Below are positions 1-64,000 of a DNA stretch of 64,000 nt, piece after piece (within the stretch, counting starts at the first letter, position 1; each line of letters starts with the position of its first letter). Where the stretch lies: contig JAMWBK010000011.1 of NCBI GenBank assembly GCA_029953675.1, positions 124,001 to 188,000 of the forward strand, given 5' to 3'. Position numbers and translations under genes: made by a program. The DNA comes from Rhodosorus marinus CCMP1338. Its lineage: Eukaryota; Plantae; Rhodophyta. Under the pieces are notes generated by a model, which did not search any database, was not told the DNA's origin, and saw only the letters and a program-made list of their open reading frames with translations.

Positions 1-519
1 AAGATGAAGGTTGAGACGGAAGCGCACAACCGAGTTTTCGCCGGTGGTTCCTGATTGTAGACTGCTTTACTGCCTCCATCCATAGGTTTAGTTGCCGTGG
101 AGATCATGGCTGGTATGCCCGGGCACATCAACTACAATGCCATCCCTGTGGTAGTGTACACCAACCCCGAGGTTGCGATGGTAGGTAAGACGGAGGAGGA
201 GCTCGCTGGTTTGGCCTACAACAAAGGAACGTTCCCTTTTGCTGCGAATCCACAGGCAAAGACGTACGATAGCGGCGGAGACTATGCGCTGGGAATGGTG
301 AAGATCCTCTCCGATAAGGCCACCGATAAAGTACTGGGTATGCACGTCATCGGCCCTGGCGCAGGCGAGATGATCGCCGAGGGCGTACTGGCGATCGAAA
401 CTGGTACGACTACCAAAGAAATCGCCAAAACCGTCCACGCGCATCCAACACTCTCCGAGGCGTTTCGTGAAGCTGCCATGTCCGCCCATGGCAAGCCCAC
501 TAACTACTACAAAATGTAG
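1..519 (+). CDS. DLD: Dihydrolipoamide dehydrogenase, 3' part (exons <1-9 and 86-519)
   Basis: Splicing GTTGAG(10)..CATAG(85) gives EDE-G-LVAVE. The dimerisation domain contains YTNPEVAMVG, GEMIAEG and catalytic HAHPTLSEA. The gene starts upstream of the window. Confidence 0.93.
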
Positions 520-830
520 AGGCATAGAAGGGAATCAAGAATATCACCACGCCTCAGACTTTCTCCGACTACCAACCAAACAAGACGTCTCTGCAAACTT
601 TGCATACGTGCAAGCCATCTTGGCAACCGCTAAGGAAAACATCAAACCAACTGTCTTTGGCACCAGACCTAAACCAACGTCACCTTCCTCCTCCATCATC
701 CAGGATGTAACATCCATCTCAGCGACTACTCATCAAGACATTGTTCCCCCGAACTCTTCGAGATCTATTGGTTCCCTCCGACCACCGCTCCACGCGATGC
801 CACCAACTTCCAAGGCAACTGTTCAGCAAC

Positions 831-1307
831 CATCGAAGCAACTCTGTCACTCGGGACAGACTACCTTGACCTCTGCAGTACTTGATCTTTGCTTCAGGAC
901 AGCCAGCATCTAGCATAGAACACCTTAACCGACCTTGACGATTCTCACCGAGATGGTAAATACTCCAGAGCCAACAAACGTCACCATCGACCAATCTGAG
1001 GACATCTTCTCACTCCCTCTTCATCTGCAACCAACAACCATACTTAAAATCTCCATCGCTGTTCATCGAAGCAACTTCGTCAGTCCGGACAGGCTATCTT
1101 GACCTTTGCAGTCCTTGACCTTTCCTTTTTGACAGTCAGCATCTAGTACATCTAGACCACCTTAACCGTCCTCAACCACTCTCACAGAAGTGGTAAAGTA
1201 TTGTGGAGCCCCAACAACGGGACTTGAGTCGAGTTCGGGATTGAGGGATTGCCGTTCACTATCGACCCATTCTGAAGAGATCTTCTTATTATCTCTTCAT
1301 CTGCGAA
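831..1307 (+). repeat. Degenerate direct duplication, about 200-240 bp x2 (831-1030 and 1064-1307)
   Basis: Both copies read CATCGAAGCAACT..GGACAG.CTA.CTTGACCT.TGCAGT.CTTGA..CAGCATCTAG..CACCTTAACCG..TGGTAAA..TCTTCATCTGC. Copy 2 carries an insertion of about 30 nt. Confidence 0.8.
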
Positions 1308-1356
1308 TTGGGCTTTTTGTGATTGCGATTTGAAGCTCCATCTTCTTCGTTAGAGG

Positions 1357-1776
1357 ATGATTGAGGTGGTCTGCAACGATCGTCTAGGTGAGTTGTTAGA
1401 TTGGTGAACGTGACTAGGGCGTTGGAAGGTTTATGTTTTCTGTATTTGCTGATGAAGCTGGTTTTTGGTTTTCGCGGGACAAAGGGAGAAAGATTCGGGT
1501 GAAATGTAACCCTGATGATACAATTGGAGATCTTAAGAAGTTGCTAGCAGCTCAGACGGGAACGAGACCGGAGAAGATTAGAATACAGAAGTGGTATACG
1601 GTCTACAAGGACCATATTACTCTTGAGTAAGTTTTAGAGAGCTTTGCTTCGAAGGCTTAGAATCTACGGGTTCGGGACTAGTTTTGACCCCTTCTTAAGT
1701 GAAAACTTTTTGCTGAATTTGTCGTAGGGACTATGAGATTCACGATGGTATGGGCCTTGAGCTGTACTACAACTAA
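1357..1776 (+). CDS. UBL5: Ubiquitin-like protein 5 / Hub1 (exons 1357-1387, 1485-1626, 1728-1776)
   Basis: Spliced product [73 protein letters not shown], with the Hub1 C-terminal YYN. Both introns are GT-AG. Confidence 0.97.
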
Positions 1777-2125
1777 GCTTTCGACCGCAACGTCTTCTGC
1801 ATGGAGAGGTGAACAGAGACTATAATCCTTCGTACATGCGTACTAAGATTTGTGCTAGTCTCCAAGTTTTTTGCTTGGATGGAGCATGTTTTTAAGTAGA
1901 ACGTAGTCTGGGGTTACGTGGAGTCAGCAGACGAAGCAAAGTGACCAGAGCTTGCCTGGTGAAGGTGGAAGGAGAACTGCGAGTACAAGAGAAGTTGTGT
2001 TTTCTCACTTCTTTATAAAAAGAAAAAGTCTTGCGTGATTTATGCAATGAAAATGTGAACGATATTTCGACCAAAAAAAATACAAAGTTAGGCACTTCTT
2101 GTTGCAGGAGACTGTGGAACCTCTT

Positions 2126-2644
2126 CTAGTACACGTCCGGGCTGATGAGCGGCAGGAACGGCAGGCTTGCCATGCCAAGCACGATGAGAGCTACACAGGC
2201 GGCGATAATCGCTACCTTGTTGCTCTGTTCCTCGGATTCGACGACAACTGGGGGCTCCACGGCCCAGATGTTAGACTTTCCGTCAGCGTCCCTCGTGGCG
2301 CCGAGGTTTCTATTATTCGGAAGAATAACTCTCTGGTACTCCTCTCTCTCCTCCTCGAGCTGGCTGAGAATTTCGTTCTTTTGCGCTTCCTCATCCTTTG
2401 AAAGGCCAACCAGAGAAACCGTCTCCTCAACAACAGCCTCCTCCTTCGCTTCAGTCACCTCCTCGACCACAGCCTTCTCCTTCACTTCAGCAACCTCGAC
2501 CACAGCCTCTTCCTTCAACTCAACCTCAGTATCCTTCGCCCGTAAAACGCTCCTCTTCGCAAACCGAGAACCTCTCACCTGCGAGCTCACCGCAGCCTTC
2601 CCCACACGAGCTCCGCCTCCAACGCTCAGCACAAACCCTACCAT
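2126..2644 (-). CDS. Plastid-targeted single-pass membrane protein, Psb34/Ssl1498-like
   Basis: Transit-peptide-like N-terminus (MVGFVLSVGG..R/S-rich), acidic linker, motif TRDADGKSNIWAVEP, then a C-terminal hydrophobic helix. Resembles cyanobacterial Psb34 TTDEGGRLNNFAIEP plus TM (recalled). Confidence 0.6.
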   Translation of the reverse strand: MVGFVLSVGGGARVGKAAVSSQVRGSRFAKRSVLRAKDTEVELKEEAVVEVAEVKEKAVVEEVTEAKEEAVVEETVSLVGLSKDEEAQKNEILSQLEEEREEYQRVILPNNRNLGATRDADGKSNIWAVEPPVVVESEEQSNKVAIIAACVALIVLGMASLPFLPLISPDVY

Positions 2645-3849
2645 TCTTCCTACTCCTCACAACCAAATACTAAACCAACACAGCGCAAAATACCTTCCTC
2701 ACAGAAACACACAATCAAAACCAAAAGCTCCTATACGCAAATACATACAGTCACTCTTCTACCTCCCCAACCTCCCCCCACCTCATCCATCCCCATTCCC
2801 AACCATCTTAAGTACTCAAAGAAGCGAAGCCGGTGTCATCCATCACCAAACATATCCCATCAACAAAAAACTTCAACATTTCAATCTCGTTAATTCACTT
2901 AATAAACCAATCATCCGATTTAAAATATTTTAAGAGTTTCTATTGCATATAGAATATAGGTTAAGTAATTTTATTGGTTAATGGTACTGACTGAAAAAGC
3001 CAGAGGATTAAGCAGTTGTCGAGCGTGTGGCTGTGAGAATGAGGATTGATTTGTACCCGTTTTTGGTTGAAAAAATGTTGGCGGGGTTGGATTGGTTAGA
3101 TTTTATATTTGTTATTTGATATTTGATATTTTTGGATTATCTTTGCTATGTAGTTGTGTATTATTGGTAAACTATTTTTTATATCATTGTTATACATCCA
3201 ATTAAAATTTTTATCATGGATATATTGACTATGAAGTAATTTAATTGGATAATATGGATGTTTATACTGATTTAAGCGGTACTAGTAATACTTGTGATGC
3301 ATTCATTGGATTTACTCCGTGGCAATAGAAATAATAACTATTTTAAACTTGTTCTGTCTTTGACTTCACTCTAGGCTGAAGGCTCCATGCAAATATCCAG
3401 GTCTCAGAGGCAGGTCGCTCTCAAAGCATCTCCTTACTTTTGATTCTGTGCTCTACATCCTGTACATCTCAATTGAAATCTTCTCTATAACCTTGACAGA
3501 TCTCGGCTGTCCGCTGAACACGTACCTAGTGTGGACCCGTCAACACGACTCCGTCATCCATTCGCCTGCACGCGTACTTCTCCAAGCATCTTCGCAGAGA
3601 GTGTTTGCCTCTGACTCAGCCTTGAAATATAGCCACTTTTACTCGAAAGCCAAATCGAAATGAGCCAGCTGCTTTAGAAACCATAGCGTTAGTCAGGAGT
3701 TTGCAACCTAGGTGGAATTTCCGCGAGTGGCTGAGAAGGCGACTAGGAAAACGAGATACCCAGAGAGAGAAAGAAGCGCGTTTATGACCGCTGCACCTCG
3801 CTTATGAATGCTGAGATCATTTGGACGGTTGAACTTCATAAAACGGACG

Positions 3850-4246
3850 ATGAGTCTTAAAGTAGACCACGATGCAACGTCCCGAAAGTTCGTCTTGAGT
3901 GGAGTGCCGGATGCGTATCTCGAATACAACGTCCTGCCCGACAATAATCTCGACTTGTAAGCGCCTCCCCTTCAACTCTCCTTCTAGGGAACGACTAGGC
4001 TGTGAAGGGTTGCGCCAGTGAGCGCTTTTTCTGACTAACTTTCTCGGATAATCGTTCGTGCACTGCAGACTTCATACGTTCGTGTCCCCCGAACACCGAG
4101 GAAAGGGCTATGCGGCGATCATCGTCAAAGGCGCGTTCGACTATGCTCGAGAAAACGGTCTGAAAGTCGTCCCAACGTGCACTTACATCAGTACCTACCT
4201 AAAGAAGTGCCCAGCAGAGTCGGACCTGCTGCGGGCAAACCTGTAA
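3850..4246 (+). CDS. Small GNAT acetyltransferase, NATD1/YjdJ-like (exons 3850-3956, 4069-4246)
   Basis: Spliced MSLKVDHDATSRKF..AYLEY..LDLLHTFVSPEHRGKGYA..AFDYARENGLKVVPTCTYI, with HT.V...RGKG and PTCTY motifs. Confidence 0.88.
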
Positions 4247-4569
4247 CCGGGGAACAGAGAGCTCTCCACTGTTTCAGCTTGCAATGCGCTCCTGACCAGC
4301 GAACGCATCGATCTGGATCCCGAGCAATGGAGCTATGGAATCGACGCTCAGCACAGTCGCTGTCCAGGCCAGAATGGACAAAGCTCCAAGACTATGAACC
4401 TTGAGCTCGCAAAGGTCATCACAATCCGTCTCGTTTTTCTTTTATCAACTGTTTCCTCGTTTCGGTGTTACCTAAATCGAAACGTGCTTCCGAAGAGCAT
4501 CCACCCTGTACATGTGCTGAGCTTGGAGCTAGTATACACGAACACGCTCAGACATTAGCCATTCAAAAG

Positions 4570-6681
4570 TCAGCCGGGGTTTGTAGGCTTTGGTCCAGCT
4601 GAAGCCAGTCCCTCGGGGACTGGCGAAGACATACAGAAGACGTGGTAGACCTTCTCATCAGCCGCCCTAAGGGCATCCTCCCACTTCCAAGTCTGTTCGT
4701 CCTCGTCCCAAAACGTCTCAAACTTCTCACCGCAGATGGGACAGATCTCGTTGTCTCCGTCCGTGCGGGATACTCCGACCTTATCGCCAGACGTCGGTAT
4801 ATGCAAGCCCTCGACATCCTTATCCTCCTGCTTTTTCACATCCCTGAAGATCGCCTCTACCGTATTCGCCTTTGACGCGCTTGTCTGTGATCCTCCTTGC
4901 ACCCACTCCGCGACTGATATGAACCAGCTGCGGGATACGCCACCATGTTGTTTCGACGTCTTCTTCTTGTTCCTGCAAAACGGTTTACAGGTATGCGCCA
5001 AAAATCAGTGAGAACGCTGCCCGGGGCCCTGGGGAACGCCGAACCTCAAGCTTGTTCTGAAAATCAAGGTTGTTCCGTTCCAAACATCAAGCTTGTTCTT
5101 CACTACATACTTTTCAAACAACCAGTCCAAGTGAGCTCGGAGATCCTCAACCTTCGCAAATCTGTTTCCATCCGCTGCGCTCTTATGCGGAAGCTCGTCG
5201 TACAAGAGCGCTATTGTTCCTCTGTGTGGGAACTTCCTGATCTTGTCAAACGAACCGCAGACTGCGATGATTTTCGTAGTGGAAAGACGGGTCGGTGAGG
5301 ATTGATCTGTAGTCCACAAATCTGTAGAGGTTCTTACCGTTTGTCCTAGTCACACGCGCCGTAGTTCGGACTTGGGTACTCGCGCGGTCGGTTTTGGCGC
5401 TGTGAACAGGATTCGGTGGCTGGGCTGTGCTTCCCTGCCACGCTGGTGCGCTAGTTGTTGGTGCGACGACCGGCGTAATTTGAGGGACGGAGAGCGCGCT
5501 TTGAGCCTCGTTAATCGTATTTGAACTTGCTCCGGTGGGATTTTGCGCTGCCTGCTGCTGCTGCTGCTGGATGTTCTGAGTGATCTGTGCCTGCAAGTCG
5601 AGCACGTTCTTCAGCTCGTCGGGGTTCTTGACGTGCTGAATTTTTACAGCCAGAAGCGCGCTCAGCGCCTGCAACACGTCCAAACTTGGAGCCTGGCCCG
5701 CTACCGCCTTCGAAACGATCTCGTTCGTCAACCGCTGAACCTGAATGTCCAACTGCGCCAGCGCCTGGGCTTCAATCGTGCTCAAGTTGTCCTGCAAGCA
5801 AACGATTATGCACGCAAATCGAGCAAATGGGAAAACGAAATCGGTCAGCGCGAGCCCGATTCAACCAAATCACTTCTCCTCGAGATCAGCCAAAGCAAAT
5901 AAGCCAAGAAAACCTCAAGCAAAGCCAAGGCTCCGGCGGCGGATGGGGTATCGACATGCTCTGCTTGGAATGGCTTAAGCCTCCAGAGTAGGAAGACTCG
6001 TCCGTTCGAAATTCTCCCTCAAAATGCAATCAAAGAGCTCGGTGCTCAAGTGCTGTTCTAGAACGGCGTGAGGATTACCATTGAGATGTTCTGAGGCTGG
6101 CTAGTGCTTCCAGAATCATATCTTGGTCTCTTGCTAGTCTCCGGGTACTGGCTGGACGAGTGCTCCTTCTTCGGGATCTTGAGGCTCTGTGTTTTTGAGC
6201 TTTTAGTATTGTCGGCGTTTCTCCCGTCCCGTTCGTGGACACGTCTCCACATCAGGTCGCACAATTCCTGTCCAAAGATGTCGCTCCAGGTGTTGAGGAG
6301 CTTTCTTAGCCTTGCGCATGTTTCGTAGTCAACTTTATCGTATACTGAGGTGAAAATTTTGAAAATATTCAACCGAAACGCCTGGATGTACTCCCCGCCA
6401 ATGTTCTTCACAATGGAATCGACGAGGTAGAGAAGAGGAAGTTTCTTGTCGACCTCCGCCAGACCAATCCTCGACTCGACCGCGAAGACAATACTCCTCC
6501 GAGCTGCTATATTCTCTCCAGCGATCTTTGTCAGGTTCTTAATAACCGGAAGCGAGTTGAACGTCAACTCCTGCAGAAACGCATCGTACTCCTGAGCCGG
6601 CAGCCGCTCCTCAGGCGACAACCGGCTGAAGTTCGGAGTCGTAACGTCCGGTCTCAGTTGTCCTGAATACACACCGCTCAT
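4570..6681 (-). CDS. PCF11: Pre-mRNA cleavage factor PCF11 homologue (multi-exon)
   Basis: N-terminal CID (LQELTFNSLPVI..LPLLYLVDSIVKNIG), Q-rich middle, C-terminal zinc-binding region (CAVC..HLDW; RSWF; CPICGEKFETFWDEDEQTW..HVFC). First ATG is at 6681; the ORF-track start is a TTG. Confidence 0.9.
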
Positions 6682-7302
6682 AACACTCTCAATCTCTTCC
6701 AAACTAACATCTTATCATCATCTCGTCTTACCAACCCTAACCTTCTCCTCATGCAGCTCAACTCTCAACCCCAATCCGCAAACCCATCCCCACGGAAATG
6801 ACTCTTATACATTCACATCTCAAAAATCACACCGTGAGAACCCCCCTTCTAAATCATATCTACTCCAAATAAAATCATATTTATTAAATATTTATGCTTC
6901 TTTGACATCAAAATTCGTGAACAAATAAATCCACAGATCCTTTAAATAGATTTCATTGTCACCATCGTGTAATGCTCGAGCAGATGAAGAGGTTTTTCTG
7001 ACTGTCCGGCTGGCGGTGAAATCTCGATGATGTACGTGATGGAAGTGGTGGACCCGACTGAAGCTTGTCAGGCTTTTGAAGCCACTCATTTCAGCTAAAA
7101 GTGGAATCCGCGCGTTCGATAACCCTGAAGACCTTCGTTGCGGGATGATTTGAAACCGAGGTCGGTAAACTTTGAGAAGGTCGCTCGGGACGGATCTGTG
7201 CTCAGAAGTATCCCCATCGATGAACCAGGGAAGAATCACTCGCCCCCGGGAAGCTAACTGTTCGCTTGCCCTGAAGCGCTTTTGTTGCGTCCATTTGCTG
7301 AG

Positions 7303-9729
7303 TTAAAAGTCCACATCCATTGCATTGAGCAGCTCGTCTGGAATGGATCCGTCATCGGCAGTGTCCCCGGCAATGATCCACGGCGAGGAGCGAAAGCCTC
7401 TGCAGTCTGGATCGTAGCAGTACTGTCTTATTTCTCCCTCGACGAGATCCGCGATTAGGTAGATGTTGTTGCTCCGATGATGTCGCTGCACGTTCTCACA
7501 GAACCTGTACAAACCCTGACAGCGGAAAAGGCATTTCAGAGCATGCGGGTGACATCCCCGTGAGCACAGCTTCGTTTGGCTACGTACAGCTATGTTGTAG
7601 ATGATCGTCATGTTTGAACCGTAGTACACCCAGTTCCGAACATAGCCCTGTGCGTTTAGGAGTGTTAAGTCGCACCCTCAAGAGTGTCCTCTGCTCTGTG
7701 CGCTTGCCACACCTTGTGATTTGGAAGGCTAATGAGCTTCTCTATAATCGCATCCACATGTGGGTGAGGACTGGGTCCAGATGATCCCTGCATCCCGTTC
7801 ACTGCCGGTGTTCTCCTCGCCAATCTTGATCCTGCCAGAGACTGAGTTTCGAGCATGGTATGTAGTCTTTTAAATAGCAGACAACTGGTTCATTGAAGTC
7901 TTCAATTACCTACCTGAGGGAGCTCATCGACGGACAGGCAAGGTTCCAATGGCGACACGTTTGATACGAGACTCTTCAAAAAGACCTACACGATAGCAGC
8001 GATCAGCAAACAGCACGGAGGCAAGGTGGCTATACACACGTGCGTGAACTTACCTGCTCGTGAAGCTGGTGAGCATAGGGACTGCGCTCAGTGAAGAGCA
8101 AAGGAGTAGACCGTCCGTACTTGCTCGAACCGATCAGTCTGAAACATCTGTTCTTTGTGTAGACGGCCTGGTCAACAAACGTCGTCTGACTTTCACCGGA
8201 CGCATCGACGATGCTGATGAACTCCTTTTTTGATTCCACGCAACGCCGACAGAGCTCCTTCACGAACACGCCCGCCTCTTCATTGCTCCTGAAGTTGACC
8301 TGTCAGAGAGAACAAAGTCTATCAGCACGTTGACTATCTCAGGGACTACAATACAAAAATTTCGGCCAGCAGCATCACCTGGGGGAGAATCAGATGACGC
8401 GAAAACTTTCACGCAGTCGACGAATCGAGCTCCAAGATATTACGGAAATCCAGATCCACACCCTACGCACGAAGAGAGCCAGTGTTTTCTACAAGCTGAG
8501 CCTCAGAAACAGAGTTTGAAGTGACAAATCAGGACAGCTAGGACTTGAATCACAACAACAAGGGTGGTGCTAGTGAACAGCTAGGTTGCATGCTTTCCCA
8601 TCAAGTCCTCAACTCGTAGCATAATATCCAGGCGCAGCTGTTCCTTCCTGAGAGCGCGCGATCCGAACTGTCAGCGACGATGAGTCTTGGCCCGAGACTT
8701 GCAGAACGGTGAGGCTTATGGCACGCGTCGGCGATCCGCTGGGCCTGGTGGCGGCACGAACTCGTCTGCCGAGAGCTGAGACTACAGACCATCACAGAAA
8801 GACCATGTCGTCGTGCGCTTCCAGCTGTGTGCATAAGTCTCTTCCAGTACGGAGTTGCCAAAACTCTTCCGCTGTCTCACTCGGCTACATTCGCTTGAGT
8901 TACAACGTCGTCGCATTCTCTAGCGGTGCATTCAACAGTGCTTACTTACTCTCATCATAGAAGGGAACAGTTCGACCAGAAGCTTCTGGGTTTCAAGCAG
9001 CAAGTCATCCACCATCTTCTCGCCTGCACATGACAGGAAGAATGTCCAATTCAGCTCTATAGATCACTTCCTAGCCCTGGGGTTGGAGCCCATTCTGACC
9101 ATCGCGTTCGCCGTTGACGACTTTCGAGAACTCGACATCATAGTACAGCTTTGAGGAGTTGCCTTCGCGGATGACCTCGTAGAAGTGAAGCGGTTGCGAT
9201 CTGAGCTTCATTCTTTGGTATCTACGAGGAAAGAACCGAGGATTTGTTCTCATCAGCATTGAAGAAAACCCTCTCGGGCAGTTCTTGAGGTTGCTTCGGC
9301 TCACATTTTCCAGAAGGTAGAGTAGCTTGCTGCAACGTAGAGCCTCTTTCCTGACTTTTCCTGTTGGTTTTAAGACGTCCCGAGTCAGTTCAGCTGGTTC
9401 TCTTACTCCTTGAGAAAAGGGAAAGGGGGTCCATTACAAACTCTACCGCAAAGACATGCATCAAGTTCCGCGGATTCGCGTTTGCAAACTCGAAGGCTTC
9501 CTTTTGAGTTTTGAATTCCTGTCCAATTAAGCAGAAAGAAGCCACAAAATCAGAAAAACAAATCGCTACTGGAAGGATCAGTACGACACCAGACCTTTAG
9601 GAGGAAACCATCTTCGAGAAACTCGAGCAGCCTCTTCCTCGACTCCGGCTCGGCCACAGGAGGAACAGCAGTCGCACTTTCACCGTAGAAAGACTGACTG
9701 CTCAGAGTCTTAAACTTTCGGTCACTCAT
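7303..9729 (-). CDS. PRIMPOL: DNA primase-polymerase PrimPol (multi-exon; in-frame TGA at 8409-8411, so possibly a pseudogene or sequence error)
   Basis: ATG 9729 (MSDRKF..SFYG), GKRLYVAASYSTFW, motif I YEVI..KLYYDVEF, motif II LDSSTA*KFSRHLI, motif III FVDQAVYTKNRCFR, UL52-type zinc finger CENVQRHHRSN..CYDPDC. Confidence 0.88.
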
Positions 9730-10570
9730 TGCCGATGTAACTCAGCTACTGATCCAGTCCAACGGTTCTCGCCATCCTTCCAGTTGTTGTGAGCAGATGT
9801 CTCTTCATAGAGCTGGACAAGGACGTGGAGCACTACGCCAAAGTACGTCTCTGAGCTCCAAGGAATCTACTACTTCGCTAAGCTGTAGCTTGCAAACCTT
9901 CGGAAGGCAGAGGGAGGCTACTTGCCATGAGTGCCCCGATTTTCTCAATGTTTCTCTTGGTACGCATCATCAAGTCGACAGAGACGACAACCGGGAGAGG
10001 ATGAAAAGTAGGCCAAGCAGAGAGAACGGGCCTCTAAACCTAAGACGACAATAGAACGCGACCTTATCAATCGTTCTGGTTTTTCGGTAGTCAGAAGCGC
10101 CGCTCTCCTTCTCCAGAGGAACCACGCATTGACATTCGCAAAATGTCCAGACGCTTCCGGGAGAGTTAACTAGACCTCGCGGCGCTTCAACATCTTCGAC
10201 AGCAACTATCGGGACATTTTCAGAAGGTGCTCCTGGACGGTATCAATGCTTTGTAGTTCTTAAAGGCCGTGGGGGTCCAGCGGGTTGTCCAAGGCCCCCG
10301 TCCCCTAGTCCCCACCATTAGTAATCGGAGAAAGGATACTATTATGTCCCCTTTGTACTAATCAATGTGGTGAGCTTCGTATCTGGAAATTTTGAAGGGA
10401 GTTTGGAAGAGATGGAGGTTTAGAATTCAGAAGGGAATTGACTTGAAGCGGACTTTTACGTCTCTATCAGTGTAGAAAACGAGCTTGTCTCCGTCTCCTT
10501 TTGTGGTTATAAGGGGTGTTACGAGTTCTTGTGAAGGAAGGTGTTGTGGTTTCTTAGAAGGTGACCAGTG

Positions 10571-11706
10571 ATGGATGGGTTCAAAAAGGTGATGGGCCAG
10601 ATTGGCGAACAGGCGGTGGTGATTGAGGAGAATCTTGGGCTGATTGATATTGCTGAGGAGGAGATCTACGCGCCGGATCCGGAGCTGCGGGAGGCTGTGG
10701 GCGCTGCGAAGAAGTTGATTAAGGAGTGTCAGCTGGTGAGTTGTGCTTTCTGAACTGGCCGGTCTTCTTGGTTTTTTTTTGCTCTATTGGAAATGAGAAG
10801 AAGCTAAAGGATGTTGCTTTGGACTGTGCTTAGCTTGTCTCAACGGTTGAGCAGTATGCCAAGTACGTGAAAGTAGCAGCTGACAAGGAGCAGAATGCTG
10901 CAAAGAAAATGTCACCAAACTCTGCGCTGGAGCAGATACTACCGCAGAGCACCGTGATAGCGCTTGTGTCCATCGCCTCGTTTCAAGTGTCCTCGAGCAC
11001 ACGCATGGAAAAGTATGGGCCGATAAAAAGCAATGCAACATCTGCTTCATTCCCAAGTTCTGATTTTATCTTACAAAAAGCACAGGTATGCAATGGACTT
11101 GGCTGCTGAGACAGTGAGAGAGTTTCAAGGGATGAAGGACAGGTATAGAAAAGGTATCAAAATCTATGAGCAGGGCTATAAGACCCTAAGGGTACGTTGG
11201 AATTCCAAACTGAATTTTTCTGGAGGCCGAAGCGGACCACTTTAGTTGTCAGCTTGGGGGTTCTGACGTGTTGTTTGCGCTGCACCTGAATTGTAGAAAG
11301 ACGCGGTAAAGCTGCAGAAAAAGGCGCTCAGATCATCTGGCGACGACCAAAGCGATGAAATCAATGCGAGACTTGAGGCCGCTGAGCCAGTGTGGAGAGC
11401 CAAAGGCGAGAGCTTGAGAGCGGAGGTGAGTCTTTCCCCTCTCCCCAGGGTGTTTGTTCATCCGTTTTAATGGAGATTCACTCCGTATATATTTGTTTCT
11501 GCGAATCAATCCAGGCCGATGCACTGGTTAAGTTACTTGAAGACTTCAACCTCCGAGTGACAGAGAGGATCGTACACGGCAGACTACCGGTCATCAACGA
11601 CAATATCAAGGACCTGGAGGAGATTATTAAAAACAATCCGCAACTTGGCAAGGAAGCCGCGAGTACCTCCGAAGCCGCTGGTAGCGGTGAGAAGAGTGCC
11701 AGTTGA
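10571..11706 (+). CDS. Hypothetical helical coiled-coil protein, possibly BAR-like (multi-exon)
   Basis: Helical, charged exons (MDGFKKVMGQIGEQ.., LVSTVEQYAK.., ETVREFQGMKDRYRK.., ADALVKLLEDFN) separated by GT-AG introns. BAR fold is inference only. Confidence 0.6.
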
Positions 11707-11833
11707 GATGCCAGATACTGTCTATTCCAACTGGAAACCTCTCCTATTTTAACATTCCGTTGCTTTAACAGTCAGAGCGCCGGCTCCGCTTAATAACCAA
11801 CTGACCCAACCAGAGAAAGTTCAACAAAAAGCT

Positions 11834-13624
11834 CTAGAGATGACCCTTGGGTGCATTGAGCACAGCATCGTGCATCGCACCAGCGAGGTAGTCAACTGTG
11901 GAGGTTGTCAATCCAGCCATGCTGATCCTGCCGTTGCGCATCATGTATATGTGATACTTTTCCTGAATAAAATCCACCTAAACGAAAACGGCCGAAAAAA
12001 TCGGCTAGTCAACGTGAGTGTGAAGAAGCTGAAAGAAACGACAACGCTTCTTCGATTGGCTTCTGCTCCTACCTCAGGACCCGTAAGGCCTGTATAGGAG
12101 AACATTCCGATCTGCTTTTCCAAGAAATCCCAACTCCCAGGCGTCTGCAACTTCTGCAGTGCCAACTTGAGCGCCGTTCTCATCTCAAGGATTCTTCCGG
12201 ACATAAGCTTCAGCTCTCCGTTCCACTTGTCGAAGAGGACGGGGTTGTCTGTGTACGAAATTACGAAGTGAGCGTCAGGTCGTTCACTTTGAGGGCATCA
12301 TCAACAGCTTCCAAACATCCCGCAAGACATGAACTTACTTAAGATTGTCGCCGCAATCCTGGCTCCATGCGCCGGCGGCGATGAGTACATCGGTCGAATG
12401 ACCTGCTTGAGCTGAGTCAGCACCCGATCCACGATCGACTTATCCGAGACAATCACAGAAAGAGCTCCAGTCCGCTCTCCGTACAGTCCCATGTTCTTTG
12501 CATACGACTGTGAGAGCATCAGCTCAATGCCTTGGCTTGCGAAATACTCCAACGCAAACCTGTCTCTGATTAGATCCTGTCATTGAGCCATCGAAGCAAA
12601 AGCCCAGATCAGCTTCTTCTTCCCCTTAGATCGGCAACGCGCTCCGAGTGTGTACTTGACAACGTACACCTGTCGCAAATCCCTGGTAAGCAGCATCGAA
12701 GAACGGCAGATGTCCCTTCTCAGCGATGACTGTACAGAGCCGCTTCCACTCATCAAAGCTCAGGTCAGCGCCAGTAGGATTGTGAGCACAGGGATGGAGC
12801 ACGATGATCGATCCATTCGGGGCGTGGCTAATGTCTTCCATGAGACCAGTGAAGTCTACTCCCTTTGTATCAGCGTTGAAATATCTGAGGCGTCCATAAA
12901 TTCTCAGCGAATAGAGTTATGAAGATGGGTCTGGTATGGGTTGGTAGGATACCTGTACAGTCCAACTTCGCCCATGCCACTTAAAGGGGGGATTCTTCTG
13001 TGGAGCGGCCAGCTTTGTTCGGGAATGTAAACTTTCGCGCCCTGTGCGTAGAAACGCGAGAGGAATTCCAGACCTACTCGAAGCGCTCCAGTTCCCTTTG
13101 AATAGTTCAAACAGCGTAGGATGGAACGGAAGGGTTGATTTTACGATCAGACTGGGCCAACCGGCAGTATGGGATGGTGGTGGGGGGCTGGCAAACCGAA
13201 AGCGCCTGAACGGTTACACAGCGACCTTCACGGATGGCCAGGCTGTCTTCTCCGAAAGCGAGTTTGGCAGTTGCATCCCGAAACTCTTTCAATCCCTCTA
13301 CAGGAAGATACTCGTGGTTCAAGCTCGGATCATCCAACTAGAGAAGAAGAAGCCCCACCCTGGTCAGGAATTTTAAGACGAAAGCCCAAACCAAAAAGAA
13401 AAAAAAAGCAGCGAGCAGACGACTCTCACCATCATCGTCTCGACTTCCTTCACAACGGGAAGTACGTAGCTCTTCCCTTCATCCGTCCGATACGCGCCGA
13501 CGCTCACGTTCAGCTTCTTCTCTGCAGGATCCTCCTCATACAGGGTCCTCAAAGACAGAATCGGATCGGGCGGAGCATCCGGAATTCCATCCAGAAAACT
13601 CTTCTTCTTCACAGCAACCGCCAT
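11834..13624 (-). CDS. GOT1: Aspartate aminotransferase, cytosolic type (multi-exon)
   Basis: APPDPIL, LNVSVGAYRT, EYLPVEGL, LHPCAHNPTG, FFDAAYQGFA, PLP-lysine motif SYAKNMGLYGERTG, QIGMFSYTGL, GRISMAGL. Confidence 0.95.
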
Positions 13625-13938
13625 CGTATCCAACGAATCAACCACAAAAACTCTATCAAACTGTCTCAGATGATTCCTTCACCTCCATACTCCGATCTCT
13701 CCATATAGCTACTACCGACGACCGAAATCCACTGCCTTCCGCAATGGGTGCGGCTGACACCGGACGGTCTTTGTTTCCCTCAGATAATTGGTCAAGGGGA
13801 ATCCGTACTTACAATGTTTATACCAAGATATTCGTGGACTATCCAATCAACTGTATAGAATTTGATATATTTTACGAGAACGATCAGTGATTCGCATTTA
13901 TTGAACTATACTGCGCGTTGATTGGCTAGAGGGTGGTT

Positions 13939-14604
13939 TTATTGTACCCCGAAGAGTTCGACTTCGAAGAGCAGAGTGGCGTTGGGTGGGATGACTCCAG
14001 GGACTCCACGAGCGCCATAAGCGTAGTCTGGTGAGCAGGTTAGCTTAGCAACCTGTCCTATGCTCATTTGCATAACTCCCTGAATGGTTGTTTGTTGATT
14101 TTTGCGTTCAGATGGATTGAGAATCCGGGGGGGGGGGGTATGGTGAGGACCTCTGGGGAATCTTTCTTACCTCGTCCCAGCCTTTGATGACCTGTCCCAT
14201 TCCGATCATGAACTCGAACTGGCTTCCACGGTCACGGCTTGAATCGAACTTGGTGCCGTCCGTCAGCGTCCCGACATAGTGAACGCTTACCTACCACCAC
14301 ACCAAAAAGGATTAGATCTGCCCAACAACGCGCACAGCCTATGACAACTTACGAACCTTTTGTCCAGCACTGGGAAAGGTCGTACCATCCCCAGCCTTAA
14401 TGGTCTCTACGTCAACTCCCATTCTCAGCGGTGCTCTCCTCGTACAAGCTTGTCTGCGGCTCTATCACACAGCGCAAAAAAACCCCAATAAAAAAAAACT
14501 TTGAGTACAGCAAGGCCTAACACGAATCCAAATACGTTCAAAGTACCTCCTACCGGACTAGACACTCTACCAAGTCCCGATGCTCCCACAAACGCACTTC
14601 TCAT
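13939..14604 (-). CDS. FKBP12: FKBP12-type peptidyl-prolyl isomerase; core starts at ATG 14422, putative transit-peptide exon from ATG 14604
   Basis: Absent from the ORF track. Spliced core [99 protein letters not shown]. Confidence 0.93.
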
Positions 14605-15067
14605 CCTGCTCACCTAGATGGTCACCTGCAAACCGTACTGCTTCCCAACTGCCCCACGGGAAGCACGCTTTATGTTTCTGTTCTTAAGACGTCATTGTCG
14701 AGCTAAATTCACTACGGCCGATCGCTCCAATCGAATCTCGAGATTTGTTGTTTTGATCTTCGATCTTGGCACTGGGAACAGCGGGGGCCGAAGTTGTGGT
14801 TGGAAGAGCTTATGTACATGGATAGGTGGGAAATTCACCTAATGAAAAGGCAGGTTCCGCTTCCATGACTGTCTTCGAATCAACAGGAGAGCAAAGGAGA
14901 GAAACACTCACACCCTCTTGGAGAGCGGGGTAAACGGGACTGAGCAGAGGAAAAAAATGTTTCGTCCGTGGTCAATGTTTTCTTCTCCTCAACATTCTTT
15001 TCTACTGAAAACGGAAATGAACAAGCGGACGGCTTAGCGCCTTTACTAAAGAAAAGAAAACAAAAAT

Positions 15068-15149
15068 CGTTGCCAGCAGGGTTCGAACCTGCGCGGACAT
15101 AGTCCAACAGATTTCAAGTCTGTCGCCTTAACCACTCGGCCATGGCAAC
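15068..15149 (-). tRNA. tRNA-Ser (anticodon TGA)
   Basis: Acceptor stem GTTGCCA/TGGCAAC plus G, D-loop TGGCCGAGTGGTTAAGG, anticodon arm ACAGA-CTTGAAA-TCTGT, long variable arm, GGTTCGAACC T-loop, followed by a T-run terminator. Confidence 0.97.
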
Positions 15150-15539
15150 AATCATCACAGTACTATGAATCTTTAATATTTTCTACTCATATTATGTTCG
15201 TGGAAGTCGACATCTCCTCCGAATTATGGATGTATCGAGTTTGTTTACATGTTTGAAAGCTTAGTGGAGAACCTGTAGCGACTTCAGAACTCTTCTAAAC
15301 CCATGAACGTGAATGCTAGCCCTCTCTACTTACAGGGTGCTGGGATCATAAACTCGAAACCAGGTCAAAACGTCTTCATGCGAGAACAAAAAGCTTAATA
15401 AGACTACGAAATGGTTAAGCACTACCTATTTGCTTGTTTAAACTTCCTAGACAACAAAAAGCTTTAACAGTTTCACGCGCAAACCAACTCGAAACCCAAT
15501 ATATGCTCTGTATATATGCAAATATCCTCTTTGCCTCTC

Positions 15540-15660
15540 AGATACGTTCATACCTCTCGAACATGCACCCGATCCTATCTCAAATTCGGAAGTTAAGCTC
15601 GAACGGGCCTGGAGAGTACTGAGGTCAGGGATGACTCGGGAACGCCAGGTGACGTATCTT
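15540..15660 (+). rRNA. 5S rRNA (single copy in window)
   Basis: 121 nt. Helix I AGATACG/CGTATCT, CCGATCCTATCTCAAATTCGGAAGTTAAGC (box A region), AGTACT..GGATGA..GGGAAC, TTTT terminator, TATATA at about -29. Confidence 0.92.
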
Positions 15661-17404
15661 TTGGTTCGGTTTTGTTTTTTGCTTTCTCGGAGCATATGTG
15701 CTTCGAGTGGTAGCAAGGTAGAACATGGATCACTCTGTTTACTAGACAAGAAAGGCACTGAGTTGTACCGTCGGCGTGGAAAACCGGGCCTCCTCTTGTA
15801 CTGACCTACGAACTAGTGGCAAGAAGACATATCGGAATACGCCATCTAAGGGATAGCTCGCCCAAGGAATTTGGGCAATGAGTTTCTAGGTGACCATTCA
15901 CAGATAAGAAGAACGAGCCGTGAATCTCCGCAATGTGAACCGGTATGCTAAATGAGAAGCGGTCAAGAATCCGAGCTAGCACCATTTCAAGGAATCCGCG
16001 TCCAGAGTTTCTCGCGTGTTTCTTCTAAACCCAAAAAAGCGAATTGTTCAATAGCCAGAGAACGAAGACAAGCTACGCCACTTTATCACTCTAGAAACAG
16101 CACCTTGTCCAACTCGTCTCGTAAAAACTAGCGTTGACGCCATATTGCATACCACACTGTGCACCATCTTTCACCCGTCAAGCCGTTTCCGAATTAACAA
16201 TCGTTTATTCAGGCTGCAACTAACTTGTGAGAGGCGCAAGGAAGACTCTGATACCGCGCGTCCAACAACAACAAAGCATTAGAGCGCCAGAGACATTCCC
16301 GTGAGCAGCTATCAAGTCGTGCTGGGAAGCTACGAAGGACGCCACGAAGTCCCCCACGGGTTACGAGACCAAAGAACCTGATAATGAGTGTGACAAACCG
16401 GTGTGCAGTTCTTGAGGGGTGAAACGTAGAGTCTGTCAGTGTTTCAGGCGTATTTTCGGCGTTGGGAAAATCACCTTTGGGCGATGCATTGAACTCGTCA
16501 CTCCACCACCAGGCTGAGGACTGTGGAAGATACTTTGCAGTCTGAGGACACTTTGCGGGGGGTCAAGATAATCACTCCAATCAACGATGAGCTGCTAAAT
16601 AAATGACCACAAGTTCCGCCACGCGCTGCACGACCGGGTTATTAAGAGACAAGTGTTTTTTTTTGTTAGAGACCAGCTATACTCTCTGAGCGCTAAAACT
16701 ACCGAAGACGAATGCTACGCGCTTCGAACAGCAATGCGGCGTCCATTCGCCAAAACACGAATCTCAGAGCCGTGTACGGACTGGAAGGTGCAGCCTAGTG
16801 CTAACGGAAGCAGTCTTTGATCCAAGCAGCTACAGTACCATCAAGAAACCCGAGCGACTCAAATCACAAACGCGATGAGACGATGTTAGCTACAGGGAGA
16901 GAAATCTTTTTCACACGTCTTCAGAGTAGAGCAGAGGAGCTCCTTAGATTCTATTCCCGCAAATTTTCAATCAGATCATAGAAACACCATGCCAATAGTA
17001 CCTGACGAGCGCACCCACCCAATTCCTTCGCCAGTGGTCTCTTGCTATGTTAACTTTTCTTATGGGACAAAAGCCTGAATTAGATCAAAATCTGAGGATC
17101 CGTTGCTGCACACGTTTCGACTAAATTCAACAGAATAAAAATCCAAATGAGAAAAGCATGATATTTAGAAATATTTGGAAACTCCAGCCTGTCCTTGTGT
17201 CAGAGGCGTACATAATAGTTTCTTTTAAATTTTGCTAATGTCAGATACTGAGAACATGTTAACCTTTTAATGGGACAGATACTGTGACAAGGTGTCCATG
17301 TTGAGCAAGAGCCGGATACCTGTACGTTGGACGTCAGGGACTGGGATGGTAGAGGAAGATCCGTAGTGGGAAGAATTGAATCTGGCTGTGTATGTTCTGT
17401 GGGT

Positions 17405-19066
17405 ATGGATTCCTCTGACTTGGAACCCGATGCGTCTGCACCTGGATCTAGGATGTCATCTGCCGACGTTTTCAGCGACGCGGTGAGGAGAGGACTCGAG
17501 TACGTCTCCGCCAGCGTGAGCGGTGCGCTTGGAAACCTTGGGGGAAAAGAATCTTCAAGTACCAACGTTCACTTGCAAGGTGCATACGCACCTGTAAGAG
17601 AGGAAGTGCATGAGATAAATTGTGAACTGCTTGAAGGGGTCCTTCCAGAATCTCTTACCGGGGCTTACCTGCGAAACGGACCGAATGCAGCTCTGGAACC
17701 GGAAGGCGGATACCATGTGTTTGACGGAGATGGTATGGTGCATGCGGTGCGTTTACGAGATGGAAAAGTGTCGTTTTCAAATAGATACGTTCGGACGAAA
17801 AGACTGGACATGGAGCTCAGTCAAGGACGAGCAATGTTCATAAAACTTGGAGATTGTCACGGAGTGTCAGGTTTGGGCAGGGTGCTGCTTGAAAAAGTTC
17901 TGAAATCTTTGAACATATTGCCACCCTCAACTGGAGAGTACCATGCAGCGAACGTCAGTATTGTATACCACGCGAAGAAAGTGTTAGCACTCGGCGAGGT
18001 TGGAGTCCCGTACGGTATGCGGATGCTCTGCAGTGGAATTGTGGAGACGTTAGGAGCAGTAACAACCAACATACAAGGGTCTACGTCATTCACTGCACAT
18101 CCGAAGATTGACCCGGACAATGGTGAAATGGTGGCTTTCGGCTATGCTCTCGACCACAAGCCGTATGTGAGAGTAGGGTTTCTGGATGCGGATGGCAACC
18201 CTGCGAAGACGGTCGAAGTTCTTGGAGTTTCGCAGCCTGTGATGATCCACGACATGGCACTGACGAAGAACCACGTACTTGTATTCGACATGCCGATGCG
18301 CTTCGAGCCAGAGAGAATGCTGAAGGAGAACAAGCTTCCGTTTTTCCTGCATGACGATATCCCAGGACGTTTTGGTTTGCTTAGAAGAGACGCCGTAGAC
18401 GATGCAGACATGGAGTGGTTTGAAGTACCAGGGGGTTTCTTTGTGATGCACGAGGCGAACGCGTGGGAAGATGAGGAAGCCAAAAAGGTGCACTTGATTG
18501 CGTTCAAGCATACTGGTCTAGACCTTAACGTTTTTTTGAAGGCAGGAGATACGGACAGGTCCGAACTATCACATTGGACCTTCGATCTAGACGGAAAGGA
18601 AGTCACGTGCCAGTCGCTGATTAATGCTGAAGGACAGTATGGAGAATTTCCCGTCATTAACGAAAAGTATCGATCAAAAAAGATCAGATACGTGTGGATC
18701 GGCCTGACCGACCACATAGAAGGCGCACACCCCTTTGGGAGAGTAGGAAAGGTAAATGTGGACGCTGGATTGTTGAATACAGATGAAGGTCTGGAAGCGG
18801 TGATTCACCTCCCACCGGGGCTCAGCTGCGGTGAAATGCGCTTCGTACCAAGACACGATGACCCCTCCATGTGTGAGGGTGAGGACGATGGTTTTTTGAT
18901 CGGATACGTGCACGAAAACGATGAGTCCGGTGCGTACTTCGTCGCGTACGATGCCAAGTCGATGTCTTCCAATATGCTATGCAAGTTCAGAATGCCAACG
19001 AGAATACCCTTCGGTTTCCATGGCTACCATCTAACCGAGACCGAGTTTAGGGCTCAGCTCTCATAA
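17405..19066 (+). CDS. Carotenoid cleavage dioxygenase (RPE65/NCED/CCD family), intronless
   Basis: GAYLRNGPN, FDGDGMVH, Fe-ligand histidines TAHPK, MIHDM, VMHEAN and PFGFHG, plus EFPVIN and GEMRFVPR. First in-frame ATG is 17405; no obvious transit peptide. Confidence 0.95.
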   Translation: MDSSDLEPDASAPGSRMSSADVFSDAVRRGLEYVSASVSGALGNLGGKESSSTNVHLQGAYAPVREEVHEINCELLEGVLPESLTGAYLRNGPNAALEPEGGYHVFDGDGMVHAVRLRDGKVSFSNRYVRTKRLDMELSQGRAMFIKLGDCHGVSGLGRVLLEKVLKSLNILPPSTGEYHAANVSIVYHAKKVLALGEVGVPYGMRMLCSGIVETLGAVTTNIQGSTSFTAHPKIDPDNGEMVAFGYALDHKPYVRVGFLDADGNPAKTVEVLGVSQPVMIHDMALTKNHVLVFDMPMRFEPERMLKENKLPFFLHDDIPGRFGLLRRDAVDDADMEWFEVPGGFFVMHEANAWEDEEAKKVHLIAFKHTGLDLNVFLKAGDTDRSELSHWTFDLDGKEVTCQSLINAEGQYGEFPVINEKYRSKKIRYVWIGLTDHIEGAHPFGRVGKVNVDAGLLNTDEGLEAVIHLPPGLSCGEMRFVPRHDDPSMCEGEDDGFLIGYVHENDESGAYFVAYDAKSMSSNMLCKFRMPTRIPFGFHGYHLTETEFRAQLS

Positions 19067-19768
19067 CTCGCGTCACTATCTTTTGTTCAGCGATCGCGGC
19101 GAACGGCTTCACTAAAGCGGGAGGTACGATTGACCCCTCGTGAATCATGTATATAAACGGTACATATGTTGGAACAAAGCGCCACTGCAACAAGGATCCG
19201 TTTGTTGCCGTTCCTGCGGCACAGCAGCGTTCTATAAGCGCGACTTGCGATCGGAAGAACATCGCTTTCGTTGTTAGTGGATTTTCTGGGGCCAGTCTTT
19301 GTCCTGGGCCTTTTGCTTGGTTAAGTGATCTAGTTATCATAGTTGTCACCAGCGAAAAAGCCCATTCCGCGAGAAACCTCAACACAACCATTAAACCAAG
19401 CCTAAACAAGGTTCTAATACTAATTAATGCTCATGCAGAGACGAGAATTCTAATTAAAATTAAAACACGGAAGCCATATTTCTAAATTATTCTAGTAATG
19501 TCGTAGTTTAGATCTTGAGATCCTTAATGGAAATCTAGACACGACTGAGGAAGAAGTCTGGCTATCGCTATGAGGAAGTGCGAGAAGGAGATGGTGTAAG
19601 GTCACCTCTAGAGGCTGTGAACTACGTTCTGAAAGCATGAAATTGACGGTTTTGGAAGTTGGTTGGAAGGAATGACTTCCTAGTTTACGAGACTGGTCGC
19701 CGGCCTCGGTTATTTTGAATTATTTTCGGTGTGAATCTAGCATCTACTTTGGGTGAGGATCTGAAGCG

Positions 19769-22700
19769 ATGGAGAAGGAGGCGAAGAAGCTGTACAAATC
19801 GACCAAGCAGAAACTGAGCAAGGCGAAGAGATCTTATGTCTGCAGGAGTCTCAAGTACGGGAAAAGTTAAACTGCACCGGATTAATTTTAAGGAAGCTTG
19901 CTAATCCATCAACCTCTATCGTGTTGCTTGTACTTTCCCAGAGATGTGGTCCGAGGCTACAGAAACTGCAAAACGGCGAGCGAGGAGCGTGACTTTGTGA
20001 AGAAAGAATCTGCCCATATTCGGGACCTATTTCGGGAGGAAGACACGACCTTTCGCCGCCAAAATGTTTTAAAGCTTCTGTTCTTCCACATGAACGGATA
20101 CCCCACAGAATGGGGTCAGCTGGAGTGCCTCAAGCTCTGTGCCTCCGCGAGGTTTAAAGACAAACGGGTGAGTTTTTGGTCACCCCAGAGATGGCGAAGG
20201 ATAGATCCAAAAGCCGAGATTGTGTACGAAATAGTCCGATGGGTGCAACATGAACTGGGAGAAAATGATGACATTGCATTCTGCCGGAGCTGCTGTCACA
20301 TATTCGGCGTTCCTGTTCATATATCACCGCGATTTTCCCCGAGAGTGATTTGGGATCGCGCTTCCGGCATAGTACGGATGGGCTGAAAAATATCCCGTTC
20401 CATTCGTATTCGCTTATAGGTTGGGTATCTCGGGCTCATGATCCTCCTCGATGAAAACCAGCAGATTCTTATGATGATGACCAATTGCCTGAAGCTGGAT
20501 ATGAACCACAACGACACCAAGATCGCCGCCCTCGCGCTCACCGCGATGGGGAACATATCGACACCGGAAATGATCCGTGACCTGTTGCCCGAGGTGCTCA
20601 AGTTGATGCAGAACGGGACGCCTCACCTTCGTAAGAAAGCGGCTCTCATCGGCGCAAGAGCAGTGCGCAAGCTTCCCGAACTCTCGGCGGACCTTATCCA
20701 GCCCATCCGAAGGCTTCTTTCAGCAAGACACGGATCGGTGCTGTTGACATCAACAACTCTGCTCATCGAGATCTGCAAGTATAGCCCGGATTTGATTCCA
20801 GAGATGAGGACCGACCTACTACCACTGCTCCGAGACCTACTTTCTGATCTTCTCGCAGCCGGGTTCGACCCAGACCTGACTGTCGGCGGAGTGACGGACC
20901 CGTTCATGCAGGTGAAGGTGCTACAAGCTATTGGTACGCTTGCCAAGAGGGATCAACCAGCCAGCGATTCTGTAGAGGATGTGCTTTCTCAGGTAAAGAG
21001 TTTTCATAGTTTCAAACAGAGGATAGTCGAACTCTGTAGGATGTACTCACCGACGTCCTCACGTTCAGGTTCTCTCGAGTACGGATGCCAACAGGAACGC
21101 CGGTGCCGCTGTAATCGCTGAGTGCGTGAAGACAATATTCAAAATCGAGTCTCCACAATCTCTGCAAGCCCTGGCCATGAGCAACCTCGGCAAGTTTCTC
21201 ATATCCAAGGATCCGAACTCGCGTTTCTTAGCTCTCAGCGAGCTCAGAAATGTCGTGAAACTGAACCCAGCTCTGGTCAAGCCTTACACGGAGACAATTT
21301 TGGAGTGCCTTCATGAACGGGATACGTCCATCCGACATCGAGCGGTGGAGCTCGCCTTTGCCGTTGCTGACCAAAATACACTCTCGAGAGTCACTGAAGA
21401 AGTCCTCGAGTACATCGAAGACTGCAATCCAGACGTCAAGGAAGAGACCTGTACGCACCTGGTTGACATGGTGGATCGGCTGAGCTCAAACCTTCAGTGG
21501 AAGGTATGAGCATACCATCGAGACCATCGCATGCTGGGGGCCGTGACTGAATATTCCTTTCGCGGACGTTCTCGTTTTTTCCTCCACTAGGTTGAGATTT
21601 TCATTCGCTTGCTGAAGAAAGCGGACGATTATGTGCGAGAGGACCTGCTAGACCTTTTCGCTGCGCTTATTTCTTCGACTAGTTCAGTACAAGGCTACGC
21701 AGCGGAGCGACTGTTCAATGAGGTGTTGGCAACGAAGGCGGACGCTCCAATAGTGGCGTCGACTTTCAAGCTCGATAGATTCGCCTTCAGCATTTTCGGT
21801 GAGATAATGGTTTCTTCGCTTGTAGCAGAAGCTAGGTATCTAACGGCGGCGAGCTGCACCGTCATTTTCATAGGGGAGTACGGAGAGCTTGTAACCAGTC
21901 ACTCCACGGGGATCAGAATTGATGACGTGTACAGAGCTTATGACGCGGCGCTCTCGGAGACAATGGAGTCTGTTGCAACCGAAGAGCTGGACCGAGCGAC
22001 TTACGAGGCTCTCCTAGCCACGCGACAAGTAGCGATTACCTCGGCTGCGAAGTTATTCTCAAAGGTAGTTGAGGCAGGACAGGTTGGGGAGGAGAATATC
22101 TTGCAGGTGCGTTGCTCTGTTCCCAACTCCACGCTGCGTTTGTGAGCGGGATGATTCACCGCGATTGCGTCTCGAACCAGGTACGGCAGTTGATTTCCAA
22201 GTGGCGGCAATCGCTAGACCTGGAGTCACAACAGCGCGCTTGTGAGCTCTCTACTTTGCTCACAGTAGAGCTATCGGAGGCACGCTCAGCAATCTTCGCA
22301 AGACAGGAGACGATAGATGCTGACGATGCTCGCAAACGCATTCTCCTGCCGTTGACTGGTACATCCAGCTCACTGGCGCTCTTGGGGGGGTCAAGCGACT
22401 TGATTGGATTTGGGGATGACCTTGCACAGCTGCCCGCGGCCGAAGGTTCAAATGCGCCTGCAGCTCAACGGTCCGACCCACTATCGGATATTCTCGGACT
22501 TTCGTCGCTTCCAGCCCCTCCGAAAGCTGAGCCTTTGCCTCTTCCTGGGATCGAGAGCTTAACTATGCCACCACCGTCGAGGAAATCTGGACCTTCTGCA
22601 CAAGTAGCTGGTGGCTCGCTCTTGGACGATTTGCTTGGACCATCCGCGCCGCGTCCCGCTTCTGTGGAGGCAGCGCGGCGCCCAGCAACAACTTCGAGCG

Positions 22701-23190
22701 CCGCTAGCAGCGTTGCAAAACCGGAAGGAACGGAGTTGGGACCGCTGCCTGTAATGGACGAGAATGGCCTCCAGGTTTCAATTTCGTTGTTCAAAGTTGG
22801 GACGACTCCACAGAATGAAACTCGTGCTGTCGCGCGATTCCTCAATACCTCGCAGCAGAAGATTGAGCGATTTGTCTTCCTGCTTTCAGTTCCGAAGGTG
22901 AGTCATGAAATGCGAGTCATCCTCGACGAACTGACAAGTTTCAGTGTTGCTCATATTCCCGTGAACCCTGCATCTGTTGGATTCTGCAGTATATGAAGCT
23001 GCACCTGCAACCGGCCACCAGCACATCTCTGGAGGCAAACGGTGGGAGTGCAACTCAGAGCATTGGCCTGCAAAACGCCATGTCCGGAGAAAAGTCAATA
23101 CAGCTTCGATTCAGGGTGGAGTACACAAAGGCTGGTCAGCCTACGATGCAAAAGCAAGGCGTCATTGCGAACATCCCACGGGATCTTTAA
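19769..23190 (+). CDS. AP1G1: AP-1 adaptor complex gamma subunit (multi-exon)
   Basis: [64 protein letters not shown], hinge with LLDDL, C-terminal gamma-adaptin ear (VPK..LHLQPA..LRFRVEY). Confidence 0.94.
20265..20386 (+). ncRNA. Candidate intronic box C/D snoRNA in AP1G1 intron 20168-20419
   Basis: ATGATGA at 20265-20271 and CTGA at 20383-20386 inside an unusually long (252 nt) intron, with possible GGGA/TCCC flanking pairing. Target not established. Confidence 0.3.
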
Positions 23191-23695
23191 CAGAACAAAT
23201 TACTCGAGTGCTCAGCGCTGAGCTGTGAATACAAGTCCGCTTTCTATATTTTGGTTCTTGAAGGACGCCGGGGTCCTGTCCTGCTCGTCGTCTACAGTAA
23301 GACTAGGGGCAGTTTTCATGAGATCAAGAGCCAGTTGGCCTTTGGAATAAATAGTCATCCCCCGGAATACTGAGTCTTGCAGCAATCCTACAGATTTTCT
23401 GGTCCTCTCCAACGCTGTTCAATCCTTCCACATTCTGGTTAAAGCAGAGTTAGTCCACCTACAATGACTAGTTATAGGTCTGCGTCAGTCCGGGATTCAC
23501 CCGGTCGGTACCTCATTCACGTTGGCGCAATCAGCGGCCTGCGAGCGAAAGAGAGGAGACGCCCTCGGGCGTACAGATTCGGAATCGCTTCGTGTGACAA
23601 CCTCCGCGCTTGTGGTGATGAGGAACAAAGGCTGGAACTGATCCTCGGTTCCAAAGTTCTTGAGAAAAGAAAACGACAAAAAGTTTCGCCTACGT

Positions 23696-25018
23696 CTAAG
23701 CTCCAATGTTGAATCCAACACCAAACTTAAAGTCCTTCTTCGCGTAATCCGCCTCTCCGCTGAGCAACAGGCTTAGTCCTGGACTGAGCTTCTCCTCATA
23801 CAGGGTGGACAGCTTTCCGGTTGAGTCTATCGTACCAGTAACCATGGCCTTCTCCAGCGAGTACCTAACCGAATCCGTTCGTTCAGAGCCGTCAGAGGCG
23901 GGACTGATGCAAGTTGAGGCATTTATCCGCGATCGTCATACCTGTACCCAAACGTGGAGATGCTCTCTCTGGAGAAGATGTTGAACATGAAGTCGGCCGC
24001 TAAAGACGACGCCGAATTGAGCCGCTTGACATAGCCCATCATAAGCATCCCAAGTCCGGGAGTGACGTTCATGCTTGCATTGTCCGTCTCGTTTTGGTAC
24101 TTCAGGGCTAGAGTGGTTGTTGAGACAGAGTGTTGTCCCTGGGTGAAAGCCCGATTAACGTTTTCCGCTTTCAGATTTGCATTCTGGATGATCGTTTTGT
24201 GTCGAGCCGAGGAGCGAGGAGGCGCGGGATATTGGAGCTTACAATATAGGCAAACTCTCCACCAGCTGACCAGGTTGGGGTGATGCTTTGCATGTATGAA
24301 AGAGAGACCGACTGATCCGACATGAGCTTGATCTGGCTGCAGTAGTCCAAGCCTCTGTGCTCCACTTCGTAGGTTGCTCTTGAAGAGTTGGGCTCTGAAC
24401 CGACGTCGGCAATGACCTTCGACGTCGTTCGCGGGTTGTGCATGTAGATGATCCTTCCGAAGACTCTGCCGGACAAATCGAGTCTGTAAACGGTGACCAG
24501 TAAACGTATCAGGACACGGTAACATGGAATGGGGATCTCGGATCTCCGGGGCACTGTTCAGAAGAGTCTCACCTGGACATCATCACTAGCTGCTGAGTAG
24601 CGTAGGTCGTGAATAGCGTGTAATTGTTTGGAACAGCTTTTGATCCCAGATCAAATCCATGACCGAGATTGAACACCGCAGACGGAGCGAGGAACGCTTT
24701 GAATTGGAGGCCATCGAAAAACTGCTGGGGTGTGAGCATCCCTAGTAAAATCAAAGAAAAAAGTTGTCAGAACGTCGATCAGAAACTTCCGCAAATCCAT
24801 CCAGAACGCTCACCATCCACTTCATTCCGAATATCATCAAAACTCCCAGGATTCGGCAGATCCTTCGGGCGTGCATTCCACCACTCCCGCCTCACCCTCG
24901 TTGCCTTGGACTCCCTGGCCATCCCGTTCTCAACCGCCGCATCGGTCGATTTCGACGCCTCCTTCACCGCATCGATGAACGACGACGCCTCAGCGTTCAT
25001 AGACATACTAGATCCCAT
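23696..25018 (-). CDS. TOM40: Mitochondrial import channel TOM40 (multi-exon)
   Basis: LPNPGSFDDI, FDGLQF, alternating beta-strand segments, STFGYRYD, C-terminus EEKLSPGLSLLLSGEADYAKKDFKFGVGFNIGA*. Confidence 0.9.
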
Positions 25019-26730
25019 TTTTTCTGCTCCTCCTCCACCCCAAAACGCCTCACAATTTCTCCTCTCACTCACACCAAAAATCCACTTCTTCCCTCAGAAA
25101 TACACAAACAGAAACCAAAACTCTTTCTATACAAAACAAAAACAGAAAAACCAAGATCGGATGGGCTCAACAACATACCACCATCCTCATCCAAATACTA
25201 AACCAAACCAGAAAGAAGCTCCCAAAAACAATCCAACATCCAGACCTTCTCATATACTCTAATCTCACCTTGCCCACCCAACAACAACTCGAAGCGAAAC
25301 AACAAGCAAACTATGCGCCGATCCCCAAAGTATAGTTTCCAAAAAAACCAATTAAAAAACGAAGATTTATTGAAGGACAGATTGTCTTTAGGAAGGTAAG
25401 GACAGGCTGTTCTTCGATTCGAACGACGTGCCGTGCGTTGTCTAAGTTTTGGTTCCAGGAGGTTTTATTTTGGTGATGTAAATTGGCTTATTTATTTTAT
25501 ATTTTGGAGATTTGGTTTAGATTTAGAGTAGAATTTCGTAGAAATAGATTTTAGGCTTTTGGTGTTGAGAGGAAGGCGTTGTTGGATCTATGGAGAGGAC
25601 GATAGAGGAAGGGGTAGAGCCATGATGAACTCTCGTGCAAATCAGCAAAATAGTCCTATCCCCCCTTGAACCTTACTTGAAGAAGTCAGACCTGCCTCAT
25701 GACTGGTGGGAGTGGACTTCCGAGGGGGGGGGAGGAGGCTGGTGGCACAGTAGCTAGAGGAGAGGCAACCTTCCTGATCGGCTGAGGTACTGAGAAGAAG
25801 CAGGAGGCAAAATAATTATAAAACAGCCTTGCCGAATCGAAAACGATGGAGCCCTGTCTGTACAATGTTTCTGCTGTGGTTTGCACGCCGGACAATCGAT
25901 GCGATTTGGTAGTTAATGGGTACATCTGTGTCAAAGCGACCTGGGGCCATCAGGTACAATAGGAAACATCATTTTCGAGAGCGATGTCGGGGTTCCGTAG
26001 ATAGCATTCTTCAAGCCGGTTGCGCCCGCATCAAGTCATAAAAGGGGACAAACCAACTGAGCCAGGTGCTGTAGCTACAACAGAAACGCCTAAGCAGAAT
26101 CGAACTGAACGCCTCGGCGAACTATATCACTGCGATTCGGGGGACAATCATCATCCTTCTCCCACCCTGGGTTTCCCTAGAAAAGAGAATTTCCAAAGAC
26201 AGAATCAGGGTGGGAAGATCATCAGCCTCTTCGAACACAGACCACTCACATAGACATAAATCTTAGCCATCATCACCTTCTCCATACAAACAGCAATCTG
26301 ACCATATACACATCAACACAAGACAGTCAACTTCTGCGCTTCCAGAAGCGTCAACCATAGGACACTTAAATCCTTTACAAAAAATTCCAAAATACACCAG
26401 TTCTTTAAGTGATTGATACAATCAATCACCTACAGCTCCTGGCCATAGCTCTACAATGCAATGGCGGATGTTCCCAAAACCGACTTAATTTCTTTCATAA
26501 TATTCGAAAAGTGGGTTTTATGGAAAAGGTTATAAGAGCATTGCTTAGGGTTTGCTGTTGTGGGGCAACTGATGGAGGGGGTGGAAGTGGAAGCGGGTCT
26601 TGGGAGTGCGGGGCTAGTTGAGAGCTTTTGTGCGGGAGATTTGGATTGGAACAGATTTGAAGAGAGACGGCGGTCTGCGAATTTAGCATTTTGAGTTGTT
26701 TTTGAGTTGTTTTGGGGGGCTGGCTTGAAG

Positions 26731-28289
26731 ATGAGGAGTGGATGCTTCGTGCCGAGTGGGTTTTATGGACGTGATGTCCGGGTTGGGAGGGCGTGTAGTG
26801 CGAGGGTACAAACCTGTGCAGTACAAAGGAACAAGAGGCGGGTGATTGTGAGATCGTCGTTTTTGGAACCGTTAGCATCTGATGTTGGGGATGAGGAGCT
26901 TGTGAAGGTGGTCGACGACCTTAGGATTGCGCCGTCGACTGAGAGGATCGACCCTGCATTTGCGTACTCTCTGCTGGATCAGCTTAGGATGGGCAAGACA
27001 GAATTTGATGAGCTGGCAATAGATGTATTTAGAACGCTGCAGAACCGAAAGGTTTTGACGTCGTTTGGAGCCTTTGAGAATAGGCATAGTCCTGGAAAAG
27101 ATAAGGGGGTTTCAGTCACGAAGTTTGCTGAGGAAACTGGAATTCCTATGTCTGCTTTATCGCCGAAGAAATCGACGCTTAACGCTTGGCAGTTTTCTGG
27201 AGTCGGCGTTGCTGTTGGTGGGTTTTATCGAACAGCTTTCGCGAGCGATACCAAATCGCCGCCGGCTTGAATCAGTACTGATTTCATTCTTAACACGCTC
27301 TCCTTGCAGGAACATTCTTCATTGCGAGACTGTATCATGTCGACATGTACGCGACAGCCATATCACTTGGAGCGATTGGCGCATTTGCTTTGGATCAAGC
27401 GTTCCTACGGGGCAGTATTTTCGAGTCCATTTACAGATTCTTAATCCCAGAATATCGAGAGAAGATTCTCAAGCATGAGGCTGGCCATCTTCTGCTTGCT
27501 TATCTGTTGGGGTGTCCAATCCGCGGTTACGTCATCGACGCTTACGATGCACTCCTTAAGGGAATTCCTGGACAAGCCGGCACTATCTTTACAGACCCAA
27601 GGCTACAAAACGAGTTACAGGTTTGTCTCACATCCCACCGCTACCCGAACTTGGTCTTAACTGGCCAGTACTAACCTCCAAGCTTTTAACTCCGCAACAG
27701 AACAACAAGCTAACTCAAAAGAGTATAGACCGGTACTCAATTGTCGTCATGGGAGGCATTGCAGCGGAGGCCCTGGAGTACGGACAGGCTGAAGGAGGAC
27801 AGAGTGATGAAGTTGCCCTCGTGTCGCTTCTGGCCGGACTCCGGCCTCCATGGTACCCAGACACAATTCTCAATCAAGCCAGGTAAGCATTCCGGCTCTT
27901 CTGCTCGGCTTTAGGCACAAGCTTAGCTTTTCGGCGCTAACGTTCAGCGGTGCCCTCGTTCCAGGTGGTCTGCACAGTCCGCAATCTTACTCCTCCGTTA
28001 CCAGAGAACCGCGTACGAGGCCCTTGTGGAGGTCATGAGGCGAGGGGCACCTCTTGGAGAGTGTGTGAAGGTCATAGAAGAGAATATTCGGCCCCCGGAG
28101 ACCCATGTTGAATCTGCTGAAGCGGCTGCGTCGGACGGCAGCCGAGCCAGCTCGACCGCAGAAAAGCAGCCGGAACCGAAACCCACCAAAGAGGAAATCC
28201 TCAAGGGTATTGCCGACCGGGAGAAGGATATCGATAGCAGGCTTGAAGAGATTGATAGAATGCTCAGGGATATGAACGATCCAAAGTAA
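26731..28289 (+). CDS. Plastid-targeted M41-like (FtsH protease-domain-only) HExxH protein, VIR3-like family (multi-exon)
   Basis: Transit peptide MRSGCFVPSG.., TM segment, KILKHEAGHLLLAYLLG, GQAGT.F, MGGIAAEALEYGQAEGGQSD. No AAA domain. Confidence 0.8.
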
Positions 28290-28593
28290 CTCTGTCAACC
28301 TGCACACTAGGATTTTACTATAATATTTACTAACTATCCATAAACGGTACAAAATTTTGAGGGAAAAAAAACTGGAGAATGAAGCCGACTGCCAAAGTCA
28401 AGATTCAAGGGGCGGGGACTGTAGTGGTGGTGCTTTTACTAACATAGCCTGGCCGTAGTAGGATTTAAATAGCACGGTCAAGATTCAATGCAGGGAACAG
28501 TAGTAGGATTGAATAGCACTCCAACAAATTAGTCTCTCTGTAGGAAAGTAGTTTTCGAGCACCTCCAGCACTGCAGACGCAGGTGTGCCAGCG

Positions 28594-29693
28594 ATGGAGG
28601 AGGTGGATGTATACGAAACATCAACTGTCCACTTGTTGGAAAGGCTATGTGGTGAGGATATCGGCAGGCGCGGGATAAAGGCGATATCAGAGCATTGCGA
28701 AGGAGAATTGCTCAAAGTCACAAAAACTTTGCTGCAAGCAAAGCGCGTTCTGCTTACCACAGGTTTCTTCGTGCCGACAGGCCAAGCGCCAGAAACTGAT
28801 GGACCGCTCGGAGCGGCCGCCATCGCGCAGGCTCTGTTGCGAGGCGGAGTCTCTGTTGACTTCATTACGGATCCCCTTTGCGCATCGGCAGTCGCCCCGG
28901 TTGTCGAGTTCCTTCGGGGGTAATTGAACAAGATGCTTGGAAACGGCTCGCGGGACTGCGCAGAAACTTGAACTGAACAGTAGCCTTCCTGCTCATTAGG
29001 AGAAACCTGGAAACCAAGGTTTTGATATTTCCGGGTCCGGTTCCAGAGGAAAAACGAGATGGCCTCTCCGAGTCGGCCCACGCAGCGTTTCGCGAATACG
29101 ATCCGACGAGTATTCACGAGTACGCAGAGGAATTCTACAAGGCGCACTGCACCCATTACACTCATTTCCTAAGCATCGAGAGAGTCGGCGCTGCGGACGC
29201 TGAGGGCAAATTCTACAATATGGCTGGCATCGATATCAGCGGAACGACAGGTCGAATTGACTTGCTCTTCGACAACGCGGAGCGATTCAGCTCCATGATG
29301 TCACAGCCCAAACCCCAAACGATTGCTATCGGGGATGGAGGCAACGAGATTGGCATGGGAAAAGTTCGCGAATTGGTGACTCGCGATGTCCCCAAAGGAA
29401 GCCTGATCGGGAGCGTCGCCAGCTGCGACCATTTGATCTCTGCTGGGGTTTCCAACTGGGGAGGCTACGTTCTGGCTGCATCGCTTGCAATCCTTCAACG
29501 AGATGCGGCGTTTCTGTGGTCTTGGCAGGACGATTGCTTGCTTATGGCCGACCTAGTAGCAGCCGAAGCCGTTGATGGAATGTCCGGGAAGGTCACCGGT
29601 GACTCTGTGGACGGAATTAGCTCTAGCGTTCATCAAGCTGTAGTGGATGCTACTCAATCTATCGCTCGGACTGCGATCCAAAGACTCAGCTGA
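28594..29693 (+). CDS. D-glutamate cyclase-like (DUF4392-only) protein (exons 28594-28919, 29000-29693)
   Basis: DIGRRGI, LTTGF, PETDGPLGA, LSIERVG, YNMAGIDIS, TIAIGDGGNEIGMG, AGVSNWGGY. One 80-nt GT-AG intron restores the frame. Confidence 0.85.
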
Positions 29694-30001
29694 GGACCAA
29701 GAGAGTCAAGCGTACACGTAATTCTTTTAATATTATACAATCCAATCGAAGTGTCAAACCGAGTCAAGCTGTTCACCGTTGCGCCCAGTGCTCGAAGCGG
29801 ACATTGTCTAACGATGACGGTGCAATCCTCACTCTCCCGATGCGCGAGGGGCCTCGCAGGGATGGCTTATGCAAGAAGCGGACGGAAACGTTCCCCCTTC
29901 TAGCAAAGGACGATTTGGACATTGCATTTCATTTCCATTCCTTTCATGCTCGTCTCGGAGCTGATTTGTGTGCAGAATCTCCACCAAAAGATGGACCTCG
30001 C

Positions 30002-31075
30002 TCATGTAGAATCGGGAAGCCAGAGCACAACATTCTGACAGGCAGAGGCCATTTGAAGGTAACGCGGGTTAAACGCAGCACATGATACGGGAAAGGCGTG
30101 ACCACCCAGCTCATGCACAACCTTGCCCGTTTCAGTCTGCCAGATAATCACGCGTCCGTCCTCAGACCCCGCGCAAATGAACTCGCCGTCGGGAGAAAAC
30201 GAGCACTCCAACTCCGACTTTTGGGTGTTAACAATACCCGGAAGGTCGCGGATCTTACTTCCATCGAACGCGTCCAAGAGCATCACCGACCCGTCGTATG
30301 TGCTCAGCAGCATGTGCTTCGTGTTCGGGGAGAACTTGAGCTGTGCAATCTCGCTGTCGGCGCGGCCGGTCATGGGTAGTGATACTGAAATGAACGGACC
30401 TTCCTCAAATCTCCTCGCGTCAAATAGCTTGACATGGTGCTTGTAGGTCTTGGCCTCAGAGTAGGCGACTCCAAAGCACACTCCGCTGGGATCGAAGGCA
30501 ACCTGTGGTATCCCTTTTGTTCGAAGCAAGCCAGCGCACTGATTGCTTTTCAGATCCCACAATCTTACGGTATCGTCCTTGGCAGCACTGATGAACGTAT
30601 CGTTTATCGGAGATAGAGCCAAGCAGCATACCCGATGACGATGACCTTTGAAATATCGCAAGTATCGATTGTCGTGGACTGACAGATATCGAATTGAGTC
30701 GTCGTAGTGGGCCTTTGACGCGTATAGCACTGCCGAGTTGTGGTGGGTAAACCGAACGAAACCACATCCATATCTAAACATCCACAAACGCGTAACTATT
30801 AGTGATAAGAAAAGAGAAGCGCGAGTTCGACGGAAGTACAGGTCTGGGCGAAGCGAAAACACCGACTTTTTGGACTTGATCGTTTTATGTATCGTCCCTT
30901 CCAAACAGTTGTACAGTAGTAGCGCCTCATCGTCACCTGAGCTTATCAGGTACGATCCATCCATAGAGAAATCAATGCAGTTGACGCGCTTCTCGTGCTG
31001 CTTGAACACCTTGGCCTTTTTCATCTGCTTCAGAGTGGCCTCCGTCATCTGAACTTCTTCCGTAGTTTCCCCCAT
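30002..31075 (-). CDS. WDR82: WD40 protein WDR82/Swd2 (intron 30774-30866)
   Basis: KSKK-YGCGFVRFTH, DDSIRYLSVHDNRYLRYFKGH, FISAAKDDTVRLWDL, FSPDGEFICAGSEDG, FNPRYLQMASAC. Confidence 0.95.
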   Translation of the reverse strand: MGETTEEVQMTEATLKQMKKAKVFKQHEKRVNCIDFSMDGSYLISSGDDEALLLYNCLEGTIHKTIKSKKSVFSLRPDLYFRRTRASLFLSLIVTRLWMFRYGCGFVRFTHHNSAVLYASKAHYDDSIRYLSVHDNRYLRYFKGHRHRVCCLALSPINDTFISAAKDDTVRLWDLKSNQCAGLLRTKGIPQVAFDPSGVCFGVAYSEAKTYKHHVKLFDARRFEEGPFISVSLPMTGRADSEIAQLKFSPNTKHMLLSTYDGSVMLLDAFDGSKIRDLPGIVNTQKSELECSFSPDGEFICAGSEDGRVIIWQTETGKVVHELGGHAFPVSCAAFNPRYLQMASACQNVVLWLPDST

Positions 31076-31839
31076 ATTGACTCATAACCAGAAAGTTCAA
31101 ACAGACAACGAATCGCTAAGCTCGGCCTTCCAACCAGTCTCGCCCGGGCCACAAGCTCTTTTACTGACGTCCTTTCAGAAAGTGCTCACTCTCACATTAG
31201 TACACATTCGTACACATTCGTGTTTACAAATTTCCCATAATACACCAATTAACATCCTTAACTCAATTTTACACTAATCAAAACTCGCAAATTATCATAT
31301 CTCTTGTAGAACATATTTAATTGGACAAATACTCATACCCTAATCAACTAGTAAAGCCACAATCCAATAAACATCCTTAACCAAGAAAATGAACTATCCC
31401 CATTGGATATAATACATCCTTCCTTCATGACACTCAACACGACATCCATCACCTCAAGATTCCCTCTAATCGTCTCGCATCCGAGACTCGAGAACATAGA
31501 ATTCCAATTTATTAATCTCTCAAATTCTCAAATGATTGATGTTGACTGAAAACTCGAAGCAAATCAATTTACGACCTTAATTTGATTGATAATGATTTAT
31601 TTATAGTATATTATTTGATCTGCTTGAGGTGGTGACGTTGGCGCGGCTTTTGAATGCCAACGACGTTTGGACGAAAGTCACCTTTAGTGAAGACAATAGG
31701 TGGAGGGGGGTGGGGGATGGAGAGGGAGTAGAAGGGAGGAAGGGTTTGGTGAATTAAGTTTTTTCTTGCGTTTTATTGAATGATTTGTTGGTTTTGAATA
31801 CTTCTTTATTTTTCGTTAGGGAGTTCGTTCGGGAGGAAG

Positions 31840-32301
31840 ATGAAGAACGGGTTTTTGACGCTGCAGCAGAAGATTGATATTGTCAAGCAGGCATACGCGA
31901 AGGAGGGTCGTGTGAAAGCGACTGCGAAGGCATATGGTGTGACGACGCGGACGATCTACCGGTGGAAAGAGCTGGTTGACGAGAATGGCCGGCCCAAGGT
32001 GCCCAAGGGTATGATCCAGAAACGGACTAGGCGCACGAGCCAGAAGCTTCGACCGGAGTATGAGGAGGCCTTGATGAAAGCATACGAGAACGCGAAGGAA
32101 TCGAAGAAGTCCTTGAATCGAATCCAGTTTCAGAGAGCTCTGCTCGAGTCGTTTCCCGACTTGAACAATCCAGAGTCGCGCAAACACCTGAAAACGATCG
32201 TTGAAAGTTTCTGTAAGCGACACGAAGTCAGGCTCGCCAGGACTCCGCGGGCAAAGCATAACGCACTGGGCGTCCCTAGCCGAGCTTCCCAACTACTCTA
32301 G
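31840..32301 (+). CDS. Small DNA-binding protein with pogo/CENP-B-like tandem HTH domains and no DDE core
   Basis: LTLQQKIDIV..VKATAKAYGVTTRTIYRWK (psq/BrkDBD-like HTH) followed by a CENP-B-like helical region ending FCKRH. The stop follows without any DDE domain. Confidence 0.7.
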   Translation: MKNGFLTLQQKIDIVKQAYAKEGRVKATAKAYGVTTRTIYRWKELVDENGRPKVPKGMIQKRTRRTSQKLRPEYEEALMKAYENAKESKKSLNRIQFQRALLESFPDLNNPESRKHLKTIVESFCKRHEVRLARTPRAKHNALGVPSRASQLL

Positions 32302-33521
32302 CTCCTGGTCCTATGGTCGAAGGCCTCTACGAAGTCTATTTAAGCAACGTATATCTGCGATAGGGCGAACTGAAGGTCCGGAAACCCTTTTTTCGCTCAC
32401 CCGCTTCCCGACGGATTTGCCCGTGGACGAGAGTACACGTCTTGACTCCTACTCAGATCCTATATTAAAGTATCTTGCATACCCTTGCTAATATATTTGG
32501 TCAGTACTGTTGGTTCATCTGAGCAGTTTATTAGAACAGACTCGGGCTTCACACGAGACAGAATGGATTTCCAAAGCTTTCTGTTCCACGAGTTGAGGAC
32601 AGTGTTGATTTAGTCCTTGGTCTTGACGCAAGCCCTGGCAGACGGTCATTCTCTACGCAGGCTTGCTCACAGTTTATCTTTAACTCTGCCGGAGAATCTC
32701 CGTAGATGTATTCGGAGCCCGACGTTAAAACCATTGCGCTCATTTCAACTGCTATCTCAACAAGGCAACCTACTTGAGCCCATCATGGACCCAATTAACG
32801 CAAAATAAGATGAGAGCCGGCTCTTGCGCATGGCCATGAATGCCACTGCGAGATAGTTCACCCAACTCCAATATATCCTACGTTGGAACTGCCGCTAAGC
32901 ATTCAACATCTCACTAACACACAAGTCGAGCTCTCGATCCGAAAATTCACTCTTGGTAAAAGCGCAAAACGCCCTAGATCGTTGCACACTAAAACTAAGT
33001 CCCAGTACAAAACAGCAAGACGGTGAAGATCAACCTCAAAAGCCCTGGGGCTAACTGACTGACTGAGAAAAAGTCCCCAACCCTTTAATACCTTCATAAC
33101 CAATGGCAGAAAATAAGAACCCTTGTCAGTTACTGACACAACGCCCATAGCTTTGCATCCTCATGCTGGGGATTCTCAAGAAAGCAACTTTACTCAATAC
33201 ACCGCGCTCATCTGGGTCGGCAATGGTTGTTAGAGCATGGCGAAGTCATGTCCAATGAATTACAAACAGACTAAACATCACTGGAAATAATATGAAAGTC
33301 TACAGTTCCAAACGTACAGCGTCAGAAACAATAACCAAGTTGCCGACCCGCCAGGGGTTACGTTGTCATACAGCTCTGACAGGGACTACGCAGGGAAGGA
33401 CTTTAGATAGTCAGTACCAATGATCTATCATCTAAGCATGTGACTATACCATCCTCCTCGCACACCTTGACACAATGGTCTGCCCTCCAGTACATCGTCC
33501 CATCTAACAGACTAGCACCAT

Positions 33522-33673
33522 GCCATGGCGAAGCCATGGCCAACGCCTTCACAGAACATCACAATCCAGGCCAAAGGCATGGCCAATGATCACCAACCTG
33601 GTCAATAGAACTGTGATAGAGTCCAAGCTCACCTCGGGCCAAAGCCATGGCTTCGCCATGGCTTCGCCATGGC
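33522..33673. repeat. Inverted arrays of an 11-bp GCCATGGC(GAA) unit
   Basis: GCCATGGC at 33522, 33533, 33644, 33655 and 33666, variant at 33576. Left GCCATGGCGAAGCCATGGC is the exact reverse complement of right GCCATGGCTTCGCCATGGC. Confidence 0.85.
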
Positions 33674-33917
33674 CAATGTTACTGACAAATCTATATCTAG
33701 GTATATATAAAGAACTTCAAATTGAAATGTTTGGGCGGGGGAATGGTGAGGGGGATGGGGAAGGGTGAGGAGATATGGTTTGGAAAGAGGAGGAGGGAAT
33801 GGAAAGATATGTAAATGGGATTATGTAATTTGGGTATTTGGATAGTATTTAAGGATATGTGTTTATAGGTCGATTTTTTTTTTGGTGTGTGTATGTGTGC
33901 GTGTGTGTGTATTTGAG

Positions 33918-36900
33918 ATGATTAAATTGTATGATGTGGAGCTGGTGGAGCCGCTGGGGGTTGGTGGGACTGAGCCGGATCGGCTTGGGTTTCAGAGCGT
34001 GGCGTGGTGTGAGGGGTTGGATTTGATTGCTGTGGTGAGTGGTGATGGGAACGTGTCTGTTTTTCATGCGGACGCGCCCGGGGAGAATGCGGTGCTTACG
34101 ACGCCGAAGAATGCGTCCGCGAGGCATGTACAGTGGCAGCCGGCGGGTTCGCGTCCTCCCGCGCTCCTCGTGGCGGATTCTGCTGGTAGAATCACGTTCT
34201 GGGCGTCGAGGGACTACCGCGTGAATGCGTGGAAAATCGTGGGAAAGCTGGAGCTCCGGCCGTCGGTCATGGCGATTGGATGGACTCGAGACGCATCCAT
34301 GTTGTGCGCTGTGCTCTCCCATGGCGAGCTCTGCGTATGGAGAATATCGCCTAAGGCTTCGGGCGAGCTGGACATCTCCGAGCTCGACGCTACTGGCGGA
34401 AAATTCGGGAAGTACTTCGATGGACCAGTTGCATGCGCGTCGATTGCTCCCGGTGGAGTTTCCGTTGACAAGGTCGCGGTTCTAACTGTTATGGAATCCA
34501 CTCCTTCTACAGTCAATGTATGGCATATTTCCCCAGAAGGAACGACAAAGTAAGTAGTGTCCGGAAGCCGCGCAGTCCATACAAGGGCTTCTATCACGCC
34601 AGCAGCGTGTCAGGGTCACTTCCAAACGACTTGCTATGGACCCCTCCATCCGAATGGAACCTATGATGACCTCGTTTCCCCTTGTAGCCGAGAGCACTCA
34701 GAGACCTGATCCAAAAAAAAGGCACGACCGATGAATTGATTCGCAATCTCGTTTCTTTCTCACAGGTTTCAGCGGAAGGCTTTGGGTTCAGCCGAGCTTG
34801 AGAATGACGTATGTATAGCAGCCGCTGCGGCACCAACTGCGGGAGCACTTTTTGCGGTCGGGGAGAATGGTTCCATTGAGCGATGGATGCTTGGGAAATC
34901 CAACCAAAGTGACGGTCAAGGACGCGCACAGACCAGCGAGAGTCAGTGGATCAAGGCTGGTATTCACCTCCCCTTTGGATCGATTTCAGGGCGTCCGAAG
35001 GTGACCTCCGTCAACATATCGGCAGACGGGGTCAAGGTCGTGACTACGGACACTCAGAACGGAGTGAGCCTGTATGATGGGAGGCGGCTCGGTGATGGTT
35101 GCCGCTTGACTGTTCCACTGGACAGGGCTCCGCATTGGGGCTCGTGCTTCTCGCCCTCTGGATTTTGCGTGGCAGCCCTCAGTGGCGATGGCGTCTTGCA
35201 GGTAATGCGTTACCAAAAAATCTATCTGCTTCGTCCGCCGGGCTTTTCTGTTTACTTTTATGCTTTGCCGCCCTCTTCTGGTTGGTTTCCAAAGATCTGG
35301 GCGATGACGGCACCCGCAACGTCACCGGGTGAGCTCGCGCTACAGCTGATTACAAGGACGAAGAATCACGGTAAAAGAGGCTGCTGGGATATCCTGGCGC
35401 TGCTTCTCAAGCTGGGGAAGGAAACAGTCGCCAATGTGGCTAAAGAACTCGGGCGACACCCTGGCGAAAACGTTGATGTGCTTCGTCTCAAGATCCTCTC
35501 GGCAGTGGATGAGAATGCTTCTGTTCTCTCCGCCGGAAGGAAGCTGTTGGAGGCAGCCACTAACGCGATTCAAAAATCGGCCTGCCAGGCCGTGAAATCC
35601 AAGGTTGCTATGGTCCAAGGAGTACGAGGCTGCGCTTCAAAAGCCAGATAGAGAAATTTTTAGTCGAACGCAATGACTCAGGTGCGGTTGTTTCTCGTCT
35701 TCGACAGGGAAAGAACGCATTCACGCGACCCGAAATGGTCCGCCAGTGCGTCTTGGAAGTCCTCAGCAGCTACACGAACGTACCACCCAGACAGTCTGAG
35801 CTTTCTGCAGCGCCAATGGCGGATTGGATCATCCTTCTGTGCATCGTATGGCTAAGGCAGGCTGCACGAGCTGTAGAACGTAGACAAATGTAAGTGTAGG
35901 CACATTCAACGCGTCCTTAGCCAAACGCTCCCACGATGACGGCGAACCTGAACCCTTAGTCCATACGCTCGACATGGTCAGGCACATACTATCTCCTGAG
36001 TGGAGCACCATTGTCGAGGCCGACGGTTTGGCGAACGATGAAAAGATGACCGTCGTGAAGGATGTCCACTTGACGAAGTCTCTCAGGACCGCGGCCATTG
36101 CCGCCGCGATATTGACCTCTCTGGATGACGAGTACGGAGATCCGGACCTGTCTCCACGCTATCACCGACTCAAGAAGGATAGCCTGTTCGATGTTGTCTC
36201 AGCTGTTTGGGATGTTTCTATTCCTGTTATGGATGGAATTGACTCCGATGTCCCAGGAATTAACAGTGCACTCGCCCGCCATCGAGTAGCCGCCGAAGGT
36301 TTGAACAACGAGAAGCTGCTCATAGACACTGCAGAGAAGGCCCTGGGTATTAGGGGAAGTGCAAACAGTGCTGGATACACACTCTCGTACGCAAGGAAGC
36401 AGAGTAGTGTAGAATCCGACCAGCTGAGCAAGGTTTGTACTCATACCCGTGCTTGTGCTCCCCATGAAAGATGAGGAAAGTATCTAAAAAAATTCTAATC
36501 GCGCTCATCTGGACGCGCAGGAATGGTGCCCGTACGACATCATCACCGGTAGACCGCTTCCGCCCTGGGTGCCGCTTCGTCGCTGTGTAGTTTCCGGTTT
36601 GCTCGCGGCGGAGATGACTGCACCGCAAGGAGATGGCGATGTGGGCGACGGAGCAACACTAGTTCCATGGGTTCAACGATGGGCCCATGAGTCTCCTTTC
36701 GGAGGATTGTGGTTCAGGCTACCATCATTAGACCTGGATCGGTTTGACCTCATGCAGGCTGTCACCTACAACGAGGAACGTCCGTAGGTTAACTGCTGGA
36801 ATTTCTCTTATTGAAAAGTCACCAAGGCTGAGCTTTGGACGAATGGACGTTTTCTCTAGGAATGCACGAACGGATTCGACGAGGCCAGCCCAGAGACCAG

Positions 36901-37471
36901 ATCAATCTTACTCTTCTTCCAATGCTGGTTCGGAACGGACAACGGCGAAGAAAAGTCGAGGTAGAGGGAGGAAGGGAGATACTGCATCAAAAGCGGCAAT
37001 CCCGAGAGAGCCTATTGTAAGCGCACACGTCCTTCCCCGTAACAAACCACCACGCAAAAGGACTCAAACTGTTTCTGCATCCGTCCCGACTGCGCAGAAA
37101 CCGCCACCCCAGGAGTCGGATCTCGGCAGCGAGGTTCGAAGCGAAGTCAGTGGGGGCAGCAGAAGCCAGAGAGGCCGCGGGAAGCCGAGAAAGAGAAAGA
37201 CACCGGCTAAAGCGGAGGCCAGTACGCCCGCCAACGCAAGCGAAGATACAAGTGTGCGTGTTGACGCTCCGAAGCAATATGGAAATCTCTACGGATTACC
37301 TGGAGACACTACGGTACGATGGAACTCAACATTAGCGTTGCGGGTCAAGGACCATGCAGTTCGCTGAGGAATGCTCACTAAACGCTTTCCCTTGATTCCT
37401 TGTTTTGATGGGATATCCAGATGCAACAACAACAGCAACAACAGCAGCAGCAACAACAGCAGCAACAGCAG

Positions 37472-37524
<53 letters not shown>

Positions 37525-38477
37525 ACAGCAACAACAACAGCAGCAACAACAGCAGCAACAGCAGCAACGGGAGCAACATCAGCAACAGCAACAGCGGACT
37601 CAAGTAGACCGCGCGGCATACACGGCTCAGCAGCGAGCCGCGATGCTGCAGCAGACGCAGCTCCAGCGGCAAGCTGTAGCAAATGCGGCGCAGATGGCCG
37701 CTGGTGTTTCTGCGGAGGATTTGGCTAAATTGAACCAGATGGGAAATACCATGCGGCCACCAGTTGCGGCGTATCAGCCAAGGCAGCTACCGCAGCGGCA
37801 GCAGGCGCAGATGCTACAGGGCCAGATTCCATTGCAGCAACAGCCTCAGCAGCCACAACATGCTCAGCAGCCACAACAGCCTCAGCAACAACCAACACAG
37901 CCCCACCAACAACCACAGCAACAACCTACTCCTGAACTGAGCCGCAACAACAGTCAGCGAATCTGGAGTGGACTGCTGACCGTTCGAAGCTCGGAGAAAG
38001 TGCTGAACGTTCAATGCATCGCGAAACGGCAAAGCATCGACTCGGCTGCGCCGGTGCGAGACTCAGTTGGATGGCCACGCGTGTTGACTTGTGGTGCAGA
38101 AAGACTCAACCAGTTCGAAGATTTGAAACCCCGTGCGACTAGCGAGTTGTCCCAATGGTGAGTTGAAACCAAATTGCGCTATCTCACGCGTGAAAAGTTA
38201 TCGAACTCTGACGCGAGCGATGTCCTATCCGCTCCTGGCCCACCACAGGTACGTCGTCTTCGTACCGATTGACGAGCAGACCCAGCAGGAGATAACCCAC
38301 CCTCTGCTCACGGACTTGGTCAAGCTGATGTTTGAGAGGAAGCTCGCGTTCGAGATCAACTGCGACGACCACCCCACGAAGAAAGGATCTTTGATCTTGT
38401 TCGGCAGCAATCTGGAGGGCGGACACAAGCTCATTGGTGTTTACGTCCAGAGGCCAAGCGGGGGGGGACCCCAATAG
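33918..38477 (+). CDS. MED16: Mediator subunit MED16 with C-terminal extension (basic linker, polyQ, MED25-like ACID domain), multi-exon
   Basis: N-terminal WD40 (VAWC..IAV, LLVADSAGRITFW), CWDILA, ADWIILL and MED16 C-terminal YDIITG..RRC..WVQRWAHESPFGGLWFR. In-frame introns 36784-36859, 37314-37420 and 38158-38248 join it to polyQ and IWSGLL..GWPRVL..ERKLAFEI..KLIGVY. Confidence 0.82.
37424..37567 (+). repeat. CAA/CAG trinucleotide tract encoding 48 consecutive Gln
   Basis: 144 nt of mixed CAA/CAG codons after ATG 37421. Confidence 0.97.
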
Positions 38478-38593
38478 TGAATGCCAGACCTCTGTCGGAG
38501 AAACCGCAAGAGGCTGGAACTTGTACAGCGCTCTTGGGAAGGTCGTCACTACTAACCTAATGGGCTTCTGGTTTTCTAGTGGGGAGGACCTTT

Positions 38594-38945
38594 TTACCAC
38601 GTGTATTTGGGTGTTGAATGAACCGCTCGGAAGCCTGTTACTGACGCCGGCACCGAATGAATTTATGGGAAATCCACTCCGCAATTCCCCGGTGCTTACC
38701 CGTGCGAACAAGGATCGGGCTTGTGTCTAGGGCGTTCAGTTTTACCTGCTCGCTTGATATCTATTGAGTTACCACGTGTATTTGGGTGTTGAATGAACCG
38801 CTCGGAAGCCTGCTACTGACGCCGGCACCGAATGAATTTATGGGAAATCCACTCCGCAATTCCCCGGTGCTTACCCGTGCGAACAAGGATCGGGCTTGTG
38901 TCTAGGGCGTTCAGTTTTGCCTGCTCGCTTGATATCTATTGAGTT
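38594..38945 (+). repeat. Tandem duplication, 175-bp unit x2
   Basis: TTACCACGTG..CTATTGAG at 38594 and 38769; two substitutions seen. Confidence 0.95.
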
Positions 38946-39009
38946 TAACTTTCTACTGCCCAGCTATCCAAACTCGAATCTTATGCCCTGTCGACGAGCT
39001 GTCCGCTGC

Positions 39010-39416
39010 CTACTTCTTCGGAAGGTTTGGAGGCGGTCCGTTGAGGAATCGTTTGCTTCTTGAAATCTCTCGTCTCTGGAGAAGAGGGAAAGATGCAATG
39101 GCGAAGTGGTCAGAAAGATAGTATTTTAAGAATAAACTGAAACACCTCGGAAGTAAAAGAGAACTCACCGTCTTCGCACCAGCAGCAGGTGGCAGCCTGG
39201 CTTCATCCCCAACGACGTCTCCAAGAGACCTCTGAAGCATCGCTGCTCCAACGAAAATAGCTCCAGCGAGACCGACAAACACACCGTCAACTGTTCCATA
39301 ACAGAGCAAAATGACCAGATAAACATTCAACACAAGCCAGCAAACCTTTCAGAAAAATGAAAACGCCGAAACTCACCAAGCTCAAACTGGCTCGCGTTCT
39401 TTGGTAAATCCGACAT
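39010..39416 (-). CDS. Small single-pass membrane protein (3 exons, about 75 aa; N-terminus may extend upstream)
   Basis: Two GTGAGT..CAG introns give MSDLPKNASQFELVDGVFVGLAGAIFVGAAMLQRSLGDVVGDEARLPPAAGAKTRREISRSKRFLNGPPPNLPKK*. Confidence 0.7.
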
Positions 39417-39599
39417 ATTGCCAAAGATTTTAATAGAGCTCTCCTACTTCATATCCAGCATAGATTTCTCCACACTTCGACCTCACCATTCACATCAAAC
39501 ACCCCACCACCCCTCTGGAATTAGTCAACAGTTACACATCACTGTCTAGAGAACCTTTTGATCAAATCTCCTCGCCATCCAAAACCAGCTCCATGGCAT

Positions 39600-39885
39600 A
39601 TTCCCTTGCTAATTCGGAGGTTTCTAATCAACAATTGGTTAATAGTACAACCTCTATTTCACTATTTATCTAATCATATTCCTTATACGATGTATATAAA
39701 TTCTACAGAGTATTTATTGGCTGAAAATTTGCTATAGACGAGCGATGCATTCCTTGGCTAATTCATAGTTCGTAATCATTGATTGGTTAATAGTTTCCTT
39801 CTATTTCACCATTTATCAAATAAGATTTACTATGCAATGCATATAAAATTTGAAGAGTATTTATTGGTTGTAGTTTTCTATATTT
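39600..39885 (+). repeat. Degenerate AT-rich tandem duplication, about 149-bp period
   Basis: ATTCC.T.GCTAATTC..ATTGGTTAATAGT..TCTATTTCAC.ATTTATC..AGAGTATTTATTGG occurs at about 39600 and 39749. Confidence 0.75.
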
Positions 39886-40669
39886 GAAACTTAAGAGCAA
39901 AACTGATAAGCGATGCGTATTTCCTGGTCCACCAGTACTGGTTTTCAGCAAGGAAGATAATCCGCATTTCAGTGCCGGATATTGCAAAGTCCGGTAACAT
40001 ACACTGGACTCCATCTTTACAGAGATTTGAGCTTCGCAATGTGCTGATTACTCTGAGAAGCATATGTGAGCTCCAGCATAGTCACCAATCACCTTCCAGG
40101 GCCAGTCCCTGAATACCAGGGTTCGCAAGGCCGCATCGATCCCGACCCAATTCCGAGGACCACGTCGAGAGACTGAGATAGGAACTTCACAAATCTTCAG
40201 TCTGCGAGCATGCGCTCGGCTGTATCAGGAACATGCAGATTAGCCCATTCTACTCTTTCGTAACCCCAGTCTCCGATTACACAAATTCATTCGTTCATAC
40301 TTGTACTCTTCAGCTTCTCGTTAGTTTGATGCGTGTTGTCTCGACTGGGTTCTGCTTCTCCTGTAGCGCTGGAAGACTCGCCTAACGCCGCTTATATACT
40401 CTGCTTGTTACACTGGGATCAATACAAGAAGTTCCTTTCTAACATACGTTTTGCGTAGATCAGCGCCTTGGATGTAGCGTCAAGGAGCTGATACTGCGAT
40501 GTGTCACAGATGTCCTGCGATGACTCTCATACTCGCGAACCTCGGGTGATCTTGACACATCGCTGGGTTCTTTGTTCACTCTCCATGGGCTCCACTACCG
40601 AAGTTTTTAGTAGAGTGTTCATGGTTACGAATGAAGATCAGCATCCACCCTCATGATACGACTGCCCAC

Positions 40670-41550
40670 AAGAGTTCCCTCGTGATCCTCCAGATGATGG
40701 ACCGGGCTCTGGGAGTCGCGTCTCCGAACACACGGATGCGTTGCAAAGCACCCTTTCTTGGGACTTGCACCGTGCTGCCTACGGCCGACTTCTCGTGCAG
40801 ATGGCCTCATCTTCCCGAGATCGCGCCCGCTTGCGTAGTCTTGGAGGGTGTATCAGCTCACATCGACTCATAAGCGTGCCCGCTTTTCCGCCACTCACAC
40901 TGACAGAATTCGAAGTGCGCACTTCTCTGCGTTTATACCTCGGTTTGCATCAGCCGCCCTGGCCTTCCGAGATGGATTCGCCGTGCCCTCTATGCTCTCA
41001 GAACGAGGATACCGCGGATTTTGGCGCCCACCTGCTCGCCAGCTGCCCAGCTGCGAAAGGCGCCCGAACCCGACGACCCACGCGGATCTAGAACCTGTTA
41101 TACCGCGAACTTCGACCTATCTTACGACAGGCCGGTCTTGAAATTGAACGTGAAAAGCCCGTACGACGTACGTTGATCTTGTTGTTCCTAATCCTCAGAC
41201 TAGTCGCTATTTGCCGGCTGGGGGAGAGCACCGTGGATTTGCCGCAGCCAATATGAGACGTCGCAAAGAGTTGAAATACGCGGAGCCATGTCTGCCCCAG
41301 CCATTCGTGCTTCAGCTCTAGCTCATCGCCTGGTACCTCCGGTCATTGAGAGCTTTCGGTTTCTGGATTCGATTGGTTCCCGTTGGCTCCGGGAATTGTT
41401 CCGCAAACGCCCTGACGGTCTTGTTGTTTACTCGTTTAAGTTTCTTGCTGTGGCGTATGAACGCTGCTTTGGTGTTGGAGAGACGCGATCTTCGTCGCGC
41501 TTAGTCTTTTTCTTTCCCCTTCGGGGTTTTTTTCTTTCAGCCTCCGATTC
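40670..41550 (+). mobile_element. 5'-truncated, degenerate CRE-like non-LTR element, subfamily A
   Basis: Aligns with 46290-47240 (LSWDLHRAAYGRLL, CPLC..HLL.SC, RHT/RRP). Frameshifted, with a deletion in the endonuclease region. Same 3' end TTAGTCTTTT..CAGCCTCCGATT. Confidence 0.88.
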
Positions 41551-41733
41551 AATAAATTCATTCAGTTAGTTCAAGCCTTTTGGAAGAGGAAATTAAAGGC
41601 TTCTATGGTTGCGTACTCGTCACCACCTAAATCCGTTCCTAAGTACTTTAAGAGTATGGCTATAAATAGAAGAGAAAAGACTGGATTGTTTTCATTGGCT
41701 AAATACTATTGCCCCATGAATAGTGAAAAGGAA

Positions 41734-42162
41734 CTAAGAACTAGGGAGGGAAGCGTGCAAACCCAGGCGCCGATGGCGCGCCTCGGCAAGCATGCTGCTA
41801 GAATATCGCCACAGGGCGGCACTCAAACGCCGTAAAAGCGCCAAGTACTCAGTAGGATGCTCAGCGAAGCATTTCCGCAACCACTCTAAACCCGACTTAT
41901 CCATATGACCAAAGCTTTCCACAATGAAAGGCTGGAACCGGTGGGAGCGACCCTCGGCGTAGGGTAGACTGGCCATGTTCTCAGCATACCGTCGTTCCTT
42001 CACTCGTCGAAGAGCCGAATCGGCCAACCCTCGGCGGCAGGCGGCAGCCGTGAGGTGGGCGCTCGCCACAGGGCATGCAATCGCGAGGTCAACATATGCT
42101 GAGCGTCGGGCGGCAGGGTCTGATACAAGAAGATCTGCGATACATGAATAGTAGTTGTTCAT
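41734..42162 (-). mobile_element. 3' fragment of a distinct CRE-like subfamily (C), RLE domain
   Basis: IADLLVSD..AYVDLAIACP..KERRY..FQPFIVESFG..LSAALWR, the PD..D..K restriction-like endonuclease layout. Confidence 0.82.
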
Positions 42163-42774
42163 TATTGAGGTAATCGCCTAACTGTCCGCGAACAGAGTCG
42201 TGTTCAACCTGAGTAGGGAGGGTTGGATAATTTTGTATTTTTCCCGTACGTACCTCAGGGTACTACGAATGAAACGCCATTTTCTACTCGAACAAGCTCA
42301 CGCAGAAGCAGAGGGCGATGCTGGGCCACGTAGCTACGCTGTGGAATACAGAGCTCGGCATAACATTCTGGAACCTACCACACTTTACCCTACTGTTTCC
42401 GCAAGATCATGTATGGGCGCGACTAACGTATGCCACTTGAACGAAGCGCCTCATCGAAGGTGATCCAGGCACGTCAGCCGGACGGACGCGCTGAAGGGTG
42501 CTGGATAAACGATACACGTTTTCGATAGTTTTTGGTTTCGTGAGGGTGTATGGTGCTGGCTTTTGGTGGTTTTGAGTCGCAATTGTGTTCTTCGGTGGGA
42601 GGCGCTTCTTTCTGCAGGACTTTCCCCCGCATCTTCTAGTGGTGTGGTGCGTACTGGGGGTTGCTAGCGCCCCTTGGAGGTCGTGGTGGTTTTTCTTTGG
42701 TTGCAAACGTTGGGAATAAGTCCTCTTTTTGGGAGTTTCGTTGGGGAATCGGTTTTTCACACCTTCCAATCGTT

Positions 42775-44247
42775 ATGGTTGGGGTTTCCCCACCCATTCC
42801 GGCGGACGGAGCCGTTCTCTCAGCGCGCGTGGAGCTCAGCGTGGGCGGGTTTAGTACCGCGGCCACCCTCACGGACTGCGCTGACGAGTTAGCCCATGGG
42901 ATCTGCTCGAAACTGACGAGTCTTCTTGTGACTGCTTCCCAGGAACACCGCCTGCCCCTGCTGATCGCCTATTTGGAGCGCTTCTCCGCCTCCGCGCCTG
43001 CCCCATACCCCCCGGTGCCCGTCCCCGCGGATCCGCACGGTACAGCGGGGCCTGCCTCCACCCGACCCGAGCGCTCCGCTCCGGTCATTCCTGATTCCGA
43101 CTGGCCTACCCCTATTCAAGGACAGACGCCTCCTGGGCCCGCGTCGGGCCCGAATCCTGCTCCCTCCAGTGTCCCACGTGCGACCTATTCGCAGGTCCTA
43201 CGCAGGGGCTCTTCTGAACAACGCACGACGGCAATGGTGCGTATGATGCCACAACACATCCCTATTGACTCTTCTCGCCAACTATCTCCGTTCCACTTTG
43301 TTTGGATGACGAACGTGCGTCCCCAGACCCCCTCTCGTGGTCGGGGCCGCGCGCCCGTCCACTACCGCGATTTTCGCGACACCATGGCTTCATCCCTTGG
43401 GGTCGCCCCGTCTGAATTCCTATATGTGGACTTCACGGGCCCTCATGCCTGTTTTCTTGTTACTGACTCGGCTCACCAGTTCCTTCAATCGCTTGTAACC
43501 ACCCCCGCGCCCCAGCGCTCTGCTCTGGCCAACATGATACTGACTCGTCCTCATGTCTCTTTGTTTGTCGAGTTCGATCGTTTTGACGCCGGCTGGGTTC
43601 CTCCGTCGGCCTTGCAAAACCTGGATGCCTCGCAGGCTTCGGTTGTCGCGCTACACACTCATGCGGCGCGGCTCTCGCGCATACAGGCGAGCCTCTTCGC
43701 GCGTTTTCCTCCTCGCGGGGTCCTCCGCACCGCGCTAGAGGCCTTCCTCTCCACTGAGGCCACCCTGCTGGAAGCCCACCCTGCGTTTGACCTTCTGCCG
43801 CCGACTCTTGAGCGCCCTTCCTCCCCTCGCCCTGTCTCCGAGGCTCGTGACACCGACATGGCAGAAGCACCATCGGCCTCTCCGAATCCGCTGGCTCTGG
43901 ACACCCTCAGTCAAGACTCCGCTGCTGAAAACCCTGTGTCTACTTTCTTCAGGTCTTTCAGTTCCTTCGTGCGCCCTCCACGTAAGCGTCGTGCGGCTCC
44001 TGATCCTCCCTCCGAGGCACCTCCTCCGGATATTCGATCTGCCTTCCTGACTGAGGGGAGGCCCGATGTTCCTCCTCCGCGTGCGTGTCGTCCCGGTTAC
44101 CCCTGTTTACCAGTGACCGCTCAGCCTGGCATGAGCGTGTTCTCTCGTGGTTTTCGCACCTTGTCGCCTCCTACCCGGACGGTTCCCTTCCCCTTTGTCG
44201 TCAGAGCACGGCCGTACGGCTCCCTCGTCGACTTCATAAGCCCCTAG
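42775..44247 (+). CDS. ORF1 of the CRE-like element (Pro-rich, unknown function)
   Basis: Uninterrupted 490 codons from the first in-frame ATG. Related remnants (LQPSAFL..DHFDGHV..HAARLSQ) occur in a sister subfamily at 50.2, 54.3 and 63.1 kb. Confidence 0.7.
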   Translation: MVGVSPPIPADGAVLSARVELSVGGFSTAATLTDCADELAHGICSKLTSLLVTASQEHRLPLLIAYLERFSASAPAPYPPVPVPADPHGTAGPASTRPERSAPVIPDSDWPTPIQGQTPPGPASGPNPAPSSVPRATYSQVLRRGSSEQRTTAMVRMMPQHIPIDSSRQLSPFHFVWMTNVRPQTPSRGRGRAPVHYRDFRDTMASSLGVAPSEFLYVDFTGPHACFLVTDSAHQFLQSLVTTPAPQRSALANMILTRPHVSLFVEFDRFDAGWVPPSALQNLDASQASVVALHTHAARLSRIQASLFARFPPRGVLRTALEAFLSTEATLLEAHPAFDLLPPTLERPSSPRPVSEARDTDMAEAPSASPNPLALDTLSQDSAAENPVSTFFRSFSSFVRPPRKRRAAPDPPSEAPPPDIRSAFLTEGRPDVPPPRACRPGYPCLPVTAQPGMSVFSRGFRTLSPPTRTVPFPFVVRARPYGSLVDFISP

Positions 44248-47197
44248 GATTGGTGTTGGATTTTCTCTGGCAGCAGGTCGCCGCGAACCCTCACTGCTCT
44301 CTTCGCTGGGAACTCTTGTTCTTTTTTCCCCGCCTCGTGCTCACCTCCTCTACCGTCCCCCTCAACCGACATCCTCGCCGGGTCCACCCTCGCCGAAAAC
44401 TGCAAATGTTCCTTTCCGGCGACTTTGAGGACCTCGAACGTCTTTATTTCGCTTCTCTCTCTTCCTTTTCTCCTAGTGCTCCCTCAGCTTTTAGGTCTTC
44501 TGGACAGAATCGGGCGCGTCACGCGGTGGCAGGCGGTGATCAGCGGCGGGCAGCCGGGATCCTCCAGCAGCGGCAACCTGTGGTTCCATACTCCGGTGAT
44601 CTTTCTTCACCGCTCCGTTTGCTCTTTCCCTCGGAAGGCTCCCCTTGGGACTCCTCGTTTGAATCAGTGTTGGAAGAGTACCGCGCCGCGCCACATCCCA
44701 GTGCGCGGTTAGTGGTCAATCTGGAGGCGGTGCTTGAGTTGGTTCATGATGCTCCGAAGGGCCGTTCCCCAGGGCCCTCGGGGCTGCGGGTGGAATATCT
44801 CCGTTCCTTAAGTGATGAAGGTTTGAAGGCGTTGGCGTGGGTGGTCGAAGCGCTTGTGAATGGTGATCCCCTGTGTGAGTGTGCGTGGTTCTTGGTTGGG
44901 CGTTCGCAGTTGTGTCTGCTTTCGAAGCCCGGCCACACCTCCTCGAGCCCTGCTATTCGCCCTATTGGCCTGGTTGAGGTGGTCCGCAAATTGGCGGCGC
45001 GATGGTTAGTGAAAATCCTGGTTCCCGAATCCCGCCGTTTCTTTGGGCACGTGCAGTTAGGCGTGGGCTATCGTGGTGGCTGTGAGTTGTTGTCTGTTTT
45101 ACTCCGTTCGGAAATGGCGTACTCCCCAGATTCTGGGCTCCTCTCTGTAGATTTTACCAATGCGTTCAACCGCGTCTCTCGTCCGGCTCTCATGCACGTG
45201 GTGCGCGAAGTCTTCCCTGTAGGCTTTCCCTTTGTTAGTAGACTTTATTCTCCGCTTGGTCGGGGGGCTACCTATGACACCCTTGGCGCTTCCTCACACA
45301 CGTTTGCGGCGCGCACAGGGGTACAACAGGGTGATCCCTTGTCCCCTTTCCTACATGCCTGTGGACTACAACTCGTCTTGCTTTGTCTTCGCTCCGAATT
45401 CCCGCAGGTTCGTACGGTTGCATACCACGACGACGTGTGCCTCCTGGGGCCCCCTGATACTCTAGCACTCGCTTATGATCGTCTCCGCTCCTTGGCTTCG
45501 CGGGTTGACCTGGAGGTTAATCATCACAAATCGTTCTACTGGGGAGGTGTAGCTGCACGAGAGCAGCAGGTACCTGCGTCGTTCCAGGATATTTGGAGAC
45601 CGGATGGTTTTGTCCACTTAGGCATCCCCTACGGGTCGCCGTCCTTCGTTGAAGGCGAGTTGCTGCAGCTCCTCGGTACAGACAGCTGGTTGCAGAGCTT
45701 CGACGGCTACCTCCGGGCTTTCTCCAGTGCTCGTTGTTGCTGTTTCGGTATTGTTGCAGTCAGCGGTTAACCTATTGGCTTCGCTCACTTCCAACTCATT
45801 GGGGCCGGTGGTTGGCCACTCGTGCGGATGCTGAAAGTTTCCGTGACCTGGGGTATTTTCTCGATGAAGAGCTGAGCGCTCTGCCGCGACCCACCTCTGA
45901 TGTCGTGCGCGCCCAGGTAGGCCTCCCATTGCGATTGGGGGGACTGGGCCTCTGCAATCGTGTTGTGGTCCAACCTGCAGCCGCAGTAGGGGCCTGGGGA
46001 ACCGCACTTCCCACTTTGAGCAGCTTGGGTATCTCGAAGTTCCGCAATTTGATGGCGAGCCTCTCGCGGGGTGTCTTGCTTCCCAGCGTACCGGAAAGCG
46101 CCCGAGACTTGTTTCTGGAGCTCCAAACCGCCCTGAATTCCTGTACTAGTCTCCCCGAAACCGTTCAACCCCGTCTTCCTGACTGGCGAGCTGTATTTGA
46201 CCGCTCTCGAGGCTCCGCCCCGGGGATTCGTCCTGCGCCTGAACCTGTTCTAGGGGAGATTGACCCAGTGGTTGCCGCAGAAGAAGAAGTTCCAGTTGAT
46301 CCTCCTGATGATTCCCAGCGCGCTGGGAGCCGAGCTCAAGCACGCACGGATGCGCTGCAAAATATCCTTTCTTGGGACTTGCACCGTGCTGCATATGGCC
46401 GACTCCTCGCGCAGATGGTCTCATCTTCTCGCGCTCGCGCCCGCCTACGTAGTCTTCGAGGGGTTATTAGCTCTCAGTGGCTCATGACCGTACCAGCCTT
46501 TCCGCCACTCACACTGTCGGATTTCGAAGTGCGTACTTCACTGCGCTTATATCTCGGCTTACATCAGCCCCCTTGGCCGTACGAGATGGGTTCGTCGTGC
46601 CCTCTCTGCTCTCAGACTGAAGACAACGCAGATTTTGGCGCCCACCTGCTCCCTAGTTGCCCGGCGGTGAAAGGTGCTCGAACCCGCCGCCACACACGGA
46701 TCTTGAACCTGTTATACCGGGAACTTCGGCCTATAGTCCGGCAAGCCGGTCTGGAAATCGAACGAGAGAAACCTTTACCCGTCGCGGACTTTCAAAATGA
46801 TGAACGCCGTGTAGCCGACCTGGTGATCACCTGTGACGCCAGCCGCCGTACCACATACGTTGATCTTGCTGTTCCTAACCCTCAAGCTAGTCGTTATCTC
46901 CCGGCTGCGGGGGAGCGCCGTGGATCTGCCGCCGCCAGCATGAGACGCCGCAAAGAGATCAAATACGCGGGGGCTTTGTCTTCCCCTGGTGTTCGTGCTT
47001 CGGCACTAGCACATCGCTTGGTACCCCTGATCATTGAGTGCTTTGGGTTCATGGACTCTGTTGGTTCTCGCTGGCTTCGGGAGTTGTTCCGCGAACGCCC
47101 TGACCGTCTTCAATCGTTGTTTACCCGCTTAAGTTTCCTGCTGTGGCGCATGAATGCCGCTTTGATGTTGGAGGCGCGAGTACTTCGCCGCGCTTAG
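44085..47197 (+). pseudogene. ORF2 of the CRE-like element: RT, zinc knuckle and RLE, with one frameshift near 45670-45690
   Basis: RSPGPSGLR, IRPIGLVEVVRKL, QLGVG, VDFTNAFNRVSR, TGVQQGDPLSP, AYHDDV, HLGIPYGS; the next frame has LLLFRYC, CPLC..HLLPSC..RHT, VADL..YVDL..RKEIKY, IIECFG, LWRMNA. Confidence 0.9.
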
Positions 47198-47426
47198 TCT
47201 TTTTTTCCCCTCGGGGTTTTTTTTTCAGCCTCCGATTAAACCATTCGTTCGAAGGGTGCTAGCCAAGGGCCTGGCAAGGGAATCCAAACGTTTTTGCTGC
47301 CGATGTTTTATGTTTCGCCTATGGAAGGGAGAAAACGATACTCGTCTCGTCTAACTATATTATCAGACCCAGCATGATCTCATACAACTATTCCCTAGTT
47401 GCCAGACTGACGTAGGAGCCACTGGG

Positions 47427-47632
47427 TGAGCTCAAGTGGTCAGGGAGAGCGGGCGAGGGGTAAGCGGGGAGGGTACCCCGGCCACTGAGAAGCCTGATGC
47501 AGGCACTAGTGATTTGAGCTAGCTCGCCCGAAATTTATCTTTACGTAAGTTCTTATCCCCTCCTTTCGTAAAGTTGAGCTCAAGTGATCAGGGAGAGCGG
47601 GCGAGGGGTAAGCCGGGAGGGTACCCTGGCCA
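47427..47632 (+). repeat. Direct repeat, about 57 bp x2 (47427-47484, 47575-47632)
   Basis: TGAGCTCAAGTG.TCAGGGAGAGCGGGCGAGGGGTAAGC.GGGAGGGTACCC.GGCCA occurs twice. Confidence 0.9.
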
Positions 47633-48232
47633 AAGGTGTCCAAGCAGAACGGCACGAAGGTGCGTCGTTTTGACTCGCAATAAAGTCTCGATGCTTGGAG
47701 ATCTTGAATTGCTCCCCTCGATACGCAGCATACCCAGTCTTCCGCTCCATTCTAGGCAAGATATGCATGCTGGAGCGGGGAAATGATCTTCACGTCTAGT
47801 ACGTATTCCTTGCCCGGAGGATGACGAGCCACAAGCTCAGGCCGTAAACCGGTTCCTGGATAGTAGTTCGAGGGCTCCACGGCAACTTCCAGTCGCCACC
47901 GTTGTAAGACCTCAGCGAAGCAATCCGCACACGCGATTGTGGAGGGGAGTCCAGTTCCCAGTCGAACTCACGCATCGATGCGGCCTTTAATCCCAAACAT
48001 TGTGTGGTTTCGTACATATCTTACGTGTGTACATGAACTAAGAGCTCGTAGTCAACCCCAGCAATTGTCGCAGACTCAGCATCATTTCCTCCATGCTCAG
48101 CTCCACACTGCGGGAAGTCCAACGAGACACTACCGGTTATTTGCGCCGACCTTATTCGCGCCCGAATTACCCGCCCAGGTCGCCGTTCTCCAAAAACTCT
48201 TCGAAAGCCCTTCGGTTTGTCCAACTGGATTT

Positions 48233-49345
48233 GAACCGAAGTGAGAGCGAGAACGGGTATTCGGCGAAGTAGCTGAGTACTGCAATATCGCCCACCCCAA
48301 GAAACAATGAGGATTGAGAAACCGGATGAGAAGTTTACTCCAATCGCAATTGCGAGTTTTGTGCGGACTGTACAAATGGAATTGTTGCGCGATGGCTGCA
48401 AGCACGTACTACACCGGAGCTCGGAGCTGAGCGATGTGCGGGCTCAGATGAACAGGAGGCTATGGCAAAGCAACGCCGAGATTGCACTAGGCGCTCCGCG
48501 TGTGGACCAACTGGAAAATCGACTGGTTTCTGTTTTTTCTGGACAGGGGGTTTGTTGAATAGAACCATTACCCCAAGCTGCAGGGTCTTCTGGTGCGCCG
48601 CCTTGGGGGGTTTCCCTCGTCTGCTGCAGGGTGACTAGTCTTTGGGGGAGGGAGTTTGGTTTCTAGGTCCAATTGGCGTTGTATTGCTGTTCGTTTGGCG
48701 TTCCGTCTGTAGAAACCGCGGTGGTTTGGTGGTTTGAAACCAAAGTCAAAAAAACAAACCAAACCACCAAACCACCACGGTTTCTACAGACGGAACGCCA
48801 AACGAACACACCCCGACGGGACTACAATGGTCAACAGCACACACAGCAGCCCAGATCCGCGCATCTGCCCGGGCAATACAACGCCGATTGTGCCCAGAAA
48901 CCAACCCGCTCCCCCCTCCCGCGGGTCAGGAGACTCGTCACCCTGCAGCACGCGAGGGAAACCCCAAGGCGGCGCACGAGAAGACCTGCAGCTTCGGGTA
49001 ATGGTTCTATTCAACAAACCCTCTCTCGAGAAAAGAAAGAAACCGGTCGATTTTCCAGCTGGTCCATACGCAGAGCGCCTAGTGCAATCTTGGCGTTGTC
49101 TTGCCATAGCCTCCTGTTCATGTGAGCCCGCACATCGCTCAGGTACGACCTCCGGTGTAATAAGCGTTTGCAGCTGTCGCGCAACAATTCCATTTGTAGA
49201 GTCCGCGCAAAACTCGCAATTGCGATTGGAATATACTTGTCATCCAGTTTCTCAATTCTCATTGCTTCCTCGGGGTGTGCGATATTACAGATATCAGCTA
49301 CCTTCGCCGTGTACCCGTTCTCGCTCTCACTTCGGTTCAAATAAG
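48233..49345. mobile_element. Two tail-to-tail 3' fragments of CRE-like subfamily D forming an imperfect palindrome
   Basis: 48233-48735 (+) and 48757-49345 (-) encode degenerate F.PIAIASF..RRLWQ.NA. Both end in CCGTCTGTAGAAACC..GGTGGTTTGGTGGTTTG. Confidence 0.85.
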
Positions 49346-49647
49346 AATGGTCCTATTCAACAAACTCTCTCTCGAGAGGCACGCAATACTGCATTCCAGC
49401 GCTTGGTCACGAATCCACGAATTTCCCTCGAAACGCGTGCTCTCATCCGGTCAGCAGCGCGGATCCGGAGGGGGAGTGTGGCTGCGGGAAATACTCACGC
49501 TTGAGCAGATAAAATTGAGCTGGACAGAAATGCAGTGAACAGACGACAACTGTTGGGCTTGTTGATCCCGGGATTGCGGACTACAGAAATTGGTACTACT
49601 TAGAGTAGTACGCACCGTACTAACAGAATACAAAGGTTTCGTCATCA

Positions 49648-52050
49648 TCCGTTTATTCAGAGCCTAACCACCTGAGAAGCGAGAAACAAGACGCTGATGG
49701 CGCGCGTACAATAATAACGCAGTGTTAGAACGCCAGATAGTCAAAGATAGCTCAGTGAGGAGGCTATCAAGACGGGCCCTGCGTTGTTGCGAAAGAACGC
49801 ACGAAGCCATCGAGAACCTACACTATCAACTAACCAAAGCACCTGATGGTGAGACAAACGGGTAGGACAGTGCCGAATCACGAGGCGGAGAGTCTAACAT
49901 AGACGCAGCGTACTGGGATTCCTTCGGTTGCCGCATTGACTGAGCTGCAGCGCCTCGGCGTCGAGCAGATGCTGGCAGGTATCTGGTAGCCTGGGGATAA
50001 AGGATAGAAAGGTGCCTATGTACTCACTTTGACGAGAAATCAGATCAGTGACCACTAGGTCCGCCACCCGTTCCACCACTGGGGCGTCAAGCTCAGCATT
50101 AAGGTGGGCGGCAAAGACTTGACGAGCGGCGACAGAAAGGCCCCCATGATTTAGGGCACCACGGTGGAGCCACAGCATCGGTTAGTGGTGGAGCAAATAA
50201 AGGCGAAGCAGGTCACTCTGCGAGTGACGAAGCTTTTCAGTGGTGTTCAGCCATTCTAGAGAAGTCTGGGAGAGACGAGCCGCATGGATACGGTGAGCAG
50301 GGTGGGCCATAGGTAGGAGTGAAAGCTCCGGTGTTGACGGCGTTACGTACCAACTGGAAAACCTGGCGGTGAGCGACGATGTAGACGTGCCCGTCAAAGT
50401 GGTCCATGCCAAGAATGCACTGGGCTGCAGCTTGGCAAGCCGAACAATGTCCCACGAGTGCTGGGCTTTACTCTTCGAGGGGTCTGTTCGGCGCGCGTTC
50501 AAGAGGACAAACCGGAGGAGGTCCTCCTTAGGCAGGTAGATCGTGCCCTCTATGCTCTAGAAGACGACCCGGTTAGGCCCGGTTGATTGCGGCGGACGAT
50601 TGCCTGCAACTGCAGCTCCGTGACTATCTAGACGCCCTGGGTCGTTGTGAAAGAGACCTCGCAGCCAGCGAGAAACTACACTATCTATCAAGCCAAAGCA
50701 CTCAATAATGAGGGGGACGAACCGGTATGACACCGCCGAATCGCGAAAGCTAGGGTTTGACATCGCTGCCGCGTATTGCGATTCTTTCACATGCCGCATG
50801 GACCGAGCTGCAGCCCCTCGACGCCGAGCGGACACAGGCAGGTACCTCGTCGCCTGAGGACAAAGGATCGAGAGGTCAATGTACTCACTGCGACGCAAAA
50901 TTACGTCAGTCACAACGAGATCCGCCTCCCGCTGTACCGCTGGGGCATCACTCCCGTCAGCAATTCCGATGCCGCCGCCGGAGGGACCTCACACTCCACT
51001 TCTCGGTCCGTACCGAGCGATTGAGAACGAAGGTAGCGGAAAAGCAAGCGGTTGAGCCGAGTATAGCCTCTGGTCCGGGCCCCTTGAACCTCTGCACAAG
51101 ACGCCAACTAATGCGCACCATAATCACCCCACGGCACCTTGGCCCCGCATAACGCACATCAAGAATTCCGCTCAACAGGCCAAGGGGGTTGCGGCAACCC
51201 CAGGTACAGTCGTAAGCTTACACGAAATTCGAGATCGGTAAGCGCCAGCCGCGGATACGCAGGTATGACCGTGAAGAAGCGCGAGCTGAGACTTCCCCCC
51301 AAACCGCAGGCGAGCCAAGTCGAGGCCGAGCACGAAGGTGAACTCAGAAGGGTGGTATACGAGTCCCGATGTACGTCCCACGAAAGGCTTTTTGGATTAC
51401 ATCGGTCCTCGAGGGGCCGGACCCGACCGGGAAACGCCCTCCTCTGGCAGTCTCGACGGCACAGCCACGGCGTCAATATCCTCGGCAGCTTCTACACCAC
51501 TGTCCAACCTCGACTGGACTATGGCAGCGGCAGCACCACGAGATCTGGACAGAGTTGGCCCGGTGATGGTTGAACTTTATCGACATTGTACCAGAGCCAG
51601 AGGGGGTACTTTGAAAACTACGGACTACGAACAAACATCGTTGGTACGCATGCCAGGACCTTCGAACAGTAGCGTTGGATGTGACGATTGTATCACCCCT
51701 TCGGCGAAGCATTTGAACCGAAGTGAGAGCGAGAACGGTTGCGCAGCGAAGGTAACCGAGAGCTGGAAGATCGCACACTACAAGGAAGCAATAAGGATTG
51801 AGAAACCGAATAAAAATTTTTTTTACTCCAATCGCAAATGAGAGTTTCGGGAGGACTGGACAAATGGCGCTGGAATTCTTGCTCAATAGCTGCAGCTGTA
51901 AGCACTGATTACCGACCGGAGCGCGGAGATGAGCGATATGCGGGTCAGATGAACGAGACTCTATGGCAAGGTAACGCCGAGATTGCACCAGGCGCACTGC
52001 GTGTGGACCTGTTGGAAAATGCACTGGTTTCTGTTTTTTCTTTTGAACGT
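49648..52050. mobile_element. Composite block: subfamily B fragments (-; 3' end, ORF1 remnant, RLE, zinc knuckle) abutting subfamily D (+)
   Basis: YLPVSARRRGAAARSMRHVKESQY..FVPLIIECFG on minus; ALDVTIVSP-like and LWQGNA remnants on plus; 3' end TTAGGCTCTGAATAAA near 49650. Confidence 0.8.
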
Positions 52051-52149
52051 AACGTGAGACCCGGTAGCGGGGTTACCGTAAGTACTCCCCTAGATGGCGG
52101 TAGAAATAGTGTTACACTGAAGTAGGCAGCTGCCCAGTAAAGCTTACGG

Positions 52150-52760
52150 CTACCTTAGTCTGGGACATGTACTATATGTTCACAACCCCATGACTCTGCA
52201 GGCATTCAAGGCCTTTACCACTGCACAAGTTCTACAGGGAGCTGGACACTGAGACATAGCATGGTCCGGGACGCTCTGGCTACACAACTCAGACAATGGA
52301 GACTGGAGGTGACGCTGGAACCGAGTGGACCCCGCCCAGGCAGCCACCTTCGACCGGACATTTTAGCTCGCCACCTTCGGAACGGGAAGCCGTACGTGGT
52401 CGACGTAAAAGTGAGCTCGCCGCTGTTAAAGACCTACCTATACAAAGCGTCCTGGGAGACAGGGTATTCGGCCCACAAGGCAGGGACGTCCAAATACCGG
52501 TGATCGGAGGTCATAATGATGACATTTTCGGGATCTTCTTCGTGGAGACGGGGGAGGGCTAAGCAAGCTGATGAATCTTTAGAGGAGTTGACTCTGCACT
52601 TGCACCACCCAGCGACACAAGTCAGCGACGCACGCGCAAAACTGAACCGGTGGAAAGGGAATGCACTACTTGCCCCGCAGGCGCGCCCAATTGACGAAGG
52701 GAACTATAACATCGTCCCTCTAGTAGAACATAGCCACACAACCCATTAGGGTTTTTTTAA
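52150..52760 (+). mobile_element. RLE fragment of another CRE-like subfamily (E)
   Basis: RH.MVRDAL..LRPDIL..VVDVKVSSP..KY, then F.IFFVET. Confidence 0.75.
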
Positions 52761-53169
52761 CGCATGGATAGATTGCTTATTCCCTCCTGACGGGCTCCAA
52801 TAGGGAGTCTTTTAGTAAAGCGCTCACGGTTACGTTAGTCTGGTGCTACTCTCGAGAGAGGCTCACCAAACCGCTTTCACCGGACTGTTCACTGGTCCCC
52901 TACTCGACAAAAAAACACCGAGACAAACCACCAAACCACCACTGTTTCTACAGACGGAACGCCAAATGAACACACCCCAACGGGACTACGATGGTCAACT
53001 GCACAACTAGCATCCCAGATCCATCTACCCCGGGACTAGGGCTGGTCTCACAGGTTTCAGCCTTTAATTGCGGAAAGCTTCGGGCATCTGGAAAAGTCAA
53101 GCTTGGAGTGGCAGCGCTAATGTTTCACCGAACATCCTGAAGAATATCTGGCGCTCCTCCGCCGTTTGA

Positions 53170-55210
53170 GTGTCACTCTCTGACGGTATCTAGCAACATG
53201 CTCGCCGATGCCGTCGCCTGGGCTTGCATGCTCTTCTCCCTAGTCCCTAGTTTCCTTTTACGTAGCGCGCCAGGCTGTGCTAGTAAATTCACCACCACCT
53301 CTTGACAATACGGGTTGTAGAGAACCGATTTTGCCTTGGCGATTGTTGGAAAAAACCTCTTCGGAAGGCCCGGCGGGGGACTCATGCGTCCAGGCAGAAA
53401 AGCACAGCACAGAGTTCGCGGTGCCTTCGTCCTGAGAGCATTGAGGGCACGAAGAACAAAAAATTAGTTTATAAGGTCATCTCATCGTCGAAATTTAAGT
53501 GCAGCCAGTCGACGCGAGCCAGGCCCAGAGCTCCAAGAATGGACCCCAGGACCAGAGCTGCTCGTTGGCGAGGGTTCCGAGTGGAGGTTGGTCATTCCAC
53601 GACTCACTTTCCTTTGGGGCTTTGGCTGGCGGTCGATGTTGATCTGGTCCTGTGACGTCTCCAACCCTTGTATGGGCTTGCCGGGGGCTGGAGCTTGTAG
53701 CTGGCCAGAGGGGCCGGGTGGGTGCACTGCTCGGGAGTGGCTGGCGGTCGATGTTGATCTGGTCCTGTGACGTCTCCAACCCTTGTATGGTCTTGCCGGG
53801 GGCTGGAGCTTGTAGCTGGCCAGAGGGGCCGGGTGGGTGCACTGCTCGGGCGCTCGGGGCCGGCAAGCTGAGTCGTGAACAGCCGCTGACTGGGGGGCCT
53901 AGCGGGATAGATCGCTCTTCGGCGGAGGAAGACGTTTTCACTTCCCCGGCAGGGAACTCAGTTTTCGCCGTCCGTACCTCTATGTGTCTGTAGGACCGCA
54001 CTTCTAAGTGCCGGAGCCTGCCGGCGCGAGGAAAGGGGTTTGAGAGCAACCTGAAGCAGGCGCGGTGGGGTAGCAGCATCGTCAGGAGAAGAGCACAAGG
54101 GGCATCGGGGATGAACGGAAGCCATGCAGTAGCTGCGGGGCAAGGCTGCTCCTAGGCGTGGAGCGAAAAGCGTCCGATCAAGCTTATCGGTAAGTTGGGC
54201 TTCACAAGCGGTGACAGCTAAGGCCCCGATGATTTACGGCATCACGGTGGAGGCACAACTTCGATAGTGGTGGAGCAAATACAGTCAGCCACTCTAGAGA
54301 CGTCTGGGAGAGACGAGGCGCATGGATACGATGAGCAGGATCGGGTGGGCCATAGGTAGGAGTGAAAGCCCCGTGTTGACGGCGGCACGTACCAAGTGGA
54401 AAGCCTGGCGGTGAGCGACGACGTAGACGTGCCCGTCAAAGTAGTTCATGCCAAGAATGTGCCTGGGCTATAGCTTGGCAAGCCGAACAAAGTCCCACGA
54501 ATGCTGGGCTTTACTCTTCGAGGGGTCTGTTCGACGAGCGTTCAAGAGGAAAAACGGGAGGAGGTCCTCGTTAGGCAGGTAGCTCGTTCCCTCCATGCTG
54601 GAGAAGAAAACCTGGTTGAAGGCCCCGGGCGATTGCTGCAGTTGCACGCGTTTGGGTGGTGCGCGAGCTGATTCCAGTACAAAAAAGGTAGGCTCGACGT
54701 CGACTGCTTGGATGGACTAGCTCTGAAGTTGGGCAGCCAGTGCATTGCGACTGCATTTGTGCCTGAGCTTCCAGAGTGCAGTCGAAATGCGGTTATGGGG
54801 CTAGCCGCAACTCGTATGTATTGTTGAAAAGAGTGCATTAGTTGATGGATGGATGGATAGATGGAGTACGTCGTCTGAAGACCCAAAAGCGCTAATCCTA
54901 ACCGAACCCGACGACGGGATCGCAGGTCGTCTGTGGTCATCGCTGCAGGGCCGGGCAAGGAAATATACGCCCTGTCCCTGGCCATCTGCGGAGCAGCACC
55001 GAGCGCTGCAGAGGTCATTCTCCTCCACAAGCTCTTCGTGCACCTGCTGGTGACTCTGCTGGAGGCTGCTGTTGAAGCGGACCTGTAGGCGTATGGCCAA
55101 GGGAAGGGGGATGAACATCCTCAAAGCTTCAGATGATACAAGTTGAGACTCGCCAGCAAGAAAACGAATGGATGCTCGGTTGTGAATACCTCTGGCCATT
55201 AGCGTGACCA
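53170..55210 (-). mobile_element. Heavily degraded CRE-like remnants (RT, ORF1 and zinc-knuckle pieces)
   Basis: AFGSSDDVL (RT-like), ORF1 remnant at 54215-54650 homologous to 50130-50630, RCPLC knuckle near 54100; many stops and frameshifts. Confidence 0.6.
53623..53850 (+). repeat. Tandem duplication, 115-bp period x2
   Basis: TGGCTGGCGGTCGATG..GCACTGCTCGGG at 53623 and 53738; one substitution seen. Confidence 0.95.
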
Positions 55211-55244
55211 ATGGAGGTCACGTAGAATCTTAGTAAAACAGGAG

Positions 55245-55600
55245 TTCCTTGTCCTCAGGCGACGAGGTTCCTGCCTGCGTCCGCTCGGCGTCGAAGAGCT
55301 GCAGCTTGGTCCATGCGGCATGTGAAAGAATCGCAGTACGCGGCAGCGATGTCAAACCCTAGCTTTCGCGATTCGGCGGTCACATACCGGTTCGTTCCCC
55401 TCGTTATTGAGTGCTTTGGCTTGATAGATAGCGTAGGTTCTCGCTGGCTTCGAGGTCTCTCTCGCAACGACCCAGGCGTCTAGATAGTCTGCTCACGGAG
55501 CTTTCTTTGACCCTGTGACGCTCAAATGCTGCTTTGTTTGTAGACGCGCGTCATCAGCCTCTTGTCTCTCGCTTCTCAGGGTAGTTAGGCTCTGAATAAA
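55245..55600 (+). mobile_element. 5'-truncated 3' end of CRE-like subfamily B
   Basis: FLPASARRRRAAAWSMRHVKESQY..FVPLVIECFG, ending TTAGGCTCTGAATAAA like the 49650 copy. Confidence 0.85.
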
Positions 55601-56453
55601 TGGATCAGTTTTGAAGCCCTGGCTCGTGGTGTTTGTTTAGGAGCTCCAAGAAAACTAGGTTCCTTTTGCTTGCTTTGGGGTTATTGTTTTATTCCGTACA
55701 AAAACGTCTTGTTTTAGTATCCAAAGCTACAGTTCCGAGATAACAATGCCTGTGACAAAGCGAGAAACTGCTAGGTACTCTTACTCAAACGTTGCACGTG
55801 GACTGTAGGTCGCATGAAGCTCGAAATTTCGTCGACAATTAGTGTCAGCTCGATCTGGCGCGCTACCGGAGTTACAGCCGTTCACCTATTCTGACGCGTT
55901 CTTTTTATCACTAGGACAATTTCAGAATCTCCAGCGACAGTGCTTGTTGACAGAATTTGACCTCGCGTTCATAAACACACTCTGTCCGCAACTGCCACCA
56001 CCTTAAAAACTGTGCCCCCCCCCCCCCAACGTATACTTGGCTCCTGGATCAGTGCAATGGTTGGTTGCATGGAACCCCTCCCCTCCTCCGCGGCGGAAAT
56101 TCTCACCAGGAGAATTGAAAGCACAACGCGAGTGGGACCGGCTATTCCTGCACCGTGAAGAGAAACCAGCGCAAGTTGCCCTCGACTATCCTCACCACAG
56201 AGGTTGGTTGAAATGTACACTGAAACTAGCGGCAAACTAGTAACCGCAAGCTTTACTGGGCAGCTGCCTACTGCAGCGCAACACTACGTCTAATCCTATC
56301 TAGGGAGAAAAAGAAGAGAACAGCGAGTTCTGCAAGAAACTGAGGCGCATTCGTTCTTTGTTTTCAAGTAGGATCCCCTTCGATAACCCTGTAGCCTTTA
56401 TTCGGCTGCTACCTACCGTAGCGCACCCCCTCTGTGGTATTGACTCAGTAGGA

Positions 56454-57841
56454 CTAAGGGTTTGTTGGAGGGAGCGTCATCGGTGGAGGAACATTTGTCG
56501 GACAATTACAGTCAGTACCATCTGAGAATACACACGTGTTTCGTCCGTCCGCATACTGTGACGCGCATGTTATGTGGATAGTTGGGTTGGAGATTATATC
56601 TCCTTCTTCTCGGCAGTACCAGAACACAGCCGCGCCGATGAACGTGTCACCCAAAGCAGCGCAAGTCGCATTAAGGAAATTTTCGTCTGTACAGCCGCCG
56701 ATGGGACACCCAAACGGTCGTTGACCGCTGCCTAGCCGACACACTATGGAAGAGTTCTCATCGGCAAGCTCGATTGGTTGGTTGCAGGGCCCTCCGCCGG
56801 TGACAAAACTGTTAACGAGAAAATCGCAGGACTGAGTGGATACAGTTGGACTACCTCGATTGTGATATGCCTCGATATATTTGCTGCCATCTGCTGCTTG
56901 GAACTGAAACGCGTTCTGTGAATAACATTCCAACTTTGTGGGACCCTCCGAAGGAGTCGGCGAGGGTATCTCCGTTCTACAATCGCAGAATTCGTCCTCT
57001 CGAACATATGGTTCCTAGACATCCGTGGTTGGTAGCAAGGTTAGTCGTATCCAAAAGCGTTCACAGTTCGTCAGAGCTCAGACCCGCCCCGCCCCGCAAA
57101 CCCGGAATATCCTCGCGCGGGGGGGAGCGACCACAAAACAGCGCTCTGCCGAGCAGAGTTTGGGACGCGACTTACCTCGCCGATCGGGCATTCAAAACCT
57201 GCAGTTTCCTCACAAACTCCGCCTGGCCCTCGACACTGACCCGACTCGCACGGCGGGCAAGCTATCATAACGTCACAGGCAGTCGTGTTGTCGCCCTCCC
57301 TAGTCGTACACAGATCATCCTCGTCCTCAGCACTCAGAAATACCCGGAATGGCTCGTCACTATCGCCTATCGCACTGACCATCGCGGAACCGACCACCCC
57401 GACGCTCTGTCCGCAACAATCAGTCTGTCCTTGCAATTCTTCGGGACAGATAAGAACCCTGGCCCATCTGATCGTATCCGTAACCCCGTTCTTCGTCTTC
57501 CATCTGTCGATGTTCCTGCGAGAGGTGAATCTATCCTGCCCGGTGGGGGGCTCATCGAAGTGCGCTCCACCTCGAATCATGTTCAATTCATACCCATCAT
57601 CAGTCCTGAACTTGGCTCTAATACAACTCGGCAAGAACCCGGCCGCGGGGTCAAACTTTTTGTCGTTCAACTTGGTGTCCACACATATTTGGCCGAACCG
57701 GACTCCATGTTTGTTGCGAAGGGGCCTACAGAACTCTGAAAATTCAAACGCTCCGTGCACCGGGTCAGCTGAACAGTCTTGAGATTGCGCGACAGCGAGA
57801 ACCACCACAACCACGAAGAGAAACAGTGCGTACGGTCCCAT
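56454..57841 (-). CDS. Secreted Cys-rich protein, 408 aa (exons 57841-57176, 57014-56454)
   Basis: Signal peptide MGPYALFLFVVVVVLAVAQS. A phase-0 intron GTAAGT..ACTAAC..CTAG (57015-57175) joins the two ORFs: CPIGE-EPYVREDEFCDC. Many Cys residues and P/T-rich linkers. Confidence 0.82.
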
Positions 57842-58439
57842 CTTCTCCTAATGCTTAACCCTCAACCAGAAAACCCACAGTCCCGCTTCCCTTCCCCTTA
57901 GCGTGTCCTCTATGCTTTTTGGTAGCGCCACGATCTATAGTTGACAGTCACGTCCTCGACCAACATAATATATACCTATCCATCTGTCTACACACACCAA
58001 TGTTTGAGTTCCTCCCCAGGATATTCATCCTATTGCTCGGAAACTAATCGACATACCGAACTTCCATCGCAGGAAAACTCAATCGCCTTCTCCCCCCCTT
58101 CCCATGTTGGTCTTGTTGCGTTCCTACAGGATCTCATTGTTCCTTTTTTTGTTTTTTCTTTGAGTGATTAGTAAATTGAAACTCCCAAGCTCTTGAGTAC
58201 TGACTAGACAATTGTTTAAGTCCGCTTGGCTTGGCGATTTGCCAAGCCGCAATGGCTCCCCACCCATCCTACCTCTTGTTGATTTTAGGATAGTGAGTTC
58301 CGAACAACTAAGTTTACATTTTACAAGAAAATTGTAATAATATGGTTTAATAATAGTAGGTTAAAAATATATTTGTTTATCGAGGAATATTATGTATCAA
58401 GGGATTTCGGTTACCAAGATGATCTTGCGTCTCCAACAT

Positions 58440-58632
58440 CAAAGCAGCGTGCATACATACACAGCAAGAAACTTAGACGGGTAAACAACGAGGACAAGGC
58501 GGTCAGGGCGTTCCCCGAACAATTCCCGATTGCAACGAGAACCACCAACCGAATCCATAAGCCGGAAGCTCTCAATGACCGGAGGTACCGGGCGACGAGC
58601 TAGAGCCGAAGCACGAATACCTGGGAACATCC
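58440..58632 (-). mobile_element. Short subfamily A RLE fragment
   Basis: IRASALARRPVPPVIESFRLMDSVG..ELFGERPDRL; shares features with the 41290-41480 copy. Confidence 0.8.
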
Positions 58633-58639
58633 AGTAGGG

Positions 58640-60360
58640 CGAATCGGGACGAGGGGGGTTGCGGAAATAGCGTTCACTTGAAAAGAAGTAAAAGCACGGA
58701 CTTTTGGAAAGGGAATTTTTTTCACCCCTGTTTTTCAGTTTTTTCAATATATCCCTTGTATACGTAGTTTTTTTTCCGTATGGTATTTATGCTTTTTTGG
58801 AATTTTTCTACCTGTTTGAGATACTGATGGAACACACGCTTTTAAACATAGGCTAATAGTTAAACTCCAAAATAATAAGATTGGCAGAAACTTAATATAA
58901 AACAGACAACCACTCTGAAGAGATCTGGGGGTGTCGCAAAGCGGGAGAGAACCTTTCTTCAAGGGGTTCAATTTGCACAATTAGCTCCCTTGGTCAGAGA
59001 TCTGTTTCCGGCCCTGTCCAAGCCTGGCAAAGCAGAATTCACGACATGAAATCTTGTCACTCTTCCTCTGAACCATATCAGGTCCTGTTTCGTTGAAAAG
59101 GCCAACCCAGGTAAATCATGGGGAACCGACAATTTACTTTGGCGGAGATTTGGTTGTGCGAAAACTGGAGAACATTTCGTAGCGTTGATTGATACAGCTC
59201 GCTCGCTTTAGGCAAGGAAGTCAGCCTCCTCTTCCAAAAGACATCAAGATCTGTTCCTTCCCCGCTAGAGGCCCAGACTAACCAATGCCTGGGGAAGACA
59301 TGGCTCCCGCATATTTCAACTCTTCATCGAGCAGGGTTTACTATGATGAAGCCCTCGGAAAACCCGGATTCTCACAGATTGGTGTTTGCCATGACAGACT
59401 AACGTGGAGCGAGCAAATGAGGATGCGACGGGGAGGAGGGGAAAGTATCGTTCATTTGAGAAGAAGTAAAAACACATACTTTTGGAAAGATATTTTTTTT
59501 CACCCCCTTTTTTCAGTTTTTTCAATATATCCCTTGTATACGTAGATTTTTTTTCCGTATGGTATTTATGCTTTTTTGGATTTTTTTCTATCTGTTGGAG
59601 GGACTCATGGATCACACGCTTTTGAAACATGCGCTAAAAGCTAAACAATAAAAGTTAAACTCCAAAATAATAAAATTGGAACAAAATTCGTAGAAAACCG
59701 ACGACTACTCTGAAGAGATCCGGGGGTGTGGGAAAACGGGAGAGAACCTTTCTTCAAGGGTTGAATTACACAATTAGCTCACTTGGGGCAGAGATCTGTT
59801 TCCGCCGCATGGATCCTCGGGAAGCAGAATTCAAAGTGTGAAATCTTGTCATTCCTCTTCTGAACGATATCAGGGTCTGCTTCTTTTCTGCATCGTTGAA
59901 AAGCGTATAACGTAACCCCAAACCAGGTAAATCATGGGGAACCGGAGATTTGTGCAGTCAGCGTTCTCTTCCAAAAGACATTAAGATCTGTTTCTTCCTT
60001 GCTAAAGGCTATCCGGGTACCACGAGTATCTTCTTCTTTGGAAGAAAAATATAGGGAACCGACAATCACCCTGCAGGGATCTGGTTGTGCGAAAAGCAGA
60101 GAACTGTTCTTGGAGGGTTGAATTGTTCGGTCAGCGCTCTGGGGAAGGAAGACTCACAACATGACAATTGGCACGTCTTCTAAAACCACAACGTAATCTG
60201 TTCCTTCCCCGAGTGCCACTAGGTTTGGAAGACGCCAGCGCCCTCCTCCCCTTGGGAGGCAGAACTAGGAACGTGAAAAACTGCCCCCCTACCCTGAACG
60301 ACATCAAGGTCTGTTTCCTCCGTTGAAAAGGCAACCCAGGTAAATCCTTTGGCAAGAACC
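58640..60360 (+). repeat. Degenerate hierarchical non-coding repeat (about 780-bp period with shorter sub-repeats)
   Basis: 58672-59128 matches 59450-59943. GTTGAAAAG..CCAGGTAAATC at about 59092, 59895 and 60322; ATCTGTT.CTTCC recurs several times. Confidence 0.85.
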
Positions 60361-60429
60361 CCCTATGTGAAATGATGTACCTCCTTGTTTTGTGAGCAGG
60401 TGTACTTTGGTGGAATCTAACGCTGCTGA

Positions 60430-61584
60430 CGCGCGGACAATACTAAAGCAGTGGTAGAACGCCAGTGGGTCAAAGACAGCTCCGTGAGGAGGCTATGAAG
60501 ACGCCCTGGGTTGTTGCGAAAGAACGCACGAAGCCATCGAGAACCTACACTATCACCTAAACCAAAGCACTCGATGGTGAGTGAAACAAAGTGGAGGACA
60601 ATGCCGAATCACGAGGCGGAGAGTCTAACATAGACGCAGCGTACTGGGATTCCTTCAGTTGCCGCATTGACTGAGCTGCAGCGCCTCGGCGTCGAGCAGA
60701 TGCTGGCAGGTATCTGGTAGCCTGGGGATAAAGGATAGAAAGGTGTCTATGTACTCACTTCGACGAGGAATCAGATCAGTGACCACTAGGTCCGCCACCC
60801 GTTCCACCACTGGGGCGTCAAATTCATCATTAAATTGCCCGTGCCACCGGCATGGGGACGTCACACTCCGCCTCGCGGTCCGTGCCCAGCTCCTGATAAC
60901 GAAGATAGCGGAACAGCAAGCGGTTGAGGCGCGTATGGCGTCTTTTCCGGGCCCCTGGGACCTGTGGACAGGATGCCAACAAGTGCCCACCAAAATCACC
61001 GGAAGGCACCGAACCGCAGCACAGGTTACAACTCGAATCCCTGTCCGCAAGCCATGGAGGTTGTGGCAACCCTAGGTACAAGCGCAAGCTCGTACGAAGC
61101 TCGAAATCTGTCACCGCCAACCGCTGATGGGCAGGAATGACCGTAAAAAACGGGGGCTCAGACTTCCCCCCCCAAACCAAGGAGGCGTGCCAAGGTCGAA
61201 GGCAGAAGGGAAGGCGAACTCAGAAAGGTGCCGCCCGAGTCCCGATGTATGTCCCAAGACAGGGTGAAAGAATGCGATCCGGCGGTTTCATCACCGTCCA
61301 ACCTCGACTGGACTATGGCAGCGGCAGCACCCGAGATCTGGACAGAGTTGGCCCGGTGATGGTTGAACTTTATCCACATTGAACAAGAACCAGAAGGGTA
61401 CTTTGAAAACTACGGACTACGACCGGGCATCGTTGCTACGCCTGCCAGGACCTTCGAACGGTATGCGTTGGATGTCACGATTGTATCACCCCCGCGGCGA
61501 TGCATTTGAAACGAAGTGAGAAGGAGAACGGGTGCTCAGCGAAGGTAGCCGAGAACTGGAAGATCGTACACTAGGTTGAGAAAC
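60430..61584. mobile_element. Second composite block: subfamily B (-) plus subfamily D (+)
   Basis: 60456-60830 matches 49727-50100; zinc knuckle CNLC..HLLASC..RHT on minus; 61285-61584 matches 51498-51810 with LRPGIV..YALDVTIVSP. Confidence 0.82.
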
Positions 61585-62993
61585 CGAATGGTTTAATCGG
61601 AGGCTGAAAGAAAAAACCCCGAGGGGAAAAAAAGACTAAGTGCGGCGAAGAACTCGCGCCTCCAACATCAAAGCGGCATTCATGCGCCACAGCAGGAAAC
61701 TTAAGCGGGTAAACAACGATTGAAGACGGTCAGGGCGTTCGCGGAACAACTCCCGAAGCCAGCGAGAACCAACAGAGTCCATGAACCCAAAGCACTCAAT
61801 GATCAGGGGTACCAAGCGATGGGCTAGTGCCGAAGCACGAACACCAGGGGAAGACAAAGCCCCCGCGTATTTGATCTCTTTGCGGCGTCTCATGCTGGCG
61901 GCGGCAGATCCACGGCGCTCCCCCGCAGCCGGGAGATAACGACTAGCTTGAGGGTTAGGAACAACAAGATCATCGTATGTGGTACGGCGGCTGTCGTCAC
62001 AGGTGATCACCAGGTCGGCTACACGGCGTTCATCATTTTGAAAGTCCGCGACGGGTAAAGGTTTCTCACGTTTGATTTCCAGACCGGCTTGCCGGACTAT
62101 AGGCTGAAGTTCCCACTATAACAGGTTCAAGATCCGTGTATGGCGGCGGGTTCGAGCACCTTTCACCGCCGGGCAATTAGCGAGCAGGTGGGCGCCAAAA
62201 TCTGCGTTGTCTTCAGTCTGAGAGAAGAGAGGGCACGACGAACCCATCTCGTACGGCCAGGGGGGCTGATGTAAGCCGAGGTATAAGCGCAGTGAAATAC
62301 GCACTTCGAAATCCGACAGTGTGAGTGGCGGAAAGGCTGGTACGGTCATGAGCCACTGAGAGCTAATAACCCCTCCAAGAACACGTAGGCGGGCGCGGGC
62401 GCGAGAAGATGAGACCATCTGCGCGAGGAGTCGGCCATATGCAGCACGGTGCAAGTCCCAAGAAAGGATATTTTGCAGCGCATCCGTGCGTGCTTTAGCT
62501 CGGCTCCCAGCGCGCTGGGAATCATCAGGAGGATCAACTGGAACTTCTTCTTCTGCGGCAACCACTGGGTCAATCTCCCCTAGAACAGGTTCAGGCGCAG
62601 GGCGAATCCCCGGGGCGGAGCCTCGAGAGCGGTCAAATACAGCTCGCCAGTCAGGAAGACTAACTAAACCCGCCCACGCTGAGCTCCACACGCGCTGAGA
62701 GAACGGCTCCGTCCGCCGGAATGGGTGGGGAAACCCCAACCATAACGATTGGAAGGTGTGAAAAACCGATTCCCCCACGAAACCCCCAAAAAGAGAACTT
62801 GTTCCCAACGTTTGCAACCAAAGAAAAACCACCACGACCTCCAAGGGGCGCTAGCAACCCCCAGCACGCACCACACCACTAGAAGATGCGGGGGAAAGGC
62901 TGCAGAAAGAAGCGCCTCCCACCGAAGAACACAATTGCGACTCAAAACCACCAAAAGCCAGCACCATACACCCTCACGAAACCGAAAACTCTC
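61585..62993 (-). mobile_element. Internally deleted subfamily A copy retaining both termini
   Basis: 62993-62662 matches 42524-42856 and is joined directly to sequence matching 46175-47247; nearly identical to the long copy. Confidence 0.92.
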
Positions 62994-63030
62994 ACTTAAA
63001 TCGAGCAAAAATAAGCGCATGCATTTCGGT

Positions 63031-64000
63031 GACAGAAAGGCCCCCATGATTTAGGTCACCACGGTGGAGGCACATCATCGGTTAGTGGTGGAGCAAATAC
63101 GGGCGAGGCAGGTCACTCTGGGGGTGACGAAGCTTTTCAGTGGTGTTCAGCCATTCTAGAGAAGTCTGGGAGAGACAAGCCGCATGGATACGGTGAACAG
63201 GGTGGGCCATAGGTAGGAGTGAAAGCTCCGGTGTTGACGGCGTTACGTACCAACTGGAAAACCTGGCGGTGAGCGACGACGTAGACGTGCCCATCAAAGT
63301 GGTCCATGCCAAGAATGCACTGGGCTGCAGCTTGGCAGGCCGAAAAATGTCCCACGAGTGCTGGGCTTTACTCTTCGAGCGGTCTGTTCGGCGCGCGGTT
63401 AAGAGGACAAACCGGAGGAGGTCCTCCTTAGGCAGGTAGATCGTGCCCTCCCATGGTCGAGAAGATGACCCGGTTAGGCCCGGTTGATTGCGGCGGACGA
63501 TTGCCTGCAACTGCAGCTCCGTGACTATCTAGACGCCCTGGGTGGTTGCGAAAGAGACCTCGCAGCCAGGGAGAAACTACACTATCTATCAAGCCAAAGC
63601 ACTCAATAATGAGGGGGACGAACCGCCAGCCGCGGATACGCAGGTATGACCCTGAAGAAGCGAGAGCTGAGACTCCCCCCAAACCGCAGGCGATCCAAGT
63701 CGAGGCCGAGCACGAAGGTGAACTCAGAAGGGTGGTATACGAGTCCCAATGTACGTCCCACGAAAGGCTTTTTTGGATTACATCGGCCCTCGAGGGGCCT
63801 GACCCGACCGGGAAACGCCCTCCTCTGCCAGTCTCGACGGCACAGCCACGGCGTCAATATCCTCTGCAGCTTCTACACCACTGTCCAACCTCGACTGGAC
63901 TATGGCAGCGGCAGCACCACGAGATCTGGACAGAGTTGGCCCGGTGATGGTTGAACTTTATCGACATTGTACCAGAGCCAGAAGCGATACTTTGAAAACT
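63031..64000. mobile_element. Third composite block, a deletion derivative of 50131-51619
   Basis: Colinear with 50131-51619 except that about 50725-51244 is missing; runs off the window end. Confidence 0.88.

Follow-up and report, generated by a model that had tools for sequence, protein, structure and literature searches.

A MED16 gene of the red alga Rhodosorus marinus that probably continues into a C-terminal ACID-like beta-barrel

We analysed a stretch of 64,000 nucleotides (the window) from Rhodosorus marinus CCMP1338 (GCA_029953675.1), in which the region under study occupies positions 33918-38477 of the forward strand. The GenBank annotation, a BRAKER2/RNA-seq product, places two genes at this locus: NDN08_007049 (905 aa; upstream model P0002), which terminates at a TGA (37365-37367) within the segment 37314-37420, and NDN08_007050 (230 aa; downstream model P0001), which starts at an internal ATG at 37694. 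When the exons listed in Table 1 are joined, the window sequence reads as a single open frame of 1236 aa that stops at a TAG (38475-38477); an earlier in-frame TAG (36785-36787) falls inside the first of three GT..AG segments. The initial annotation had described MED16 fused in frame to a polyglutamine tract and an activator-binding domain, and its exons, intron phases, 48-residue Gln run and C-terminal domain are all present in the window sequence, position for position. We consider it probable that 33918-38477 is one gene for a Mediator Tail subunit of ~1236 aa, in which a MED16 core is followed by a disordered linker of ~330 aa and by a C-terminal barrel of the SPOC/Ku/ACID superfamily that would serve as a dock for activation domains.

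Table 1. Features of the Rhodosorus locus, in window coordinates
Feature	Position	Strand	Remarks
MED16 core	33918..36783	+	763 aa, six exons; WD40 propeller, helical half and C-terminal signature
MED16 core exons	33918-34549, 34766-35201, 35295-35621, 35708-35889, 35982-36432, 36521-36783	+	reproduces GenBank P0002 and MMETSP ORF P0003
Intron, 76 nt, phase 2, GT..AG; takes out in-frame TAG	36784..36859	+	spliced in P0002, P0003, P0006, L002
Exon 7, disordered linker part 1, S/T/P/K/R-rich	36860..37313	+	in all transcript-derived ORFs
Putative intron, 107 nt, phase 0, GTACGA..pyrimidine tract..CAG	37314..37420	+	retained in all available transcripts
Exon 8 first part, linker part 2: 48-Q run, A/Q-rich, Q/P-rich	37421..37951	+	frame open from 37409
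ACID-like beta-barrel, N-terminal half (SQRIWSGLL..VQCIA..VGWPRVLTCG..SQW)	37952..38157	+	family HMM positions 2-73
Intron inside barrel domain, 91 nt, phase 2, GTGAGT..CAG	38158..38248	+	spliced in GenBank P0001
ACID-like domain, C-terminal half (YVVFVP..ERKLAFEINC..GSLILFG..KLIGVYVQRP)	38249..38477	+	family HMM to position 142

Predicted structure and sequence comparison identify the N-terminal 763 aa as MED16. An AF2 model of this part (pLDDT 75.6, pTM 0.78) places strands in residues 1-360 and helices in residues 367-675, corresponding to a WD40 propeller (aa ~1-360) and an all-helical half (aa ~365-675). The first three Foldseek ranks are all human MED16 over the full length (7emf_P, 7lbm_0 and 8tqw_P; E 4e-19 to 1.6e-13, TM 0.60-0.65, ~870 columns), the best of them with E 4e-19 and TM 0.65/0.65 over 880 columns; matches to proteins other than MED16 cover the propeller only, with a query TM of about 0.3. 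A nine-sequence profile aligns with mouse MED16 (6w1s_K; E 0.0028) in two collinear pieces, one in the propeller (profile positions 72-131 with mouse residues 75-132) and one over the C-terminal signature W-x-Q/K-R/K-W ... G-G-x-W-x-R-V-P (792-819 with 797-824), and with human MED16 at E 0.031. The Rhodosorus signature, EWCPYD..RRC..WVQRWAHESPFGGLWFRLPSLD, ends the core, with the motif WVQRWAHESPFGGLWFR located at 36668-36718. The full-length structural matches and the collinear profile pieces, the C-terminal motif included, support the MED16 identity assigned at the outset. Pfam Med16 models gave no match at E up to 10 to the N-terminal, middle or C-terminal parts or to P0003, and only weak generic WD40 families were returned for the region; because the structural result is MED16, we read the absent match as divergence. 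MED16 has been described with a C2-C2 zinc finger at its C-terminus (Bourbon 2008, PMC2475620). The first Cys pair (EWC...RRC) is present in Rhodosorus, and the second (C-L-C in mouse) is S-P-F/L in nine of nine aligned red-algal-type sequences.

The linker that follows carries two basic patches in exon 7, KKSRGRGRKG and RGRGKPRKRK, and the KPRKRK stretch (37182-37199) looks NLS-like. An alternative in-frame intron of 81 nt (37017-37097) in the same exon is present in P0003 but spliced out of P0006 and GenBank P0002. The Gln run comprises exactly 48 residues (37424-37567) encoded by 25 CAG and 23 CAA codons, a mixed coding that would be expected of a repeat maintained at the protein level, and Q-rich linkers occur again in the relatives P0042 and P0043.

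The domain beyond the linker belongs to a family that comprises about 60 clusters (50% identity), many of which are tandem pairs standing alone. The family HMM matches the Rhodosorus barrel on both sides of its intron (E 5e-18 for the N-terminal half, E 1e-20 for the C-terminal half), and an AF2 model of the whole 148-aa domain (pLDDT 92, pTM 0.86) shows two helices together with seven long strands and a short one. A CAG/CAA repeat has no stop in any frame, as would suit a downstream ORF that is a decayed remnant or a chance frame lengthened by the repeat. The Q frame alone remains open through to the barrel domain, its mixed codons fit maintenance of the repeat at the protein level, and this reading, to which we assign a negligible probability, is refuted by the matches of the 55-member family HMM to both exon halves (E 1e-18 to 1e-20), by the relatives and by the confident model.

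In Foldseek, the top PDB match of the barrel is the ACID domain of human MED25 (9ccv_B; E 3.8e-5, TM 0.59/0.63, rmsd 4.3 Å, 139 columns, 16% identity), the only match with E below 0.001. Ku barrels and SHARP SPOC follow (E ~1e-3, TM ~0.5), with SHARP SPOC 1ow1 structurally third (E 1.4e-3, TM 0.52/0.47, rmsd 6.6 Å over 175 columns). Judged from the model, the barrel most resembles MED25 ACID among solved structures, and SPOC appears to be of the same superfamily and not the closest branch. In the family alignment of 55 sequences, the W-x-G-x-L and W-P columns are invariant or nearly so, and hhalign comparisons with a single PDB-verified human ACID sequence, of the family (E 0.15 over 43 columns) and of the P0032 subclade (E 0.027 over 47 columns), both pair W-G-L, the Cys strand and W-P-x-x-L with human ACID. 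Pfam Med25 (PF11232; gathering cut-off 25 bits) matched neither the Rhodosorus domain nor the family consensus. It is the most frequent weak match in the family (4 of 55 relatives, best domain E 0.0016), and whole P0032 scores 22.1 bits against that cut-off (E 1.5e-4, profile positions 6-97 of 154). Neither of the two family profiles gave a match in HMM searches of PDB sequences, and MED25 was not found. Of the MED25-type ACID domain initially proposed, the structural likeness stands, human MED25 ACID being the closest solved structure; membership of Pfam Med25/ACID is not established, because no sequence match reaches the threshold and the SPOC and Ku barrels come close behind as structural seconds.

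Those same seconds bear on an alternative that keeps the fusion but makes the barrel a SPOC-type reader of motifs with phosphorylated serine (such as those of the Pol II CTD or of co-repressor tails), not an ACID-type dock for acidic activation domains. The only Pfam match of the Rhodosorus domain is SPOC (PF07744; 15.5 bits against a cut-off of 25, E 0.017, positions 4-88 of 153), and its net charge is modest (+2, pI 8.5; family median 0), unlike that of the strongly basic human ACID (+8, pI 9.6). However, MED25 ACID ranks first structurally, its alignment having fuller coverage and a lower rmsd; across the family, Pfam Med25 exceeds SPOC (weak matches in 2 of 55 relatives) in both number and score; the W-P of the barrel aligns with that of human ACID; and the positions that hardly vary belong to the hydrophobic core, the consensus of the family alignment showing no evident conserved cluster of basic residues. 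We regard a SPOC-type reader as unlikely and continue to treat the barrel as ACID-like.

A search for the same fusion elsewhere returned eight long proteins with the order MED16, linker, barrel (P0010, P0015, P0026, P0036, P0042, P0045, P0017 and P0060, the last being Porphyridium purpureum KAA8499176.1), each with one copy of the barrel at its extreme C-terminus. P0015 and P0010 are each encoded on a genomic contig by one unbroken ORF (5019 and 4095 nt, respectively), so that the fusion there is independent of any splice prediction. In the single-ORF orthologues, K/R patches lie at the same place in the linker, and by alignment distance the nearest neighbours of the Rhodosorus barrel include the fused-type P0010, P0015 and P0017. 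From these alignments, MED16 with a K/R patch, a low-complexity linker and a C-terminal barrel is best described as a conserved architecture. Proteins with one or two barrel copies standing alone are also common in relatives; short proteins of two tandem copies and nothing else include P0007, P0009, P0013, P0014, P0016, P0018 and P0032, among others, and another red alga, Compsopogon caeruleus, has a stand-alone barrel protein (A0A7S1THF4). Neither the window protein nor any of 25 whole family members scanned (26 in total) contains a VWA domain, and for want of one the gene is not filed as a MED25 orthologue. The initial annotation knew of no account of such a protein; no description of a MED16-IDR-ACID-like architecture was found in the literature searched, and the conserved arrangement is apparently undescribed.

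In Rhodosorus itself, the single frame depends on how the transcript is spliced, and the transcripts examined come from another strain than CCMP1338. The junction 36783/36860 is supported by GenBank P0002, by the MMETSP ORFs P0003 and P0006 and by a spliced JGI transcript contig, L002; all four read ..TYNEERP/NARTDS.. across it (the slash marking the junction), and the TAG is spliced away. The junction 38157/38249 is supported by GenBank P0001; the join restores the most conserved motif of the family, Q-W/Y-V, and the family HMM, which reaches position 73 before the intron, resumes at about position 74 after it. By contrast, the segment 37314-37420 is retained in P0003, P0005, P0006 and L002, while L002 has six other introns removed, among them all five internal to the MED16 core. 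With the segment retained, the MED16 frame stops at its TGA, and P0003, P0005 and P0006 all end inside it; L002 reads from the MED16 exons through it into the polyQ, where the contig ends, which shows that the MED16 exons and the polyQ are transcribed together. A scan of the JGI contigs for the spliced 37313/37421 20-mer gave a chance match only and no spliced read. The proposal that splicing carries the frame past the stop accordingly holds at the first junction, from transcripts, and at the last, from the GenBank model, but not at 37313/37421, where splicing is unproven in Rhodosorus because the available transcripts retain the segment.

The segment nonetheless appears to evolve as non-coding sequence. 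Between the strains it is ~80% identical, with three single-base indels (107 versus 106 nt), whereas the exons are 88-94% identical with gaps that are all in-frame; its translated tail is frame-shifted (VRWNSTLALRVKDHAVR versus VRWTQHLPCGPGTIHFTEACSLKAFP, each followed by a stop), and both strains have GT and AG at its ends. Its removal would join the flanks in phase 0, and we infer that the 107-nt intron can be removed in Rhodosorus. The two-gene GenBank model may have arisen from retention of this penultimate intron in transcript assemblies, together with the adjoining CAG/CAA repeat, which is hard to map across. Retention of 3'-proximal introns is common in short-read assemblies, and the break of the assembly inside the repeat could have left a spliced isoform unseen.

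Alternatively, Rhodosorus might have two products or two genes: MED16 with a K/R tail would end at the TGA, and the barrel would arise as a separate product, from an internal promoter or starting at the ATG at 37421 or 37694, through lineage-specific fission of an ancestral fusion or through regulated intron retention with barrel-less MED16 as the main isoform. The retained segment does contain the end of every transcript-derived ORF, in agreement with the BRAKER2 models; in both strains an ATG adjoins the acceptor at or near the start of the Q run, right after the in-frame TGA, as suits an independent ORF; and because stand-alone barrels are common in relatives, with Compsopogon as a red-algal example, a free-standing Rhodosorus copy is not implausible. 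Yet L002, the only transcript contig that covers this point, continues from MED16 exons into polyQ without an mRNA end in the gap between the annotated genes, and ATG 37421 follows the stop after only 53 nt. Moreover, a conserved GT..AG segment of compatible phase lies exactly at the boundary, the orthologues, each a single ORF, carry the K/R patch in mid-linker and not at the C-terminus, and the intron retention and assembly break just described could have hidden a spliced form. Separate products thus seem improbable to us; under the favoured one-gene reading, NDN08_007049 and NDN08_007050 should probably be merged.

If one protein is made, its MED16 part would occupy the place in the Mediator Tail that MED16 has in other eukaryotes, and the barrel would swing on the linker as a docking site for transcription-factor activation domains. 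In mouse Mediator, the VWA domain of MED25 lies between MED23, MED24 and MED16, and its ACID domain is carried on a disordered linker of ~180 aa (PMC7921410). The docking of MED25 on MED16 through the VWA domain, from which the initial annotation argued, is thus roughly right, with MED23 and MED24 as further neighbours (PMC7921410). By analogy, the Rhodosorus protein would keep the anchor-IDR-ACID layout with MED16 in place of the VWA domain as anchor; the fusion protein would be incorporated into Mediator, its barrel could bind activators, and VWA docking might be bypassed. A broader scenario is possible, and we offer it tentatively: red algae would be without a VWA-type MED25 and have the ACID-like barrel hard-wired on MED16, an expanded set of PTOV1-like free single and tandem copies might compete with it for the same activators, retention or removal of the 107-nt intron (37314-37420) in Rhodosorus could switch between a barrel-less and a barrel-bearing Tail, and the fusion would be a 'Rosetta stone' for the MED16-MED25 contact of mammalian cryo-EM.

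The Tail is the docking place of gene-specific activators and the most variable part of Mediator, and MED25 is often seen as a late, peripheral addition (PMC7921410). Animals and plants attach the module as a separate protein; here it appears to be built into the MED16 scaffold, which points to a second evolutionary path towards the anchor-IDR-barrel design. An ACID-like barrel on MED16, the mammalian neighbour of the MED25 VWA domain, would be independent evolutionary evidence for that functional neighbourhood, and a deep-branching photosynthetic lineage would offer a system in which a putative activator-binding module is unable to dissociate from Mediator. The barrels also form a sizeable domain family that has no annotation and escapes current Pfam models.

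Compared with MED16/Sin4/TRAP95, the Rhodosorus protein shares the WD40 propeller and helical C-terminal half, superposes on human MED16 over its full length and has a C-terminal signature that aligns with that of mouse MED16, but it adds a C-terminal extension of ~470 aa (linker and barrel), has S-P-F/L in place of the second zinc-finger Cys pair and lacks a Pfam Med16 match. With MED25 of animals, plants and some fungi (VWA, disordered linker, ACID) it has in common a folded anchor, here predicted to lie in the lower Tail, a long linker (~180 aa in mouse versus ~330 aa here) and a small C-terminal beta-barrel with the motifs W-x-G-x-L and W-P-x-x-L. Its anchor, however, is MED16 itself, without a VWA domain, and its barrel falls below the Pfam Med25 threshold, is much less basic, ends directly after the last strand and has only two helices in the model; on these grounds it is not a MED25 orthologue. 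PTOV1 is a vertebrate protein of two tandem ACID/PTOV domains, and many of the short relatives have a PTOV1-like layout of two tandem barrel copies; these are separate genes in other organisms, and the likeness drawn here is one of architecture. The SPOC domains of SHARP/SPEN, PHF3 and DIDO and the beta-barrels of Ku70/80 share the barrel superfamily and, for SPOC, a weak Pfam match, but with lower TM-scores, higher rmsd and a sub-threshold sequence match, and the proteins with SPOC domains do not belong to Mediator. MED15 (KIX, Q-rich IDR, Tail anchor) likewise holds an activator-binding fold on a long, often polyQ-rich disordered tether (PMC7921410). The Rhodosorus barrel, predicted to be such a fold, would be similarly tethered to the Tail by a long Q-rich disordered region, but MED15 is another subunit, its KIX consists of helices where Rhodosorus has a beta-barrel, and its binding domain is N-terminal, so that the order is the opposite.

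GenBank places two genes at this locus. The sole exact database match to the last 151 aa of the proposed gene model is NDN08_007050, a hypothetical protein of Rhodosorus marinus (230 aa) that extends from an internal ATG at 37694 to 38477, and NDN08_007049 (905 aa) covers 33918-37367; gene prediction for the CCMP1338 genome, whose short-read data carry the BioProject number PRJNA778797, was by RNA-seq-trained BRAKER2 (PMC10250338). Positions in the window equal those in the surrounding GenBank locus (L001) plus 27693 (contig JAMWBK010000011.1, GCA_029953675.1). Six-frame translation and explicit joining turned the exons of the initial annotation into one unbroken frame, with the phases it had proposed for the three tail introns (2, 0 and 2), and addition of the modelled upstream exons gave a full product of 1236 aa with GT..AG at every junction. 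Intron 4 (35890-35981), located by enumeration of splice sites, agrees with the transcripts. The glutamine run has exactly the 48 residues first counted, encoded by 25 CAG and 23 CAA. MED16 intron 2 (35202-35294) is spliced out in the transcripts examined; its 93 nt are divisible by three and contain no stop in frame, and an mRNA that retained it would therefore encode 31 additional aa with the frame intact.

Exons of the MED16-barrel gene model and position of the altered zinc-finger motif, in window coordinates
Feature	Position	Strand	Remark
Exon 1	33918-34549	+	modelled upstream exon
Exon 2	34766-35201	+	modelled upstream exon
Exon 3	35295-35621	+	modelled upstream exon
Exon 4	35708-35889	+	modelled upstream exon
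Exon 5	35982-36432	+	modelled upstream exon
Exon 6	36521-36783	+	modelled upstream exon
Exon 7	36860-37313	+	exon of the initial annotation, K/R-rich
Exon 8	37421-38157	+	exon of the initial annotation
Exon 9	38249-38477	+	exon of the initial annotation
Altered zinc-finger motif (second Cys pair)	36521-36720; columns 1050-1130 of the MED16-type alignment (A2)	+	nine-sequence alignment

Transcript ORFs retrieved with a MED16 query came not from CCMP1338 but from a second strain of R. marinus with 95% identity. They comprise P0003 (939 aa), P0006 (912 aa), P0004, which retains intron 1, and P0005, encoded on the JGI transcript contig L002 (2965 nt); all MED16 introns are confirmed by these ORFs. 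The junction 36783/36860 reads ..TYNEERP/NARTDS.. and the in-frame TAG at 36785-36787 is thus removed by splicing, as had been proposed. The next proposed junction, 37313/37421, was not observed: all second-strain ORFs read on and end inside the 107-nt segment 37314-37420. L002 crosses this segment into the CAG/CAA repeats, within which the contig ends; in the second strain, the MED16 exons and the polyQ tract are on one RNA. A protein-guided scan of the JGI contigs for the barrel gave no match. The spliced-junction 20-mer GGAGACRCTACGAWGCAACA had one match there (L005), which we rejected as a chance match because its context is an unrelated AT-rich coding region. The last junction, 38157/38249, is present in the GenBank model and brings back the conserved Q-W-Y-V motif; positions 2-73 of the family HMM match upstream of the intron and the remainder downstream. 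Within the K/R-rich linker exon, an alternative in-frame intron of 81 nt (37017-37097; 27 aa, VSAHV..PTAQ) remains in the MMETSP ORF P0003 but is spliced out of P0006 and NDN08_007049, so that two linker isoforms exist.

Word-indexed protein searches with the barrel or a 55-sequence profile returned the window's own protein alone, and relatives surfaced only when the 151-aa domain was run in an exhaustive HMMER scan: 60 proteins had E <= 1e-3, and for 34 of these E was <= 1e-10. A match to a bacterial S-layer protein (P0065, E 6e-4) consists of five short stretches and was discarded as a low-complexity artefact. Eight relatives are long, seven of 1364-1745 aa and one an N-terminally truncated fragment of 756 aa, and all eight carry one barrel copy at the extreme C-terminus. 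The first ~800-900 aa of these proteins can be aligned over their whole length with the Rhodosorus MED16 core (29-41% identity), with 51 invariant columns that include EWC..D..TG..PLRRC..SGL...W...SP.G..W.R.PSLD, and the order is always MED16 core, low-complexity linker with K/R patches, barrel. The fusion proposed by the initial annotation therefore recurs in relatives, among them the transformable species Porphyridium purpureum (KAA8499176.1, FVE85_6761, 1373 aa). Two of the fused relatives are unbroken genomic ORFs, P0015 (5019 nt, on the 81-kb contig ENA ERZ6863533) and P0010 (4095 nt, on a Logan contig from SRR23287148), so that the conserved fusion requires no splicing assumption there. 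Gracilaria changii and Compsopogon caeruleus are further named members of the barrel family, which with Rhodosorus and Porphyridium thus spans at least four red-algal classes.

In many short relatives (270-390 aa), a tandem pair of barrels makes up the entire protein (P0007, P0009, P0013, P0014, P0016, P0018, P0032, P0035, P0040, P0056, P0063); none of this set has a Pfam annotation, and they are reminiscent of vertebrate PTOV1. A neighbour-joining tree of the barrel copies is star-like and not decisive, with the Rhodosorus copy in a large clade that holds seven of the eight fused-type copies. When the linkers of Rhodosorus and its relatives were compared by BLAST, all matches were of low complexity; we do not trust a possible A-x-x-x-RRAAL/MLQ motif. 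Most relatives end in a short acidic-hydrophobic motif 10-30 aa past the barrel, for example GDDAATLLDDLLGG, DEVALMNSLIGS or DDVARLLNDVLRTS (observed among P0010, P0015, P0026, P0045, P0017, P0042, P0043, P0050 and P0055). The motif resembles an amphipathic helix or an intrinsic peptide of the activation-domain type, and is absent from the Rhodosorus protein, which ends QRPSGGGPQ.

That the MED16-barrel fusion is the ancestral state of the group seems to us very probable. For Rhodosorus itself the locus could instead be split: the 107-nt segment is retained in every assembled transcript, and the RNA-seq-guided annotation terminates within it. This retention may be technical, given that the repeat interrupts the assemblies and hampers the mapping of reads that extend into CAG/CAA, or it may have a biological basis, with a detained or regulated intron giving rise to a barrel-less isoform. 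Nucleotide identity between the strains falls from 90-94% across the MED16 exons to 87.7% for the K/R exon and ~80% for the 107-nt segment; three single-base indels separate the two versions of that segment (107 versus 106 nt), and its GT and AG are kept in both. Since the indels shift the frame of the peptide after the donor, and identity is low, the segment behaves as non-coding. A split locus would also accord with the ATG that adjoins the acceptor in both strains and with the free-standing barrel proteins of other organisms, but the upstream stop lies only 53 nt from this ATG (37421). The transcript moreover spans both parts with no end in between, the boundary combines a conserved GT..AG and compatible phase with non-coding-like evolution, and in the orthologues a single ORF has the K/R patch midway along its linker. 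On these grounds we favour a fused gene and consider it likely that the spliced, fused mRNA exists in Rhodosorus.

Pfam yielded no Med16 model in the N-terminal part, only weak generic WD40 matches. A profile built from the nine long sequences matched mouse MED16 (6w1s_K, E 0.0028) and human MED16 (E 0.031) in PDB, the mouse match comprising two collinear pieces, a propeller blade and the C-terminal motif. For the 763-aa core modelled with AlphaFold2 (pLDDT 75.6, pTM 0.78), the top three Foldseek matches were all human MED16 (E 4e-19, TM 0.65/0.65, ~880 columns), and all non-MED16 proteins matched the propeller only. Profile and predicted fold thus bear out the MED16 identity first assigned, which we accept. 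A C2-C2 zinc finger has been described for MED16 (PMC2475620); where mouse MED16 has the second Cys pair of this finger (C-L-C-G-G), all nine red-algal-type sequences have S-P-F/L-G-G/A. Judging from the alignment, the zinc site has probably been lost in red-algal-type MED16 and the flanking motif kept.

For the barrel, the ACID assignment of the initial annotation held at the level of structure but not of sequence profiles, which stay below Pfam thresholds. The Rhodosorus barrel (aa 1089-1236) matched SPOC alone in Pfam, at 15.5 bits (cut-off 25), and had no genuine match by sequence in PDB; a phmmer match to IRF4 was spurious. Across an alignment of 55 full barrel copies (A1), W9, G11, A28, W45, P46, W73 and L121 are invariant or nearly so. 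Pfam Med25 (PF11232) is the commonest weak match in the family (4 of 55, best E 0.0016; SPOC, 2 of 55), and the whole tandem-barrel protein P0032 reached 22.1 bits (E 1.5e-4; cut-off 25); the family consensus matched nothing in Pfam, and the barrel falls outside formal Pfam Med25/ACID membership. With hhalign against one human ACID sequence, checked at every residue against PDB chains 2l6u, 2ky6, 2l23, 9ccv and 2xnf, the family gave E 0.15 and the P0032 subclade E 0.027, weak values from a single template, in which W-x-G-x-L, the Cys strand and W-P-x-x-L are aligned. HMMs of the family and of the P0032 subclade retrieved no MED25, SPOC or Ku from PDB sequences, and the lamin and bL33c matches of the latter are noise. 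The AlphaFold2 barrel model (pLDDT 92, pTM 0.86) has seven long strands, one short strand and two helices; Foldseek placed human MED25 ACID (9ccv_B) first in PDB (E 3.8e-5, TM 0.59/0.63, rmsd 4.3 Å, 139 columns), as the only match with E < 1e-3, followed by Ku70/80 and bacterial Ku barrels and the SHARP SPOC domain (1ow1; E 1.4e-3, TM 0.52/0.47). In our reading, the barrel is a divergent member of the SPOC/Ku/ACID superfamily with MED25 ACID as its nearest known branch. Scans of the window's protein and of the full length of 25 other family members found no VWA domain, so the window's protein is not a MED25 orthologue.

A 175-bp unit occurs twice in tandem (98% identity) at 38594-38945, ~115 nt past the stop codon, in 3' UTR or intergenic space, with no further copies in the window. 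Directly upstream of the MED16 start, the palindromic motif GCCATGGC is abundant at 33520-33680, with an 11-bp tandem of it, GCCATGGCTTC, repeated 2.7 times at 33644-33673, and a G/T-rich tract (33740-33915) reaches the ATG; L002 starts inside this upstream region, its bases 1-45 matching 33817-33860. The gene called farther upstream (31840-32301; L001 4147-4608) encodes 153 aa with weak HTH transposase-type Pfam matches only (HTH_Tnp_1, HTH_23/28/29, CENP-B_N), and may be what is left of a transposase, either domesticated or in decay.

A full-text literature search found no account of a MED16-ACID or MED16-SPOC fusion, nor had the initial annotation known of one; the available part of the Bourbon 2008 survey, which lists red-algal MED subunits, does not mention the architecture (PMC2475620). 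The protein represents known domains in a new conserved combination, together with an unannotated domain family. By analogy, activation domains could dock on the barrel, which would be tethered permanently, and the linker could provide reach and, through its KPRKRK-type patches, nuclear import. A SPOC-like phosphopeptide reader is a live alternative, as the Rhodosorus barrel is just mildly basic (+2 versus +8 for human ACID). Within mouse Mediator, MED25 is positioned with its VWA domain between MED23, MED24 and MED16 and with ACID on a disordered linker of ~180 aa that is not visible in the map (PMC7921410). The red-algal protein has the same layout of anchor, disordered region and barrel, whereas its anchor is MED16 itself and its linker is 330 aa long, and up to ~700 aa in relatives.
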